Shown: positions 1 through 64,000 of the stretch, in pieces
Layout: the number at the start of each line of letters is the position of its first letter
Numbering within the stretch: the stretch's first letter is position 1
Assembly (NCBI GenBank): GCA_951406725.2
Contig: OX597826.1
Location: 6,696,001 to 6,760,000 of the forward strand
From: Octopus vulgaris
Taxonomy: Eukaryota
Length of the DNA: 64,000 nucleotides
Direction: 5' to 3'
Position numbers and translations under genes: made by a program
Notes under the pieces: generated by a model
Told to the model about the DNA's origin: nothing
Seen by the model: only the letters and a program-made list of their open reading frames with translations
Databases searched by the model: none

Positions 1-262
1 GATGAAAAACTATTCTTCAAAAAACTGCAACGTTAATGCTATGCGTACAATGCACGCTTTTCTAGCGGTAAATAATGTACTTTTGTGGCAGCCGTATCTA
101 GGAAACTGGAATCAACTATTCACTCACTAGCTTTCTCTCGCTGCAAGACATTGGTACGCGAATAATTAATATGCAGGAAAAAAAGAACGAATGAGGATAC
201 AACAACAACAAATACCGCTACTACCACTACTAATACTACTACAAGAAAATGAAGAAGAATAA

Positions 263-263
263 C

Positions 264-304
<41 letters not shown>

Positions 305-345
305 AGAAGAAGAAGAAGAAGAAGAAGAGGTAGAAGAAGAAGAAA
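263..345. repeat. (GTA)n followed by (AAG)n trinucleotide microsatellites in a low-complexity block
   Basis: Direct reading: agtagtagt... then agaagaaga...; explains the poly-T/poly-L ORF 166-471 (the adjacent low-complexity block gives ORF 362-562). Confidence 0.95.
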
Positions 346-1422
346 TGGGGGAGGAGGAGATATGATCACGATATTAATAAGAGTTGTAGATGTAACGACA
401 ACAATCATAATAACAATAAAAACATCAACTACGACGATGATGTATATGCCGATGGAGGTGGTGGTGCGCATGATGTTGATGGTGATGATGATGATGACTA
501 CGACGACGAGGAGGATGATAGCAACAACAAGTTACCTTAATCGTAATAATAAGAATATGTAACCTAGGTGAACTTAATTGCATAAATATCATTGTACAAA
601 AGCTATATCATTATTGCAATTCTATTCCAGTATCCTTGCAATTAGATAATCGCAAGAACATTATATATCTGCATGTGAATGATTTTGTCAAATGAAGCGC
701 TTTATGTTCTAAGATTACGATTTTTTTTTTTTTTTTGGCATTTGTTTCATGGAGATACTTCGGGGAAATTTTATAATAACTGTGGCGTTTCTATTTGAAT
801 GGAACACAAGGGATACGCTGTTAGATTGATGTGAGAATTTTGTATGAGCATAGTTTTTTTTCTTCTTTTATTATTTTCCTACTGGAAAAGATTCGCTACT
901 CAGAACAAACGCCACTTTCAATTAAGAGAACATTTCGGCTGACAACTGTTTATCTGTTTTACACCGGCTTTCAAAAGTCCCTTAATTAGTTATAAGTCTT
1001 TCTTGTTTCGCAATTTTTTGAAGATGTACACGCTGATATGTTTTACAATGTAGTAACAAGGCTTTGATATATGATAAAAAAAAATAACAATACGCTTAGA
1101 ATGTGATATAAGCTTAAAGACATGTGTATACGTATTAATAAATACATATAGCACCCGTTTAACTTCTGCGCATGATTCATATTATCAGAACCACAGCTGG
1201 TGGAATCCATATTTTATCGTATTAACACAAATATGGTGACGGTTCGCATCCAAGCAGCTGCAATGCGTTGATTTAATTGACATAACTTTTAAATCACATA
1301 CGAATCTGTTTTGCTATCGAAAATGAAGAAGAGCGAAATGATCCGCATTATAAGTTCTGTATTCTTTGATTATACCTCTAGAGAATTCCTGGTGTGAAGT
1401 AATGAGTCCATATTTTAGCAGG

Positions 1423-1475
<53 letters not shown>

Positions 1476-1852
1476 CATAAAGTGAGGAAGAAACTCAGCA
1501 TTTTTAATAAAATACATTAATACCAAGAAGATTTTTTTTTTCGTTTTTTTTGGCGCAATTGCAATTGCGCCGCAGCTGTGCGAAAAGTGTTCCTCTGTAA
1601 TTTCTCTCTCTAAAATGTCGGAAGAAATATAATGGTTACCTAATGTTCCTTCTTTAAACGTTATGAGACGTGTGAGATGTGGGATCTATATTTATAACGG
1701 GTAGACGCCACCGTGTGTCTTTCCCACTGGCTCGAATTTAACGGTGTGAATATCTACCGGAGCCAAATGATTCAGAGATTCATAATTTTTTGTCAGAAAG
1801 TTTTCTCCTTTAACACTCATATACATAGATTCAAACATGATATATAGCGATA

Positions 1853-1905
<53 letters not shown>

Positions 1906-2082
1906 GTGCGTGTGTGTGTGTGTGTGTGTGTCTGTGTGTGTGTGTGTGAGTGAGTATGTGGATATTTAAGTATACATATATGATACATATACATAAACTT
2001 ATATATATATATGTCTGTGTGTGTGTGTGTCTATATGTATGAATGTATATATATCTGTATACAAACACACACACACACACAT

Positions 2083-2132
<50 letters not shown>

Positions 2133-2250
2133 TCATAAATAGAGTTCTCTCTTTTTCTCTTTCCGTACATCCATTCTATATTCACATATAAGCCAAATAT
2201 AATCTCTCTCATTTTATGTGTGTACGTGTGTTCCCGTATATATCTATAAA

Positions 2251-2281
<31 letters not shown>

Positions 2282-2384
2282 GGCTACAGCAGAAAACACT
2301 TGCCCAAGTTGCCACGCAGTGAGACTGAACTCGGAACCATGTGCTTGGTAAGCAAGCCACTCACTACACAGCCACTCCTGCGTC
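2282..2384 (-). mobile_element. SINE family A, 5' head fragment
   Basis: Reverse complement matches the head of the full copy at 2665 (ggcgcaggagtggctgtgtggtaag...cttgggcaagtgt). Confidence 0.85.
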
Positions 2385-2664
2385 TACATCCATTAAAAGA
2401 TACATACGTGGACACACATGCACACACATATATAATTCCAGAGATTATATTTTTACTATTTAACATGTATGTGAATATAGAATGGATATACGGGAAGAGA
2501 AAATGAGAGAACTATACAAATAGAAACATAGATGTCAAGATATGAAGGTAGAATAGCCAATACATAAAATTTTTACAATATATATATATATATGTAAATG
2601 GCGGTGCCCCAGCATGGCCACAGCTCATTAGCTGAAACTGGAAAAATCAAGATCAAAAATCATA

Positions 2665-3070
2665 GGCGCAGGAGTGGCTGTGTGGTAAGTAGCTTGCTAA
2701 CCAACCACATGATTCCGGGTTCAGTTCCACTGCGTGGCATCTTGGGCGAGTGTCTTGTGCTATAGCCTCGGGCCGACCAATGCCTTGTGAGTGGATTTGG
2801 TAGACGGAAACAGAAAGAAGCCTGTCGTATATATGTATATATATATATATGTATGTGTGTGTTTGTGTGTCTGTGTTTGTCCCCCTAACATTGCTTGGCA
2901 ACCGATGCTGGTGTGTTTACGTCCCCGTCACTTAGCGGTTCGGCAAAAGAGACCGATAAAATAAGTACTGGGCTTACAAAGAATAAGTCCCGGGGTCGAT
3001 TTGCTTGACTAAAGGCGGTGCTGCAGCATGGCCGCAGTAAAATGACTGAAACAAGTAAAAGAGTAAAAGA
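2665..3070 (+). mobile_element. SINE family A (tRNA head, CORE-like domain, internal TA/TG microsatellite), full length
   Basis: A-box-like TGGCTGTGTGG at 2675, B-box-like GGTTCAGTTCC at 2718, CORE-like tggcatcttgggcgagtgtctt, tail gaaacaagtaaaagagtaaaaga; at least 6 homologous copies elsewhere in the window. Resembles octopus OR-type CORE-SINEs (from memory). Confidence 0.9.
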
Positions 3071-3319
3071 TTATATCCATTTATACTAAGACAACGAGTC
3101 AGATAGAACATTTAATTTTTCACCGAGTTCAACTGAATATAATCTTCGTTAGTGTAGTATAGAATCTGTTAGATATTTTAGTCTGATTAATTTAGACACC
3201 ACATACTTAATATTGACGTTATTTTGTATAATCTGTAAGATATTATACATTCGTGTATAAAAGACAAAACATGTATTTTTCTGCAATGCTCAGTATTTTG
3301 AAACAATGCAAAATCATGA

Positions 3320-3421
3320 ATGTGGAATCACTTCCGCGTTTCAAGAAATTCTAAACTAAATTCCATCAAGATGTGGAATCACTTCCGCGTTTCAAGAAAT
3401 TCTAAACTAAATTCCATCAAG
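3320..3421. repeat. Perfect 51-bp tandem duplication
   Basis: atgtggaatcacttccgcgtttcaagaaattctaaactaaattccatcaag at 3320-3370 and 3371-3421. Confidence 0.95.
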
Positions 3422-3524
3422 ATAAGATATTGATTAAAAATTTCACGAGCTCGGGAATGAACGTTAGTCATTGCAGACGTGATTTTTTATTCCACAGTTT
3501 AGAGTAGAATGGTTTGTATATATA

Positions 3525-3588
<64 letters not shown>

Positions 3589-3591
3589 TAA

Positions 3592-3652
<61 letters not shown>

Positions 3653-3658
3653 TGTATG

Positions 3659-3714
<56 letters not shown>

Positions 3715-4127
3715 CAGTTAAGTAGATGAGCAATTATGTATCTAAAATAAGCCGTAACAAATTGTGCAACACTGGACAAAAAAAAAAGACAATTATTTGA
3801 ACTGATTATTAGAGTTTCTAATCATTCGAGTAGCCGAGCTTTCTTTACCTGGCATTCGACTAATTGTAATTTGCACACATGCGTTAAGGCACTATCATAC
3901 ACCTGATCATAAAAGCATTTCATATGCATATATATATATATGTGTGTGTGTGTTTGTGTATAAGCATATATGCATAAATATAGATATATACATACATATA
4001 CATATAAATATGTATAGATATACATATATATATATAGCCATATATGTGTGTATATATGTATGTATGCGTGTAAATATATATAGGTGCATATATATATACA
4101 TACATACATACACACATACACCCATCC

Positions 4128-4172
<45 letters not shown>

Positions 4173-4393
4173 GTGTGTGTATATAAGGACGCAAGGCAGA
4201 CAGACCGAGAGGGGGACTGATAGATGGATATCTAGATATGCATCTATACATGTGTGATATTTGTAAATCTTAACTTTTTGTGTTACAAAATACTCTGAGA
4301 TAATACCAATGTTTTCTTTAAATATTTTGGATGTGGGGGAGAATCTAGATTGTTTTATAAATTGCTTTATTTTTGCATTTTGTATTTTCTCAG

Positions 4394-4648
4394 GCATGTT
4401 CTGTTTGTATTCAAGGACATCATTCGTGCCTTTGGGTATAAGAGTCATCTCTCCCATCAGTTCCACTGTATTTAGCGAACAGCACCGAAGAACGATTTGT
4501 ATATTTTTCTTATACCGAAAACTGTCTATTGCAGCTGTTGTCATTGAAGATATGCCGCTACTCACTAAGTACAACATGTCATTGGATGCACACTGGATGT
4601 CGGTTTGCGTAGTTTCTGACAAGGTTTTCGAATACAAAAAGCAAACAG
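4394..4648 (+). CDS. Candidate internal exon (255 nt, phase 1-1), possibly a divergent fibronectin type III-like module
   Basis: Acceptor tgtattttctcag|G, donor CAG|gtaaaa, length a multiple of 3, only one + frame open (GMFCLYS...VVIEDMPLLTKYNMSLDAH...KKQT). Weak resemblance to the FN3 'I.dL.P.T.Y...V.A' motif. No partner exons identified. Confidence 0.35.
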
Positions 4649-5110
4649 GTAAAAAAAAAACTTACAAAAGTAAACCACATTCAAAGAAAAGAGAAAACAA
4701 AAAAACAAAAAAACAACACAGAACAGAATATGAAATATATAGGGAATTCACCGACTGAATGCAGATGCAAGCATGAATATAACTATAAGGTAAAGAAAAT
4801 AGCCAAATAATTACGATTAAATACACAAATACAAATACGCACAGGCTTATATTAGTAAAAGGAAAAAATGAACGTGTTTTCACACATTCACACAGGAAAC
4901 AAGACGTAACTAAACAGACAAAAAGCTGGCTGATTTAAAGATTGGCAAATTGATACACATGCGCAAAAACTATATATAGGTAGATATCTTTACATATGTA
5001 GGCATGCATGTATGCATGTACGGAACTATATTTATTTATTTGTATATATATGTACATCTATATCTATCTATCTATGTATCTATCTATCTATCTACACTTG
5101 TGTACATAAG

Positions 5111-5182
<72 letters not shown>

Positions 5183-5997
5183 TATCTATATATGAAAAGA
5201 GAGAGAAGAAACAGTGATAGATGGATGAATTGTGTAATTAGTTTAGCGTATAATTGTATATATTATTATACACGCAAATAGACACACATACGCACATAGG
5301 CACATGTATGTAAAACTTAGTGTATGCGGGAAATGCTGCAGTTTATGTCTTTTGAACGACACACATATATATATATATATATATATAATTAATACTTCAA
5401 TAATATTCTCTATATACATAAGGCGAAAACTTGATGTTGAGATCGTATTTGGTATAGCTAAATGTATGTGTACTATATTGTCGTACATATTTGTATATGT
5501 GCGTGTGTATATACACGCACATTTGCAATCCATATGAATTTTCATGCATATAAATACCCATGCTTACATAAAATCGTAATGACTGACATTTTTTTCGGTA
5601 TTAAAATATGTATACATGTATTTTCTTTACGTGGGACTACGTGGGAATATTCATTCACGATGCATTATATATAATTGCGAAAACGTGTAACTCTTAGATA
5701 TCAGAGGCATTGTACTTACATGGTACTTACATCTCATTCATATGCGTCTAAAATCTTGGGAAATACTTGACGAAGATTAATCGTTAATTCATGAAATTAC
5801 GAGTGTATATAAGAGGTTTTATATGTAATTATATATTAAATCTCAATAATACTTTCCTTCTTCTTCTTATGTAATTAATGCAATAATTATCTATCCAAAT
5901 CTATGTCTATATACATTCTGTATTCCTGTATGTGCATATATATAAATATATACATTCACACACACCCGCAAACACACACGCACACACACACACACAT

Positions 5998-6037
<40 letters not shown>

Positions 6038-6127
6038 TTCCACTTATAAGTATGCATCCTCGCATGTATGTTCAGAGTATTATTGAAGTAATTTATAGAC
6101 AAATATCTAATTTATACATACACACAC

Positions 6128-6179
<52 letters not shown>

Positions 6180-6184
6180 ATGTG

Positions 6185-6217
<33 letters not shown>

Positions 6218-6559
6218 GTAACAATGTGTGTATGTTTATCAGTATATGTTTACTTTATATTATATAATATTTTTATGAAAATAGGGTTATATGTACTTCC
6301 GTGGTGAGATATATATACACACATAAACACATATATACAAAATATATATGTATGTATATATGCATATATATATAATGTCTTTTTTACTACCATAAAATCT
6401 CAGTAGGTTGTGAGGCACATAGCTGACACCTTGTTACATTTATGTATAATATTATACGATAATTTGTAAGCTTTGCCTAATTTTTTAAATTTATTTACTT
6501 ACAGGCGACCTGGTACAATTATTACTGATTTTACCCTATAACATTAATATATATATATA

Positions 6560-6612
<53 letters not shown>

Positions 6613-6747
6613 TGCGTGAGTTTATTTGTAAAAAAAATGACAATAAATAAAATGACCATCCCGAAGTACAACAATATCTGTTTCAACAAACACAATTTCA
6701 CATCAGGAACATTGCAAAACTAATTGATAAACGTGTGTGTGTGTATG

Positions 6748-6819
<72 letters not shown>

Positions 6820-7288
6820 AGTGTGTGTGTGTGTGTGTGTCTGTATGTATGCATGTATGTATATGTGTTTGTGTATGTGTGTATGCGTGTGTGTACAGTA
6901 TCTCACCACGGAAGTACATACAACCCTAACATTTTCACTAAAAATGCCATTACGCTGATAATATCGTAAGAAGTAAACGAAATTTATACTGAATAAAATA
7001 TATCATACATGCAAACATTGTTACAAATTTAGAACACAAAACAATACACATTTTCAAAGATATGAACGAAATATTAATTTTTAAACATTACCGAAATATC
7101 CACACCCTAAAGGAAATTTGATATATTCATTATTTGATCCACTTTCTTAAAACTAAATTCAGATATTGCTGATAATTTCAATTCTAGTAAATTATTTCCC
7201 CTGTAATTTTTGCACCGGTCATTGTTATTGCATCTGCAGCAATTTTGATTTGTGTACCCTGGTGAAAATACCCTTCATTGTGATTAAA

Positions 7289-8755
7289 ATGGCACCAAAA
7301 GAATGAATCGTCTGAATATTTGGGGAATATTATTTCTAATTTGCACAAGTATGGATTAGGAGGATACACTTCTAATTTGCACAAGTATGGATTAGGAACT
7401 TTTCGGTTTGAACGGCAGTTTTTAGCATCATTTCTAGGTAACTAAAAAATTTTACACTTCGTATACTTGTAGAATGTGTTTATGAAACATTTTTTTCTCT
7501 TGGCTTTATTGAGAAATTTCTATAGTTTGTAAGATATTTGTTGTATTTTTTCTTCAATTTCTGAAATTTCAACTAATCAATTACGTGTATTGAGTTAAAA
7601 AAAACATTCTGTGCCGTATGAATGTCCCTCGTTTGAGAAACAGATTGGGTTTATTTACATTTGTGAAGAAAAAACCATATCCTTCCCCCCACACCTAACC
7701 TTAACCCTAACCCTAAAACAGATTGAAATGCAATAGGTCGATACTAGGGTCATCATTATGGGTAACAATTTCATATGACACTGCTAGAAAAAACTGCCGT
7801 TCAAACCGAAAAGATCCTACACTTCAATTAGCAAATGAACATATATAAGCGTAAACACAGTTACCAAAGTAATTGAGATGTACAAAGCTACTTGACGGCT
7901 AAGCAATAGGTTGTCCTATCTTAACTGCGCGTGATATTCGCTACATTCAACGTTGCCTGATGGACGACAGGCATCGTACCACGTCATCTTTCGCGCAAGC
8001 AGTCTTCTGTCAGTGGAAATTGTATACACCTAAACACTTCGCTGAAGTTTGCGTCAGCGTGATCTTCATGGATGCATTACTGGAAAGAAGCCTCTCTTCA
8101 CTACCAGACATGAATCAAGTCGACTTTCTTTGGTTGAACCCTATGTAAGTAAGGGGAAGGGGTTTGGGAATATATTTTTTTTGTGTGTGACGAGACTAAA
8201 ATCAACTTGTTTGAATCAGATTTTATTAAACGAGTATGGCGACGACCATGTGAAGTGAATAACGACAAACGCACCTTGCCTACCGTGAAACACGGCGGCG
8301 GAACGTATAGGCTTTGGGAATGCATGAGTGCGGCTGGTGTGGAAGGACTCACATTTATAGAGAGAACAATGGATTCAAGGCTTTATTGGGACATATTGCA
8401 GAAAACAATGTTGAAAACCACCAAGGAACTAGGAAGACATTCCATGTTCAAACATAATAATGGACCTACATGTACTTCAAAGATGACGAGTAAGTTTTTA
8501 TCAGATAGAGAGGTAAAGGTATTACCTTGGCCAATCATGTTACCTGATTTAAACCCAATAGAACATCTGTAGGGTGTTTTGAGAAGGAAGGTTGAGGAGA
8601 AAAAGCCCGCAATGTAACACAGTGGAAAGACATCATTCAGGATGAATTGGAGGTCAATTCCCTTGGTTATATTCAGAAATGTAGTCGACTCTATGCGCAG
8701 AAAACTTAACACAGTCATTGAAAACAAAGGCGGTCACACCAAATATTTAATATAG
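7289..8755 (+). pseudogene. Tc1 transposase pseudogene (stops, frameshifts, interrupted by a MITE)
   Basis: MAPK..ESSEYLGNIISNLHKYGLG N-terminus; KKPL; DETKINLF..RVWRR; TVKHGGG; WPIMLPDLNPIEHL; ENKGGHTKY C-terminus. 34 residues between the second catalytic position (mutated D>N) and E. Confidence 0.92.
7395..7817. mobile_element. MITE (423 bp) nested in the Tc1 transposase
   Basis: TIRs ggaacttttcggtttgaacggcagtttt / aaaactgccgttcaaaccgaaaagatcc, TA on both flanks, internal cctaaccttaaccctaaccctaa at 7694-7716. Confidence 0.9.
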
Positions 8756-8955
8756 CAAATAAACCTTTAAGGTCTACATATTTTTGCATTGCTTGATAAT
8801 AAATATTTCGTTCATGTCTTTGAAAATGTTTAATGTTTTGCGTTCCAAATTTGCATAATGTTTTCCTGTATAATATATTTTATTCAGTATAAATGTCTTT
8901 TGATTTCCGTCGATATTGACAGAGTAATGGTAATTTTACTGAAATTATTTAGCGC

Positions 8956-9014
<59 letters not shown>

Positions 9015-9039
9015 GATAAATATATATATATAGTGATAA

Positions 9040-9082
<43 letters not shown>

Positions 9083-9146
9083 TATACATATACATACATA
9101 CATATATATACATATATATAAACACATATATAATATACATAAACAT

Positions 9147-9182
<36 letters not shown>

Positions 9183-10216
9183 GCTAAGAGGGGAAAGGAG
9201 GATGAAAGATATACAATGAAATTTACCATGTTCGTGTATATTCCCAAATGGAAAGACATAAGCGGCAGAAATTCTCTCTCTCCCACAAAACATGTTCTCT
9301 TTAACAAGAATATGCAGGGAAAACAAAGTGTCTTGCATGTGTCTTTCGAGGTACAAGAGTATTGAAACATTTTAAATATCATTCCACTCCGCTATACTCA
9401 AGACGGTTTCCTCAAATGTGCGTGTGTGTGTGTCTTTGTATGTGGTGTATGTGTGTTTGTATGTGGTGTGTATGTGTCTGTGTGTGTTTGTGTGTGTATG
9501 TGTGTGTGTGCGTGTGTGTATATACAGTTTGGTTCAGTGACCTAACTTTAATGTCGATATTTTATTTATACACAAAATAACAGCTGAATTATTTCTGTGG
9601 TAACAGTATTCGAAGGAGACAATCACAGCTTCACGATCTACTAATTTCTTTAGTTAAATTACAACATATTACAAACTTATAACTGAGACAACGAATAGGG
9701 CTTACTTTATTATGTATCACCCTATAACTTTAATAACATACATGTATCGCCGTAATGAAAATGTGCAGAGAAACAGAATGCCGCATTAGTTAACTAGGAA
9801 CTTTTATAAATTCTATTATTGAGTTTTCCCCCAAGATACAAGCGCGCAAATTTAGAGGTGAATGAAAACAATTGGTGTGTGATATACGTCATTCTCCTGA
9901 GCATTACGTGCAGATTTATGTGAATTGCTCTAAACTCAAATGGATGCAGTTTGGGAAGCCTCTCACAAAGGATCATTGCATATTATCATCTTATGAACCG
10001 ATTCGTAACGGTGTTTCTGAAATGAAGTTATGACTGATAATAGTTAAGCATTGATATTCTGTCAATTGTGTTGGGTAACATTTAACGTCATCCCATCTTG
10101 CTAATATAGTTTAGAATCGCATTAACATCCTTATAACTTAATATTCTATGTGTTTACATGTGTGAACGTGATCTAAATAATACCGAAGTAATAATAACAA
10201 CAACAAAAATAACAAC

Positions 10217-10251
<35 letters not shown>

Positions 10252-10958
10252 CATTAACAACAACAGGAATAGTAAAAACAATACTATGATAATATTCCAA
10301 CAAGCTGATTTCTATGATTTATGTTTAAGCATTACATATGCTACTAAAGTTATATAGAATGCTTTCCAGAGAGAAAAATCCATTCTATAAATATATCAAT
10401 AATTCTCTTGGTAAAATATAGAAACATGGGAATTTTCACTCATATTCACTCGGCGATGCTTTACAGAGCAACACATCCACATTTATTTATAGTCTGACAA
10501 TTTTTCCTTTGTTATAGTCCAACGTTTAAGAAAGTGCAAAAGCAGGTGATTTATGAATAAATTCTCCAAACATTCGACTAAAACAAATCTTGTGCGATTC
10601 ACGAACAAATCGTACGATACTGGAGGCGGTTAATTTCAAAAACATCTACTTGGAAACGTTTCATTAAATTTTGTATTATACTCATGTAAATCTCATTTGG
10701 AATGTGTACAGCCTGAAACTAGAGACGAGGCTTTGTATGCAAAATATTATATAAGTTAGGAATTCTCGTCGAAGTTTCTTTTGTCATCATATATCACTCG
10801 TTCGAAAAACCTAACATGGAAAATTCAGAATAATTCTACATATACATTTTTTTTTTTCAAATCCCCGTCAAATTCTAAAGTGGTTAAATGCGATATATGA
10901 GACACATTGTTATCAGAAGAAGAGTAAGCATAATTATCATTCTACATACATGAATATA

Positions 10959-11015
<57 letters not shown>

Positions 11016-11330
11016 AGAAACATTGACAGAAAGAAAGAAAAAAATAGATAAATAGATAGATAGTTAGATAGATAGATAGAGAGGTAGCTAGATAAACAGG
11101 CACACAGACAAACAAACTGATAGCTAGATTCACAGATATATGCAAAGTACGATGCTCCACGCCCTCCAGTTCCTTATGAAAATTTACAATGGAATAATAC
11201 AATATGCATGTATACACACACACACACACACATATATGTATATATATATACAGATATATATATTTACATGGAAGGTGAGAGAGATAAAATAATGTGAGAT
11301 ACATACATATTTATATAAAATATACACACA

Positions 11331-11379
<49 letters not shown>

Positions 11380-11413
11380 GTATATGTTATGTATATGTAT
11401 ATATATGTATATG

Positions 11414-11464
<51 letters not shown>

Positions 11465-11476
11465 GTATATATATAC

Positions 11477-11660
11477 AGGGTGAATTCACGAAAAAAAAAA
11501 ACATGAAGACTGGTGTGGTGTAGACAACGAACAGATGTATGAGTATAACGCTCGGGTAGTGAAAACGTGTTTAACGTTTCGAGCCCACGCTCTTCCACAG
11601 AAAAGAACACGGAAAGAAACAAGGAGAGAAAATGAAGAATGTGTAGTGGCTAGCGATTTT
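11477..11660 (-). mobile_element. Short PLE-like non-autonomous element (family C)
   Basis: Reverse complement homologous to 33023-33192 and 43971-44163; contains CTGTGGA-a-GAGC-gtgg-GCTC-GAAACGT; abuts a TA-rich tract. Confidence 0.75.
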
Positions 11661-12113
11661 TCCATTCAACAGCATTAACACAGAGATGCCTTGTTTATAT
11701 ATTCCGCCTTGATTTCGCTGTGTTATTAGCTGCAAAGTTAAGAAAAGAATTCACACTCTGAGCGATAATCTCTAGAGACAGGAAGGAAGGTAGATAACTA
11801 TAATACCATCATCTAAACCAAATTTTGGAATATATAAGGAAGGCAGCTCGGTGTTAATATTGTTGAATGCAGATGAGTGTACTTCGTTCTTGTTAGAACT
11901 ATTGAGCAAAACCTATTCTCATTTTTTTAGCTGTACGTTGATTTGTAAGATACTTGTTTGTCAATGGATAGCGAGGTCAATCTCACTTTTTTAAGAGTTT
12001 TTCTTGTCAGTTTATTATGTATATCTTACTATAATAGATACGAGTTGTTTTATTTGTGTATGTGTATACGCATATAAACACTGGCAAGCGTACACCCCAC
12101 CCATATATATATG

Positions 12114-12164
<51 letters not shown>

Positions 12165-12166
<2 letters not shown>

Positions 12167-12274
12167 TGTAAGCCGACGCTCCAAACAAAAGGCATGCGTC
12201 CTCACTATTATATATAAATATATATACTGGTGTATGTGAATATACATACACACACACGCATACATATGTATATA

Positions 12275-12319
<45 letters not shown>

Positions 12320-12366
12320 GTGTGCGTGTGTGTATGTATATCACATACACACACACGCACACATAT

Positions 12367-12407
<41 letters not shown>

Positions 12408-12511
12408 TATATACATATGTGTGCGTGTGTGTGTATGTATATTCACATACACCAGTATTATATATAATAGTGAGGACGCATGCCTTTTTGATTGGAGAGT
12501 CGGCTTACAAT
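12165..12511. repeat. ~350-bp palindromic (inverted) duplication
   Basis: attgtaagccgacgctccaaacaaaaggcatgcgtcctcactattata... mirrors ...tataatagtgaggacgcatgcctttttgattggagagtcggcttacaat; inner arms include mirrored microsatellites. Confidence 0.9.
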
Positions 12512-13019
12512 CGGGGAGTTCCGAACTGGATTCTTGGACAGGGCTCTCTGTTTTGTTTTTGACACCTTATTTCACGCTCCTGAAGTTCACTTAATTGTGA
12601 AAATTAGTTGTCACTGGAGACACTTTGTATCTGTCTTTGACTTGGACAACGTCAATGGTTTGGAGAGGAGAAATTGGTATGCATGTGTGCCTGTTGGACT
12701 TCCACAAGCAACCTTGCCAGGAGGGGAAGATTCTGGACACGGTACAATGTTCACGAGTGTGTATTATGTGTGTATTTTGTGTTACAAATTGTTAGAATGA
12801 GTATGTGTATTTAGTATGAGACGACAGACAGACGGACGGACGAATGGATGGATGGATAAAAAATTCTATTCCATGAATCACTCTATTTTCGAACCCCTAT
12901 TATGATATCCACATTCCAATCTATATAATTCGAATTAAAAGACAGAAAATTATGGGTAGCCAAAAGGTTCCCGAGTTCCATATTATGGTCAGATCCTTGC
13001 TGAGTAGAATTTTTTATAA

Positions 13020-13670
13020 TACTGTTCTGTATTCTCGAGATGGGGTATTCTGTACACTATTTACAGTATTTACATTGGACAGATATGTGGCCTCATCTTG
13101 TCTGTTGTTACCACGTTTCGGCTGATTTACATCCTTCATCAGGTGTCCTGGTAGAATTTTGAATCCAGCCTTAGGTTCTTGTGCCTAAAGTATTATTTTT
13201 TTTTTTTGGTGATAATATTATTTTTTTTCTTCAAGGCACTGACTGGGAGTGAACTCGAAATTTTGGTGCCAGTAGCCCGCATTTTTAACCACTACGCTAT
13301 ATGCCTGTGGGCAAGTATACAATAAAATTTAGGGCTGATAGACCTAAAATTTTTGCATCCTTCTTTAATACAGGTTCCCATATTCTATTTATATCTGCAC
13401 TAAATCTGCTTGGGAGGTTATTGTGTCCTAGCATATGTGCTGCCTCTTTTCGTTTTCGTATTTGCCAGTGGTATTTTCTGTATATTATTTTAACTTCATC
13501 CCACAGAAGGTAGTCTCCGCTTTTCCATACATGATCAGCTATACCCGATTTTTCTAAATTCCACCAGGACACCTGATGAAGGCTGGAGAGTAAATCAGTT
13601 GAAACGTCGTGGTAGCAACAAACAAGATGAGGACACATAACCGTCCAATGTAAATAATGTAAATAATATT
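13020..13670 (-). mobile_element. 5'-truncated Penelope-like element: GIY-YIG C-terminus, 3' region and inverted terminal copy
   Basis: Minus frame EKSGIADHVWKSGDYLLWDEVKII...WQIRKRKEAAHM matches the PLE endonuclease C-terminus; about 13060-13160 is inverted-duplicated at about 13556-13668; both copies carry CTGATGA...GAAAC. Confidence 0.85.
13235..13306 (-). promoter_or_regulatory. tRNA-derived segment with Pol III A/B boxes (pseudo-tRNA) inside the PLE 3' region
   Basis: Reverse complement aggcataTAGCGTAGTGGttaaaaatgcgggctactggcaccaaaatttcGAGTTCACTCCcagtcagtgcc; box spacing is tRNA-like but stems are imperfect, so not a functional tRNA. Confidence 0.65.
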
Positions 13671-15044
13671 TTATAATGTAATAACTTGTTCATTAGTGAA
13701 AAGCACTTGATATTATATCAATATTTCAGTCATGTTTCAAAGACTGAAGGAAACGGACGTATTCTTCTAATTATTATTTATTCTATGCATACCCTTGTCG
13801 TTTTTTATTACGCTCTCTTCAAAACGACAAGATTTTTCTTTGAGCGTGCATGTGTAAATGAACGTATATATTAGAACATATATAGTTCTAATCTCTTATT
13901 TCCTCGCGACCATTTTCAGAGAAATATTTGTAGTGCATGCTGGAGAAATCCTGGGTTTCAATTGGTAATATCTGTTAATTGGGAAGTCATAAATTATACG
14001 ATCCTCAAATGTAATAGTCTCGCAATAATTAAGGAAGAATATTCCGTAGCTGGTCTATAGTAAACAGAGTCATTTGAACTCATTAGAAAATTTACAGAGA
14101 AGATTTTTCATATGGATTGTTATGGATACGAGTACAGAATTCTGTATAGTTACTTTCCTTTATTTTCCGGTAGTTTTAGAATATAGAATTATATTTTTTC
14201 CCTGAAGTTGTTCGTATTTAGAGGCAAAATAATAAATGTAGGGTTTCAATGTAGATCAGTAATCCAACCAATTATTTCTCATCTATAAATGACATGACAC
14301 AGAGTTCATCCAATGGGAATTTCATGTCTTTAAACAGCAGGATGTCACTTCATTTCACGAATATAAGAGTGGACAATCCTGCCTAATACCCATAATTGGA
14401 TCTAGTCAATTACGATAGATACTACCGATAAAACATTTTATTCAAGTTATTTCACAAACAAAAAAAAAAACATACGAGAATGAAATAAAATCAAAGGTAC
14501 GCTAAAAACAAGAATTAGTCAAATTTAAACACAAACTTTAATAGAAATATTAAAGTAATATTCCTATGAAATATATTTTGCATGAACCAAAATGAAAGGG
14601 CAACTGAACTGTACTGCTTTAAAATCTAAAAATCTAAGTTAAATTTGTGGTGTATTCTGTTCTCCGAATACTATGGCATTCGTAGTTCCAGTATCGTTTG
14701 TTATTTTTTTCATATATTTATTGTATACGCATAATTGAAGTAATTTGGACAAAGCTAAGGAACTGGTTCTGCAGCTGAGATTGATAATGGCTGGAAAAGG
14801 TTAGACCCATTACGATCCTTTCTGATTCGATTCCCAAGAAAATACCCACGCATTCACACCCACGCAAACACACAAACACGCACATACACACACAAACACA
14901 CACATACAAACACACACAAATACATACATACAAACACACACATAGACACACACATATGCGAGTAATGATATGTAGTAAGATAGACAGACATACAGACAGA
15001 CAGACAGACAGATAGATAGATAGATAGTTAGTTAGATAGGTAGA

Positions 15045-15240
15045 TACATACATACATACACACATACATACAAACATACATATATATACATACATACATG
15101 CATACATACATACATACATACATACATACATACATACATACATACATACATACATACATACATACATACATACATACATACATACATACATACATACATA
15201 CATACATACATACATACATACATACATACATACATACATA
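15045..15240. repeat. (CATA)n tetranucleotide microsatellite
   Basis: Direct reading; source of the MYVC-repeat ORFs. Confidence 0.95.
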
Positions 15241-16993
15241 AATAGATATATAGATAGATACACTCTGAAACAGTTAAACTCGCCGAGTGTGGGCTCGAAA
15301 AGGTTAATATTTCCTCCGGCATTTTAAGTTCTGATTTCAGAACCCGCCTAGTTCAGATTTATCTATCATCATATTGCTATCGAAATATAATTCAAAATTT
15401 CACGATAGGAGATTTTTAAACCGTCATAATAAATGCCATGCCATTGTGGTTACTCTCTCTATATATCTCTCACTCTCTCTATATATATCTCTATCTCTGT
15501 CGATCTGTCTTTCTATCTATTTATTTATATATTTCTTGCTCTTTCTATCTATATATATATTTATCTATGTATCTATCTATCTATCTATCTATCAGACAAT
15601 CTATCTATCATCCCTTTGTTTGTCTGTCTGGCACTGTCTATCTGTCAGTCTCTCTCTTTCCTTTTTCCCTCTCTCTCTCTCCGATGTGAAATCCCACTGA
15701 AGATGAACTGAAAGATCGCATCCCACAGGAACAATGAAAACAAATATGCTTGGGAATTTCTTTAAGTGTTTCAGTTGATCATTCACAAACACCACATACC
15801 AACAGACAGGAAAGAATACAACGTGTATTGAAGTTATACGCATACAATAAACAACGCAGGAATGGTACATACTAGGTCACTAATCTTCGTGCACACACAC
15901 ACACAGATGTATATATATATATAATAAACATTAAGTACAGGACATCACCAACGAGAGAAAAATACGTAAACACACGAGAGTTACATACAGGACAAAGTAC
16001 CAAGAGAAGATAACTTGCTCATCAGTTGTCGACTGTTTATTACTACCCATTTTGTGCTTTTAACGACAAGATAGGAATACTTCATTAGACAGCAACATCC
16101 AAAATTTTTTTTAAATATAAAATTTGTGGAGAGTTAGGTCTTAGAGTGAATAAACAACAACAAAGTGGACGTACATACACACATACATAAATATTCAATC
16201 AAATATATGTTTGCAAGCATGCGCGTGTGTGTGTATGTCACTATTCAGTTTTATTTGACGATTTCGCGCGAATAGAGAACGAATCGGTTTTCAGCCTGGC
16301 TCCAAGGCTCCTTCATGGGAATTTCATCATCAGCAACCTGATATTTTTGCATGTATGTATATATTTATATATGGTTCTGTGCAGATTTTGGTATTTCGTT
16401 TTATATATGTCTTCTCATGCATATATTTTCATATTTAGACATGCTCATATATACTTAAATGAGAAACGTCTGGAAAGTTTTACCAATTTTTACAGTTCTA
16501 TTGATAGCTAGGATCTGTGGTATTCGAATGAACGTTTTCTTTTCTAGTTTTCAGAAGCCTAATTTATAAAGATTGGTATTTAGACACTGTCTTACATAAA
16601 CTGGTGCTCCAATAATGAGATGTATAAATATGATTTTGTAATCTAGATAGAGTAACTGTAGAATTCTCAATAGCTCTGTGTAGGTATTCTGTTTGTCAGT
16701 GATCCGTATGTATGTATGTATGTATGTATGTATGTATGTATGTATGTATGTATGTATGTATGTATGTATGTATGTATGTATGCATGTATGAATGTACGTA
16801 TGTATGTATGTATGTTTGTATTCATGAGTATCCGACGTCCTTTGGCGAACCTGGCGTGGTTCTAGTAAATGCTTTGAGCACTGTGAAAATATCTCCTGGG
16901 CCAATAATGGTATAAGTATGCATCCAAATGGGCTTTTCTCACTTACTAACAGGTGCCGTGATTGTTAAGGGAATGAAAGGGATATCTGGTGGA

Positions 16994-17052
<59 letters not shown>

Positions 17053-17055
<3 letters not shown>

Positions 17056-17279
17056 TTATTTATTGCCCACAAGGGGCTAAACATAGAGGGGGCAAACAAG
17101 GACAGACAAAGGGTGTAGGTCGATTCCATCGACCCCAGTGCTAAACTGGTACTTTATTTATCGACCACGAATAAATAAAGTACCAGTTTCGCACTGGGGT
17201 CGATGTTATCGACTTAATACCATTGTCTGTCCTTGTTTGTCCCCTCTATGTTTAGCCCCGTGTGGGCAATAAAGAAATA
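17053..17279. mobile_element. Two SINE family B 3' halves joined head-to-head (hairpin)
   Basis: 17053-17160 is the near reverse complement of 17170-17279; both match the tail of the full copy at 61572. Confidence 0.9.
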
Positions 17280-18991
17280 TATATATATACATATTCAAAC
17301 AGGCCATATTATTAAGGAGATATTTTCTCGTTTGCTTCGTTTTTGTACTTCAAAAGTTTGTGAGATGAGATTTGTTTTAGCAATGACATTATTCTTCTCC
17401 AGACAGATGTCTTCAATAAAATTCTTATCTTCAGAGAGAAAGATATAAGAACAAAATGGAAATTGTTTTACATGGCTCCATGATGTCTGCGTACGTTTGA
17501 CCTCTTGAATATATGCATCACCCGTAAAAAAATGGTACGGAAATAATTAATAAAATATAAAACAACGGAATGTTTGACACAAAGTGTTATGTCATTTCAG
17601 GCATGATGTTGAGAATTTGAGAACTGAAGAATATACCATAAAAACAAAATACTATTTCCAACGTACGTGCTAATAATGTGATAAAATATATATATATATA
17701 TATAAAGATTATTTCATATCATATTGTGAGATATTAAGAAAATGTGTTTGCGATAAAAAAAAAAGCGGGGGAATGGCATGAGATTATGAGCCAAGTAAAT
17801 TATTAAACATTTTCACACCAAATGGACATCAATAATGAAAGTGTCTGCAGTTATAAATTACTTTTGCTTGCAAATGTCTATGTCAGAGCGAATTATTGGT
17901 GTTTTGCAATACATAATCAGTGTATTTTGAATTGTTTTCATAGAAATAGTGATGAAAGAAAATACAGTCTACACTTGTATATTTGATCATGTTTAATGTT
18001 CCATCTATTTTCTGAAATACTTCATGTGCTAAACATGCAAAATATATTAAGCGCAGAAGAATAAAAGACTCTTATATACTACAATACATATGTTCTGTCT
18101 TCTATTAGATATTGGTAATATAGCAAAATTTTATGATAAGATGACAGAATAATTTCTCCTACCATAGTAAACAGCAAATATCTTTTTGCGTCTAACACAT
18201 AATTTTACCCACCCACCTTGAGATACAGGATTTACCCGTGTCCTACTTTACACCAAAGAAAACATGTCAACAATAATAAAGTATACTACACAGAGTACGT
18301 TACACCATAATCGGTTTGTTTGCTGTTGATATAATTGAAGACGAGATGTCGACCGCGATAGATTGTTGGGTTTAAAATAAAGCAGCCTAAAGCAGCATCT
18401 ACTGTGAAAGCTGCATCAACGGATATGAGTTACAACTAGACGAAATGCCCAGGCGGTTTAACTACACAAGCCTCCAATATTCAAGCGGTTTAAATGTAAC
18501 TGTAGAAGGACATTTAGGAGTTCTAATCCGGATTCGTAACCCAGAACCCTTAGAGGGTAACATGTTGAGGGCCCAAACAGTACTTGCTTGATGTGAGGTT
18601 TCATTTCTGAAGACATTCGGATGTTCAGCTCTCTTTAGAGTTTAGTAGCTCTTCGTACGTAATTTCAGCATTCGGCACCATGATATCATGATCAAACTGT
18701 GCCACAATATATCAGACTGACGAGAAGGGAATGCCGCTCTTATATAGAATATGCAAGGTTTGATGATTATTTACCCCGAAGAGGATTACCAACATATATT
18801 TCGGAGAACATTGGAACAATAATATCGTAATTCTAGCTTGAAAATAATATAGATATATTAAAGCTAGAAATAAGGCTATATTATACCAAAGATTCAGCAG
18901 TGGATTATCTCATCGTACGGTATATACACTTCATATATTTTTGACATACGTGAACATCTGTAGACGTATTACATACAGTGTCATATATAGA

Positions 18992-19843
18992 CAGGGTGCG
19001 GTGAATAAACTTTCGTATAAATTACGCAAAAATGAGAATAACAATGACATCTTATTTTCAGATATATTTACCAAAATTACATAGAAATATCTTGAAATAC
19101 CAAAGAGTAACTTTATTCAATAAAAGCGCTATTGGCTTCAACCACGGCTTCCAAACGACTTCAGAGTCTCCTGCAACTCTTCTGGACAGTCTCTTTGTTT
19201 AAGTTGGTCAATGCTGCCATAAGCATTACCTTCAGTTACTCATGGTGTTACAAGGAGTGTTGTTGTTCTGTCGCTCAGCTGTGCCCCACACATAACAATC
19301 AAGTGGGGCTCAATCTGGGGAACTAGGTGATCAGATGCTAGAGGTGATGAGGACGTAGAACATTGTCCGATAACTATGACTAGGTTCTCTTGCTTGTGTG
19401 GCGTGGTGTAGAGTCTTGTTGCCTCAAGACTCTTCCAGCAGGCATCCTCTTGGCCAAGGGCAGCACTGTATCCCCTAGGCATTTAATATAGCCCTCTATC
19501 TGGAGAGTCTGAGGCTGTATGGAAAGATGAATGGAGGTATAACGTCGCCATCGCAAGCGATCCCTCAAAATACCATGATTTTTATCACTTTCAGTATATG
19601 TCTTCAGTTCGACCCACAAACCATCTGAAATGCTCGTATTAGAGTTTCCAGCGCGAATAGCAAGGACTACGGACTGTTGTTTCCACGTTTCTGGCAGAGT
19701 AAATTGCGTCATGGTGCTCCTTTTCACACAGTGGGTGCCCAGCCGACCCTACTATATTTTGTAGTCGACAAAATCAAAAACAAACAATCCATATTCGAGG
19801 AATTAAAAATATAAACTTGCGACAATTTACCCAACGCACACTG
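18992..19843 (-). mobile_element. Internally deleted DD37D (maT/mori-type) Tc1/mariner element with transposase pseudogene
   Basis: Imperfect TIRs cagggtgcggtgaataaactttcg / cgacaatttacccaacgcacactg; minus strand QQDSTPRHTS...SPD*APLDCYVWG...SRLEAVVEANSAFIE*; 37 residues between the last two Asp after correcting one frameshift. Confidence 0.85.
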
Positions 19844-20925
19844 CATAAATGTGTGTGTGAGTATTTGTATGTGCGTGTGTGTATGTGTGCGTGTGTGTAT
19901 GTGTGTGTGTGTGTGTGTATGTATGTGGTATATTGTGTTTTATATTATCTATGTGAACCTGTTCATATTTGTCTAATTAGTATTTGTTCAATACAAATAT
20001 AAGACTACTTGTATTGACGTAAATATTACACGAATTTATACTTGAGAAGCAGCTGCGAGAAAGTAATATGTGTTACTCTATTATTGCTCCTCTGGAACAA
20101 TTTATTTATTTTTTTTAAACTTATTTTTCAAGTAAAACTGTAATGGAACACGATAGGAAATTGTTGGGAAATAGATATTCCGTAGTTTTCTCTAGCCGAA
20201 TCAAATTATTTTCATTCCGAAATATTGTGTTATAAATCACTTTCGTTACGTTAAATTAGTGTTGTAAATACTAAATTATATTGTTTATTAATTGATATAA
20301 TACTAAATTTCTACCGACCTACGTTCAGTCAATAACTCGATTGCATGTTCTAAAAATACATATTCGCAGCTCTAAGATAACCAACAGAAAATACAATCGG
20401 AAAATGAATGGATATAGTATGCTGATCTGAAATATTAAACAGTAAACTCAGTAGAGAGCAGATAAATACAGTTCATAAATATAATACTAGTCTACCAAAA
20501 AATAAAATTGTATCACCAATCGGCAATTTGAAATTGTTGTATGATGTTATTGGGGAAACATCTAGTTCAGAGTCTCTTTTTAAACAACTTCAACAAGGAA
20601 ATAACTTCGTTCACTAATGATTCCTTGAGAGGAGAAGAAGGTTTTTTGTTATTGCTTCACTTTGACGCGTAATATTGAAATAGTGTAAGAGATAAGAGAT
20701 TGCTCTGGACTCGCATTAGGGAAGAAGTTGAATGTTTTTGGGAGGACCCATGACATTGCACGGACACAAAGTAAGACTGATATAAAATTGGAATGACATT
20801 TGTTGGGTAGTTGTCGAGTTGAGTAGTTGATGCACACATACAGACACACACACACACACACATATATACATAAACATATGTGTATGTGCGTGGATGTATG
20901 TATGTGTATCTATCAACAACTATAT

Positions 20926-20979
<54 letters not shown>

Positions 20980-21001
20980 ATATATGTGTATAAATATATA
21001 C

Positions 21002-21078
<77 letters not shown>

Positions 21079-22420
21079 TATATGTGTGTATGTAGGTATT
21101 TGTGTATATGAATGCATGTATTTATGTATGTGTGTATATATACGTGTGTGTGTGTAAAGAAATTTGACTAATAACTGAATGATTAGAACTAATTCTTATC
21201 TTCTTAGAATCTTGTCGAGCAAATTTATATTTATATATATATATATATATTCAAATATGTAACCTGTGGTCAGTATCGCTAAAATCATACTTCTAAGAGA
21301 TCTAATGAAGCCGAAATACATTTGAATTTGACAGCGTATAAGACATACGATTTGACTCTCTATATACGGTATTCGTTTCAATTTTTTAAACTGCGGAATT
21401 TTGGAGTCTACTTTTTGTATCCAACTCTTTTCGTAAATAATTAGTCATTAAAATATTAACTAGATCTCCACGCTACCAGTCTAAAACTTATTGGCGCATT
21501 ACATTATCTATAGCAGTCCTTACACTGTTAATATGATCTAAGGCAACTCACCAAAACAATCCTGATTTAGCAAATTTCTATCTTGTAGACGTTGTTAGAT
21601 ATAGGCGAGAGAGCTAAGATGCTCTCGTATGAAGATTCGTATGAATTCTCATAAAGCATCTTTCTATCTTTGAAACGTTATAATATATAAACGAGACAGC
21701 TAACTAAATGTCATCTGCAAAGTCGTATCAAATAGTTTTTGACAAAATAAAATAGGATTGTCTTGCTACGTGTTAAAACCTAAGGCATTTATTTATATCG
21801 ACTTGCCGGAGGATTAAATTTTGATTCAGAAAATGCTCTGACAACCAGATCAATGAGTGTTACACTATGGTTTATTTATAATTTTATATTTTCTTTAATA
21901 CGAAACACATGTTTGAGAGATGTCCTGCGGGAGAAACAAAGTGTTGGATAATTTTGTTTTACACTTCAAGAAATTTGATAAAATATTGCAGAAATTATGA
22001 CTTTTCAAGTAGGAAGCTCAAAGTGAATTAGACGCTCAAAGATGCACTACCAGAATTTAAATTCGAATTATAAATGAAATTCTTATGTAATTCTTATTGA
22101 GTCATAAAGCGCCGAGACCTTAACTAGCTGTAACGATGAGTAATGCGTTGTGAACAATAAATAAGGCGAAAATAAAATTGTGGTATAGTAACTACAGTCC
22201 CCATTGAGTAGTAATTCCGCTATACGTTTAGTAATAACCGCAATGCATTCAACTACAAAATGTCGTGGTTTCTTCCGACTCGCATGATGTACATCACAGA
22301 TTACTCGTGTTCGTTATTTTGTCTGTAAAATTTGAACATTTCCAAGCGCTTCTGAAAAATAGCGACTAATTTACCCACTGATAAATGCAGCACACAATAG
22401 CTGGTACACAGTTCACACGC

Positions 22421-22457
<37 letters not shown>

Positions 22458-22482
22458 TATATATCATACATGCATACGTATA

Positions 22483-22642
22483 CCGCATTTCAACGTGTAT
22501 AAGGCACTGATTGTGGGGGCTTAAAATCTGGAAGGACATGTTTTGTAAGCGATTATAATACTAGCCCTGTATAAGATACTCCCATACTTTTTAAAAGCTA
22601 ATTTCGGACAAAAAAGGGTTCCTTATACACGTTAAAATACGG
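22483..22642. mobile_element. 160-bp pogo/Tc2-like MITE
   Basis: TIRs ccgcatttcaacgtgtataagg / ccttatacacgttaaaatacgg, TA on both flanks. Confidence 0.85.
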
Positions 22643-23797
22643 TATATATATATATATGTATATATATAAGACACAGTCTATTTGTTCGAACGTATACCTG
22701 AGTGTTTAGAACCATTATATACCGCGAGGAATCTTTCTGAAGAAAGTAAAATCGATTATCTTCAGTTAATAACCTTGTTCAAAATATCATTCTGTAATCC
22801 AAAGATTTAGTCAGTTATCTGGAAAACATATGCTGAAGGAAAGTGTTAGTGGACCTCTATTAAAACATTTATTAAAATGGTAATATTTGTTTCTCTAAGT
22901 CACTGTTATTTTTCACTTTCACATCCTTTCTCTGTTTAAACCTTACTCTAAATTCACCATCATCATTTGATGCGAAAATGTATAACCACTCGAGATATCA
23001 GTTTATAAACTGAAAACTAAAACGATCTATTTTCTGCCAAATATTAAGAGATAAATTTTTGCACAGTACAAATTCTAATCAATATGCGTAATACAACATT
23101 CTGGCCATGTTATTACGGTAAAATGGAGGACACTAAACTTAGAATTGATGCTCTCAGGAAGCTGTGTTTAGTGAAATGGGTTTATATCAATACTGAATCA
23201 ATACAAATGTCTCTTTGCTAATATTGACCGGACAATAGTTCTTCTTGGTGAATACCAAATTGATATCGATACACGAGTTCATTCACTGCTACTAAATACA
23301 GTTATGAATGTGCGATACAATGATACCTTAGCCTCAGAATATTTTATATAAATAAAATTTAAAAAGAACTGCGTAACAAAACAGGATAAAATACAGTAAA
23401 AGAAAAAAAATGTGTGTGTTTAAATAAATTGTTTGTTCCTTTTTTCCATCATTCATAAAATTCTATTGTAAAATGTTCAGCAAAATTGCAACACCATTAA
23501 AAGCTTTTTAAAGAAGACGGTTAGCTGCAAGTAAGGTAAATTTAGTGAAATCGCTGTATATTAGAGTGGTCAAGCGAAGATCATATATAAGCGAAGATCA
23601 TATCTAAGAGTAATCTTCTTTATGAACTTAAGCCTAACTTTGGTTTTGAATTCCACGTATAAATATATATATTTTACGACTGACAAAGGAATAATTAACT
23701 TTTGGTTATGAAAGCGTTATGCACGGATATTTCATGTCTCAGATATCATGACCATATATTGTATATGTGTCTGCGTGGTGTATACACGTACAAGCAG

Positions 23798-23900
<103 letters not shown>

Positions 23901-23904
23901 TGCT

Positions 23905-24156
23905 TATAAACGGTAGAAAAGTAACACACGAGTTGATAGGAATAAGGAAAATTATACAAGATGGAAATTGCTCCAGTACTTTTAGCATGAAGTACATTTT
24001 AGTACCGGTTTCCGTTCTTTTTCGACTATTTCAACTCAGAGTAAAATAAGAAAAAAGTAGTAAATTGGAGAAAAAATCCGGTTATGTTTTGTAGATATTT
24101 TCGTAGTCTTTGAATAGGTTAAATATTTCCATAGTTTTCAAACAGTCTGTCTCTCT

Positions 24157-24199
<43 letters not shown>

Positions 24200-24480
24200 G
24201 TCTCTTTCACACTATCTCTCTGTTCCTCTGTGAATGCCTGAGAGATAGGGAACTAGTTAGTAATAGATCTGAAGGAATAGTTTGGGTAGAGAGAATTGAC
24301 GGTTTAAGCAGAAGCAGCCGAGGGTAGTGGGAGGATAAGAAGAGCAGGAAGAAGAAGAAAGAGGAGGAGGATGTGGAGGAGAAGGAGAAGGAGAAGATGA
24401 AGGATGAAGAGAAGTAGGAGTAGGGAAATAAGGGGGAGAAGAAAAATGAAAAGAACAGATACGAAAAATATAGGAATACT
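23905..24480 (-). mobile_element. Solo 3' region (pLTR-like) of the PLE family at 48.7-50.9 kb
   Basis: Reverse complement aligns by eye with 50450-50915 (ctgcttaaac, ttcagatct, GA tract, tatggaaatattta, gttgaaa..tcgaaaa..gaaaccggta, gcaatttc). Confidence 0.7.
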
Positions 24481-24579
24481 GTGTCGCAGTAAATTGTTCG
24501 TGGAATCTTAATGTTTGTTTGTATATCTATATACGTATATATGTGTCTGCCTTTCTGTGTATGCATTTAAATATGGATG

Positions 24580-24662
<83 letters not shown>

Positions 24663-24811
24663 CATATATATATAAATACATACACACACTTATATACGTA
24701 TGTATGTATATATACATACATACACACACTTATATACGTATAAGTGGCTGGGACACCGCCATTCGGTGTTGCTACATGATGCTACGAATGCTTTTTAGCA
24801 ATTGATATTTG

Positions 24812-24876
<65 letters not shown>

Positions 24877-25339
24877 TATATACATACACACACACATATA
24901 TACGTATGTATATATATATATTCGTCTGGCTGCTTGTACATGTGTGCATGTGGATTGTAGACCTCTGCGTCTATTTTATATACTCATTTTATATATAAAT
25001 AGAATCCTTCATTTCTATATGTATTGTGGTTTCTATGTCATTCATATGTGCATCAAATCCTACCTATCTTCATAATTCCTTTAGTCGCTTATCTATAGAT
25101 TTGCCTTACCTCTCATATTGAAACACGTTTCAGGAAGCAATGCTTCATCAACCATTCGACCTTTATTTTTTTAGTAACGTGATTTTTAAGGGCACTTCAC
25201 GTTACCTTTTAAATTCTCTAACTGACCCCATAGGTTGATATAATAGCTTGATAGAAACCAATGAGCGTTTGTAATAGGATCTTCATTAATTTTTTGTATT
25301 CCAAACGACGACGATGATGACAAGGCAGATGCTGCAGCT

Positions 25340-25765
25340 ACTGATAATGGTGGTGGTGGTGGTGGTGTTGGTGAAGTTCATGGTGGTGGTGATGATGGTG
25401 GTGGTGATGGTGATGGTGATGGTGGTGGTGGTGAAGGTCGTGGTGGTGGTAGTGATGATGATGGCGGTAGTTGTAGTGATGATGCTGGCGGTGGTGGTTG
25501 TCGTTGTGGTGGTGGTGGTGGTGGTGGTGGTGATGGTGATGATGATGGTGGTGGTGGTGGTGGTGGTCTTTGGTGGTGGTGGTGAAGGTCGTGGTGGTGG
25601 TGGTAGTGATGATGATGGCGGTAGTTGTAGTGATGATGCTGGCGGTGGTGGTTGTCGTTGTGGTGGTGGTGGTGGTGGTGGTGGTGATGGTGGTCGTGGT
25701 GATGATGGTGGTCGTGGTGGTCGTGGTGGTCGTGTCTTTGGTGGTGGTGGTGATGTTGGCTTGGT
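25340..25765. repeat. (GGT/GAT)n array with a ~151-bp internal duplication
   Basis: gaaggtcgtggtggt...agtgatgatgatggcggtagttgtagtgatgatgctggcgg block starts at 25433 and again at 25584; source of the poly-V/H/T/P ORFs. Confidence 0.9.
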
Positions 25766-26779
25766 GATAATAACTCAACATTATGATAATATCTCAAAGC
25801 TGGAGATTTTCACAATGTGTTAGATCAGTATTTGTAGAGCTGAAGTTTTACGCTACAGCGCTAATCTTCTCACAAAACAACGCTACCTTGCTGGATGAAA
25901 ATGTTCAACGATGCAACAGGACCACCGTCCACCTTTCATCATTTGAAAAACGTTAACATTGTTGTATATTTCCTGAAAACATATCGGCGCACTGTATCAA
26001 TACGCCTCACACTAGCATCATAATGTAACAAAATTGCCCTACAGCGACCCATCCCTTTAGCTATTTCAAGTTAAAATATGTATTACATTTGAAACCTTAG
26101 TTATCTTAGAAAATGAAGTTGCGATAATTCTCTGGCCATATTACACACATGCAGGCTAACAGATATCACATATCAGGCATCATTTCACATGTCATGACAA
26201 AATTGACAATAGCGTACTAATTATAATCATACCAAATTACTATAATGTTGTGTAGAAGCGACGTGAAAGGTTAAGTAATTACATTAAGCGATGTCCTCAT
26301 TTAAGCATATAGCAATTAACGAATGTGGATGAATAAGGAAAATATTCAGATGCGCTTGCTGCATGAAATATCAGTAACAAAGTGGATTCTACAAGAAGTA
26401 GACGAAACTCTAAGATAGCAAAAATAAATAAATAAATAGACAATAAATAAATGAATGTAGTAAAAAAAAAGCAAACCACATTACGAAAAAGACTGATATA
26501 TCAAGCTAGGATACTAGCATACTATTATAACTATTAGTCACAGAAAGACAACGTGAATCTCATACAGGGTTGCAGAGGCGGGAATAGCAAGGTATTCAAT
26601 GAAACTGTCAAAACAAAAGTAAGTTAATAAGGGGCACGAACAAAGCCAATCTAAGTGATTGTTTTCTACCTTCAAAGAACAAAATCATATAAAATCAACA
26701 AAAGAAGAAAAACATGAAGAAAATAGAGAATTCTTAGAAGAATAAGCAAATATTTCGAGAACTAAATATTTTCATAATT

Positions 26780-26972
26780 GTTAGCACGCGGGCAAAATGA
26801 TAAACGGTATTTCGTCCGTCTGTATGATCTGAGTCCAATTTCAGCCGAGGTCGACTTTGAGTGATATCTTTTCGGGGTTGATAATATAAATATCAGTTGA
26901 ATAACGGGGTCAAAGTAAGCGACTTACTCCATCGCCAGAAATTGCTGGCCTTGTGCCAAAATGTGAAACCAA
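26780..26972 (+). mobile_element. SINE family B, diverged copy (tail type 2)
   Basis: gttagcacgc...gccgaggtcgacttt...ttcggggttgataa...gaaattgctggccttgtgccaaaatgtgaaacc. Confidence 0.8.
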
Positions 26973-27199
26973 ATTTCTATTGCTGCATTTTATCAAAACC
27001 TTCCCAGAGAAAACTATGAGTAGCATGTGATGAAAGTGAGTACATCAAATACTGGAGAATGTTACTCTTGGTTGTGTACATTAAATTAACAAAGCAGGCT
27101 CTGCCTATATTTAAATAAACGAAAATACATTTACAAGTTTCCGCTTTTGGATTTGGTTTGCAAATTTCTTTATATGAGTGTATGTGTTGAAGCATATTC

Positions 27200-27388
27200 T
27201 GTTGTGTCTGGGGAGAGTCATTTTCTTTTTGTGCCTTATAATTTAACACACTCACCGGTAAAATCTCCACTTATATATATATTTTTTTCATTTTAAGAAA
27301 TAAGAATTAAGAAATAAGTGGAAATTTTACCGGTGAGTGTGTTAAATTATAAGGCACAAAAAGAAAATAACTCTCCCTAGACACAACA
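27200..27388. repeat. 75-bp-arm inverted repeat with ~39-bp spacer
   Basis: 27200-27274 versus 27314-27388, about 3 mismatches. Confidence 0.92.
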
Positions 27389-27494
27389 AAATTTATAAGT
27401 TTGTCAGTCTTATATTCAGTCTTTGGGCGATCTTCTACCAACATCATCATAATGAAATATGGACAAAGTTACATTGACATTTACTAACCATTGA

Positions 27495-27591
27495 CGATGA
27501 TGATGATAATAATAATAATAGTAATAAAAATAATAATAATAATAACAACAACAACAACAACAACAACAACAATAATAATAATAATAATAAC

Positions 27592-27651
<60 letters not shown>
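27495..27651. repeat. (AAT)n/(AAC)n microsatellite
   Basis: Direct reading; source of the poly-L ORF. Confidence 0.95.
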
Positions 27652-27653
<2 letters not shown>

Positions 27654-28987
27654 ATTCGCTATAATCCTAAATACCCCACTCTTCACAGACATGCATATCG
27701 ATTTTAATCCATTGAATGTTTTTTTATGATGGACAACTACAAACGGAGGTGCCCTCAAATCAAAATGCTCATCCAACCGACATTTTTATCTTTAAATAAA
27801 ACTGAGAAGATATCCGAAGATTAATATATTGAGATAACAATAACGAATGATGAGCTTGTGTACAGCAAGAAATCCCTCCTAGAATGAGCCGCCTTTGGAA
27901 TTATTAAAGAAGTAAACTATAAAGCCAAATGCATATAAAATCTTAACCGTTATGGATATTTAACAGAGCTTGAAAAAAATAGAAAGCACTAGAAACACTC
28001 TATACGTGTATAGAGCACTCTCGAACACCGATTATAACATATACGCAAAAAAAAAAAAAGAATCAAACAAAACGCGCCTTGTACCCAAATCACACATAAA
28101 GTTTCACTAGCTTCTGTAGTGTAGTGAAGGCACGCAATAAAAAGGAAAATTTAAAAAAAATAATAAGACGGCTGTAATAACAGCGCTACAACAACAACAA
28201 CAATAAAAATAACAATAATAATATAACAACAAAAACAGTAATGATGATGATGATGATGAAGATGATGATGATGATGATGATTAATATGATGATGATTAAT
28301 ATGATGATGGTGACGATGACGATGATATCGAAAAGCTATAAGAAATTAAAGCGAGTTGTGATGGTTATCAACAGGTTATGAATATTAATGTGAAATCTAT
28401 TCATGATTTCCAAGGAACTCATTAATAACTAAAACGCCACCAATGAGTAATAAGCAATTTATTTTTATTTTTTTAAATATTTATTTAAATTTAGTTAATT
28501 TATTTCTTCATTTTTCCTTGTTTGTTTGTTTGTTGTTATCTCAAGTGTTCTTTTTATTATTTGTCTCTATTTCAACTCTAGCCCTCACCCCTTACTCATA
28601 TAAACACAACCACGCGAAAATCTTACTTTATAATCAATTTTCCTTAGAGATTATAAATATAGTTCAATATATTTAAATATCTTCTAGGAAAAATGGATCG
28701 AATTGAAACATGTGACACCAATGTATAAGCAAAAATAATATCAGCAACAACAACATAAAATATTGATAACAACAATGAAAAGAATTATGACGACGATGAT
28801 GATGATGATGATAATGAAAATAATGATATCGCTTATGACAATGATGATGCGAGCTTTAAAGTTATTCATGACCGCAATGATGATAGTGTTGATGGTATAT
28901 TAAGTAGCTAATAACAACAATAAAGAAAATATATTAAGCGAAAGGTATTAATATTGAAGATGCATTTTATATTTCATTTGTCGTATG

Positions 28988-29063
<76 letters not shown>

Positions 29064-29367
29064 GTATTTTGATATTTTATATATTTCTTTACAGTGTTTC
29101 CTTTCCTTCTTTGAATTATGGAATCTGAACCTGGAAGAATATGTATGAGTTTTCATACGGCATACACACAAAAAAGAAAAAAATACTGCCTTTATAATAT
29201 TTGTTTAATTTTCACATAAAATATTACTCTGGTTTAGTATCCAAATATTCTATGGATTAATTTTATTTACATATCTATTTTCTTCTGCCTTAACAAACAA
29301 TTGTGAGTACCTACCATATTTTTTTTTTAATAATTTGCATATATCCATCTATTTATTTCTATCTCAA

Positions 29368-29405
<38 letters not shown>

Positions 29406-29604
29406 ACTCTCTCCCTCTCTATATATATAAATAGAGAGAGGGAGAGAAAAGGGAAGATTTTACTCAGAACTGTTGATTCACTTCTGCGCCGCCCATCATT
29501 TTTTCTCGAGAATTCTTCTGTTTCTAAAAATCATGTATATATTTTATGCATACATATTTTACACACACACACACACACACATACACACACACACATATAT
29601 ATAT

Positions 29605-29814
29605 ACTCTTTTACTCTTTTACTTGTTTCAGTCATTTGACTGCGGCCATGCTGGAGCATCGCCTTTAGTCGAGCAAATCGACCCTGGGACTTATTCTTTG
29701 TAAACCCAGTACTTATTATATCGGTCTCTTTTGCCGAACCGCTAAGTGACGGGGACGTAAACACACCAGCATCGGTTGTCAAGCAATGCTAGGGGGACAA
29801 ACACAGACACACAA

Positions 29815-29849
<35 letters not shown>

Positions 29850-29933
29850 CATATATATACGACAGGCGTCTTTCAGTTTCCGTCTACCAAATCCACTCAC
29901 AAGGTATTGGTCGGCCACTTACCACACAGCCAC
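29605..29933 (-). mobile_element. SINE family A copy with a deletion in the head
   Basis: Reverse complement of 2665-3070; jumps from ggtcggcc to acttaccacacagccac. Confidence 0.9.
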
Positions 29934-29949
29934 AATATGCGCACACACA

Positions 29950-30081
<132 letters not shown>

Positions 30082-30499
30082 ACACAGTCATAATTGTATA
30101 GGGCAGAAAAGAATAAAAGGCAAATTAGACCTCACTGTGAGTTGAAACTGCAATGTACAATATTGCAACACATTTGGCTGATATTCCAACGATTCTGTTA
30201 GTTATGTGAGGAATAATGTTTTATAATGTTTTATGTTACAATGATATAAAATTCTGTTTGCAAAATTAGTATTCATTTTATAAATTTACATGAGCAGAAA
30301 AAAATTTATAACAATTACATTAAAATAATTTTATCTATACTTTTATAATTTTATCTATATTTGCTAACATTACCTATGGTATCAGAAGTATGGTTTTAAA
30401 CTTACCTGTTAGTTGAAAAATATACATACTTTTATTAGTAACAATTGCCGAAATTGTTTGTAACAGTGCAAAGTCGAGATACAGGGAACATAAGAATGC

Positions 30500-31150
30500 A
30501 AAAGGCGCTTTCAATCAAGGAAAATATATCCATTCAAAATATAAAGGAACATGCCTAAAGAGTTAAAAATAAATAGATCGAACAAGAAATGTGTCCCACA
30601 GAATAGAGGGGCAAAGACAAAAGATTCGAAATGACCTTTACACCATGTCGGATATTTATAAAAATCCAGTTTTTTCCCTCAGGTTTTGTCACACTACCAC
30701 AGCTACATAATGTTAGACACTCGAACAACGTCATTTTTTACTCCTCTCACATAATTGTTTCGATAAATAATTGAAGGGCAGTACTTGTTTATGTGCCCTC
30801 AACTACGTTTTCAAATTGTACTAGCAATTTGAGAAGAGAATATTTTGAAGGCAAAGCTCTTTTTCCCAGATGACAGCTGCATTTCCAAGCAATTTCCGTT
30901 GCTATAGTCACCAGACAAAAGAAGACAAACAATTATTAAAGAGTAAGGAAAGAGGTGGATTGATATTCACGAAGGAATTTTCTGAGCAATTCAATATCAA
31001 CTGAAAATTCCTCAATACTTGGGACATAAAATAAAGCATAGCGTTCTCTCTGGAGACTCCGTGACCACCGAGACGAAACACCCAGTTGGGGATATAGCTT
31101 AAAATCCAGAGATCAACTGGTGTTATCAATGATATATTGGGAGAATTCTC
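30500..31150 (-). pseudogene. Highly decayed LINE reverse-transcriptase remnant
   Basis: Minus-strand fragments PLSLLFNNCL followed by WK..., resembling the PL..LFN.CL...WK.A motif before the RT domain; many stops. Confidence 0.35.
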
Positions 31151-32964
31151 TCAATATATTGCGATAAACAATCTAATATACTATAAGAAAACGGAGAATA
31201 CTAATTCTATTTGTATCACAATAAGAAAATAAGAAATGTTTTACTATAAATAGAATTTAAACGAAGACATATTAACATAAAATAAGTATAAGAAGTACCC
31301 ACACGTGTTTTAATCTGGTCACTGTAAACGGTGCTGCGGATGGTTCGAACCATGTTAAGAGCTTCAGATGTAAAACAATAACAAAGGGACCAGATATCTT
31401 CAGGACAGTCTCGTACAAAAGGCTAATGCTTACATATTTTTTGACAGGAATTGAAGTTGGTGGTGAAAAACTCACTAGATAAAATGGAAGAGGACCACAT
31501 ATTCATATGTTAAGTATCTACTTAATGGAGACATTAGTTTTCTAGAAATGTAAGAGGGGACACTGAGGAAGTAATAGGGGGTGGTATTAGCTTATCAAAA
31601 GGTTCTAGAACGGTATTAGGGATGTGACAAATAGACGGATATGCGTTTTGGGGGACATTATGCAATGATTTAAGAGAATATATAAAGGGTAAGAGGTTGT
31701 GAGGGACATTATGCGATTAGGGTAATATATACTGAAGACGTTAAGTAAAAATATTGAATTAAAGAGAAAACATAATAAATAGGGAGAGATAAGAAAATAG
31801 TTTGAAAAAGGGAAGAATATAGAGAGAAATAAAATTGATGGGTGAAAGAATAACAGAGTAAAATTTTAATTAATTGGAAGAAGTTATTAAAAAAATATTT
31901 GATTAGCAATATATAATATAAAATATTTGTGCAGTTTTTAATATTTTAAATTAATCGCTAACAAAGGTTAGGCTATATAGTATACTTAGGTGATTCTGAA
32001 ATCGGAATTTAATTAAAGGCGCACTCGTAAAGAGGCTTATATCTTTACTGGTTACTGTCAATTAATAGCGGAGGGTGTACATGTAAAATGAAATTTAATG
32101 ATACAGCTTTATCGTTCGATTGTGCAGAAAATGTTTCGTTATTTATTCTAAAGAAAGATTATTGATATTAGTATTATGTAGCATTTCAATACTCTAACAA
32201 ATACGTTCAATTTTGCAGAAAAAAACTATTAGATGGATAAAAAAATTCTAATATACTTTCTTCTCTGAGGAATTTAGCACATATAAACTATAGTAGTTTT
32301 TAAATAAAAATAACTGACAACTTATTCTAAAAAAACGTTACAATCCAAAACAACGGGTTATCTCCCTTTGTCTATTTAGGGGAACGAATTTGGATTAATT
32401 GACAGATGAAACAAATTTAGAAAGGGGTATGTCTGGGATATAAAGAATAATAATATTCATTTTGCAAGCGAAGCATAGTGCGGGTATGAATATAAATTAT
32501 GTTTATGATACAGCTACATGCACAGGCGCATGTACGTATACATAAATGCACATATAAATATACATAGGCATATGCATGTATGACATTTTATACACATATG
32601 CGAGTAAATTTAGAATAGATTCAGGTAGAAAAATTAAATATTAAAGAGCCGAATAACATTATGGGAATAACAATATGGGTAATAAGTATGTCTCTGATGA
32701 GAAATGGTATCAAGTGTGTGTTACTAAATAATATTTAGAGTGTATATAAGTAATACTTATTGTGCGATTGGAACATTGAAAGGCAGATTTATATTTACAA
32801 ATGTGATTACGGTGGAACCTATAAATCCTTAAAAATCTTTTCAAATGTTTCAGACCGAAATCTGCGGCCATTCTGGGGCACCACAGTTGTATAACCAGAA
32901 TTGTTAGGACTATATAGAATATATTGTATTATATTATTATATATATACATATACTTATATACAT

Positions 32965-33022
<58 letters not shown>

Positions 33023-33026
<4 letters not shown>

Positions 33027-33192
33027 GCCATCATACATCGTTAGCCACTACACATTTTTTCTCTCCTTGCTTTTTTCTGTGTCCCTTGCTGTAGAAGAAA
33101 CGTAAAAGACTTTTTCTATTCCTGAGCGTTATACACCTGTTTGTTTTGTACACCACCTGTCTTCATCCTTTTTTATTCGTAAACTCTCCCTA
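33023..33192 (+). mobile_element. Family C short PLE-like element, lacking the small hairpin
   Basis: Homologous to 43971-44163; reads ctgtagaaga|aacgta; (TA)n on both sides. Confidence 0.8.
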
Positions 33193-33204
33193 TATAATAT
33201 ATAT

Positions 33205-33308
<104 letters not shown>

Positions 33309-34063
33309 TATGTACAAGTATATATGTATATAACAAAAGAAAAATAACTTAATAAATATTTTCGAAATATTCAAATAGTCATGGTATTGGACTGAGAGAT
33401 GCATATGCACAGCATGTAGATTATTATAGGTGTGATAATATGCAGCAATAAAGGAACAAATTAGATTATAAATATGTGATATGATACCTGGTGTTTGCCT
33501 ATTTGAACAATAAGTGATTTATTTAAAAGCGAACACTTACTGTTACATTATTAAAAGTAAAGTTTGAATACATAAATGACATAAAAACAGAGGGCGCTCT
33601 CGATACAGACCAATTAATTGCACTGGTGGTATTTAATTAAAAAGAATGGTTTATGATGATGGTTAAAGGAAGTTTATAATAAGGTTGGCATAAGAAGCGT
33701 AATCTTTACATAATATATTTCGAAAAAAATTATGATTACTTTGATCATGTGGGTTAATGTTGAAGACGATGGAGTGATCTGGTGTCTTCGAATTTGGATT
33801 CATGAGCATGGAAATTTTGATATAAAGCTTGTGCAGTTTATAACTTTGTATATGTTATGTCAAATACTTTGAGATTAGAGGAAATTGAATATTTATGCCT
33901 TCCAGACAGGCTTAGCAAGTTGGGTAATTGTGCTTGATATGAAAATTGAAATATGATTAAAGTATATTTTACAAATACCTACGAGACATCTCTTCAGCCT
34001 ACACGACAAAACAAACATTTACATAATATCACGAATTTGCATACGCTCAGATACGTCTAAAGG

Positions 34064-34170
<107 letters not shown>

Positions 34171-34216
34171 TATATATAAATGCATACACACATATATACA
34201 TATATAAATACATGTA

Positions 34217-34259
<43 letters not shown>

Positions 34260-34479
34260 AGATATCTCTATATTAATGCAAATTATATAAATAGATATTT
34301 CGGTAGATTCATAGGCGGATAGATAGGTAGAGCAACATAGTGTTCTGTAATAAAACACACAATTATATATCCACACACATTTGCATTTACTTAAAATATA
34401 CGTACATGCATGTGTGTGCTTGTGTGTGCATATGTATGTACATATCTACATTTAGCTTGCATGTATATATGTGCGAGTA

Positions 34480-34517
<38 letters not shown>

Positions 34518-34749
34518 CACATATGTATTGACACACATAAATATGTGTGTGTCAAAACATGCAAATAAATATATACATACACACAAACATGCATACATAT
34601 ACACGCTCATATGTACATATTCGTGTTATCAATTATATTAGGAAACTATATTTCGATATTATGAAATATTTGCATATATTCAAATGTGCTAATATATGAA
34701 TACGTACGTTGTCTCAGTACCTATCTCTCTCACACACTTTGTGTGTGCG

Positions 34750-34786
<37 letters not shown>

Positions 34787-34899
34787 CTTTACATATATAT
34801 ATGCATGTACGTATTTATATGTATACATAGATAGATAGACAGATAGGTGGCTAGATATATAGATAGATAGATAGATAGATAGATACATACATACATACA

Positions 34900-34930
<31 letters not shown>

Positions 34931-35629
34931 TCTATTAATATTTTGTCTTAGCCGAATCAACTTATTGCTAAAGGCATCTTAAGTTAGATAACAACATCAG
35001 TTTTTGTAAAAAGTGCATCATTATGTGCGCTGCTGTAAAACTTTTCAAGAAATGTATGTCAAATACCATCGAAACTAACCGAACATCGGCTGATTTTGGA
35101 AAGGAATTCACATTTGGAAGTAATGCCCTGAACTGTGGTTCTTTGGATGGAAAGATGGAAAGGGTCTTCAAATTGAACCGATGAGGATTCCATTATACAG
35201 AGGAGTCGAAAAATTGATATACTAATTTGATGCACAGAGACAACTTCAAATATTTTGTTGAAGTGTTTATATGAACTCCACTGTTTGGTTCCTACTTAGT
35301 CTTAGTAATCAAGAAAGGATGGCAAGGAACCTAGATCCATGTAGGTTTTGAACTCACACGCTAAATGTTGCAATAACGTCAGCAAGACGTGTTGTATTTA
35401 ACGATTCTACCGGAGAAACATGCCTGCGAGAAACGCTTTATTGAAGACAAATTCAGGTAAATCAATCTAATAAAGATTACGCTATTAGTATCCACAAGAA
35501 GCTTTACTTTCTCATCGGGAGCCTTTGTTTCATTATAATGAGAGATACATATAATTCTCATACTTTTATTCCAGCAACAAACTGAGGAATGAAACTATAA
35601 AACGATTTAACCAGGATACTAGCATCATG

Positions 35630-35839
35630 CTTCAAATTTTGGCACAATCCAGTAAGTTAGGGTTGGGGTGTAAATCGATTACATCGACCTCAGTATTCAA
35701 GTGACACTTACTTGATCGACACCGAAAGGATGAAATGCAAAATCGACCTCGCCCGGAATTTGAAGAGAGAACGTATAGACGAGCGAAATACTGCTAAGCG
35801 TTTGGTTCAGCGTAATAACAATTCTACCAGCTTGCCGCC
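35630..35839 (-). mobile_element. SINE family B, diverged copy (tail type 2)
   Basis: Ends in ccagcttgccgcc (reverse complement of the head); contains ccgaaaggatgaaatgcaaaatcgacctcg. Confidence 0.8.
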
Positions 35840-36853
35840 TCAATGAAGTACATAATAATATTGACTAGAACTATTTCTGGTCTATATAAGGCTAAACTAT
35901 GGAATTAAAAGTACCTAAATGTCACTACAAGTCCTCAGTAGATAAAATTTGTCTTTATCCAACGAGCATTTAATTACCGTCAGTTATCGTTGTTGGTATG
36001 GTTTGGTAGTCTCGATGCAATTCTTTTGTTGTACCATGCTGCTATGAGTTCAGGTGAGGTTACGAGGAAGCAGGACAACTTCAAGTATCCACCCAGTCTC
36101 AGGTGTTATGCTAATATTCAAACAGTCTATTGTGAATCCTTCAGAGGATTTACGTTACCGAATTTATTTATGACGTTCAAACGTGTTTGTAGAAGCGGAT
36201 ATATTTGTGTATATTCCCAAGAATGAATATGTTGAATAAATGTTCCGTTTAAATAGTATTCCAATTTCGTACCGTCATACTTATCTATACTTTTATTGGT
36301 AACAGTAATTCCCATATGCTCATACTGGAAAAAGACCGTGCGTTTATCCTTCAAACTTTCATTCTGTGCTGTTTCATTTAAGTGAGTCTTCTGCTAAATT
36401 AGAAATTATACACAGTATGACGTCTGCGTAATTCAAAAGGTTTTGAAATATGCAGCACTAATTTAGCTTATATACTGAAGAACATACTACGCAAGTGGTC
36501 TCTACGAACTTATACGGTAAAAGAGAAGGGGAAAAAAGGCGGGTGTTTAGTAATGTTCAACTGGCGTCCGTTTCGGCAAGTTTCTTTACTTTTAATAGCG
36601 AATTTTCGTCCTAGTATCTTTTACCGCACCCTGCATTAAATGTCCTCACATATGTATCCTCTTTGTTCAAGAATTACCTTCGGAAAGATTTTAAATTCAT
36701 AGCTATAAACGGGTTGGATGTGTTTTAGTCTTATGGTAAATGAAGTTCAGAAGAATGCTGGTACTTTAGCCCCAAATATATGTCTCCGTTTCTCATAGTT
36801 TTGACGTCTTTAATTGTGTATGAACTTTTTATTTGTGAGAACAAGCCATGTAT

Positions 36854-36920
<67 letters not shown>

Positions 36921-37651
36921 GCACATGTATGTATATATTCCACTGATGGAGGCAAAGTATTACTCATGCAGAGCTAGAAATCCGGGATCTGGAATTATCC
37001 AGTAATTTTTTTTTTTTTTTTGCTAGTTTATTTTGTCACTTTGTCTTCTCTCCTGGTGCTGCATGAAAGTTTAATGTGGTTTCAGAGTCAAGTTTTGGCT
37101 GTTATTTCTAGAGTTCTGGCATCTCTTAGATACACTTAATTATAATTGTATATATATGTGCGTGTATATATATATATATATATACACACATATAGGTAGA
37201 TAGACAGATAGATAATAGATAAATTGATACATACGTACGTATGTACAAACGAACATACATACATATCAACATATATACACGCAAACAAACCAACATGAAT
37301 ATAAATACATCTTTTGTGGAATGTGAATATATGAAGTGTTGCATCTGTTGCCATTTCTATTGTGTTTAGATTGCTCGTGGAAATTTTGCCGACAGCATTT
37401 TGTCTGCTGTTTTAGAGTCATTTGTTTTGTATTATATGTAGTGTTCTTTGTTTTCGTATGGAAATGCTGTGAAAGAACTCTCAAACATCAAATAATACGT
37501 ATGTATATATTATAAGATCGTACGTGGCTTTGCTTTCTTTAATGAACCATCGTTATGTGACATGAATGTAGTAGAAGTTTTGTATATAGTTCACAGCAAT
37601 GCATATAATTATGTTAATATTTCAGTGTTTCATACGTCGATAACATAGCCC

Positions 37652-37820
37652 AATCGTTAGCACACCATCTTTAAGTTCTGAGTTCAAATTCCGCCGAGAT
37701 CGACTTTGCTTTTCATCTTTTCGGGCGACGATAGAAATTACTACCAGGGGAATACTGAGGTCGAGATAATCGACACGCCCTCTCAACCTAAAATGCTGGC
37801 TTTGCATCACAGTTTAAAAC
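37652..37820 (+). mobile_element. SINE family B, partial copy
   Basis: ttctgagttcaaattccgccgagatcgactttgcttttcatcttttcggg. Confidence 0.8.
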
Positions 37821-38092
37821 TGATATCTCTGTGGCAGAATCGTTTGTACGCCGGGCGGATTGTTTAAGTACCAGTTAAGAACTTGTTTGATGTTATCAAC
37901 ATACCAATCCCCCGAATACTTATGAAGTATACATTTTTTGCTTTTTGGTAGTTGTCGCTTAACATTTCAATAGCTACTGTTTTCTATAAGAAGCATTATC
38001 AGTAAGTCATTGAACTACCGCATAGTAAAGTTGTGTTTAACTAGCATGGCTTTCATAGGCATTCAAACACTTAAAGGTAACAAATTCCCTAT

Positions 38093-38320
38093 ACTCTCTT
38101 TACTCTTTTACTTGTTTCAGTCATTTGACTGCGGCCATGCTGGAGCACCGCCTTTAGTCGAGCAAATCGACCCCAGGACTTATTCTTTATAAGCCTGGTA
38201 CTTATTCTGTCGGTCTCTTTTTGCCGAACTGATAGATACGGGGACGTAAACACACCAGCATTGGTTGTCAAATGATGTTGGTGGGAGAAACACAGACACA
38301 CAAACATATCCACGCACACA

Positions 38321-38398
<78 letters not shown>

Positions 38399-38564
38399 CA
38401 TATATACGACGAGCTTATTTCAGTTTCCGTCTACCAAATCTACTCACAAGGCTTTGGTCGGCCACAGGCTATAGTAGAAGACACTTGCCGAAGGAGCCAC
38501 GCAGTGGGACTGAACGCGGAACCATGTGGTTGATAAGCAAGCTACTTACCGCACAGCCACTCCT
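38093..38564 (-). mobile_element. SINE family A, near full length with expanded internal (TA)n
   Basis: Reverse complement of 2665-3070. Confidence 0.9.
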
Positions 38565-39545
38565 AATACTTGTAAAGTCGAATGTATATTATGAACTTGA
38601 ATAGTTAGCATAATATAAAGCTACCAAGACAGCAACTAATATCTAACTACCATCAATATGAAGACAAATAGGCATTAAGGACATTTGAGATTCGGAAAAA
38701 GAGTTACTATTCTGACGGAATTCAAATTAGTGGCACTACCATTCTAACAACTGCTGGATACATATAATATATTATGCATATTGCAGGCACAATTCAAAAG
38801 CGGATAGTCAAAGTCTATGGAACACATCCATATAGAAACTAAAAAATAACTTAGAAAAAATAAAAGATGGCTTGACTAAATGAAAGAAAAGGCAAAAGAA
38901 AGTGGAAAGAATAGGAAATGGATAGGTCTACATGTTCAACTTTTAGTGTATATGACTCATCATCATAATTGATATATTGCAAGATGCCAAAATATAAAGA
39001 CAGCTGGATTACGTGAGCTTAAGGTGATTATCCTGGTAGACACCTCGCTGAAAATTGATGTGTGCCTCACACACACACATACGCACACATACACACACTC
39101 ACACACACAGACATCCATGCACATATACACAGCCACGAATACATATATATTAATTCGATGTATGTTTGTATGCATATACGTAAATACATATGCATATACT
39201 TATATGTGTGTCTGTGTATATATACATAGATATATATATATTTGTGTACGTGGGTTTGTGTGTTGCAGTGTGTGTGTGAGTGTGTGTGCGTACGCACGTG
39301 AATTTTCGTCTGTTTCTATTTCGGTTGAAGTTTCTGTAAGTCGAGCGATTCATGAAATAAGAATTTCCGTAAGGAATGAATTTAAGACTTAAATTAATAT
39401 GTAAATAAAAAAGAAACAATTCACATCTTTCGCCCTTAAATATATACTATTCATATGTTTTGTACGACACACACACCCATATATATATACGCACATACAC
39501 ACATACAAATATTTCCAGACATCCATACATATATATATGTATATA

Positions 39546-39584
<39 letters not shown>

Positions 39585-39589
<5 letters not shown>

Positions 39590-39803
39590 TATATCCAAAC
39601 AAGAAAATCCAAACAAGAAAGCACAAAAAAACACAACAACGCGAGGACGTGGAACAAATATAGTATTATTGGACGCTCAGGAAAGGAGAAAAGAAGGGAG
39701 TTAAAAGTTTCGAGCGGATCTCTTCGTCGGAAACATAGAAGGAAAGATCCAGAGAAAGGAAGACAGAGGGGAAAAAATCGCCAACGCTACACAGGCGGTA
39801 ACT
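39585..39803 (-). mobile_element. Divergent relative of family C
   Basis: Shares acgctcagga...tttcgagc..ctctt with 11477-11660; reverse-complement core CCGACGA-a-GAG-atccg-CTC-GAAAC; abuts (TA)n. Confidence 0.6.
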
Positions 39804-40315
39804 AAAAGGGAGGAGCAGTATCCTATTCCATTAGGGTCCGGGTATTCATTAAGAATTCGTCTCAGCGCCATATGACTTTCAGCTAAAGGAATGTAGTATG
39901 GGTCAACATCATCAGATTTTTGCAGACGCGGAAGAGAGAATTTAAAGGGGAAATTAATATGGCTTCTTGAGTGTGATATTTACGTCTCTTTTTGTTACGT
40001 ATGTTTACATGGTTGCTTCACCTAACGCTGTTGAAAATTCCTCATAGTTTTGAAGGTAACTTATTTTTCTCATTTTTATCTGCGTTCTACTGAGTGCCAT
40101 GTCTCAGCGACATCATTTGTTGACGATGGATAGTGAATATTACAGGGCCAACGTAGAGATGGTTTCAGTCGTCGTAATATATTATGTGCTACTATTACAC
40201 AGCAATATTTATCACGTTGGAAGGTAACCAATATGATAGTGTTAGGATACAAATGATTTTGCATGAACGACATGCGTTTTCGTAGACAGTAATGTCTACT
40301 GCTTGCTTGGATACC

Positions 40316-40546
40316 TATTTCTTTCCTACCCACAAGGGGCTAAACACAGAGAGGACAAACAAGGACAGACAAACGGATTAAGTCGATTACATCGACCCCA
40401 GTGCGAAACTGGTACTTATTTAATCGACCCCGAAAGAATGAAAGGCAAAGTCGACCTCGGCGGAATTTGAACTCAGAACGTAAAGGCAGACGAAATACCG
40501 CTAAGCATTTCGCCCGGTGTGCTAACGACTCTGCCAGCTCGCCGCC
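40316..40546 (-). mobile_element. SINE family B (tRNA head, Meta-like domain), full-length well-conserved copy (tail type 1)
   Basis: Reverse complement ggcggcgagctggcagag...ctGAGTTCAAATTCCgccgaggtcgactttgcctttcattctttcggggtcgattaaataagtaccag; the central part resembles the MetaSINE domain (from memory). Confidence 0.9.
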
Positions 40547-42187
40547 TGGCGTCAAGGGACTTCGGTGAGAAGACTAACTACTGGTGGTAAAATATGATTG
40601 TATGGCAAAATATGTTTATTTTCAAATCGGTACGTACCTCGCCCTTGTGGATCGTGTGAATGTTCTCATAGAGGAAGAGCGTTCATTGAAGATAAAATAG
40701 TGATGTTAAGGATTATCCATATGATGCTGAAAAACCATCTCCATGCTCGCGGTGTCTCTAGATGAATTGAGACGGAAAATTTAAATAAACCCTCAGTAAT
40801 TTAATGCAGCTTGTATTATCGCATATTATCTTGTATTATCAGCGAAGACGTTGAGTGTATTTCTTTCCCGTTGGAAAGTGAGTGACCATGCGAATAGAAG
40901 CTTTCCTTTCAAAATATATCTCTTGGCGACCAACATTAAAACTTAGACGTAATGTAAGTTCTAACTATACATTTGTACAGTATGATTTTTACACCGAGTG
41001 TATCCCTTTAATATGCAATTATCAGTTACTTTACGATTATATTATAACTTATTGTTTACAATATTTGTTATATGTTAACAATATTCAGTTGATTAAACAG
41101 CCTAAATAAAGTCTTCTAAATGACTAAACGGCTTCGATCGCCTAAAAGCGTTTAAAATAATTACTACCGTTTTCATAAGTCGTTACTGCAATTGTTAGTA
41201 AGTTAATTAACTAAACCTTATTTTAAATTCGACACTGCAACAGATGTAAGCAACTATTTATTTCACAGCGCTCAATATTCGTATTTGATAAATTGCTCCT
41301 TACATTTACCTTATTACAAAAGTACCAGCCATCGTATAGTTTTGTTTTGCTTTTTTGTGCCTTTTTTTCTCTTTCACATTTTATGGACGCTATAACTTTA
41401 CCAACTATTGCTAAATCTCATCGAATACTTGTAGACACATCTATCAATACTGCTGTATTTCAGTTTCCATTATATATCTTTATACATCATTTCGTGAATC
41501 TGAAATATTCGCATTGTGCAACGTCGATGAATGATATTTTCTGATAGCAAACATGGCATCGAGACGTGCAATTACTTACATTGACCAATATATATTCAAC
41601 CTACAACTATTATCGCTAATGGCTGCTTGCATATTGAACCGCATGCTTCCTACATATAAAATAAAACTCCTTTGCCTTTCATCGGCGTTCGATTATATAT
41701 AAAAAAAAAACGCAATCCCAATTTCAAGGTATGTATATATCTCTGCATTACTATTTGATACACTGTGCCTATGAATATGTCAATGAGTGAATGCTTTTGC
41801 GATGTAGACTAGCTGCGTGAGGTCACGTTATATATAGAGAGAATTATTTTCTGACTGTTCGTTGTTCTTTTGTTGTGTACATCAGCGTGTTGGTCAGCTT
41901 TTCCATTTGCTCAAACGTAAATGAGAAATGTGCCATTTGTAGAGAGCTCATATATTATGTGTGTGGGGGAATAAATGAGCTAAATTGAGCAGCTATTTGA
42001 GATAAGGAGTATATATATATAATAACACTGCCTGCTTTTTTCAAATCATAATAATGTTCACATATCACTAGCGACACATATTAAGAGTAGTAGTATTTTA
42101 GTACGATACTCACTCAAACATTTGTAACTTCTCATGAAAGGGGAATACATGCATGCGTACATACATACATACATGCATACATTCATT

Positions 42188-42270
42188 CGTTCCTTCTCGA
42201 GCCATGTCTGGCTCATAAGGGCCAATTTCCCGGTTTCCTTGGCGTAGAGGTAACCCATCTGACGGGACGC
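42188..42270. mobile_element. Probable short fragment of another interspersed repeat
   Basis: GC-rich block ccttctcgagccatgtctggctcataagggccaatttcccggtttcc next to a (CATA/CATT) tract; family recalled from memory only. Confidence 0.35.
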
Positions 42271-42453
42271 AAACACAAAAAATTGGTAGAAACTATAGGA
42301 CACGTAGAATTCAGTATCTGAGTAGCATATATATTTTATTTTATTTTAATCGACAATTAAAATAATACGACTAAAGAAACGAGCTTCGAACTAGCGCATA
42401 TCATGGCCAAAACACTTGAGTATTGACACGTTGTATCATCTCCGATTAACATA

Positions 42454-42698
<245 letters not shown>

Positions 42699-43676
42699 GT
42701 ATGCATACCTGTACAGAAAAGCGAGATGTTCAACGGGGTGGACTAATGCTATAATTCTAAACGTATTATCTATCACATGCTATGAGAGTGAAACCATATG
42801 TTCTCCATAAGTACCTAGCTTTCAGTATATCTCGATATCATTTTGAATGTAAATTGTGTTTTTATTTCATTAAATCTTTCTTGCTAATTGCTTTTATTAT
42901 CACTATTCTATGGCCAATGCAGCAAAATAATGTTTATCGTATTACGCTATTGCATTACGTTATTAGACTTCGGTATTCTATACTTAACGAAAAAACCAAG
43001 AGTGTCAGTTACATCTTATAACAATTTAATTACGGAGACCATTCAGATCACTATTGGTATATCTCTTCATACTGAAGGGATTAAACCGGCAAAACATGTA
43101 ATACACAACAAAGTATTTAATCAAATATAAATTCTACTAAGTTACTTAAAAATTAAACTTAGTGAGATAAAAAAATAATTTGTTTAAATCATTTAATATA
43201 TCATTGTCATTGATAGAAAACTATTAAGTTATATAAGGTCCCCTTTCGTTCCCCTTAATCTACCGTCTCACAGCCATACACATACACGCAAGTACTCGCA
43301 CGCACACACACTCGTATACACACGAAAACACATACGAACACACCACAATACGCATAAACATGTAGACATCAATTATATTGTAAGAGGTAAACAGTGGAAA
43401 CGAATTGCCGGATTAGTTATATACCCTGGTGATAATTCACAATATCAGTAAAGGTAATATTTACACGTTCTTATATTTGCGATAATACATCCTGTGTATT
43501 CATGAGCCTATCTGTGAGAAAAAAGGGCGACCAAGTCCTAGTAAGGGCCACATTTATCTACCTTTCTGCACAACTAAATTTGGGACATGTTTACATTTCC
43601 TTCCAAAATACACAGTGTTAGCATATCTGTGAGAGATATTTTCTTCTTATCTCGGATATCTTGCTAGTAGTCAACG

Positions 43677-43927
43677 CTCTTTTACTCTTTATACTCTTTT
43701 ACTTGTTTCAGTCGTTTGACTGTGGCCATGCTGGAGCACTGTCTTTAGTAGAGCAATTCGACCTCAGGACTTATTCTTTGTAAGCGTAGTACTTATTTAT
43801 TCTGTCTCTTTTGCCGAACCGCTAAGTTACGGGGACGTAAACACACCAGCATCGGTTGTCAAACGATATTTGGGTGACAAACACAGACACACAAACATAC
43901 ACACACGCATACACACACACATACACT

Positions 43928-43970
<43 letters not shown>

Positions 43971-44160
43971 CTCAGTCGCCATGTTAGATCGTTAGCCGCT
44001 ACACACATTTTTTTCTCTCCTTGTTTTTTCTATGTCCCTTTCTGTAGAAGACCGTAGGCTCGAAACGTATAATACTTTTTCTATTCGTGAGCGTTATACT
44101 AATACATCTGTTTGTTTTGTACACCACCTGTCTTCGTCTTTTGCTTTTTTCGTAAACTCT

Positions 44161-44220
<60 letters not shown>

Positions 44221-44364
44221 GATGGGCTTCTTTCAGTTTCCGTCTACCAAATCCACTCACAAGGCTTTATTAGAAATCATTTGCCCAAGGTGCCACGCAG
44301 TGGAACTGAACCCGGAACCATGTGGTTGGTAAGCAAGCTACTTACCACACAGTCACCCCTACGC
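43677..44364 (-). mobile_element. SINE family A copy interrupted in its internal microsatellite
   Basis: Tail part about 43677-43900, head part about 44219-44364. Confidence 0.88.
43971..44163 (+). mobile_element. Family C short PLE-like element nested in the SINE A (TA)n tract
   Basis: Core ctgtagaagaccgtaggctcgaaacgta; (TA)n on both sides. Confidence 0.82.
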
Positions 44365-44543
44365 TGAATATATATTTCATATGTTACGATTCGAAGTAAT
44401 GTTATGTTCTTTTTGTGAAGTTTGATACAGAAGTATTACATGTGTTACACCTCGAAGCAACCGTATTTTCGGTTTGTGAAGTGACGATTTGCACAGAATA
44501 ATTCTAAATCCGTAAAGAGCGACATTTGAAACTTCAATACAAA

Positions 44544-45582
44544 ATGCCTCCGAAAAAAAAGAGCATCCTTTGGAAGAAAGTTTCATGGAGCGAGTGCAAT
44601 GCAGCTACAAAGGGAGGGTGAAGGTGAAGACAAAATCTCCAAAAAGAAAAAAAAAAAGATCAGTGGAATCTAGGCAAATTGAATCAGAAGAACAAAGATC
44701 ACAAATGCTTGCTGATGATAGGACAATGAAGAAAAACGTCCTCAAAAGGTATCAGTTGTACGAAAATCATTAAGACAGCAAATGGAGAGAAATAGAGCAG
44801 CTCAAAATCGGCATGAAGAAACTGAATCTCAAAGAACTCGAAGACTATGTAAACATAGAACAAAAACAGAAGATTTACGATTTACAAAAGTTGCCGGGTG
44901 GAACTTTGCTGCTTTTAGTTACAATCCAAACTAGGACTCCACCTTAGAAGCTATATTCAAATTCTCTCAATGATTGGGTTGTTCAAATGGAATTATTGCC
45001 TTGAAGGGACTGCTGATTGGTAGGACTACTGAAGCAAGACATTTTCTTCGAAATATGCAGAAGTACAATAATGCATTCCAAAGTAATTCTTCTGGTGCAA
45101 ATCTCGTTCATTACGGTAGTTTTATGCTCACTTTCAAGATCCAATGTCAAGTGTACAATAGAACTGGACCACTTCAGCAACTTTCTTTCAGAAGAAACAA
45201 AAATATTTATAATTGCATTTCATAGGTGATACGAAAAAGCAAGCTCAAACAAGATATTAAAGGAATAATAAAACAAAGAATGATATCATATTAAACCTAC
45301 AAAACATGCTACATACAAGAAACGGCCATATTAGAAGGTTCAAATATACCCTAAAGAATGGACAAGAGACCATCAGGAGAGCGTTCACTGCGATATAATG
45401 CACCTGGAAGTAATGAAGTTGCTATTGTAATATCTGGAGAAAAGCAGGATAAGCGTGATATAATCCTTTATGGGAGTGATAATCTATTCCAGAGAATAAA
45501 TAAAATACATCGCTCTTATGATACTCTCCAATACAAATTAACTTATGTAAATCTGGAAGATGTAAAGTCATTAGAAATGTAA
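44544..45582 (+). pseudogene. Helitron Rep/helicase N-terminal remnant
   Basis: MPPKKKS start, ESEEQR-type repeats, CSNG, FLRNMQKYNNAFQ, TFKIQCQVYNRTGPL, RYNAPGSNEVAIVI, RDIIL, HRSYDTLQY, which are typical motifs upstream of the Helitron Rep domain; stops and frameshifts. Confidence 0.88.
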
Positions 45583-47571
45583 CAACCTAAAGACACATTT
45601 ATGGACGTCACTAAAATGACAGAGGGTATAAGTTAGAATCAACATTGCTAGAAATAAGAGGCAAAACAATTCAGTTTCTACAGGAGCACTATCTTAATGA
45701 GTGGAAAGAGAGACAGTATCCTTAACGGACATGGCCATATCGCCGGTGATTTCGAATTTTGATGTTAGAATATCTTAATTCTCAACGATGGATCTTACGC
45801 GCCTAGGGTTAAACTCAACTCACCATGTCAACTTATATATAAGTACATAGACATACGCACGCGCATGTGTGTGTACCGGTATGCAGAATGAGAGACTCTG
45901 GAACCTAACAGTATGAAATAATATAATTGATTCTTAGTAATAATGAACTGCTTAAACGTTAACAGTTACCACCATATACAGTCACTTGTTTATATTACAG
46001 ACATCTACCTATAGGCACAACTTTACAAATAGATTTTTATGTAGATCACTTATGATTATTAAATATAACTTGGACCTAAGGTGTAGATGTTTGAATTTTG
46101 TAGTTCCCTGTCGACATTTTTATTAATACTTCATTTTAAACGTTTAAAATTAAATTTTATGGACATAATTCTTAATATTTATGCTGGAGTACTTACAATG
46201 TAATCACGTTTTGGATGTTAAAACCACAAAGACATACATTATTACTAACTTAACCCTTATCAGATTCAATGAAATATAATTTTGCGAAATTAATATTTTA
46301 GAAAATTAACAATGGTTAAGTTTAGTGAATCCGGCATGCCCGTGTAAAAATATATTTACTGAGCTAATACAAATATTCTACAAAATAATGGAACCATGAG
46401 GGATTTTCCATGGTTTTTCAATCGAAGAGTTTTCAGTTTAGGGAAAAGAAAACATTCTAGTTGTTGCGTATACATATTGGAAAGAAATAACGTTTCCATA
46501 TAAATTATTATAACAATTTAACCAATGAATTTTAGTAAATCAACAATGATACTCTTCGAAGAGGCCAGGAAACAGAAGAAAGAAGAAGAAAGAAGACATG
46601 CACCCAACACCAGAGATGAAGACACCCTCCGAAATAGGGGGGGAGGTCAAAACGGTAGAGGAGTAGGGGCCGAAACCGGAAGTGGTTCCTCCTGATGATG
46701 TTTTGAGCTAACTGGATCCTATAAAGGAGCTGATGTGGTAGCAGACCACGAAACAGTTGTAATTCCTCTGAATGCTCTTTCCAGTATGCGACATTTTAGT
46801 CCCATCTCCTAAACATGTAACTAGGACTATTATATTAGAGTAACTGAAATGAAACTGGGCAAAGCAAGGGTATGGTAGGAAGGACCTACCCGGTTTGCTG
46901 CACAATGAACCGGATCCGGAAGAACGCATCTGCAACGAGAAGTTGTTAACCACATGGCCTATGTCCACGACACATTTTAAAGAAATTATACACATATGTT
47001 TGAAATATTTTCTGACTGCAACTATCGGTTTAGCTAATATTAACTCTTTACAGAACTACGTGTTCTGTTTTATTCAATCTAGTGCAGCAATATTTATTTC
47101 TCTGAATGATATACAATAACCGTAGTCAGTGCTTGGTGAATCTGACTCGAGGGCTATACGGCAGAAAGAGGTAGCCGCGTGCTGATGACGGATGTGCAAG
47201 GCTGAGTTATTTATTTTGTTTTCAAATTTTCGGGTATTCTCATAATTCGGCTTTTGGTAGATAGACGGAAATGTATTCTCACCCGAAACGTTGAAACTGA
47301 AGAATATGTCGAAGACGCGTCACATTCCCTGGATAATAAAATAAACTTTATTCTTAAAATTCACCCGCCACAATTACCCAACGTTTTATCACAAAATTTG
47401 TTGTGAGGAATTTGACCGTCGAAAATACACTTTTAAGATCGGTTTTAAGATTAGCTACGAAAGTAATCCATTTTTTATTGATCCTTTTTTATTAATTTAC
47501 ATAATTTTCCCATTATTTTTGATGAGGTCTTCAATGCACTTCTCTCGCCACAATATATAGTGGATATCTAA

Positions 47572-47774
47572 GGCGGCGAGCTGCCAGAAACTTTAGCACG
47601 CCGGTCGAAATGCTTAGCAGTATGTCGTCTGTCTTTGTGTTCTGAGTTCAAATTCCACCAAAGTCGACTTTGCCTTTCATCCTTTCGGTGTCGATAAATT
47701 AAGTACCAGTTGCGTACATGTGTCGATATGGCTTCCTCCTCCAAAATTTCCGGCATTGTGCCTAGAGAAGAAAC
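47572..47774 (+). mobile_element. SINE family B copy (tail type 2-like)
   Basis: ggcggcgagctgccagaaac...gagttcaaattcc...gtcgactttgcctttcatcctttcgg. Confidence 0.88.
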
Positions 47775-48642
47775 GAATATATGGAAGATTTCATTTGAAT
47801 ACACAGAATTTGGGAATTGGCGATTACTTGGAAAACATCACAAGTGATATAGAGACCCAAGGAAACTCTCTGCTGTTCGTAGCTAACATTTATGTCGAAG
47901 TATGCTATTTCTTTTAATGTACAACTAAATTAGATATCTAAAGTGTATATCATTGCAGATATCTTACCAGTACGGCAAAAGAGACTGATATAATAAGAAC
48001 CAGTCTTTAAAACACAAATAATTATTTGTGTTGATTGATTCGAGTAATGTTCTACAAGACAGTGATCCAGCAAGGGTTACAGTCGAATGACACATTCAGA
48101 TAACACATAACAGATATATTTAGTGATTTCAAAAATACCTAATCACAAACAAGACACGCAATCGCAATGTCGAGTAATATAAATGATGCAAGTATCTTAC
48201 AAGGAATTAATACCTAGAAATTTAACACGCATATCTTATTAAATTGTAACACCATTTACAACTATTAAATAATTTCTGACCCTTACGGCGCTGCTACAAG
48301 TGTGCGAGTTAGCGGTTTCTCATTTCGTTCTAATCTAATCTGATCTAATCTAATCTGAGACTGCGATATTTTGTTCGTTCAGTGTAAGAAAAATAACTAA
48401 ACAGTTTTTCTGAAATGACAAAGAACATAAAATGAAACAGGGTCATTTCAAATTTTAAAGTTTTCCTGATGACAGAAACGGAAACACGTGTTTATTTTCA
48501 CAGTTAAGGTCAAAATTTACGTGTACTGAAGAAAACATTTACGAAAAGCTATAAAACATCTACACGTACGTACATACAGATGACAGACACATAGACAGAC
48601 AGACGGACAGACATACACACACGCACACACACACACATTCAT

Positions 48643-48674
<32 letters not shown>

Positions 48675-48707
48675 TTATATATATATATATATATACACAT
48701 ATATAAT

Positions 48708-50920
48708 AGTCAAGGTAGCTCCACCTAATGACCTCAAATTAATATCTATAATAGCAGGCTCCGCATGCGAAGCTCACCGCTTCAGCAACTTTTTAGACAC
48801 CCTGGTAAAGCCATTCCTCAAGCGTATCAAAAACTATATAAGGGACTATTTAGATATACTCAACCAACTCTCTGAAACAATTAATAAAATAACCCTACTA
48901 GTATCCTTCGAAGTAGTCAACCTGTACATTGATATCCCCCATAACCTAGGAATAGAGGCTATTCAGTTCTGACTAGAGAATTACTCCAATGAACTCCCAC
49001 ACCGCATCAAAATATAATTCGTGATAGAAGGGCTAAAATTCATCTTGGGGGATAACATCTTCCTATTTAATAACAACTTCTATCGACAGAGCCTGAGAGA
49101 ACGATGGGCACGACAATAGTCCCCTCCTTTACTAATCTACCTAGAAATCACTCTTTATTGTAAGGTATTCGTAAAAATACGGAAACTCATTCTTCCTTTA
49201 CATAGAAAATAACTGGAAGAGATATCTAGATGACTTCTTCATTCTTTGGTGTGTAATTATAGAGAGACTTAAAGAATTTCAAGCACTTCTGAATGGATTT
49301 GACATAAACATTCAATTTACGAAGGAATATAGCCATCAACAACTTCCTTTCGTCGACATCCTCATTAAGAAATCCAACAGCAAAATAGAAACACACATAT
49401 ACAATAAGCCCACGGATTCCAAGCAATATCTACCGTTGAAACACATACCACCAAGGCATACTAGAAGGAATATCTCTTTCAAACTGGCTAAAAGGATTTG
49501 CACTATAGTATTTGATACATGCACGAGGGACACATGACAACATGAGCTAAAGGAGACACTTGTCAGCAAGAATTACCCACCATCACTAATTAGCATAGGT
49601 TTTCAACGTACCCTACATCTCAACGTCCACGAAATCAGACATCCCAAACCAAAGAAAGAATTACCACTGAAAGAACAACTATACTTATCCACCCCAACCA
49701 CTAAACTATGTGGCCTTCGATACCATCATCCAGAATATTCCTTTGCTAAACAGGGACCATGTAATGAATCAAATCCTCCAAACGCACACCATCATAAAGA
49801 GGAAAAGACAACCCAAGTGGATGAAAAATATTCAAACACAAGCCCAAATAAATTCGTCGACAACTTTGATACCGACAGTGAAAAAATTGCGGAAGACCTA
49901 ACAGTGGTAGATGCGTCAGCTTAACTGAGGGATCGGATTTCTCCTTCAAGCAGAGTTTTACAGCGAAAAACTTCAAACGTGCTTCAGGAAAACCTGATAT
50001 GTGTGCTAACTTAGGGTGTCCAGAGCAATATATCGGTTAAACTAAAAAAGGCGTACAGATTACAGATTAAAATACGGGAATACAAAAATCTAGAATTAAG
50101 TAAACTCATTGATATTTGCACCTCTAATGAACAACCCAACTTTAGAATTTCTCCGCTCTGTAAATTTAACGACAATGCAACCTATAATCAGGACTTTAAC
50201 AAAGAATCATTTTTATTGCAAAATATAGACATTTTTTATGCTTCCGCCCCAGATGACACTACTACAGGGATCTAGGAATGATACCCTCGGTAATATTGAA
50301 AACGATAGATATATTTAGAACAGTCGCTACGCAAGAATTTATTTAAAACAATTCCTACTAGTGCTACTACAAGCATAACAGTTTAACGTGAGGCCATTTA
50401 AGCATTAAATCAGATTCCACGGACAACTTTACTACTGGGTGTTGCCACTCACGTTTTTCTTCTTCTTCTTCTTCATCTTCTTCTTCATCTTCTTTTTCCT
50501 TATTCTTCTTTTTCATCTTATCTTCCCTCTTTTTCGCATTCTCCTTCGGCTACTGCTTAAACAATCAAACTTCAGAACCCAATATATCTTTGCACTCAAA
50601 ATACAATTTTTCAGATCTGCCATTACCTACCTTACGAATCTAAATAAAGGAAGAGAGACAGACAGGCAGATAGAATGAGAGACTGAAAGACAGACAGAAA
50701 AAAGGAAAATGGTCTACCTATTTGAAGAATATGGAAATATTTACAAAACATTAAATGTTTTCTTCAGTTTAATTGTTTTTCTCCTTAATTGATATCCACC
50801 TTTGTTTTACACTTAGTTGAAAAGTTCGAAAAGACAGAAACCGGTATTGAACATTAAGAAATGTATTTCATAATAAAATTATTTTAGCAATTTCTACCCT
50901 TACTTATTTTCCTATATACT
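48708..50920 (+). mobile_element. 5'-truncated Penelope-like element: RT + GIY-YIG pseudogene + 3' region
   Basis: LVSFEVVNLYIDIPH, DNIFLFNNNFYRQ, MGT, WKRYLDDFFILW (YLDD at 49223-49234), LPFVDILI, IYNKPTDSKQYL, CPEQYIG*T; microsatellites on both flanks; many stops. Confidence 0.92.
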
Positions 50921-51035
50921 TATATATATATATATGTGTGTGTGTGTGTACATATATCAATCTATATATTGAATTATTAATACAACAGTGTGTATGTATG
51001 TATATATATATATATATATACAGAGAGAGATAGGG

Positions 51036-51116
<81 letters not shown>

Positions 51117-51845
51117 TGATTTACAGTCATGATCTACAGTAATTCTGCTATCCCTAGTTTAGAAACAAATTACTGATTTATTTTGAACTTAGATACTATT
51201 TTTTTTTACATTGAGTGTTTCTGAAAAGTAAACAAAAATCAAAAAAAGACATTCTTTTATAGTTAACTATAATGATTTTCCTTTTTATTCCTTTCATTCA
51301 GCATTTGTTTCTTCCTCTCTTTTCTTCGTAATAATACAATCTATCAAAACATATTTTTCCTTTTGTTTGTATTAAACAAATATTATTCAGATAGTGCCCG
51401 TCTAGCAGATGTTTCCTGAACATATATTCACATGTGCTTTAAAAGAATCGGTAATTAGGTTGGCAAATTTATTTGCATGTTTTCATATGAACTTCGATTA
51501 TTTTCTCATAAACTTTCTATAAATGCCTTACGATATTGTTAATTTATTTTTCACAATCCATGGATAATATCCCCAATATTGCTACAAATTGCTTAGTATA
51601 TTATATATCATACGACCTTGTGTATGTATATATATATATTTATTTTATATCTATTTTATATTTATTTATTTATTTTATCTAGTTTCAGCTCACGAGCTGT
51701 GACCATGCTGGGGCACCGCCATATATTTATATTAAATAATATCGGGGTAATAAAGATTTTAGAAATTTTCACTACCAGTGGCCTAGGGTATAGAGAATTT
51801 AGTCAATAGACTATATATTATTCATATAAAATATAGTGTATATTT

Positions 51846-52042
51846 AAACACATTGAGGTTTCCACCATAGGAATCCCTTATTTTATTTGCTAAAATAAGT
51901 CATAAACCATGGTCCAGAAAATAGATGGTAAATGTTTTTATTTTTCATTCCATTCACGAATTTATCCCCAGTTAGTGGTTTGAACTTTAGCTATTCCTTC
52001 TAGCGCAAGGGATTCTTATGATGGAAACCTCTTTATGTGTTT
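51846..52042. repeat. ~35-bp-arm inverted repeat, possible small MITE
   Basis: aaacacattgaggtttccaccataggaatccctt versus aagggattcttatgatggaaacctctttatgtgttt. Confidence 0.7.
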
Positions 52043-52050
52043 TATATATG

Positions 52051-52118
<68 letters not shown>

Positions 52119-52434
52119 CATTTGTGTATATTTACATATATGTGTGTATGTGTGTGTGTGTATGGATATTACATAGACATTAATCGCAAATTCATAGTCT
52201 ATGTCTTTGTTTTTTTTGTTTTTGTTTAAACGCCTATTTGCTGTTGGATAACGTCTGGGAAAGCTCCCTGAATAGCAACGTGTGTTAAAAAATACCTTGT
52301 TCGAGACTACACGAGACAATTCGTCCCAAAGTGATCGAGAATGATAGATAACGATATTTCGCCAATGCTGTGGCTTATCAATAATATATACTCGGATCGC
52401 TTTGAAACGAAATATATCGCTGAATCTCTAATAT

Positions 52435-52515
52435 AGACGAGTGAAATTCATCTGCCGTACTGTCTCGTGACACACGTGGTAAAAAATTGGGACGAAATAT
52501 GAATTTCACTCGTCT
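52435..52515. repeat. Perfect 17-bp inverted repeat in a CpG-rich patch
   Basis: agacgagtgaaattcat at 52435-52451 and atgaatttcactcgtct at 52499-52515. Confidence 0.85.
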
Positions 52516-53218
52516 CTATAAATTCGGATATGCTAACTGTCTCGTGTGATGTTCTGATGGCGCTTGGTCAGAAATGCAAAGGGTAAGTTTTCTAGCATTT
52601 TCTAATTTATATTTATCGGAGTATTATGTTGATAAGGATATTAAGTTTTATAATTCTAATCCAGAAATGCGTCCATAATTAACCGACGACTTTTTGATTT
52701 AATTATTTTATGTTATCTATGGAGTCATATTTTGTAGCGAAAAGAAATAACGGTCTTTTGGCTGCTGTTTCTAAATCTTTTGGTATGTGGTTAAACAACT
52801 TGTTGCTAAACCCTTAATTATGGTTATAAATATATATAAACCTTTTTTGAGATGTGGGCCGCATGTGTCATGGCTCGTTATTCGACAAGTCTGAGTACTA
52901 ATCAAATCAAGGTAAGTTTGTGCTAGGTATGCCCTTCGGAAAGTCCAGTGGGAAATTTACCCATGACTGGAATATTTAGAAAAGGGAAACTTATGAGATC
53001 AGATGTATGCCTTTTAATAGAAGATTGTCGAAATTGTTATTCTTTGCAGAGATTATTTGTAGGCATCAGTAATTGTAAAGGTATTACATTTATTTGGTGA
53101 TGGGCAAACAGAGAAGGAGTTTTACCAACTGCGTAACATTTGTTTTGTCTCACAAATTTTTAAACGCTGAAGGGGTATTATGTACCTTTCTTCACTCAAA
53201 AGCAAATACTAGTACATG

Positions 53219-53356
53219 TTTCTTTATTACCCACAAGGGGCTAAACATAGGGTGGAGAAACAAGTACAGACAAACGGATTAAGTCGATTACATCGACCCC
53301 AGTGCAAATACCGCTAAGCATTTCGACCAACTTGCTAACGATTCTGCCAGCTCGCC
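53219..53356 (-). mobile_element. SINE family B copy with central deletion
   Basis: Tail type 1 joined directly to the head (ccagtgc|aaataccgctaagc). Confidence 0.85.
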
Positions 53357-53809
53357 CCGGCAGTTAAAAAGGTTTCTACTTGTAGTTCAAAGTGCAAAGC
53401 TTAGATAAGGACGAAAGTTAATATTTCAAAGGGTTATATCAGAAATTCCGTCAACTGCGACACACTGTGCCTCAGGTCAATGGATTATCAATACTCAGAT
53501 TTATATAATCATTTCAATGAGTTGTCGTACTTTATTAGGTATGTATTTATTTGGCCCCCTTTCTTAAAATTTCCATTTATTATTGATATTATATTAGTAA
53601 TGTTGATTTGATTTGCTTCATCAGACGAAAAACATATTGTTACCAAAACAGTTTTGCATAATTTCCAAAATTTGTGAACGAAAATGAATGGGAAAAATCC
53701 AACTGATTCATTATCTTCAATCTGAGGATCACGTTTAAACTTTTGAAACAGAAGAGATGAGAATCCGCTAAAGACAAGAACCGGTGACAAAACATACTAA
53801 GGAGTAAAG

Positions 53810-54055
53810 AATTGCAGCGTGGAAGATGTTTCGAAGCCATTTAAGAACACACAAAACCGTAGGTTTCCCTTCAACATTTAAATTTAATTCGTATCAAAAT
53901 ATTTTCTCCGCTTTGAAATCATGGCCTGCGAGGCAGCGCCAAGTTTTGTTAGCGAATAGGGCGCGGTTTCAAAGCTACGAAAATATTTTGACACAATTTA
54001 AATTAAAATGTTGAAATGAAATTAACGGTTTACAAACATCTTCTACGCTGCAATT
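53810..54055. mobile_element. Fold-back / MITE-like element with ~100-bp imperfect arms
   Basis: aattgcagcgtggaagatgttt...tcaacatttaaatttaa...tcaaaatattttc...gctttgaaa mirrors tttcaaagc...gaaaatattttga...aatgttga...aaacatcttctacgctgcaatt. Confidence 0.8.
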
Positions 54056-55307
54056 TTTTTTTGTTTCAGCACAGGATTTCAGATCAAGTCACTTGCTATG
54101 CAAGTACATCTCCGTAATACTAAGTGTGGGGTCAGTTTACTCAATAGTTTTTCACCATCTTAGTTTCCCTCAAAATGCCTCTGTCCGACTTAAATTGTTG
54201 GAAAACATTTTCCTGAGATGACGTATATTGGATCCAATCTATTAGAGCGAAGAGGGCTTATTCACACATCCATCTCTTCACAATACAGTACGATAATCTC
54301 TTTTGGCTGCACTCTTACGCATGAGTGTTTTACATAAAATAGAGTAATGATATTTTATTTATAAATTTGTGCATTGGCAAATATTTAATTGTCGAGTAAC
54401 ATCTGAACGAAGGCTATATTATACAAATATATATTGCAACGAAGTTATACAAACAAATATAAATGGTTTTGTAAGCTATATTTAAGAGAAATTTGTCTGA
54501 TTCAGCGCACGATATAAACTCAACAGTAATAAATAACGAGAGTATTAAAACTGATATCACTACAGAACTTCAAAGACATGCGAAGAAATTTATATGACAT
54601 AGATGTCCTAGAATTAAAGTTCATGAAACTGTATGTACCAGACATTAGAGTGCAAGGACAAATATTTTGGTAATCATAGATTTTTATCATATATTCAGTG
54701 TTTTTGTCCAGGATGTATTTATTGAAAAAAATCATAGCACCTACGCACAAACTTATATTGAACTTCAGTTTGTATATATTCGGGTTCGGTGGTCGTTTAT
54801 CAAAGAATTACTCGTGTATTTGTCACACAACATTTCTGAATAAGCATCTACAAGAACAAAAAAAGAATAAAGTAAATAATAAAGTAGGGAATACTGAATT
54901 TGGTTAGTTTTTTCTACGCTTCTTTCATTGCAATTTACTGTCACATATATTGTCAATAGTTCTGTGATTTTATTGTGTGATGATAAAATATAAATGCATA
55001 TTTTATAGGTTGCTGTACAAAATATAATGTCTAGCTACCATATTTAAAGTAGAGAACATCTCTAGTTGTTTCACTTCTTTATCCAACATTGCCTCCAAAT
55101 ACTCTTTCTGCAGTGTAGATACATGTCATATATATATATGTATATATGTATGAGTGTGAGTGTGTATGTGCTTCTGCTTGTATGTGTGTGTGCAGGGGAG
55201 ATAGAGACATATAGATACGCATTCATATGCTTGTATAAAATACATGCACACATATACGTATACATACAAATACATGTATATATATATATATACATATATA
55301 TATATAC

Positions 55308-55352
<45 letters not shown>

Positions 55353-55743
55353 GGCGCAAGAGTGGCGTGTGGTAAATAGCTTGCTTACAAACAACATGGT
55401 TCCGGGTTCAGTCCCACTGCATCGCACCTTCTACTATACCCTCGGGCCGACCAAAGCCTTGTGAGTGGATTTGGTAGACGGAAACTGAAAGCCTGTCATA
55501 TATATGTATATGTATATATATGTGTGTGTGTGTTTGTGTGTCTGTGTTTGCCCCCCCCCCCCACCAACATCGCTTGACAACCGATGCTGGTGTGGTAACA
55601 TCCCCGTTATCTAGCGGTTCGGCAAAGGAGACCGATTGAAGAAGTACTACGCTTACGAAGAATAGGTCCTAGGGTCTATTTCCTCGACTAAAGGCGGTGC
55701 TTCAGCATGGCCGCAGTTAAATGACTGAAACAAGTAAAAGAGT
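55353..55743 (+). mobile_element. SINE family A, near full length
   Basis: Homologous to 2665-3070. Confidence 0.9.
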
Positions 55744-55783
55744 GCATACAAAAGAGTACATATATATATATATATACATACAC

Positions 55784-55896
<113 letters not shown>

Positions 55897-55897
55897 C

Positions 55898-55974
55898 TTT
55901 ATTTAAAGCAGCAGAAAATTCAACAAAAACTGTTACTATGCGTTTCCCGTTGAATTTTCTGCTGCTTTAAATAA
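55898..55974. repeat. 27-bp perfect inverted repeat beside (TA)n
   Basis: tttatttaaagcagcagaaaattcaac / gttgaattttctgctgctttaaataaa. Confidence 0.9.
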
Positions 55975-56162
55975 AGCATATTACTCTACCACTGGTATTT
56001 GAGTACTCTTTTTTCCACCTTGTTTCACATTTATGTGTTTACTCCGGTATATATATATACATATACATATACATATATATATATTAATATACGTGTGCTC
56101 CTTTTATTTTGTTTGTATGTGTACAACCGCGTATTTGTCATATTTCACTTTAATAAACATAC

Positions 56163-56364
56163 TTCCGATTGCAGACGGCGGGAAATTCGCTGTGATGTTA
56201 TTGCATTAGATTGAATGCCTTGCGGAATCCCTTCCGGGTTCCTTCGTTTTGCGATCATGTAAAACGCAGCACAACTTTGTTTTACAATGATTCTGCTGTG
56301 CTGTTTCTCTTCCTTCCTGTCTGCTGACTGTTTCACATTCTGAAGGTGGTCGCGTTCTGCATAT
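56163..56364 (-). CDS. Candidate exon (202 nt), unknown product
   Basis: Minus strand ctctcctatcttcag|A...TCGGAA|gtatgt, one open frame (YAERDHLQNVKQ...RISRRLQSE), GC-richer than flanks; no recognisable domain. Confidence 0.25.
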
Positions 56365-56540
56365 CTGAAGATAGGAGAGCCTATACCAGGTCTGACAATT
56401 AAGAGCCACATGTTTAGTCACATAGGCAACCGTTACGCCTGCTTCAAGCGATGCAGACAGAGAAATTTGCGCGCACGCTGGTGTGTGTGTGAGAGAGTGG
56501 GTGCGTGTGTGTCCGTGCGTGTATATTCTTTTTTTTTTAT

Positions 56541-56752
56541 ATTCTGTTACTGGTTTCAGTAATTTTGATTTTGGCCATGCCGGAGCGCCACAGTGTAGTC
56601 GAATAAATCGACCTTTGGACTTATTATTTGTAAACTTGATACTTATATTATCGGTCTCTTTTTGCCGAACCTCTAAATTACTGGGATGTAAAAACACTAA
56701 CATTGGTTGTCAATCAATGGTAGGGAAACAAACACAAACGGAAACACACAAA

Positions 56753-56815
<63 letters not shown>

Positions 56816-56957
56816 GACAGACTTCTTTCAGTTTCCGTCTACCAGATCCACTCACAAAGTTTGGTCTGCCCAAAGCTCCAGTAGCACACAATAGCCCAAG
56901 TTCCCATGCAGTGGGAATGAACCTAGAATCATGTTGCTTAGTACACAGCCACGCCTG
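56541..56957 (-). mobile_element. SINE family A, diverged copy
   Basis: tcggtctcttttgccgaac, ttcagtttccgtctacca, cacagccacgcctg. Confidence 0.82.
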
Positions 56958-57184
56958 TATATATATATATATATGTGTATATATAGACTAACTTTAGATT
57001 GAGTAGGGTATTTAATATCACTTGCTGAAATCAGAAGTAATGCTCCAAAACAACCAGAAACTAACCCTAATATACAAACGAGCAATGCAATGTCCATTTG
57101 AGAAATAGGCTTAACTTTGCGTTGAATAAACCAGTAAGTAATGTATATTTCAATACCAGCTGATTCCAGCCTCTGTATGACTAA

Positions 57185-57765
57185 CATACACCAGGATCAT
57201 CAGTTGAAAATAAGATTTTAATATCTATTTCTAAAATGTCCACTACATCAGCTCGTGTCCGTTCCTTACTTTCAACGTCCGCACCATTTAAAAGAAAACT
57301 ATCGTGAGCAAAATAAATTTAAATAACGATCTATTATTCCCGTTATTAATGAAATTAATAACGTAGGTGGCTAGCAAGTTTACACCTTCAAAGGCACAAT
57401 ATAAGCTAAATTTAGTTTTAGTAGGCTATTTAATATCACTTCCTAAAATCAGAGCCATGTTCCAAAACCATAAGAAACTCACTATAAATATATACGCGAG
57501 CAATGCAATGGACATTTTGAGAAATAGGTTTACCTGTATAAGTGTATTTTTTGCCTGTAAAAGTGCGAACGTGCTGGCCACGTTATTATTACCTTATTAA
57601 TATCATTAATAACGGTAATTATACATCTGTATTTACATTTGTTCACAATAGTTATCTTTCAAATGGTGCGGGACGTTGAAAGTAAGGGACGCACAGGAGC
57701 AAATGTACCGAATATTTTAGAAATAGATGTTAATATGTTATTTTCAACTGAGGATCCCAGAGTAT
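57185..57765. mobile_element. Fold-back/MITE with ~210-bp imperfect inverted arms
   Basis: ggatcatcagttgaaaataa...atctatttctaaaat...ccttactttcaacgtccgcaccattt mirrors aaatggtgcgggacgttgaaagtaagg...attttagaaatagat...ttattttcaactgaggatcc. Confidence 0.85.
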
Positions 57766-57823
57766 GATGGTAATTTTGTTGCAGCCTGTTGATTACATAA
57801 ACCAATTCGTGTTTTCCTCTTCG

Positions 57824-58475
57824 CTTCAAATTTTCGCACTAGACCAGCAATATCAGGGGACGGACTATGTGGAGTTAATCTATCCCACTGCTCAACTGGC
57901 ACTTATTTCCTAGAACCCTAACGGATGAAAGTTAAAGTCGATAACAGTGATGTTTGAAGCCACAACCTAAAGACGGACGAAATGCCGCTAAGCATTTTGT
58001 TCGGCATGCTAATTATTCTCTCAGTTTGCTGCCTTATGTTAGTTTTTTTTTTATATATTACAACTGCGCAAAAGCGGTGAGCTGGAAAAATTGTTAACAT
58101 TCCGGGGAAAATGCTTAGGGTCACTTCATCTGTGTTTACGTTCTGATTTCAAATTTCCTCAAGGACGCCCTTGCCTTCCATCCGTTCGGGGTTGATAGAA
58201 GTTCCAGTTGAACACTGGGATGGTTGTGACCCACTTATACCTCCCCGAAAAAAATGTGCCTAAGACGGCGAACTGGCAGAATCGTTAGTAACGTAGGGCA
58301 GAATCCTCAGCGACATTTCATGCCTTTATGTTTTGAGCTCAAATTGCGCCGAGGTCGATTTTGCCTTTCATCTTTTCAGGATCGATAAATTAAGTACCGG
58401 CTGTGCACTGGTGTCGTTGTAATAGACTTACATGTCACCAGAAATTGCTGGCCTGGTACCAAAATTTGAAACCAA
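57824..58475. mobile_element. Cluster of three diverged SINE family B copies (57824-58033 -, 58074-58250 +, 58264-58475 +)
   Basis: Each has the head (gcgg.ga.ctggcaga), a B-box-like motif and the gcct..catc..ttc.gg core. Confidence 0.8.
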
Positions 58476-60779
58476 TATTATAAATGTGCCCCTCGTTTTT
58501 TCATATATACTATTATACCTGTTGACAGAATTGAGAAAAAATTGTCATCAGTGAATTAACAAAATTTATTTTGTGTCGTAGGAGAAAAATATCGATAAAA
58601 GTAAATACTGATCTCCTTCAGTAATATCAAAGACATTACATTATTATCATTCCTATATGAAATCTCTTAATATGCATTGCTATATGTCCTTACATATAAG
58701 GAGCTACAGAACTATATTCTTCTATAAACGTGTTCGTATTTTCCAATACTACGTTAAAGTTCCTTTATGCATTCATTTTTTTATTTCATTTCTAATACAA
58801 TATATCCTAACAGGCATATTATAGTGATACGTCAGTCTAGCTAAATTCCACATTATTTAATATTTTATTATTGAAATAGATATCAAAGTAGGAACCATAT
58901 TTGTATGATATAAATATTATATTACTGTAACCTTCGTAACAATGACTGTGGAGTTTTGGTTTAATTCAACATCCGCAACATATTGTTGTTTTTTTTCTGT
59001 CATTCATTTGGTTGTTTTGTGTTTATGTTATTTTTCTCGTAAAACAAATACATATATCATATTTTCTGAGTATGTAAATTTTCGCCTCAAAACATACAAA
59101 CAAGAATATGAATTTAAAAATTCAATATGCTATAGATTATGTTCAGAGAGACGATGTACTCCGGGGAGATGCAATTCAATGCCCTTAATCGAGAAAATAT
59201 TTCATAACAAATCATCTTTTGGGTGTGTTTTCCATTTTCAAGAAATTATTGATTAGAAATTAAATTCTTGTTGAACTGAATATGGATAGAAAATTATGGT
59301 CTTCATGCCTTTCCCATGGGCATTAAGGCAATAAACGATGCAATTTCAACTGAGACTCGGATAATCGTAAACGTTATGATGAATCTATTTTTCGAGATGC
59401 ATCTCTTCGATGTTCAAATTGTATCTAAACATAACAAAATTAGATTTGCTATTCAAACAGAAAAGTCATTCTCAGCGGGGAAGAAATATTGTAACTGCTT
59501 TGCATCTGAAAATCTATTTACTTTTTTTGTCTTCCACATGAGGTTTGTTAACTTTCCAAAGCAACTTTGTATATGATTCCACTTTCTTTTATCAGCCTCC
59601 CGAAAGACTCCTAATTATATTATAAATCTAATTTATAAGTCCTCTATTTTGTTATTTCAATTTCACTTTCAAAAATTTGGCCTCTACCAATACAAACATA
59701 CATATGCATTCTCATATAATATCGAAGATGTGAAAGTACATATATTGTATTATAGTTAAGTTATGGTTGGGGAATAATTTTCCCATCTATTCAGTTATTA
59801 TTCATCTACTTGAATATCGTAAAACATACGTCCGCTGTCATAAAGAAACGATCAACCGTTAAATACATTAATATTTCCTTTTATAATAGGTGATACGTTT
59901 CAAAATCTTACCTTAAATTATAATTTCCTACTATGTTTTTTCTAGTTATTAAATTATACTTAGTATCAGCATCATTACATATTCGCAAACTACTTCCGTT
60001 TCACCTTGTATAAGAATGGAAAATACAAGGAAATCTGATAAAAAATTCTCCCTATAGCTGCATATTACATGTACATAGAAGTTCATCTTAGGCTATATAT
60101 ATATTGTAAATGAAAATTCGACCGTGTTTGCAACAAAACTTTTATGAGACAGGGGGTGAAATTATGGGATTCTTCGTATATTATAAATAGTAAACTTAGT
60201 TACAAATAATTCAATAACACTTACTCTTGATACATATTTTATTGAAAAGCAAATCCGAGGTGAAGTGGATATAGGAAACTAAATACCGAGAAACATTTAA
60301 TTTGTCGCTCAATTGGTTAAGTCACTCGAACATTCCCCCAGGTTCTCTCAATTCCCTTCCTTTACATCAGCAAATATTAAGTAACTATGCTTATTTAAGT
60401 GAAGTTGCTGAGTCGTAGCGGTTCTTCTACGTTTGATGTGAACATGTCGACATAAAAATAATAATATACTCACCACATCGATAATGATGATGATGATGAT
60501 GATGATGATGATGTTGAAGATACGCTGATGAAATTTTAATATTTAAAACGGAACCCTTAACAAATGGTGGAAATTTTGTTTTATCCAAGGAGAGCCCTGG
60601 AGAAATTAGCTTTCGAGGATGATGTTCCATGGGAAAACTAAGATTATGGTCTAATCCTCTTCCCTTTCCCTAAATACATGTACCTAAAGAAGTAAATTTA
60701 TTCCCAAATGTAGCAAGAATTGCGAACATGCCTTCCAGTATCATATTTATGATGTATATGCAATGATTTCATAACAAGG

Positions 60780-61420
60780 TGGAGATTCGTCATCGCCATC
60801 AAGCAAAGCTCGCTCTCAGCAGTTTGAATACCATAAACTGTCATCTCTGTCTTTCTTGGACTATCTCTATATATTTACTTTCATTTTATTATGCGTCCCA
60901 TTTTTCTTGTATTAATCTTTCCTCATTTTTCATTGATTTTGCCATCTATTAAAAAGTCTTTATCAGCCATTTTTATTCGTTAGGGTCCAAAATATTTCAC
61001 TTTCCTAGTACGTTGTGATAGTTAATATAATTATTGTAGTTTTTGGCACGTTTGTGTTCGGTCCACGATATATTCAAGAGACTTCAATATGTCCAAGTTA
61101 CAAAAGTTACTGATCATTTTTAATGTTTGTTACAGTTTATGCTTTACTTTCATGTAATATAAAGTTTGAAATTCGAACAATCCAGATACTTAATTTTGAT
61201 TCCTGTTTTAAAAATCTCGTGTTATGCTTGGATGAAGGCGTGGTTTATTATATTGAGTACCTGTCCAATCATTTTCCCCCCGGTTTTTAATACTTTTGTT
61301 GGTTGATATTTATTACTGATTATCACTTAAACTTCATTACGTATCATTAATTCTTTTTTCACATGGATTTTCCTTTCCTAGTTACTGTAGATGCAAATTT
61401 CTATGGAACACCTCCCTAAG
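60780..61420 (-). pseudogene. RTE-clade LINE 3' remnant
   Basis: Minus strand RKVKYFG...LIDGKINEK*GK..., resembling the RTE ORF2 C-terminus RKL.YFGH...LEG...G.RGR. Confidence 0.55.
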
Positions 61421-61571
61421 TCGTTTGCATATGCTAGGTTGTAGATTTTCATGCATTATACAGTTAACGTGGCTATGATGAGTACATATTACAACATAAT
61501 ATCCCTGGTAGCATCCTTATCATCAAGATACCAGATGCGATTTTCATTGACTCTACCAGCTCGCCGCCCTT

Positions 61572-61884
61572 GGTGAGCTGGCAGAAACGTTAGCACGCCG
61601 GGCGAAATGCTTAGCGGTATTTCGTCTGCCGTTACGTTCTGAGTTCAAATTCCGCCGTGGTCGACTTTGCCTTTCATCCTTTCGGGGTCGATTAAATAAG
61701 TACCAGTTACGCACTGGGGTAGATGTAATCGACTTAATCCGTGTGCCTGTCCTTGTTAGTCCCCTCTTTGTTTAGCCCCTTTGTGGGTAGTAAAGAAATA
61801 GGTATTTCTTCTACCGTTACGTTACGTTGTCTGTCCTTGTTTGTCCCCTCTGCGTGTAGCCCCCGTTGTGGGCAGTAAAGAAAT
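61572..61884 (+). mobile_element. SINE family B well-conserved copy (61572-61800) plus partial tandem re-duplication (61801-61884)
   Basis: Near-consensus sequence; the tail ctgtccttgtt.gtcccctct...gtggg.agtaaagaaata occurs twice. Confidence 0.9.
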
Positions 61885-62154
61885 ACGATTTCAGATGCGC
61901 TTGATTATGACATTTCCATAAACAGCGCCACGAAGTAACCATTGAATATTAGTTTAGATACTTCAACAAACGGACGGAATTTTAAACACTCTCTCGGCTT
62001 AGTGAAAATAATTAAGGAAATCTTACTCATATCACACATATTCAGCTTAGAATATATACAAATATATGCAGAAACATGAGAGAATATGTTGTCAAAGATA
62101 CATTCTTTCAGGAAATGAACTGGATATTCATGGAGTGTTTTCTTTTATTTTTAT

Positions 62155-62319
62155 ATTCTTGTATTTGTTTCAGTCATTTGTCTGCGTCCATGCCGGAGCA
62201 CCGTCTTTAGTCAAACAAATCGATCCTAGGACATACTTTGTGAGCCTAGTACTTATTCTATCGGTCACTTTTGTCGTAAACACACCAGCATCAGTTGACA
62301 AGCGATGCTGCGGGGGACA

Positions 62320-62356
<37 letters not shown>

Positions 62357-62374
62357 TATATATATATACATATA

Positions 62375-62441
<67 letters not shown>

Positions 62442-62603
62442 GACGCGCTTCTTTCAGTTCCCGCCTACCAAATCCACACAGAAGGCATTAGTCGGCCTCG
62501 AGGTTGTAATAGAGAACACTTGCCCAAAGTGCCACGCAGTAGATGCGAACCCGGAAGCTTGTGATTGAAAAGCAACCTTCCTGACACGCCGCCACGTGGC
62601 GCC
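62155..62603 (-). mobile_element. SINE family A copy
   Basis: Reverse complement of 2665-3070 with a small deletion. Confidence 0.87.
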
Positions 62604-62774
62604 AATATGCTTATGAATGTAAATCTACTCGCGCAGTAGTGACTCAGGATTGAACAAGAGACAAAACATTAAAGTACGATGGAAATAAGTAGCCTCCAAT
62701 CTGGTAAAAAAAAACAATCACTAATTGTCTTTCAAATCCCAACCGTTCAGAAAATACAAGAAACACTTTGTACG

Positions 62775-62860
62775 ATATGTAATCTGGCCATCTTGTTTAA
62801 GGCCTACCCCTAGGTCTTCATCCGTAAAGCCTGTCTAGCGATTCTTTCCTGGGGCGGAAT
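62775..62860 (-). mobile_element. RTE-like 3'-end fragment
   Basis: Reverse complement encodes QERIARQALR / RPRGRP*TRWPDYI. Confidence 0.65.
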
Positions 62861-63379
62861 CGTAAAAAAATTAAATATACACAAAAGCAGAGCATTTGAA
62901 CATATAGAATTCCTACTCAAGCAAGGTTGATTTGCTACTAAATATTGACTATGACAAAAGAAACAATGTTTCGGAGCAACAAAAAGAAAGCACAAAACAT
63001 TAATAATCGGATTGAACTTGTGCTATACAGCAGAGTGGATTTGCGTTTGCATAGAAAATAGCTATAGAGTAGAAGGAAATTTTAATTAATTGTACCAAAT
63101 GCATTGAAGGAATGACGGAAAAGTTAACGTTAAAAGAGTCCGCTATTATTAGAACAATTGTTATTGGGATTATCTAACTTCATTGCCACTTTCAGCTTTT
63201 GGTCATCAGTTGAAGGAACACAGGTGAAAAAGCCAAAGTAACTAACTTCAATTAGTTGTTCGTTCTTGCCCTTATCTATTGCCATGAATCTTGGGTAATG
63301 ATAGAACATAAGCGGAAGTAATGAGGTCCCCCGAACTGATGCTTGAGTAACGTTAGGGTCACTGTTTTCTTTTTTTTAA

Positions 63380-63610
63380 CTGGAAGAGCTTAGTTCAAGC
63401 ACTAGTGACATGAGGAACGAATGTCCCAGGAAAGAATAACTAGACAGGTTTTACGGCTGGAGACCCAAGGGTAGACCTTGAAGAAGATGGTTAGATTACT
63501 TACAGCAGCTCAGTTTCTTTTGCTTGGTGATCCACCCGGATCAAAGAGGTGCTTGAGGACTCTGGCCGCACGAGGCACTCAGGAATAAATAATGATTGGA
63601 TGATTAGGTG
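63380..63610 (+). mobile_element. RTE-like 3'-end fragment
   Basis: H..RMSQERITRQVLR / RPKGRP*RRWLDYL, then a tgattgga-like tail. Confidence 0.7.
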
Positions 63611-64000
63611 ATTAGACATAAGCAAACTTCAGTTTAGGGAAAAGAGGATTGTGACATATTTAGACTTCTAAACGCAAATTTACCGGCAAAATTATGCATG
63701 TAGTATAGCCAACATATCTGCCTAGATCAGCCCCCATTCAGAACCCCTGACGAGGCGTTTGAAGTTCTTTAGCAGTATCAAGGGCAAATACCGAAGTGAG
63801 GTAAATTTCACCAGATTTAAAGGCACATCTTTAAATAATGGAGCCAAAAATATTCACTGAGTTGATCCAGTGGATCTTTAGCTAACGGTGCACTAGTATA
63901 TCGATTGTCGGTTGTCATGTTGCGCAATGTGCCGGAGATTGGCACAGCCAGACGCAATGTAATATCACGTGGTTTATTCAGAACCTGGAATGGACCATCA

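Follow-up and report, generated by a model that had tools for sequence, protein, structure and literature searches.

The window, 64,000 nucleotides of Octopus vulgaris contig OX597826.1, contains at 13021-13668 a single insertion of a Penelope-like element (PLE), flanked by a 9-nt AT-rich target-site duplication which is short but flush with the insertion at both ends (left copy 13012-13020, right copy 13669-13677, plus strand). The minus strand of the insertion carries the end of an endonuclease gene, a tRNA-like head, a decayed hammerhead and a tail, and the plus strand carries an inverted second hammerhead. The coding remnant (13339-13554, minus strand) comprises about 70 codons of the GIY-YIG-type endonuclease C-terminus of a PLE open reading frame (ORF) that is truncated at its 5' end. 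Its translation has no Pfam match by itself, and is 73% identical (53 of 73 amino acids, E 6e-31) to the C-terminus of a 569-aa frame for reverse transcriptase (RT) and endonuclease at locus L037. A short 3' UTR (13308-13338, minus strand), which in alignment A1 runs from the stop codon position of the family to the head, separates the coding remnant from the tRNA-derived head at 13229-13307, a likely Pol III promoter. The tRNA-like block begins at 13306 and contains an A box at 13299-13289 and a B box at 13256-13246.

Following the head on the same strand, alignment A1 delimits an A-rich/(AAT)n tract with a spacer (13148-13228), a minimal type I hammerhead motif (13111-13147) and the 3' part of the pseudo-LTR, from the hammerhead up to the common 3' end (13054-13110). 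The tract and spacer hold a 6-nt insertion of a minority subfamily, common to L002-L005, L016 and L025. A 33-nt optional extension, the PLE 'tail' (13021-13053), is present on the minus-strand arm only, and continues into the 5' UTR and the ORF in full-length copies. The hammerhead core is recognised by CTGATGA at 13142-13136 and by GAAAC ending at 13115; however, relative to A1 stem II is shorter by 5 nt and the cleavage triplet is lost in a 3-nt deletion, and because of these deletions stem I cannot be paired. Given both losses, this copy of the ribozyme is predicted to be dead.

The inverted 5' arm lies at 13552-13667 of the plus strand and represents a second pseudo-LTR 3' end, placed head to head with the first and without the extension. 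Its hammerhead motif (13568-13612) has a complete core, with CTGATGA at 13573-13579 and GAAAC followed by GTC at 13601-13608, a 3-bp stem I and two G-U pairs at the base of stem II. The initial annotation of this stretch, which had reported a GIY-YIG C-terminal coding sequence, a tRNA-like block with both boxes and a hammerhead-like core with unpairable stem I on the minus strand, is confirmed in each of these points by the features described above; it had missed the inverted arm, the second core at 13573 and the duplication.

Elsewhere in the window, a 31-nt match to the tail end of the PLE family (41036-41066; 84%, E 0.003) is probably a further, very short copy. A different repeat is seen by eye as an inverted pair (12172-12240 and 12440-12600) around a long (TA)/(CA) palindrome at 12250-12440, and the Rfam miRNA matches around this palindrome were rejected as low-complexity artefacts.

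The PLE family and its terminal repeat

A genome search with the 531-nt stretch returned 5677 first-look candidates, and the 40 top matches that were scored all span the endonuclease, the head and the hammerhead, an order that the initial annotation had read from one copy and which is, at 40 of 40, beyond chance. The stretch was also found in sequencing runs filed under five organism labels. In a head-blind search, where the query was the coding sequence ending just before the head, 20 loci were selected; the head lies next to the coding end in 19 of them, one of which keeps only its first 24 nt, and L046 is the single locus without it. These results support the tRNA head as a fixed part of the terminal repeat of the family, as the initial annotation had required of most PLE copies, and a one-off SINE insertion as the origin of the head at the window is rejected with 19 of 20 coding-selected copies bearing it.

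The frame at L037 is free of stop codons, gives an RVT_1 match of E 2.7e-6 at 27.7 bits (below the cut-off of 29.6) and has no Pfam GIY-YIG match of its own; it aligns end to end with homologues that are 38-68% identical, three of which carry GIY-YIG (PF01541). A single ORF with RT followed by a C-terminal GIY-YIG-type endonuclease is the organisation of EN+ PLEs. Their partial-tandem pseudo-LTR is also found, as 13 of 30 loci picked on the ORF 5' end have the 3' part of the repeat, with a 32-nt extension, immediately before the ORF, and the same 3' part lies downstream of the ORF. PLEs are described as having inverted 5' copies and a tail at one side (PMC8557442). An inverted, 5'-truncated copy adjoins the 5' end at the window, 43 head-to-head pairs with a long arm were collected, and the one-ended tail, of 30-40 nt in such elements, measures 32-33 nt here. 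By every feature tested the family is a PLE, and its domain order would place it in the Penelope/Poseidon type. The complete unit, of about 2.8 kb, reads head, (AAT)n, hammerhead, tail, extension, 5' UTR, ORF (RT, endonuclease), 55-nt UTR and head again. This arrangement is real across the family, and unusual.

Several details of the unit were noted in passing. In L054, L055, L061, L065 and L195 the (AAT)n tract is expanded to hundreds of bases and hosts further insertions, and the element seeds microsatellites through it. Between this tract and the hammerhead there is a second B-box-like word (A1 columns 228-250; window 13148-13175), which may be a promoter strengthener or a remnant of a second tRNA. 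The five bases upstream of the head (window 13307-13314, minus strand; also L052, L059, L060 and L068) mirror the first five of the head and resemble the fold-back junctions of the short copies described below; they are possibly the scar of the capture of the head. The homologue P0005 (55% identical) starts with a peptide like the predicted product of the hammerhead-tail region, which suggests that the ORF of relatives starts inside the repeat, as reported for the anole element PAc.

Short copies, their insertion and the hammerhead

Exact matches to 23-nt motifs number 811 in the genome for a motif just upstream of the head, 3743 for one in the head and 7260 for one in the hammerhead, and reversed control motifs gave 0 genome matches. 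The step from 811 to 3743 takes place over about 35 nt, compared with about 165 nt for the step from 3743 to 7260, all of these being raw counts uncorrected for decay that differs between motifs. The 5' ends were located in the first 70 position-ordered head matches, within the first 58 Mb of one contig, with an intact A-box motif required, and copies cut inside the head fall outside this set by design. In 51 of the 70 the end lies within -15 to +1 of the head, in 54 within -23 and in one at -27, and 15 copies extend beyond -60, nine of these reaching the 400-nt limit. The ends per nucleotide at risk amount to 0.077 at the head, versus 0.0057 and 0.0018 in two zones further upstream. Thus counted, 54 of the 70 head-bearing copies start at the head and hold no ORF, with a ratio of short to long copies of about 3:1, in which L205/L207 are one duplicated event and L129-L131 apparently another, inflating the long class. 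With a head-only similarity query 28 of 29 non-self best matches also begin at the head; for the window-like variant of the head (75 matches) it is about 18 of 30 by eye, four of them probably being one duplicated event. The ends spread over about 15 nt and are blurred by a 5-bp palindrome at -8 to +4. Among near-full-length copies L291 and L299 start at the head, and L302 extends past it.

The junctions of the 54 short copies carry the marks of PLE integration. An inverted arm is present at the 5' junction in 34; the extension belongs to the main arm in 14 and to the inverted arm in 16, with no copy having it on both; and flanking duplications of at least 8 nt, mostly 10-13 nt, are present in 25, against 2% of mismatched flank pairs. 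These data show that the short copies arose by insertions of their own, with the inverted arms typical of PLEs, a tail at one side and duplicated target sites. They have the build of tRNA-derived SINEs, namely a head with boxes at the 5' end, a 3' end shared with a partner and dispersed duplications, and the autonomous partner that shares this 3' end is a PLE and not a LINE. The comparison of 54 short with 40 long copies gave no diagnostic column and one frequency skew, and both subfamily variants are present in the two classes. The best explanation of the short copies is that they are SINE-like by-products of the autonomous element.

The initial annotation had proposed the element as a possible parent of a PLE-mobilised SINE or of a retrozyme, and had looked to ORF-less short copies with the tRNA block, which prove to be the majority class. 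The parentage of a SINE stands as far as short copies derived from the PLE repeat and bearing PLE marks are concerned; for a SINE that propagates itself there is no diagnostic column. The parentage of a retrozyme did not hold: in the 80 nt upstream of the 54 short copies a single sense piece, a 22-nt fragment, was found, and the tandem retrozyme reading of the short copies is therefore rejected.

The hammerhead of the family shows the features listed for minimal PLE hammerheads (PMC4209133), that is the core, an extra base before G10.1-C11.1 and the palindromic 15.2-16.2, and has T or A at the free position 7. Its 5-bp stems I and II are paired in 88% and 92% of cells, respectively, versus 17-55% for slid partners, and the family alignment shows no covariation in these stems. 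Of the 42 short copies 13 keep the full core, as do 7 of the 35 long ones, and on folding the hammerhead is not the lowest-energy structure of the monomer. Since sequence beyond the cut site, on its 3' side, is retained in the short copies, cleavage appears to be unneeded for their formation; catalysis would not be required by the model given below, and the hammerhead is treated as a predicted motif. Seven copies in each class (42 short, 35 long), the window copy included, lack the cleavage triplet through a 3-nt deletion (A1 columns 300-303), which represents either slippage or a cleavage-dead sublineage that still spread.

Probable transcription from the head and a proposed model of copying

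Neither ARAGORN nor Rfam gave a tRNA call on the head in the window stretch; for this stretch and for the short copy L058, whose core is damaged, Rfam gave no tRNA or hammerhead match even at E values as high as 10. Compared with genomic tRNAs, better-preserved heads reach z of about 7-9 against shuffles and the window copy 5.6 at best, and the best parent among the 30 tRNA loci sampled is Arg, with Thr, Ala and Cys close. Both boxes are preserved in a cloverleaf that is only 59% paired (acceptor stem 67%, T stem 49%), and a functional tRNA is rejected on the missing calls and on this pairing. The 5' ends are concentrated on tRNA position 1 and the few bases before it.

Terminators of Pol III were looked for in the complete unit. 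No T4 run common to at least 40% of copies is found on the sense strand of the 2.8 kb, and more than 30 A4 runs reach this share; the majority call over 2773 nt contains 14 T3 and 0 T4 runs, and Phe is encoded by TTC 11 times versus TTT 3 times. The absence of T4 has P 0.045 versus dinucleotide shuffles and 0.12 versus synonymous-codon permutation of the longest frame, statistics which are weak with TT scarcity or the protein sequence held fixed. Decayed copies have a T4 density of 0.39-0.58 per kb versus 1.7-5.3 in the longest frames of four other RT families, all of them non-PLE and with the microsatellite of L043 left out. A head-less PLE control family was not found in the same genome, where 29 of 30 loci obtained with a distant PLE query belong to the head-bearing family. 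Because no T4 terminator is common to the copies, Pol III could possibly read the whole element; that it does transcribe the entire 2.8-kb protein-coding PLE from the tRNA-derived head is a tentative idea, which we hold to be rather doubtful. Three RNA-seq runs of one study, under a species label that is possibly not that of the window, show no piled-up starts or ends and cover both strands equally. Between 65 and 92% of the matched reads run on into unlike sequence, and the 5' part of the ORF has about a hundredfold fewer reads than the repeat, a pattern that is expected from old copies inside host transcripts.

Copies that begin at the head may reflect either a start of transcription or a stop of the RT, and the partner arms of long copies allow a distinction between the two. 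Stalling or fold-back of the RT at the palindrome or at a structure at the 5' edge of the head, while copying a long RNA, would dispense with a short RNA, and is suggested by the 5-bp palindrome itself and by several short copies with a fold-back at this edge. However, in the 43 head-to-head pairs with one arm beyond -60, counted by hand from the table, 26 partner arms start downstream of the A box and 17 reach it, and of the latter 13 pass the head and 4 stop there (2 with limit +1). This proportion of passage, 13 of 17, compares with 16 of 70 overall (binomial p about 4e-6, Fisher 6e-5), under the presumption that both arms are RNA-templated, which is supported by the one-sided extension. 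Since the partner arms of long copies mostly pass through it, the head is not an RT stop, and many short copies with a 5' end at -1 or -3 abut sequence that is unrelated or distant; we regard stalling as highly improbable. The pairing of long arms with long arms fits a separate short RNA beginning at the head, and the existence of such an RNA is very likely. That Pol III makes it is probable in view of the conserved boxes. The short RNA might otherwise be cut from a long Pol II transcript in an RNase P-like manner or be started by Pol II at the head, and many 5' ends do lie at or beside tRNA position 1, the Penelope of D. virilis has an internal TATA-less promoter (PMC2377424), and the protein needs a translatable RNA from some source. 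The poorly paired acceptor and T stems, in contrast, would make a poor processing substrate, ends are also found 3-8 nt upstream of the head, the boxes are kept and no T4 is common to the copies, so that we consider this origin unlikely.

Thus, we propose that Pol III may start at the head of the upstream repeat in tandem masters and read past the tail, and that the PLE protein would then prime reverse transcription at two internal sites of this RNA on both nicked target strands. The outcome would be ORF-less copies of 270-300 nt, single or head to head, made by the protein of the family from uncleaved RNA running past the tail. The hammerhead cut would be unneeded, and would act at most in a dimer or with the help of a protein. 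This model draws on the anole PLE PAc, for which nicking and extension of both target strands, RT starts at two internal sites spaced by the length of the tail, a template requirement for sequence downstream of the internal priming sites, and insertion that persists with hammerhead mutants have been described in vitro (PMC11167929). The initial annotation had placed the start in the 3' region of the element; a start borne by the head remains likely, but the 5' repeat of tandem masters is the likelier promoter copy, because the PAc template needs sequence downstream of the tail. On the whole, it seems reasonably likely that the window locus is a 5'-truncated, 5'-inverted PLE copy whose head worked as a Pol III promoter, with short transcripts recopied by the RT-endonuclease of the family. 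Alternatively, the short element could be an independent, self-propagating tRNA SINE with a PLE 3' end, mobilised in trans, from which the PLE later took its head. The excess of short copies, their own target duplications, an A at hammerhead position 7 in 15 of 44 short versus 3 of 35 long copies, and the mirrored bases upstream of the PLE head speak in favour of such a SINE; nevertheless no column cleanly divides the two classes, the subfamily variants are shared between them, and the short copies end at the tail, without the sequence required downstream of it in the PAc template (PMC11167929). The Pol III step is moreover common to this alternative and to the by-product explanation, and an independent SINE appears distinctly improbable.

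Comparison with known elements

Like the EN+ PLEs PAc of anole (PMC11167929) and Penelope of D. virilis (PMC2377424), the octopus family has a single RT-endonuclease ORF, a partial-tandem pseudo-LTR, an inverted 5' copy, a one-ended tail of 30-40 nt and a minimal hammerhead in the repeat. Unlike them, it has a tRNA-derived head with A and B boxes in the pseudo-LTR, and most copies start there; the promoter described for Penelope is TATA-less and LINE-like (PMC2377424). The Sm-alpha and Sj-alpha repeats of Schistosoma resemble the short copies in that a hammerhead follows a Pol III-type promoter within a short unit free of coding sequence, but they are often tandem and self-cleaving, and their partner is unnamed in the available text of the review (PMC6765202), whereas the octopus unit forms the terminal repeat of a protein-coding PLE and its copies are single or head to head. 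The TRIMp3 elements Cassandra, Helenus and Ajax also carry a Pol III promoter derived from a small RNA in their terminal repeat, with the boxes kept and not the fold; these are non-autonomous LTR elements with PBS and PPT, and the octopus head sits on an autonomous element (PMC10886601). Two direct LTRs on a non-autonomous element, by which TRIMp3 are defined, are not what is found here, where a coding PLE organisation, inverted arms and a tail are present. Non-LTR retrozymes (bioRxiv 10.64898/2026.07.22.740005) are likewise non-coding, contain a type I hammerhead and derive from PLE pseudo-LTRs, but they form tandem arrays of at least two units with no tRNA head mentioned in the accessible text, and the octopus short copies are not tandem. 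A tRNA head in a PLE repeat was not found described in the literature searched. The available portions of two octopus repeat papers (PMC13282606, PMC8967140) make no mention of it, and their supplementary libraries may contain the sequence with a different name.

SINEs have been described as LINE parasites. The present family shows, in one genome, a route from the terminal repeat of a PLE to SINE-like elements, and offers a testable model for repeats that combine a tRNA promoter with a hammerhead, such as Sm-alpha. Furthermore, with thousands of copies, PLE integration through two internal priming sites and inverted arms becomes readable statistically. If the whole element were run by Pol III, an autonomous retrotransposon would be using a captured promoter of SINE type and shedding SINE-like copies that bear a ribozyme. 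Transcription of the ORF by Pol III would, if true, challenge the view that Pol II is obligate in autonomous retroelements, and would call for an explanation of the translation of an uncapped RNA; the autonomous partners of TRIMp3 have been argued to need Pol II (PMC10886601).

In annotation, the octopus PLE repeats will be mistaken for ordinary SINEs or for pseudogenes of tRNAs. Ohshima and Okada reportedly described in 1994 the octopus tRNA SINEs OK, OR1 and OR2, which, like the short copies, are short and derived from tRNA, in hosts of a similar group; OR1 and OR2 appear in the literature as CORE-SINEs. Another RT family of the genome (L312-L340) has many long open frames, of up to about 950 aa, with identical scores across chromosomes, and looks recently active.
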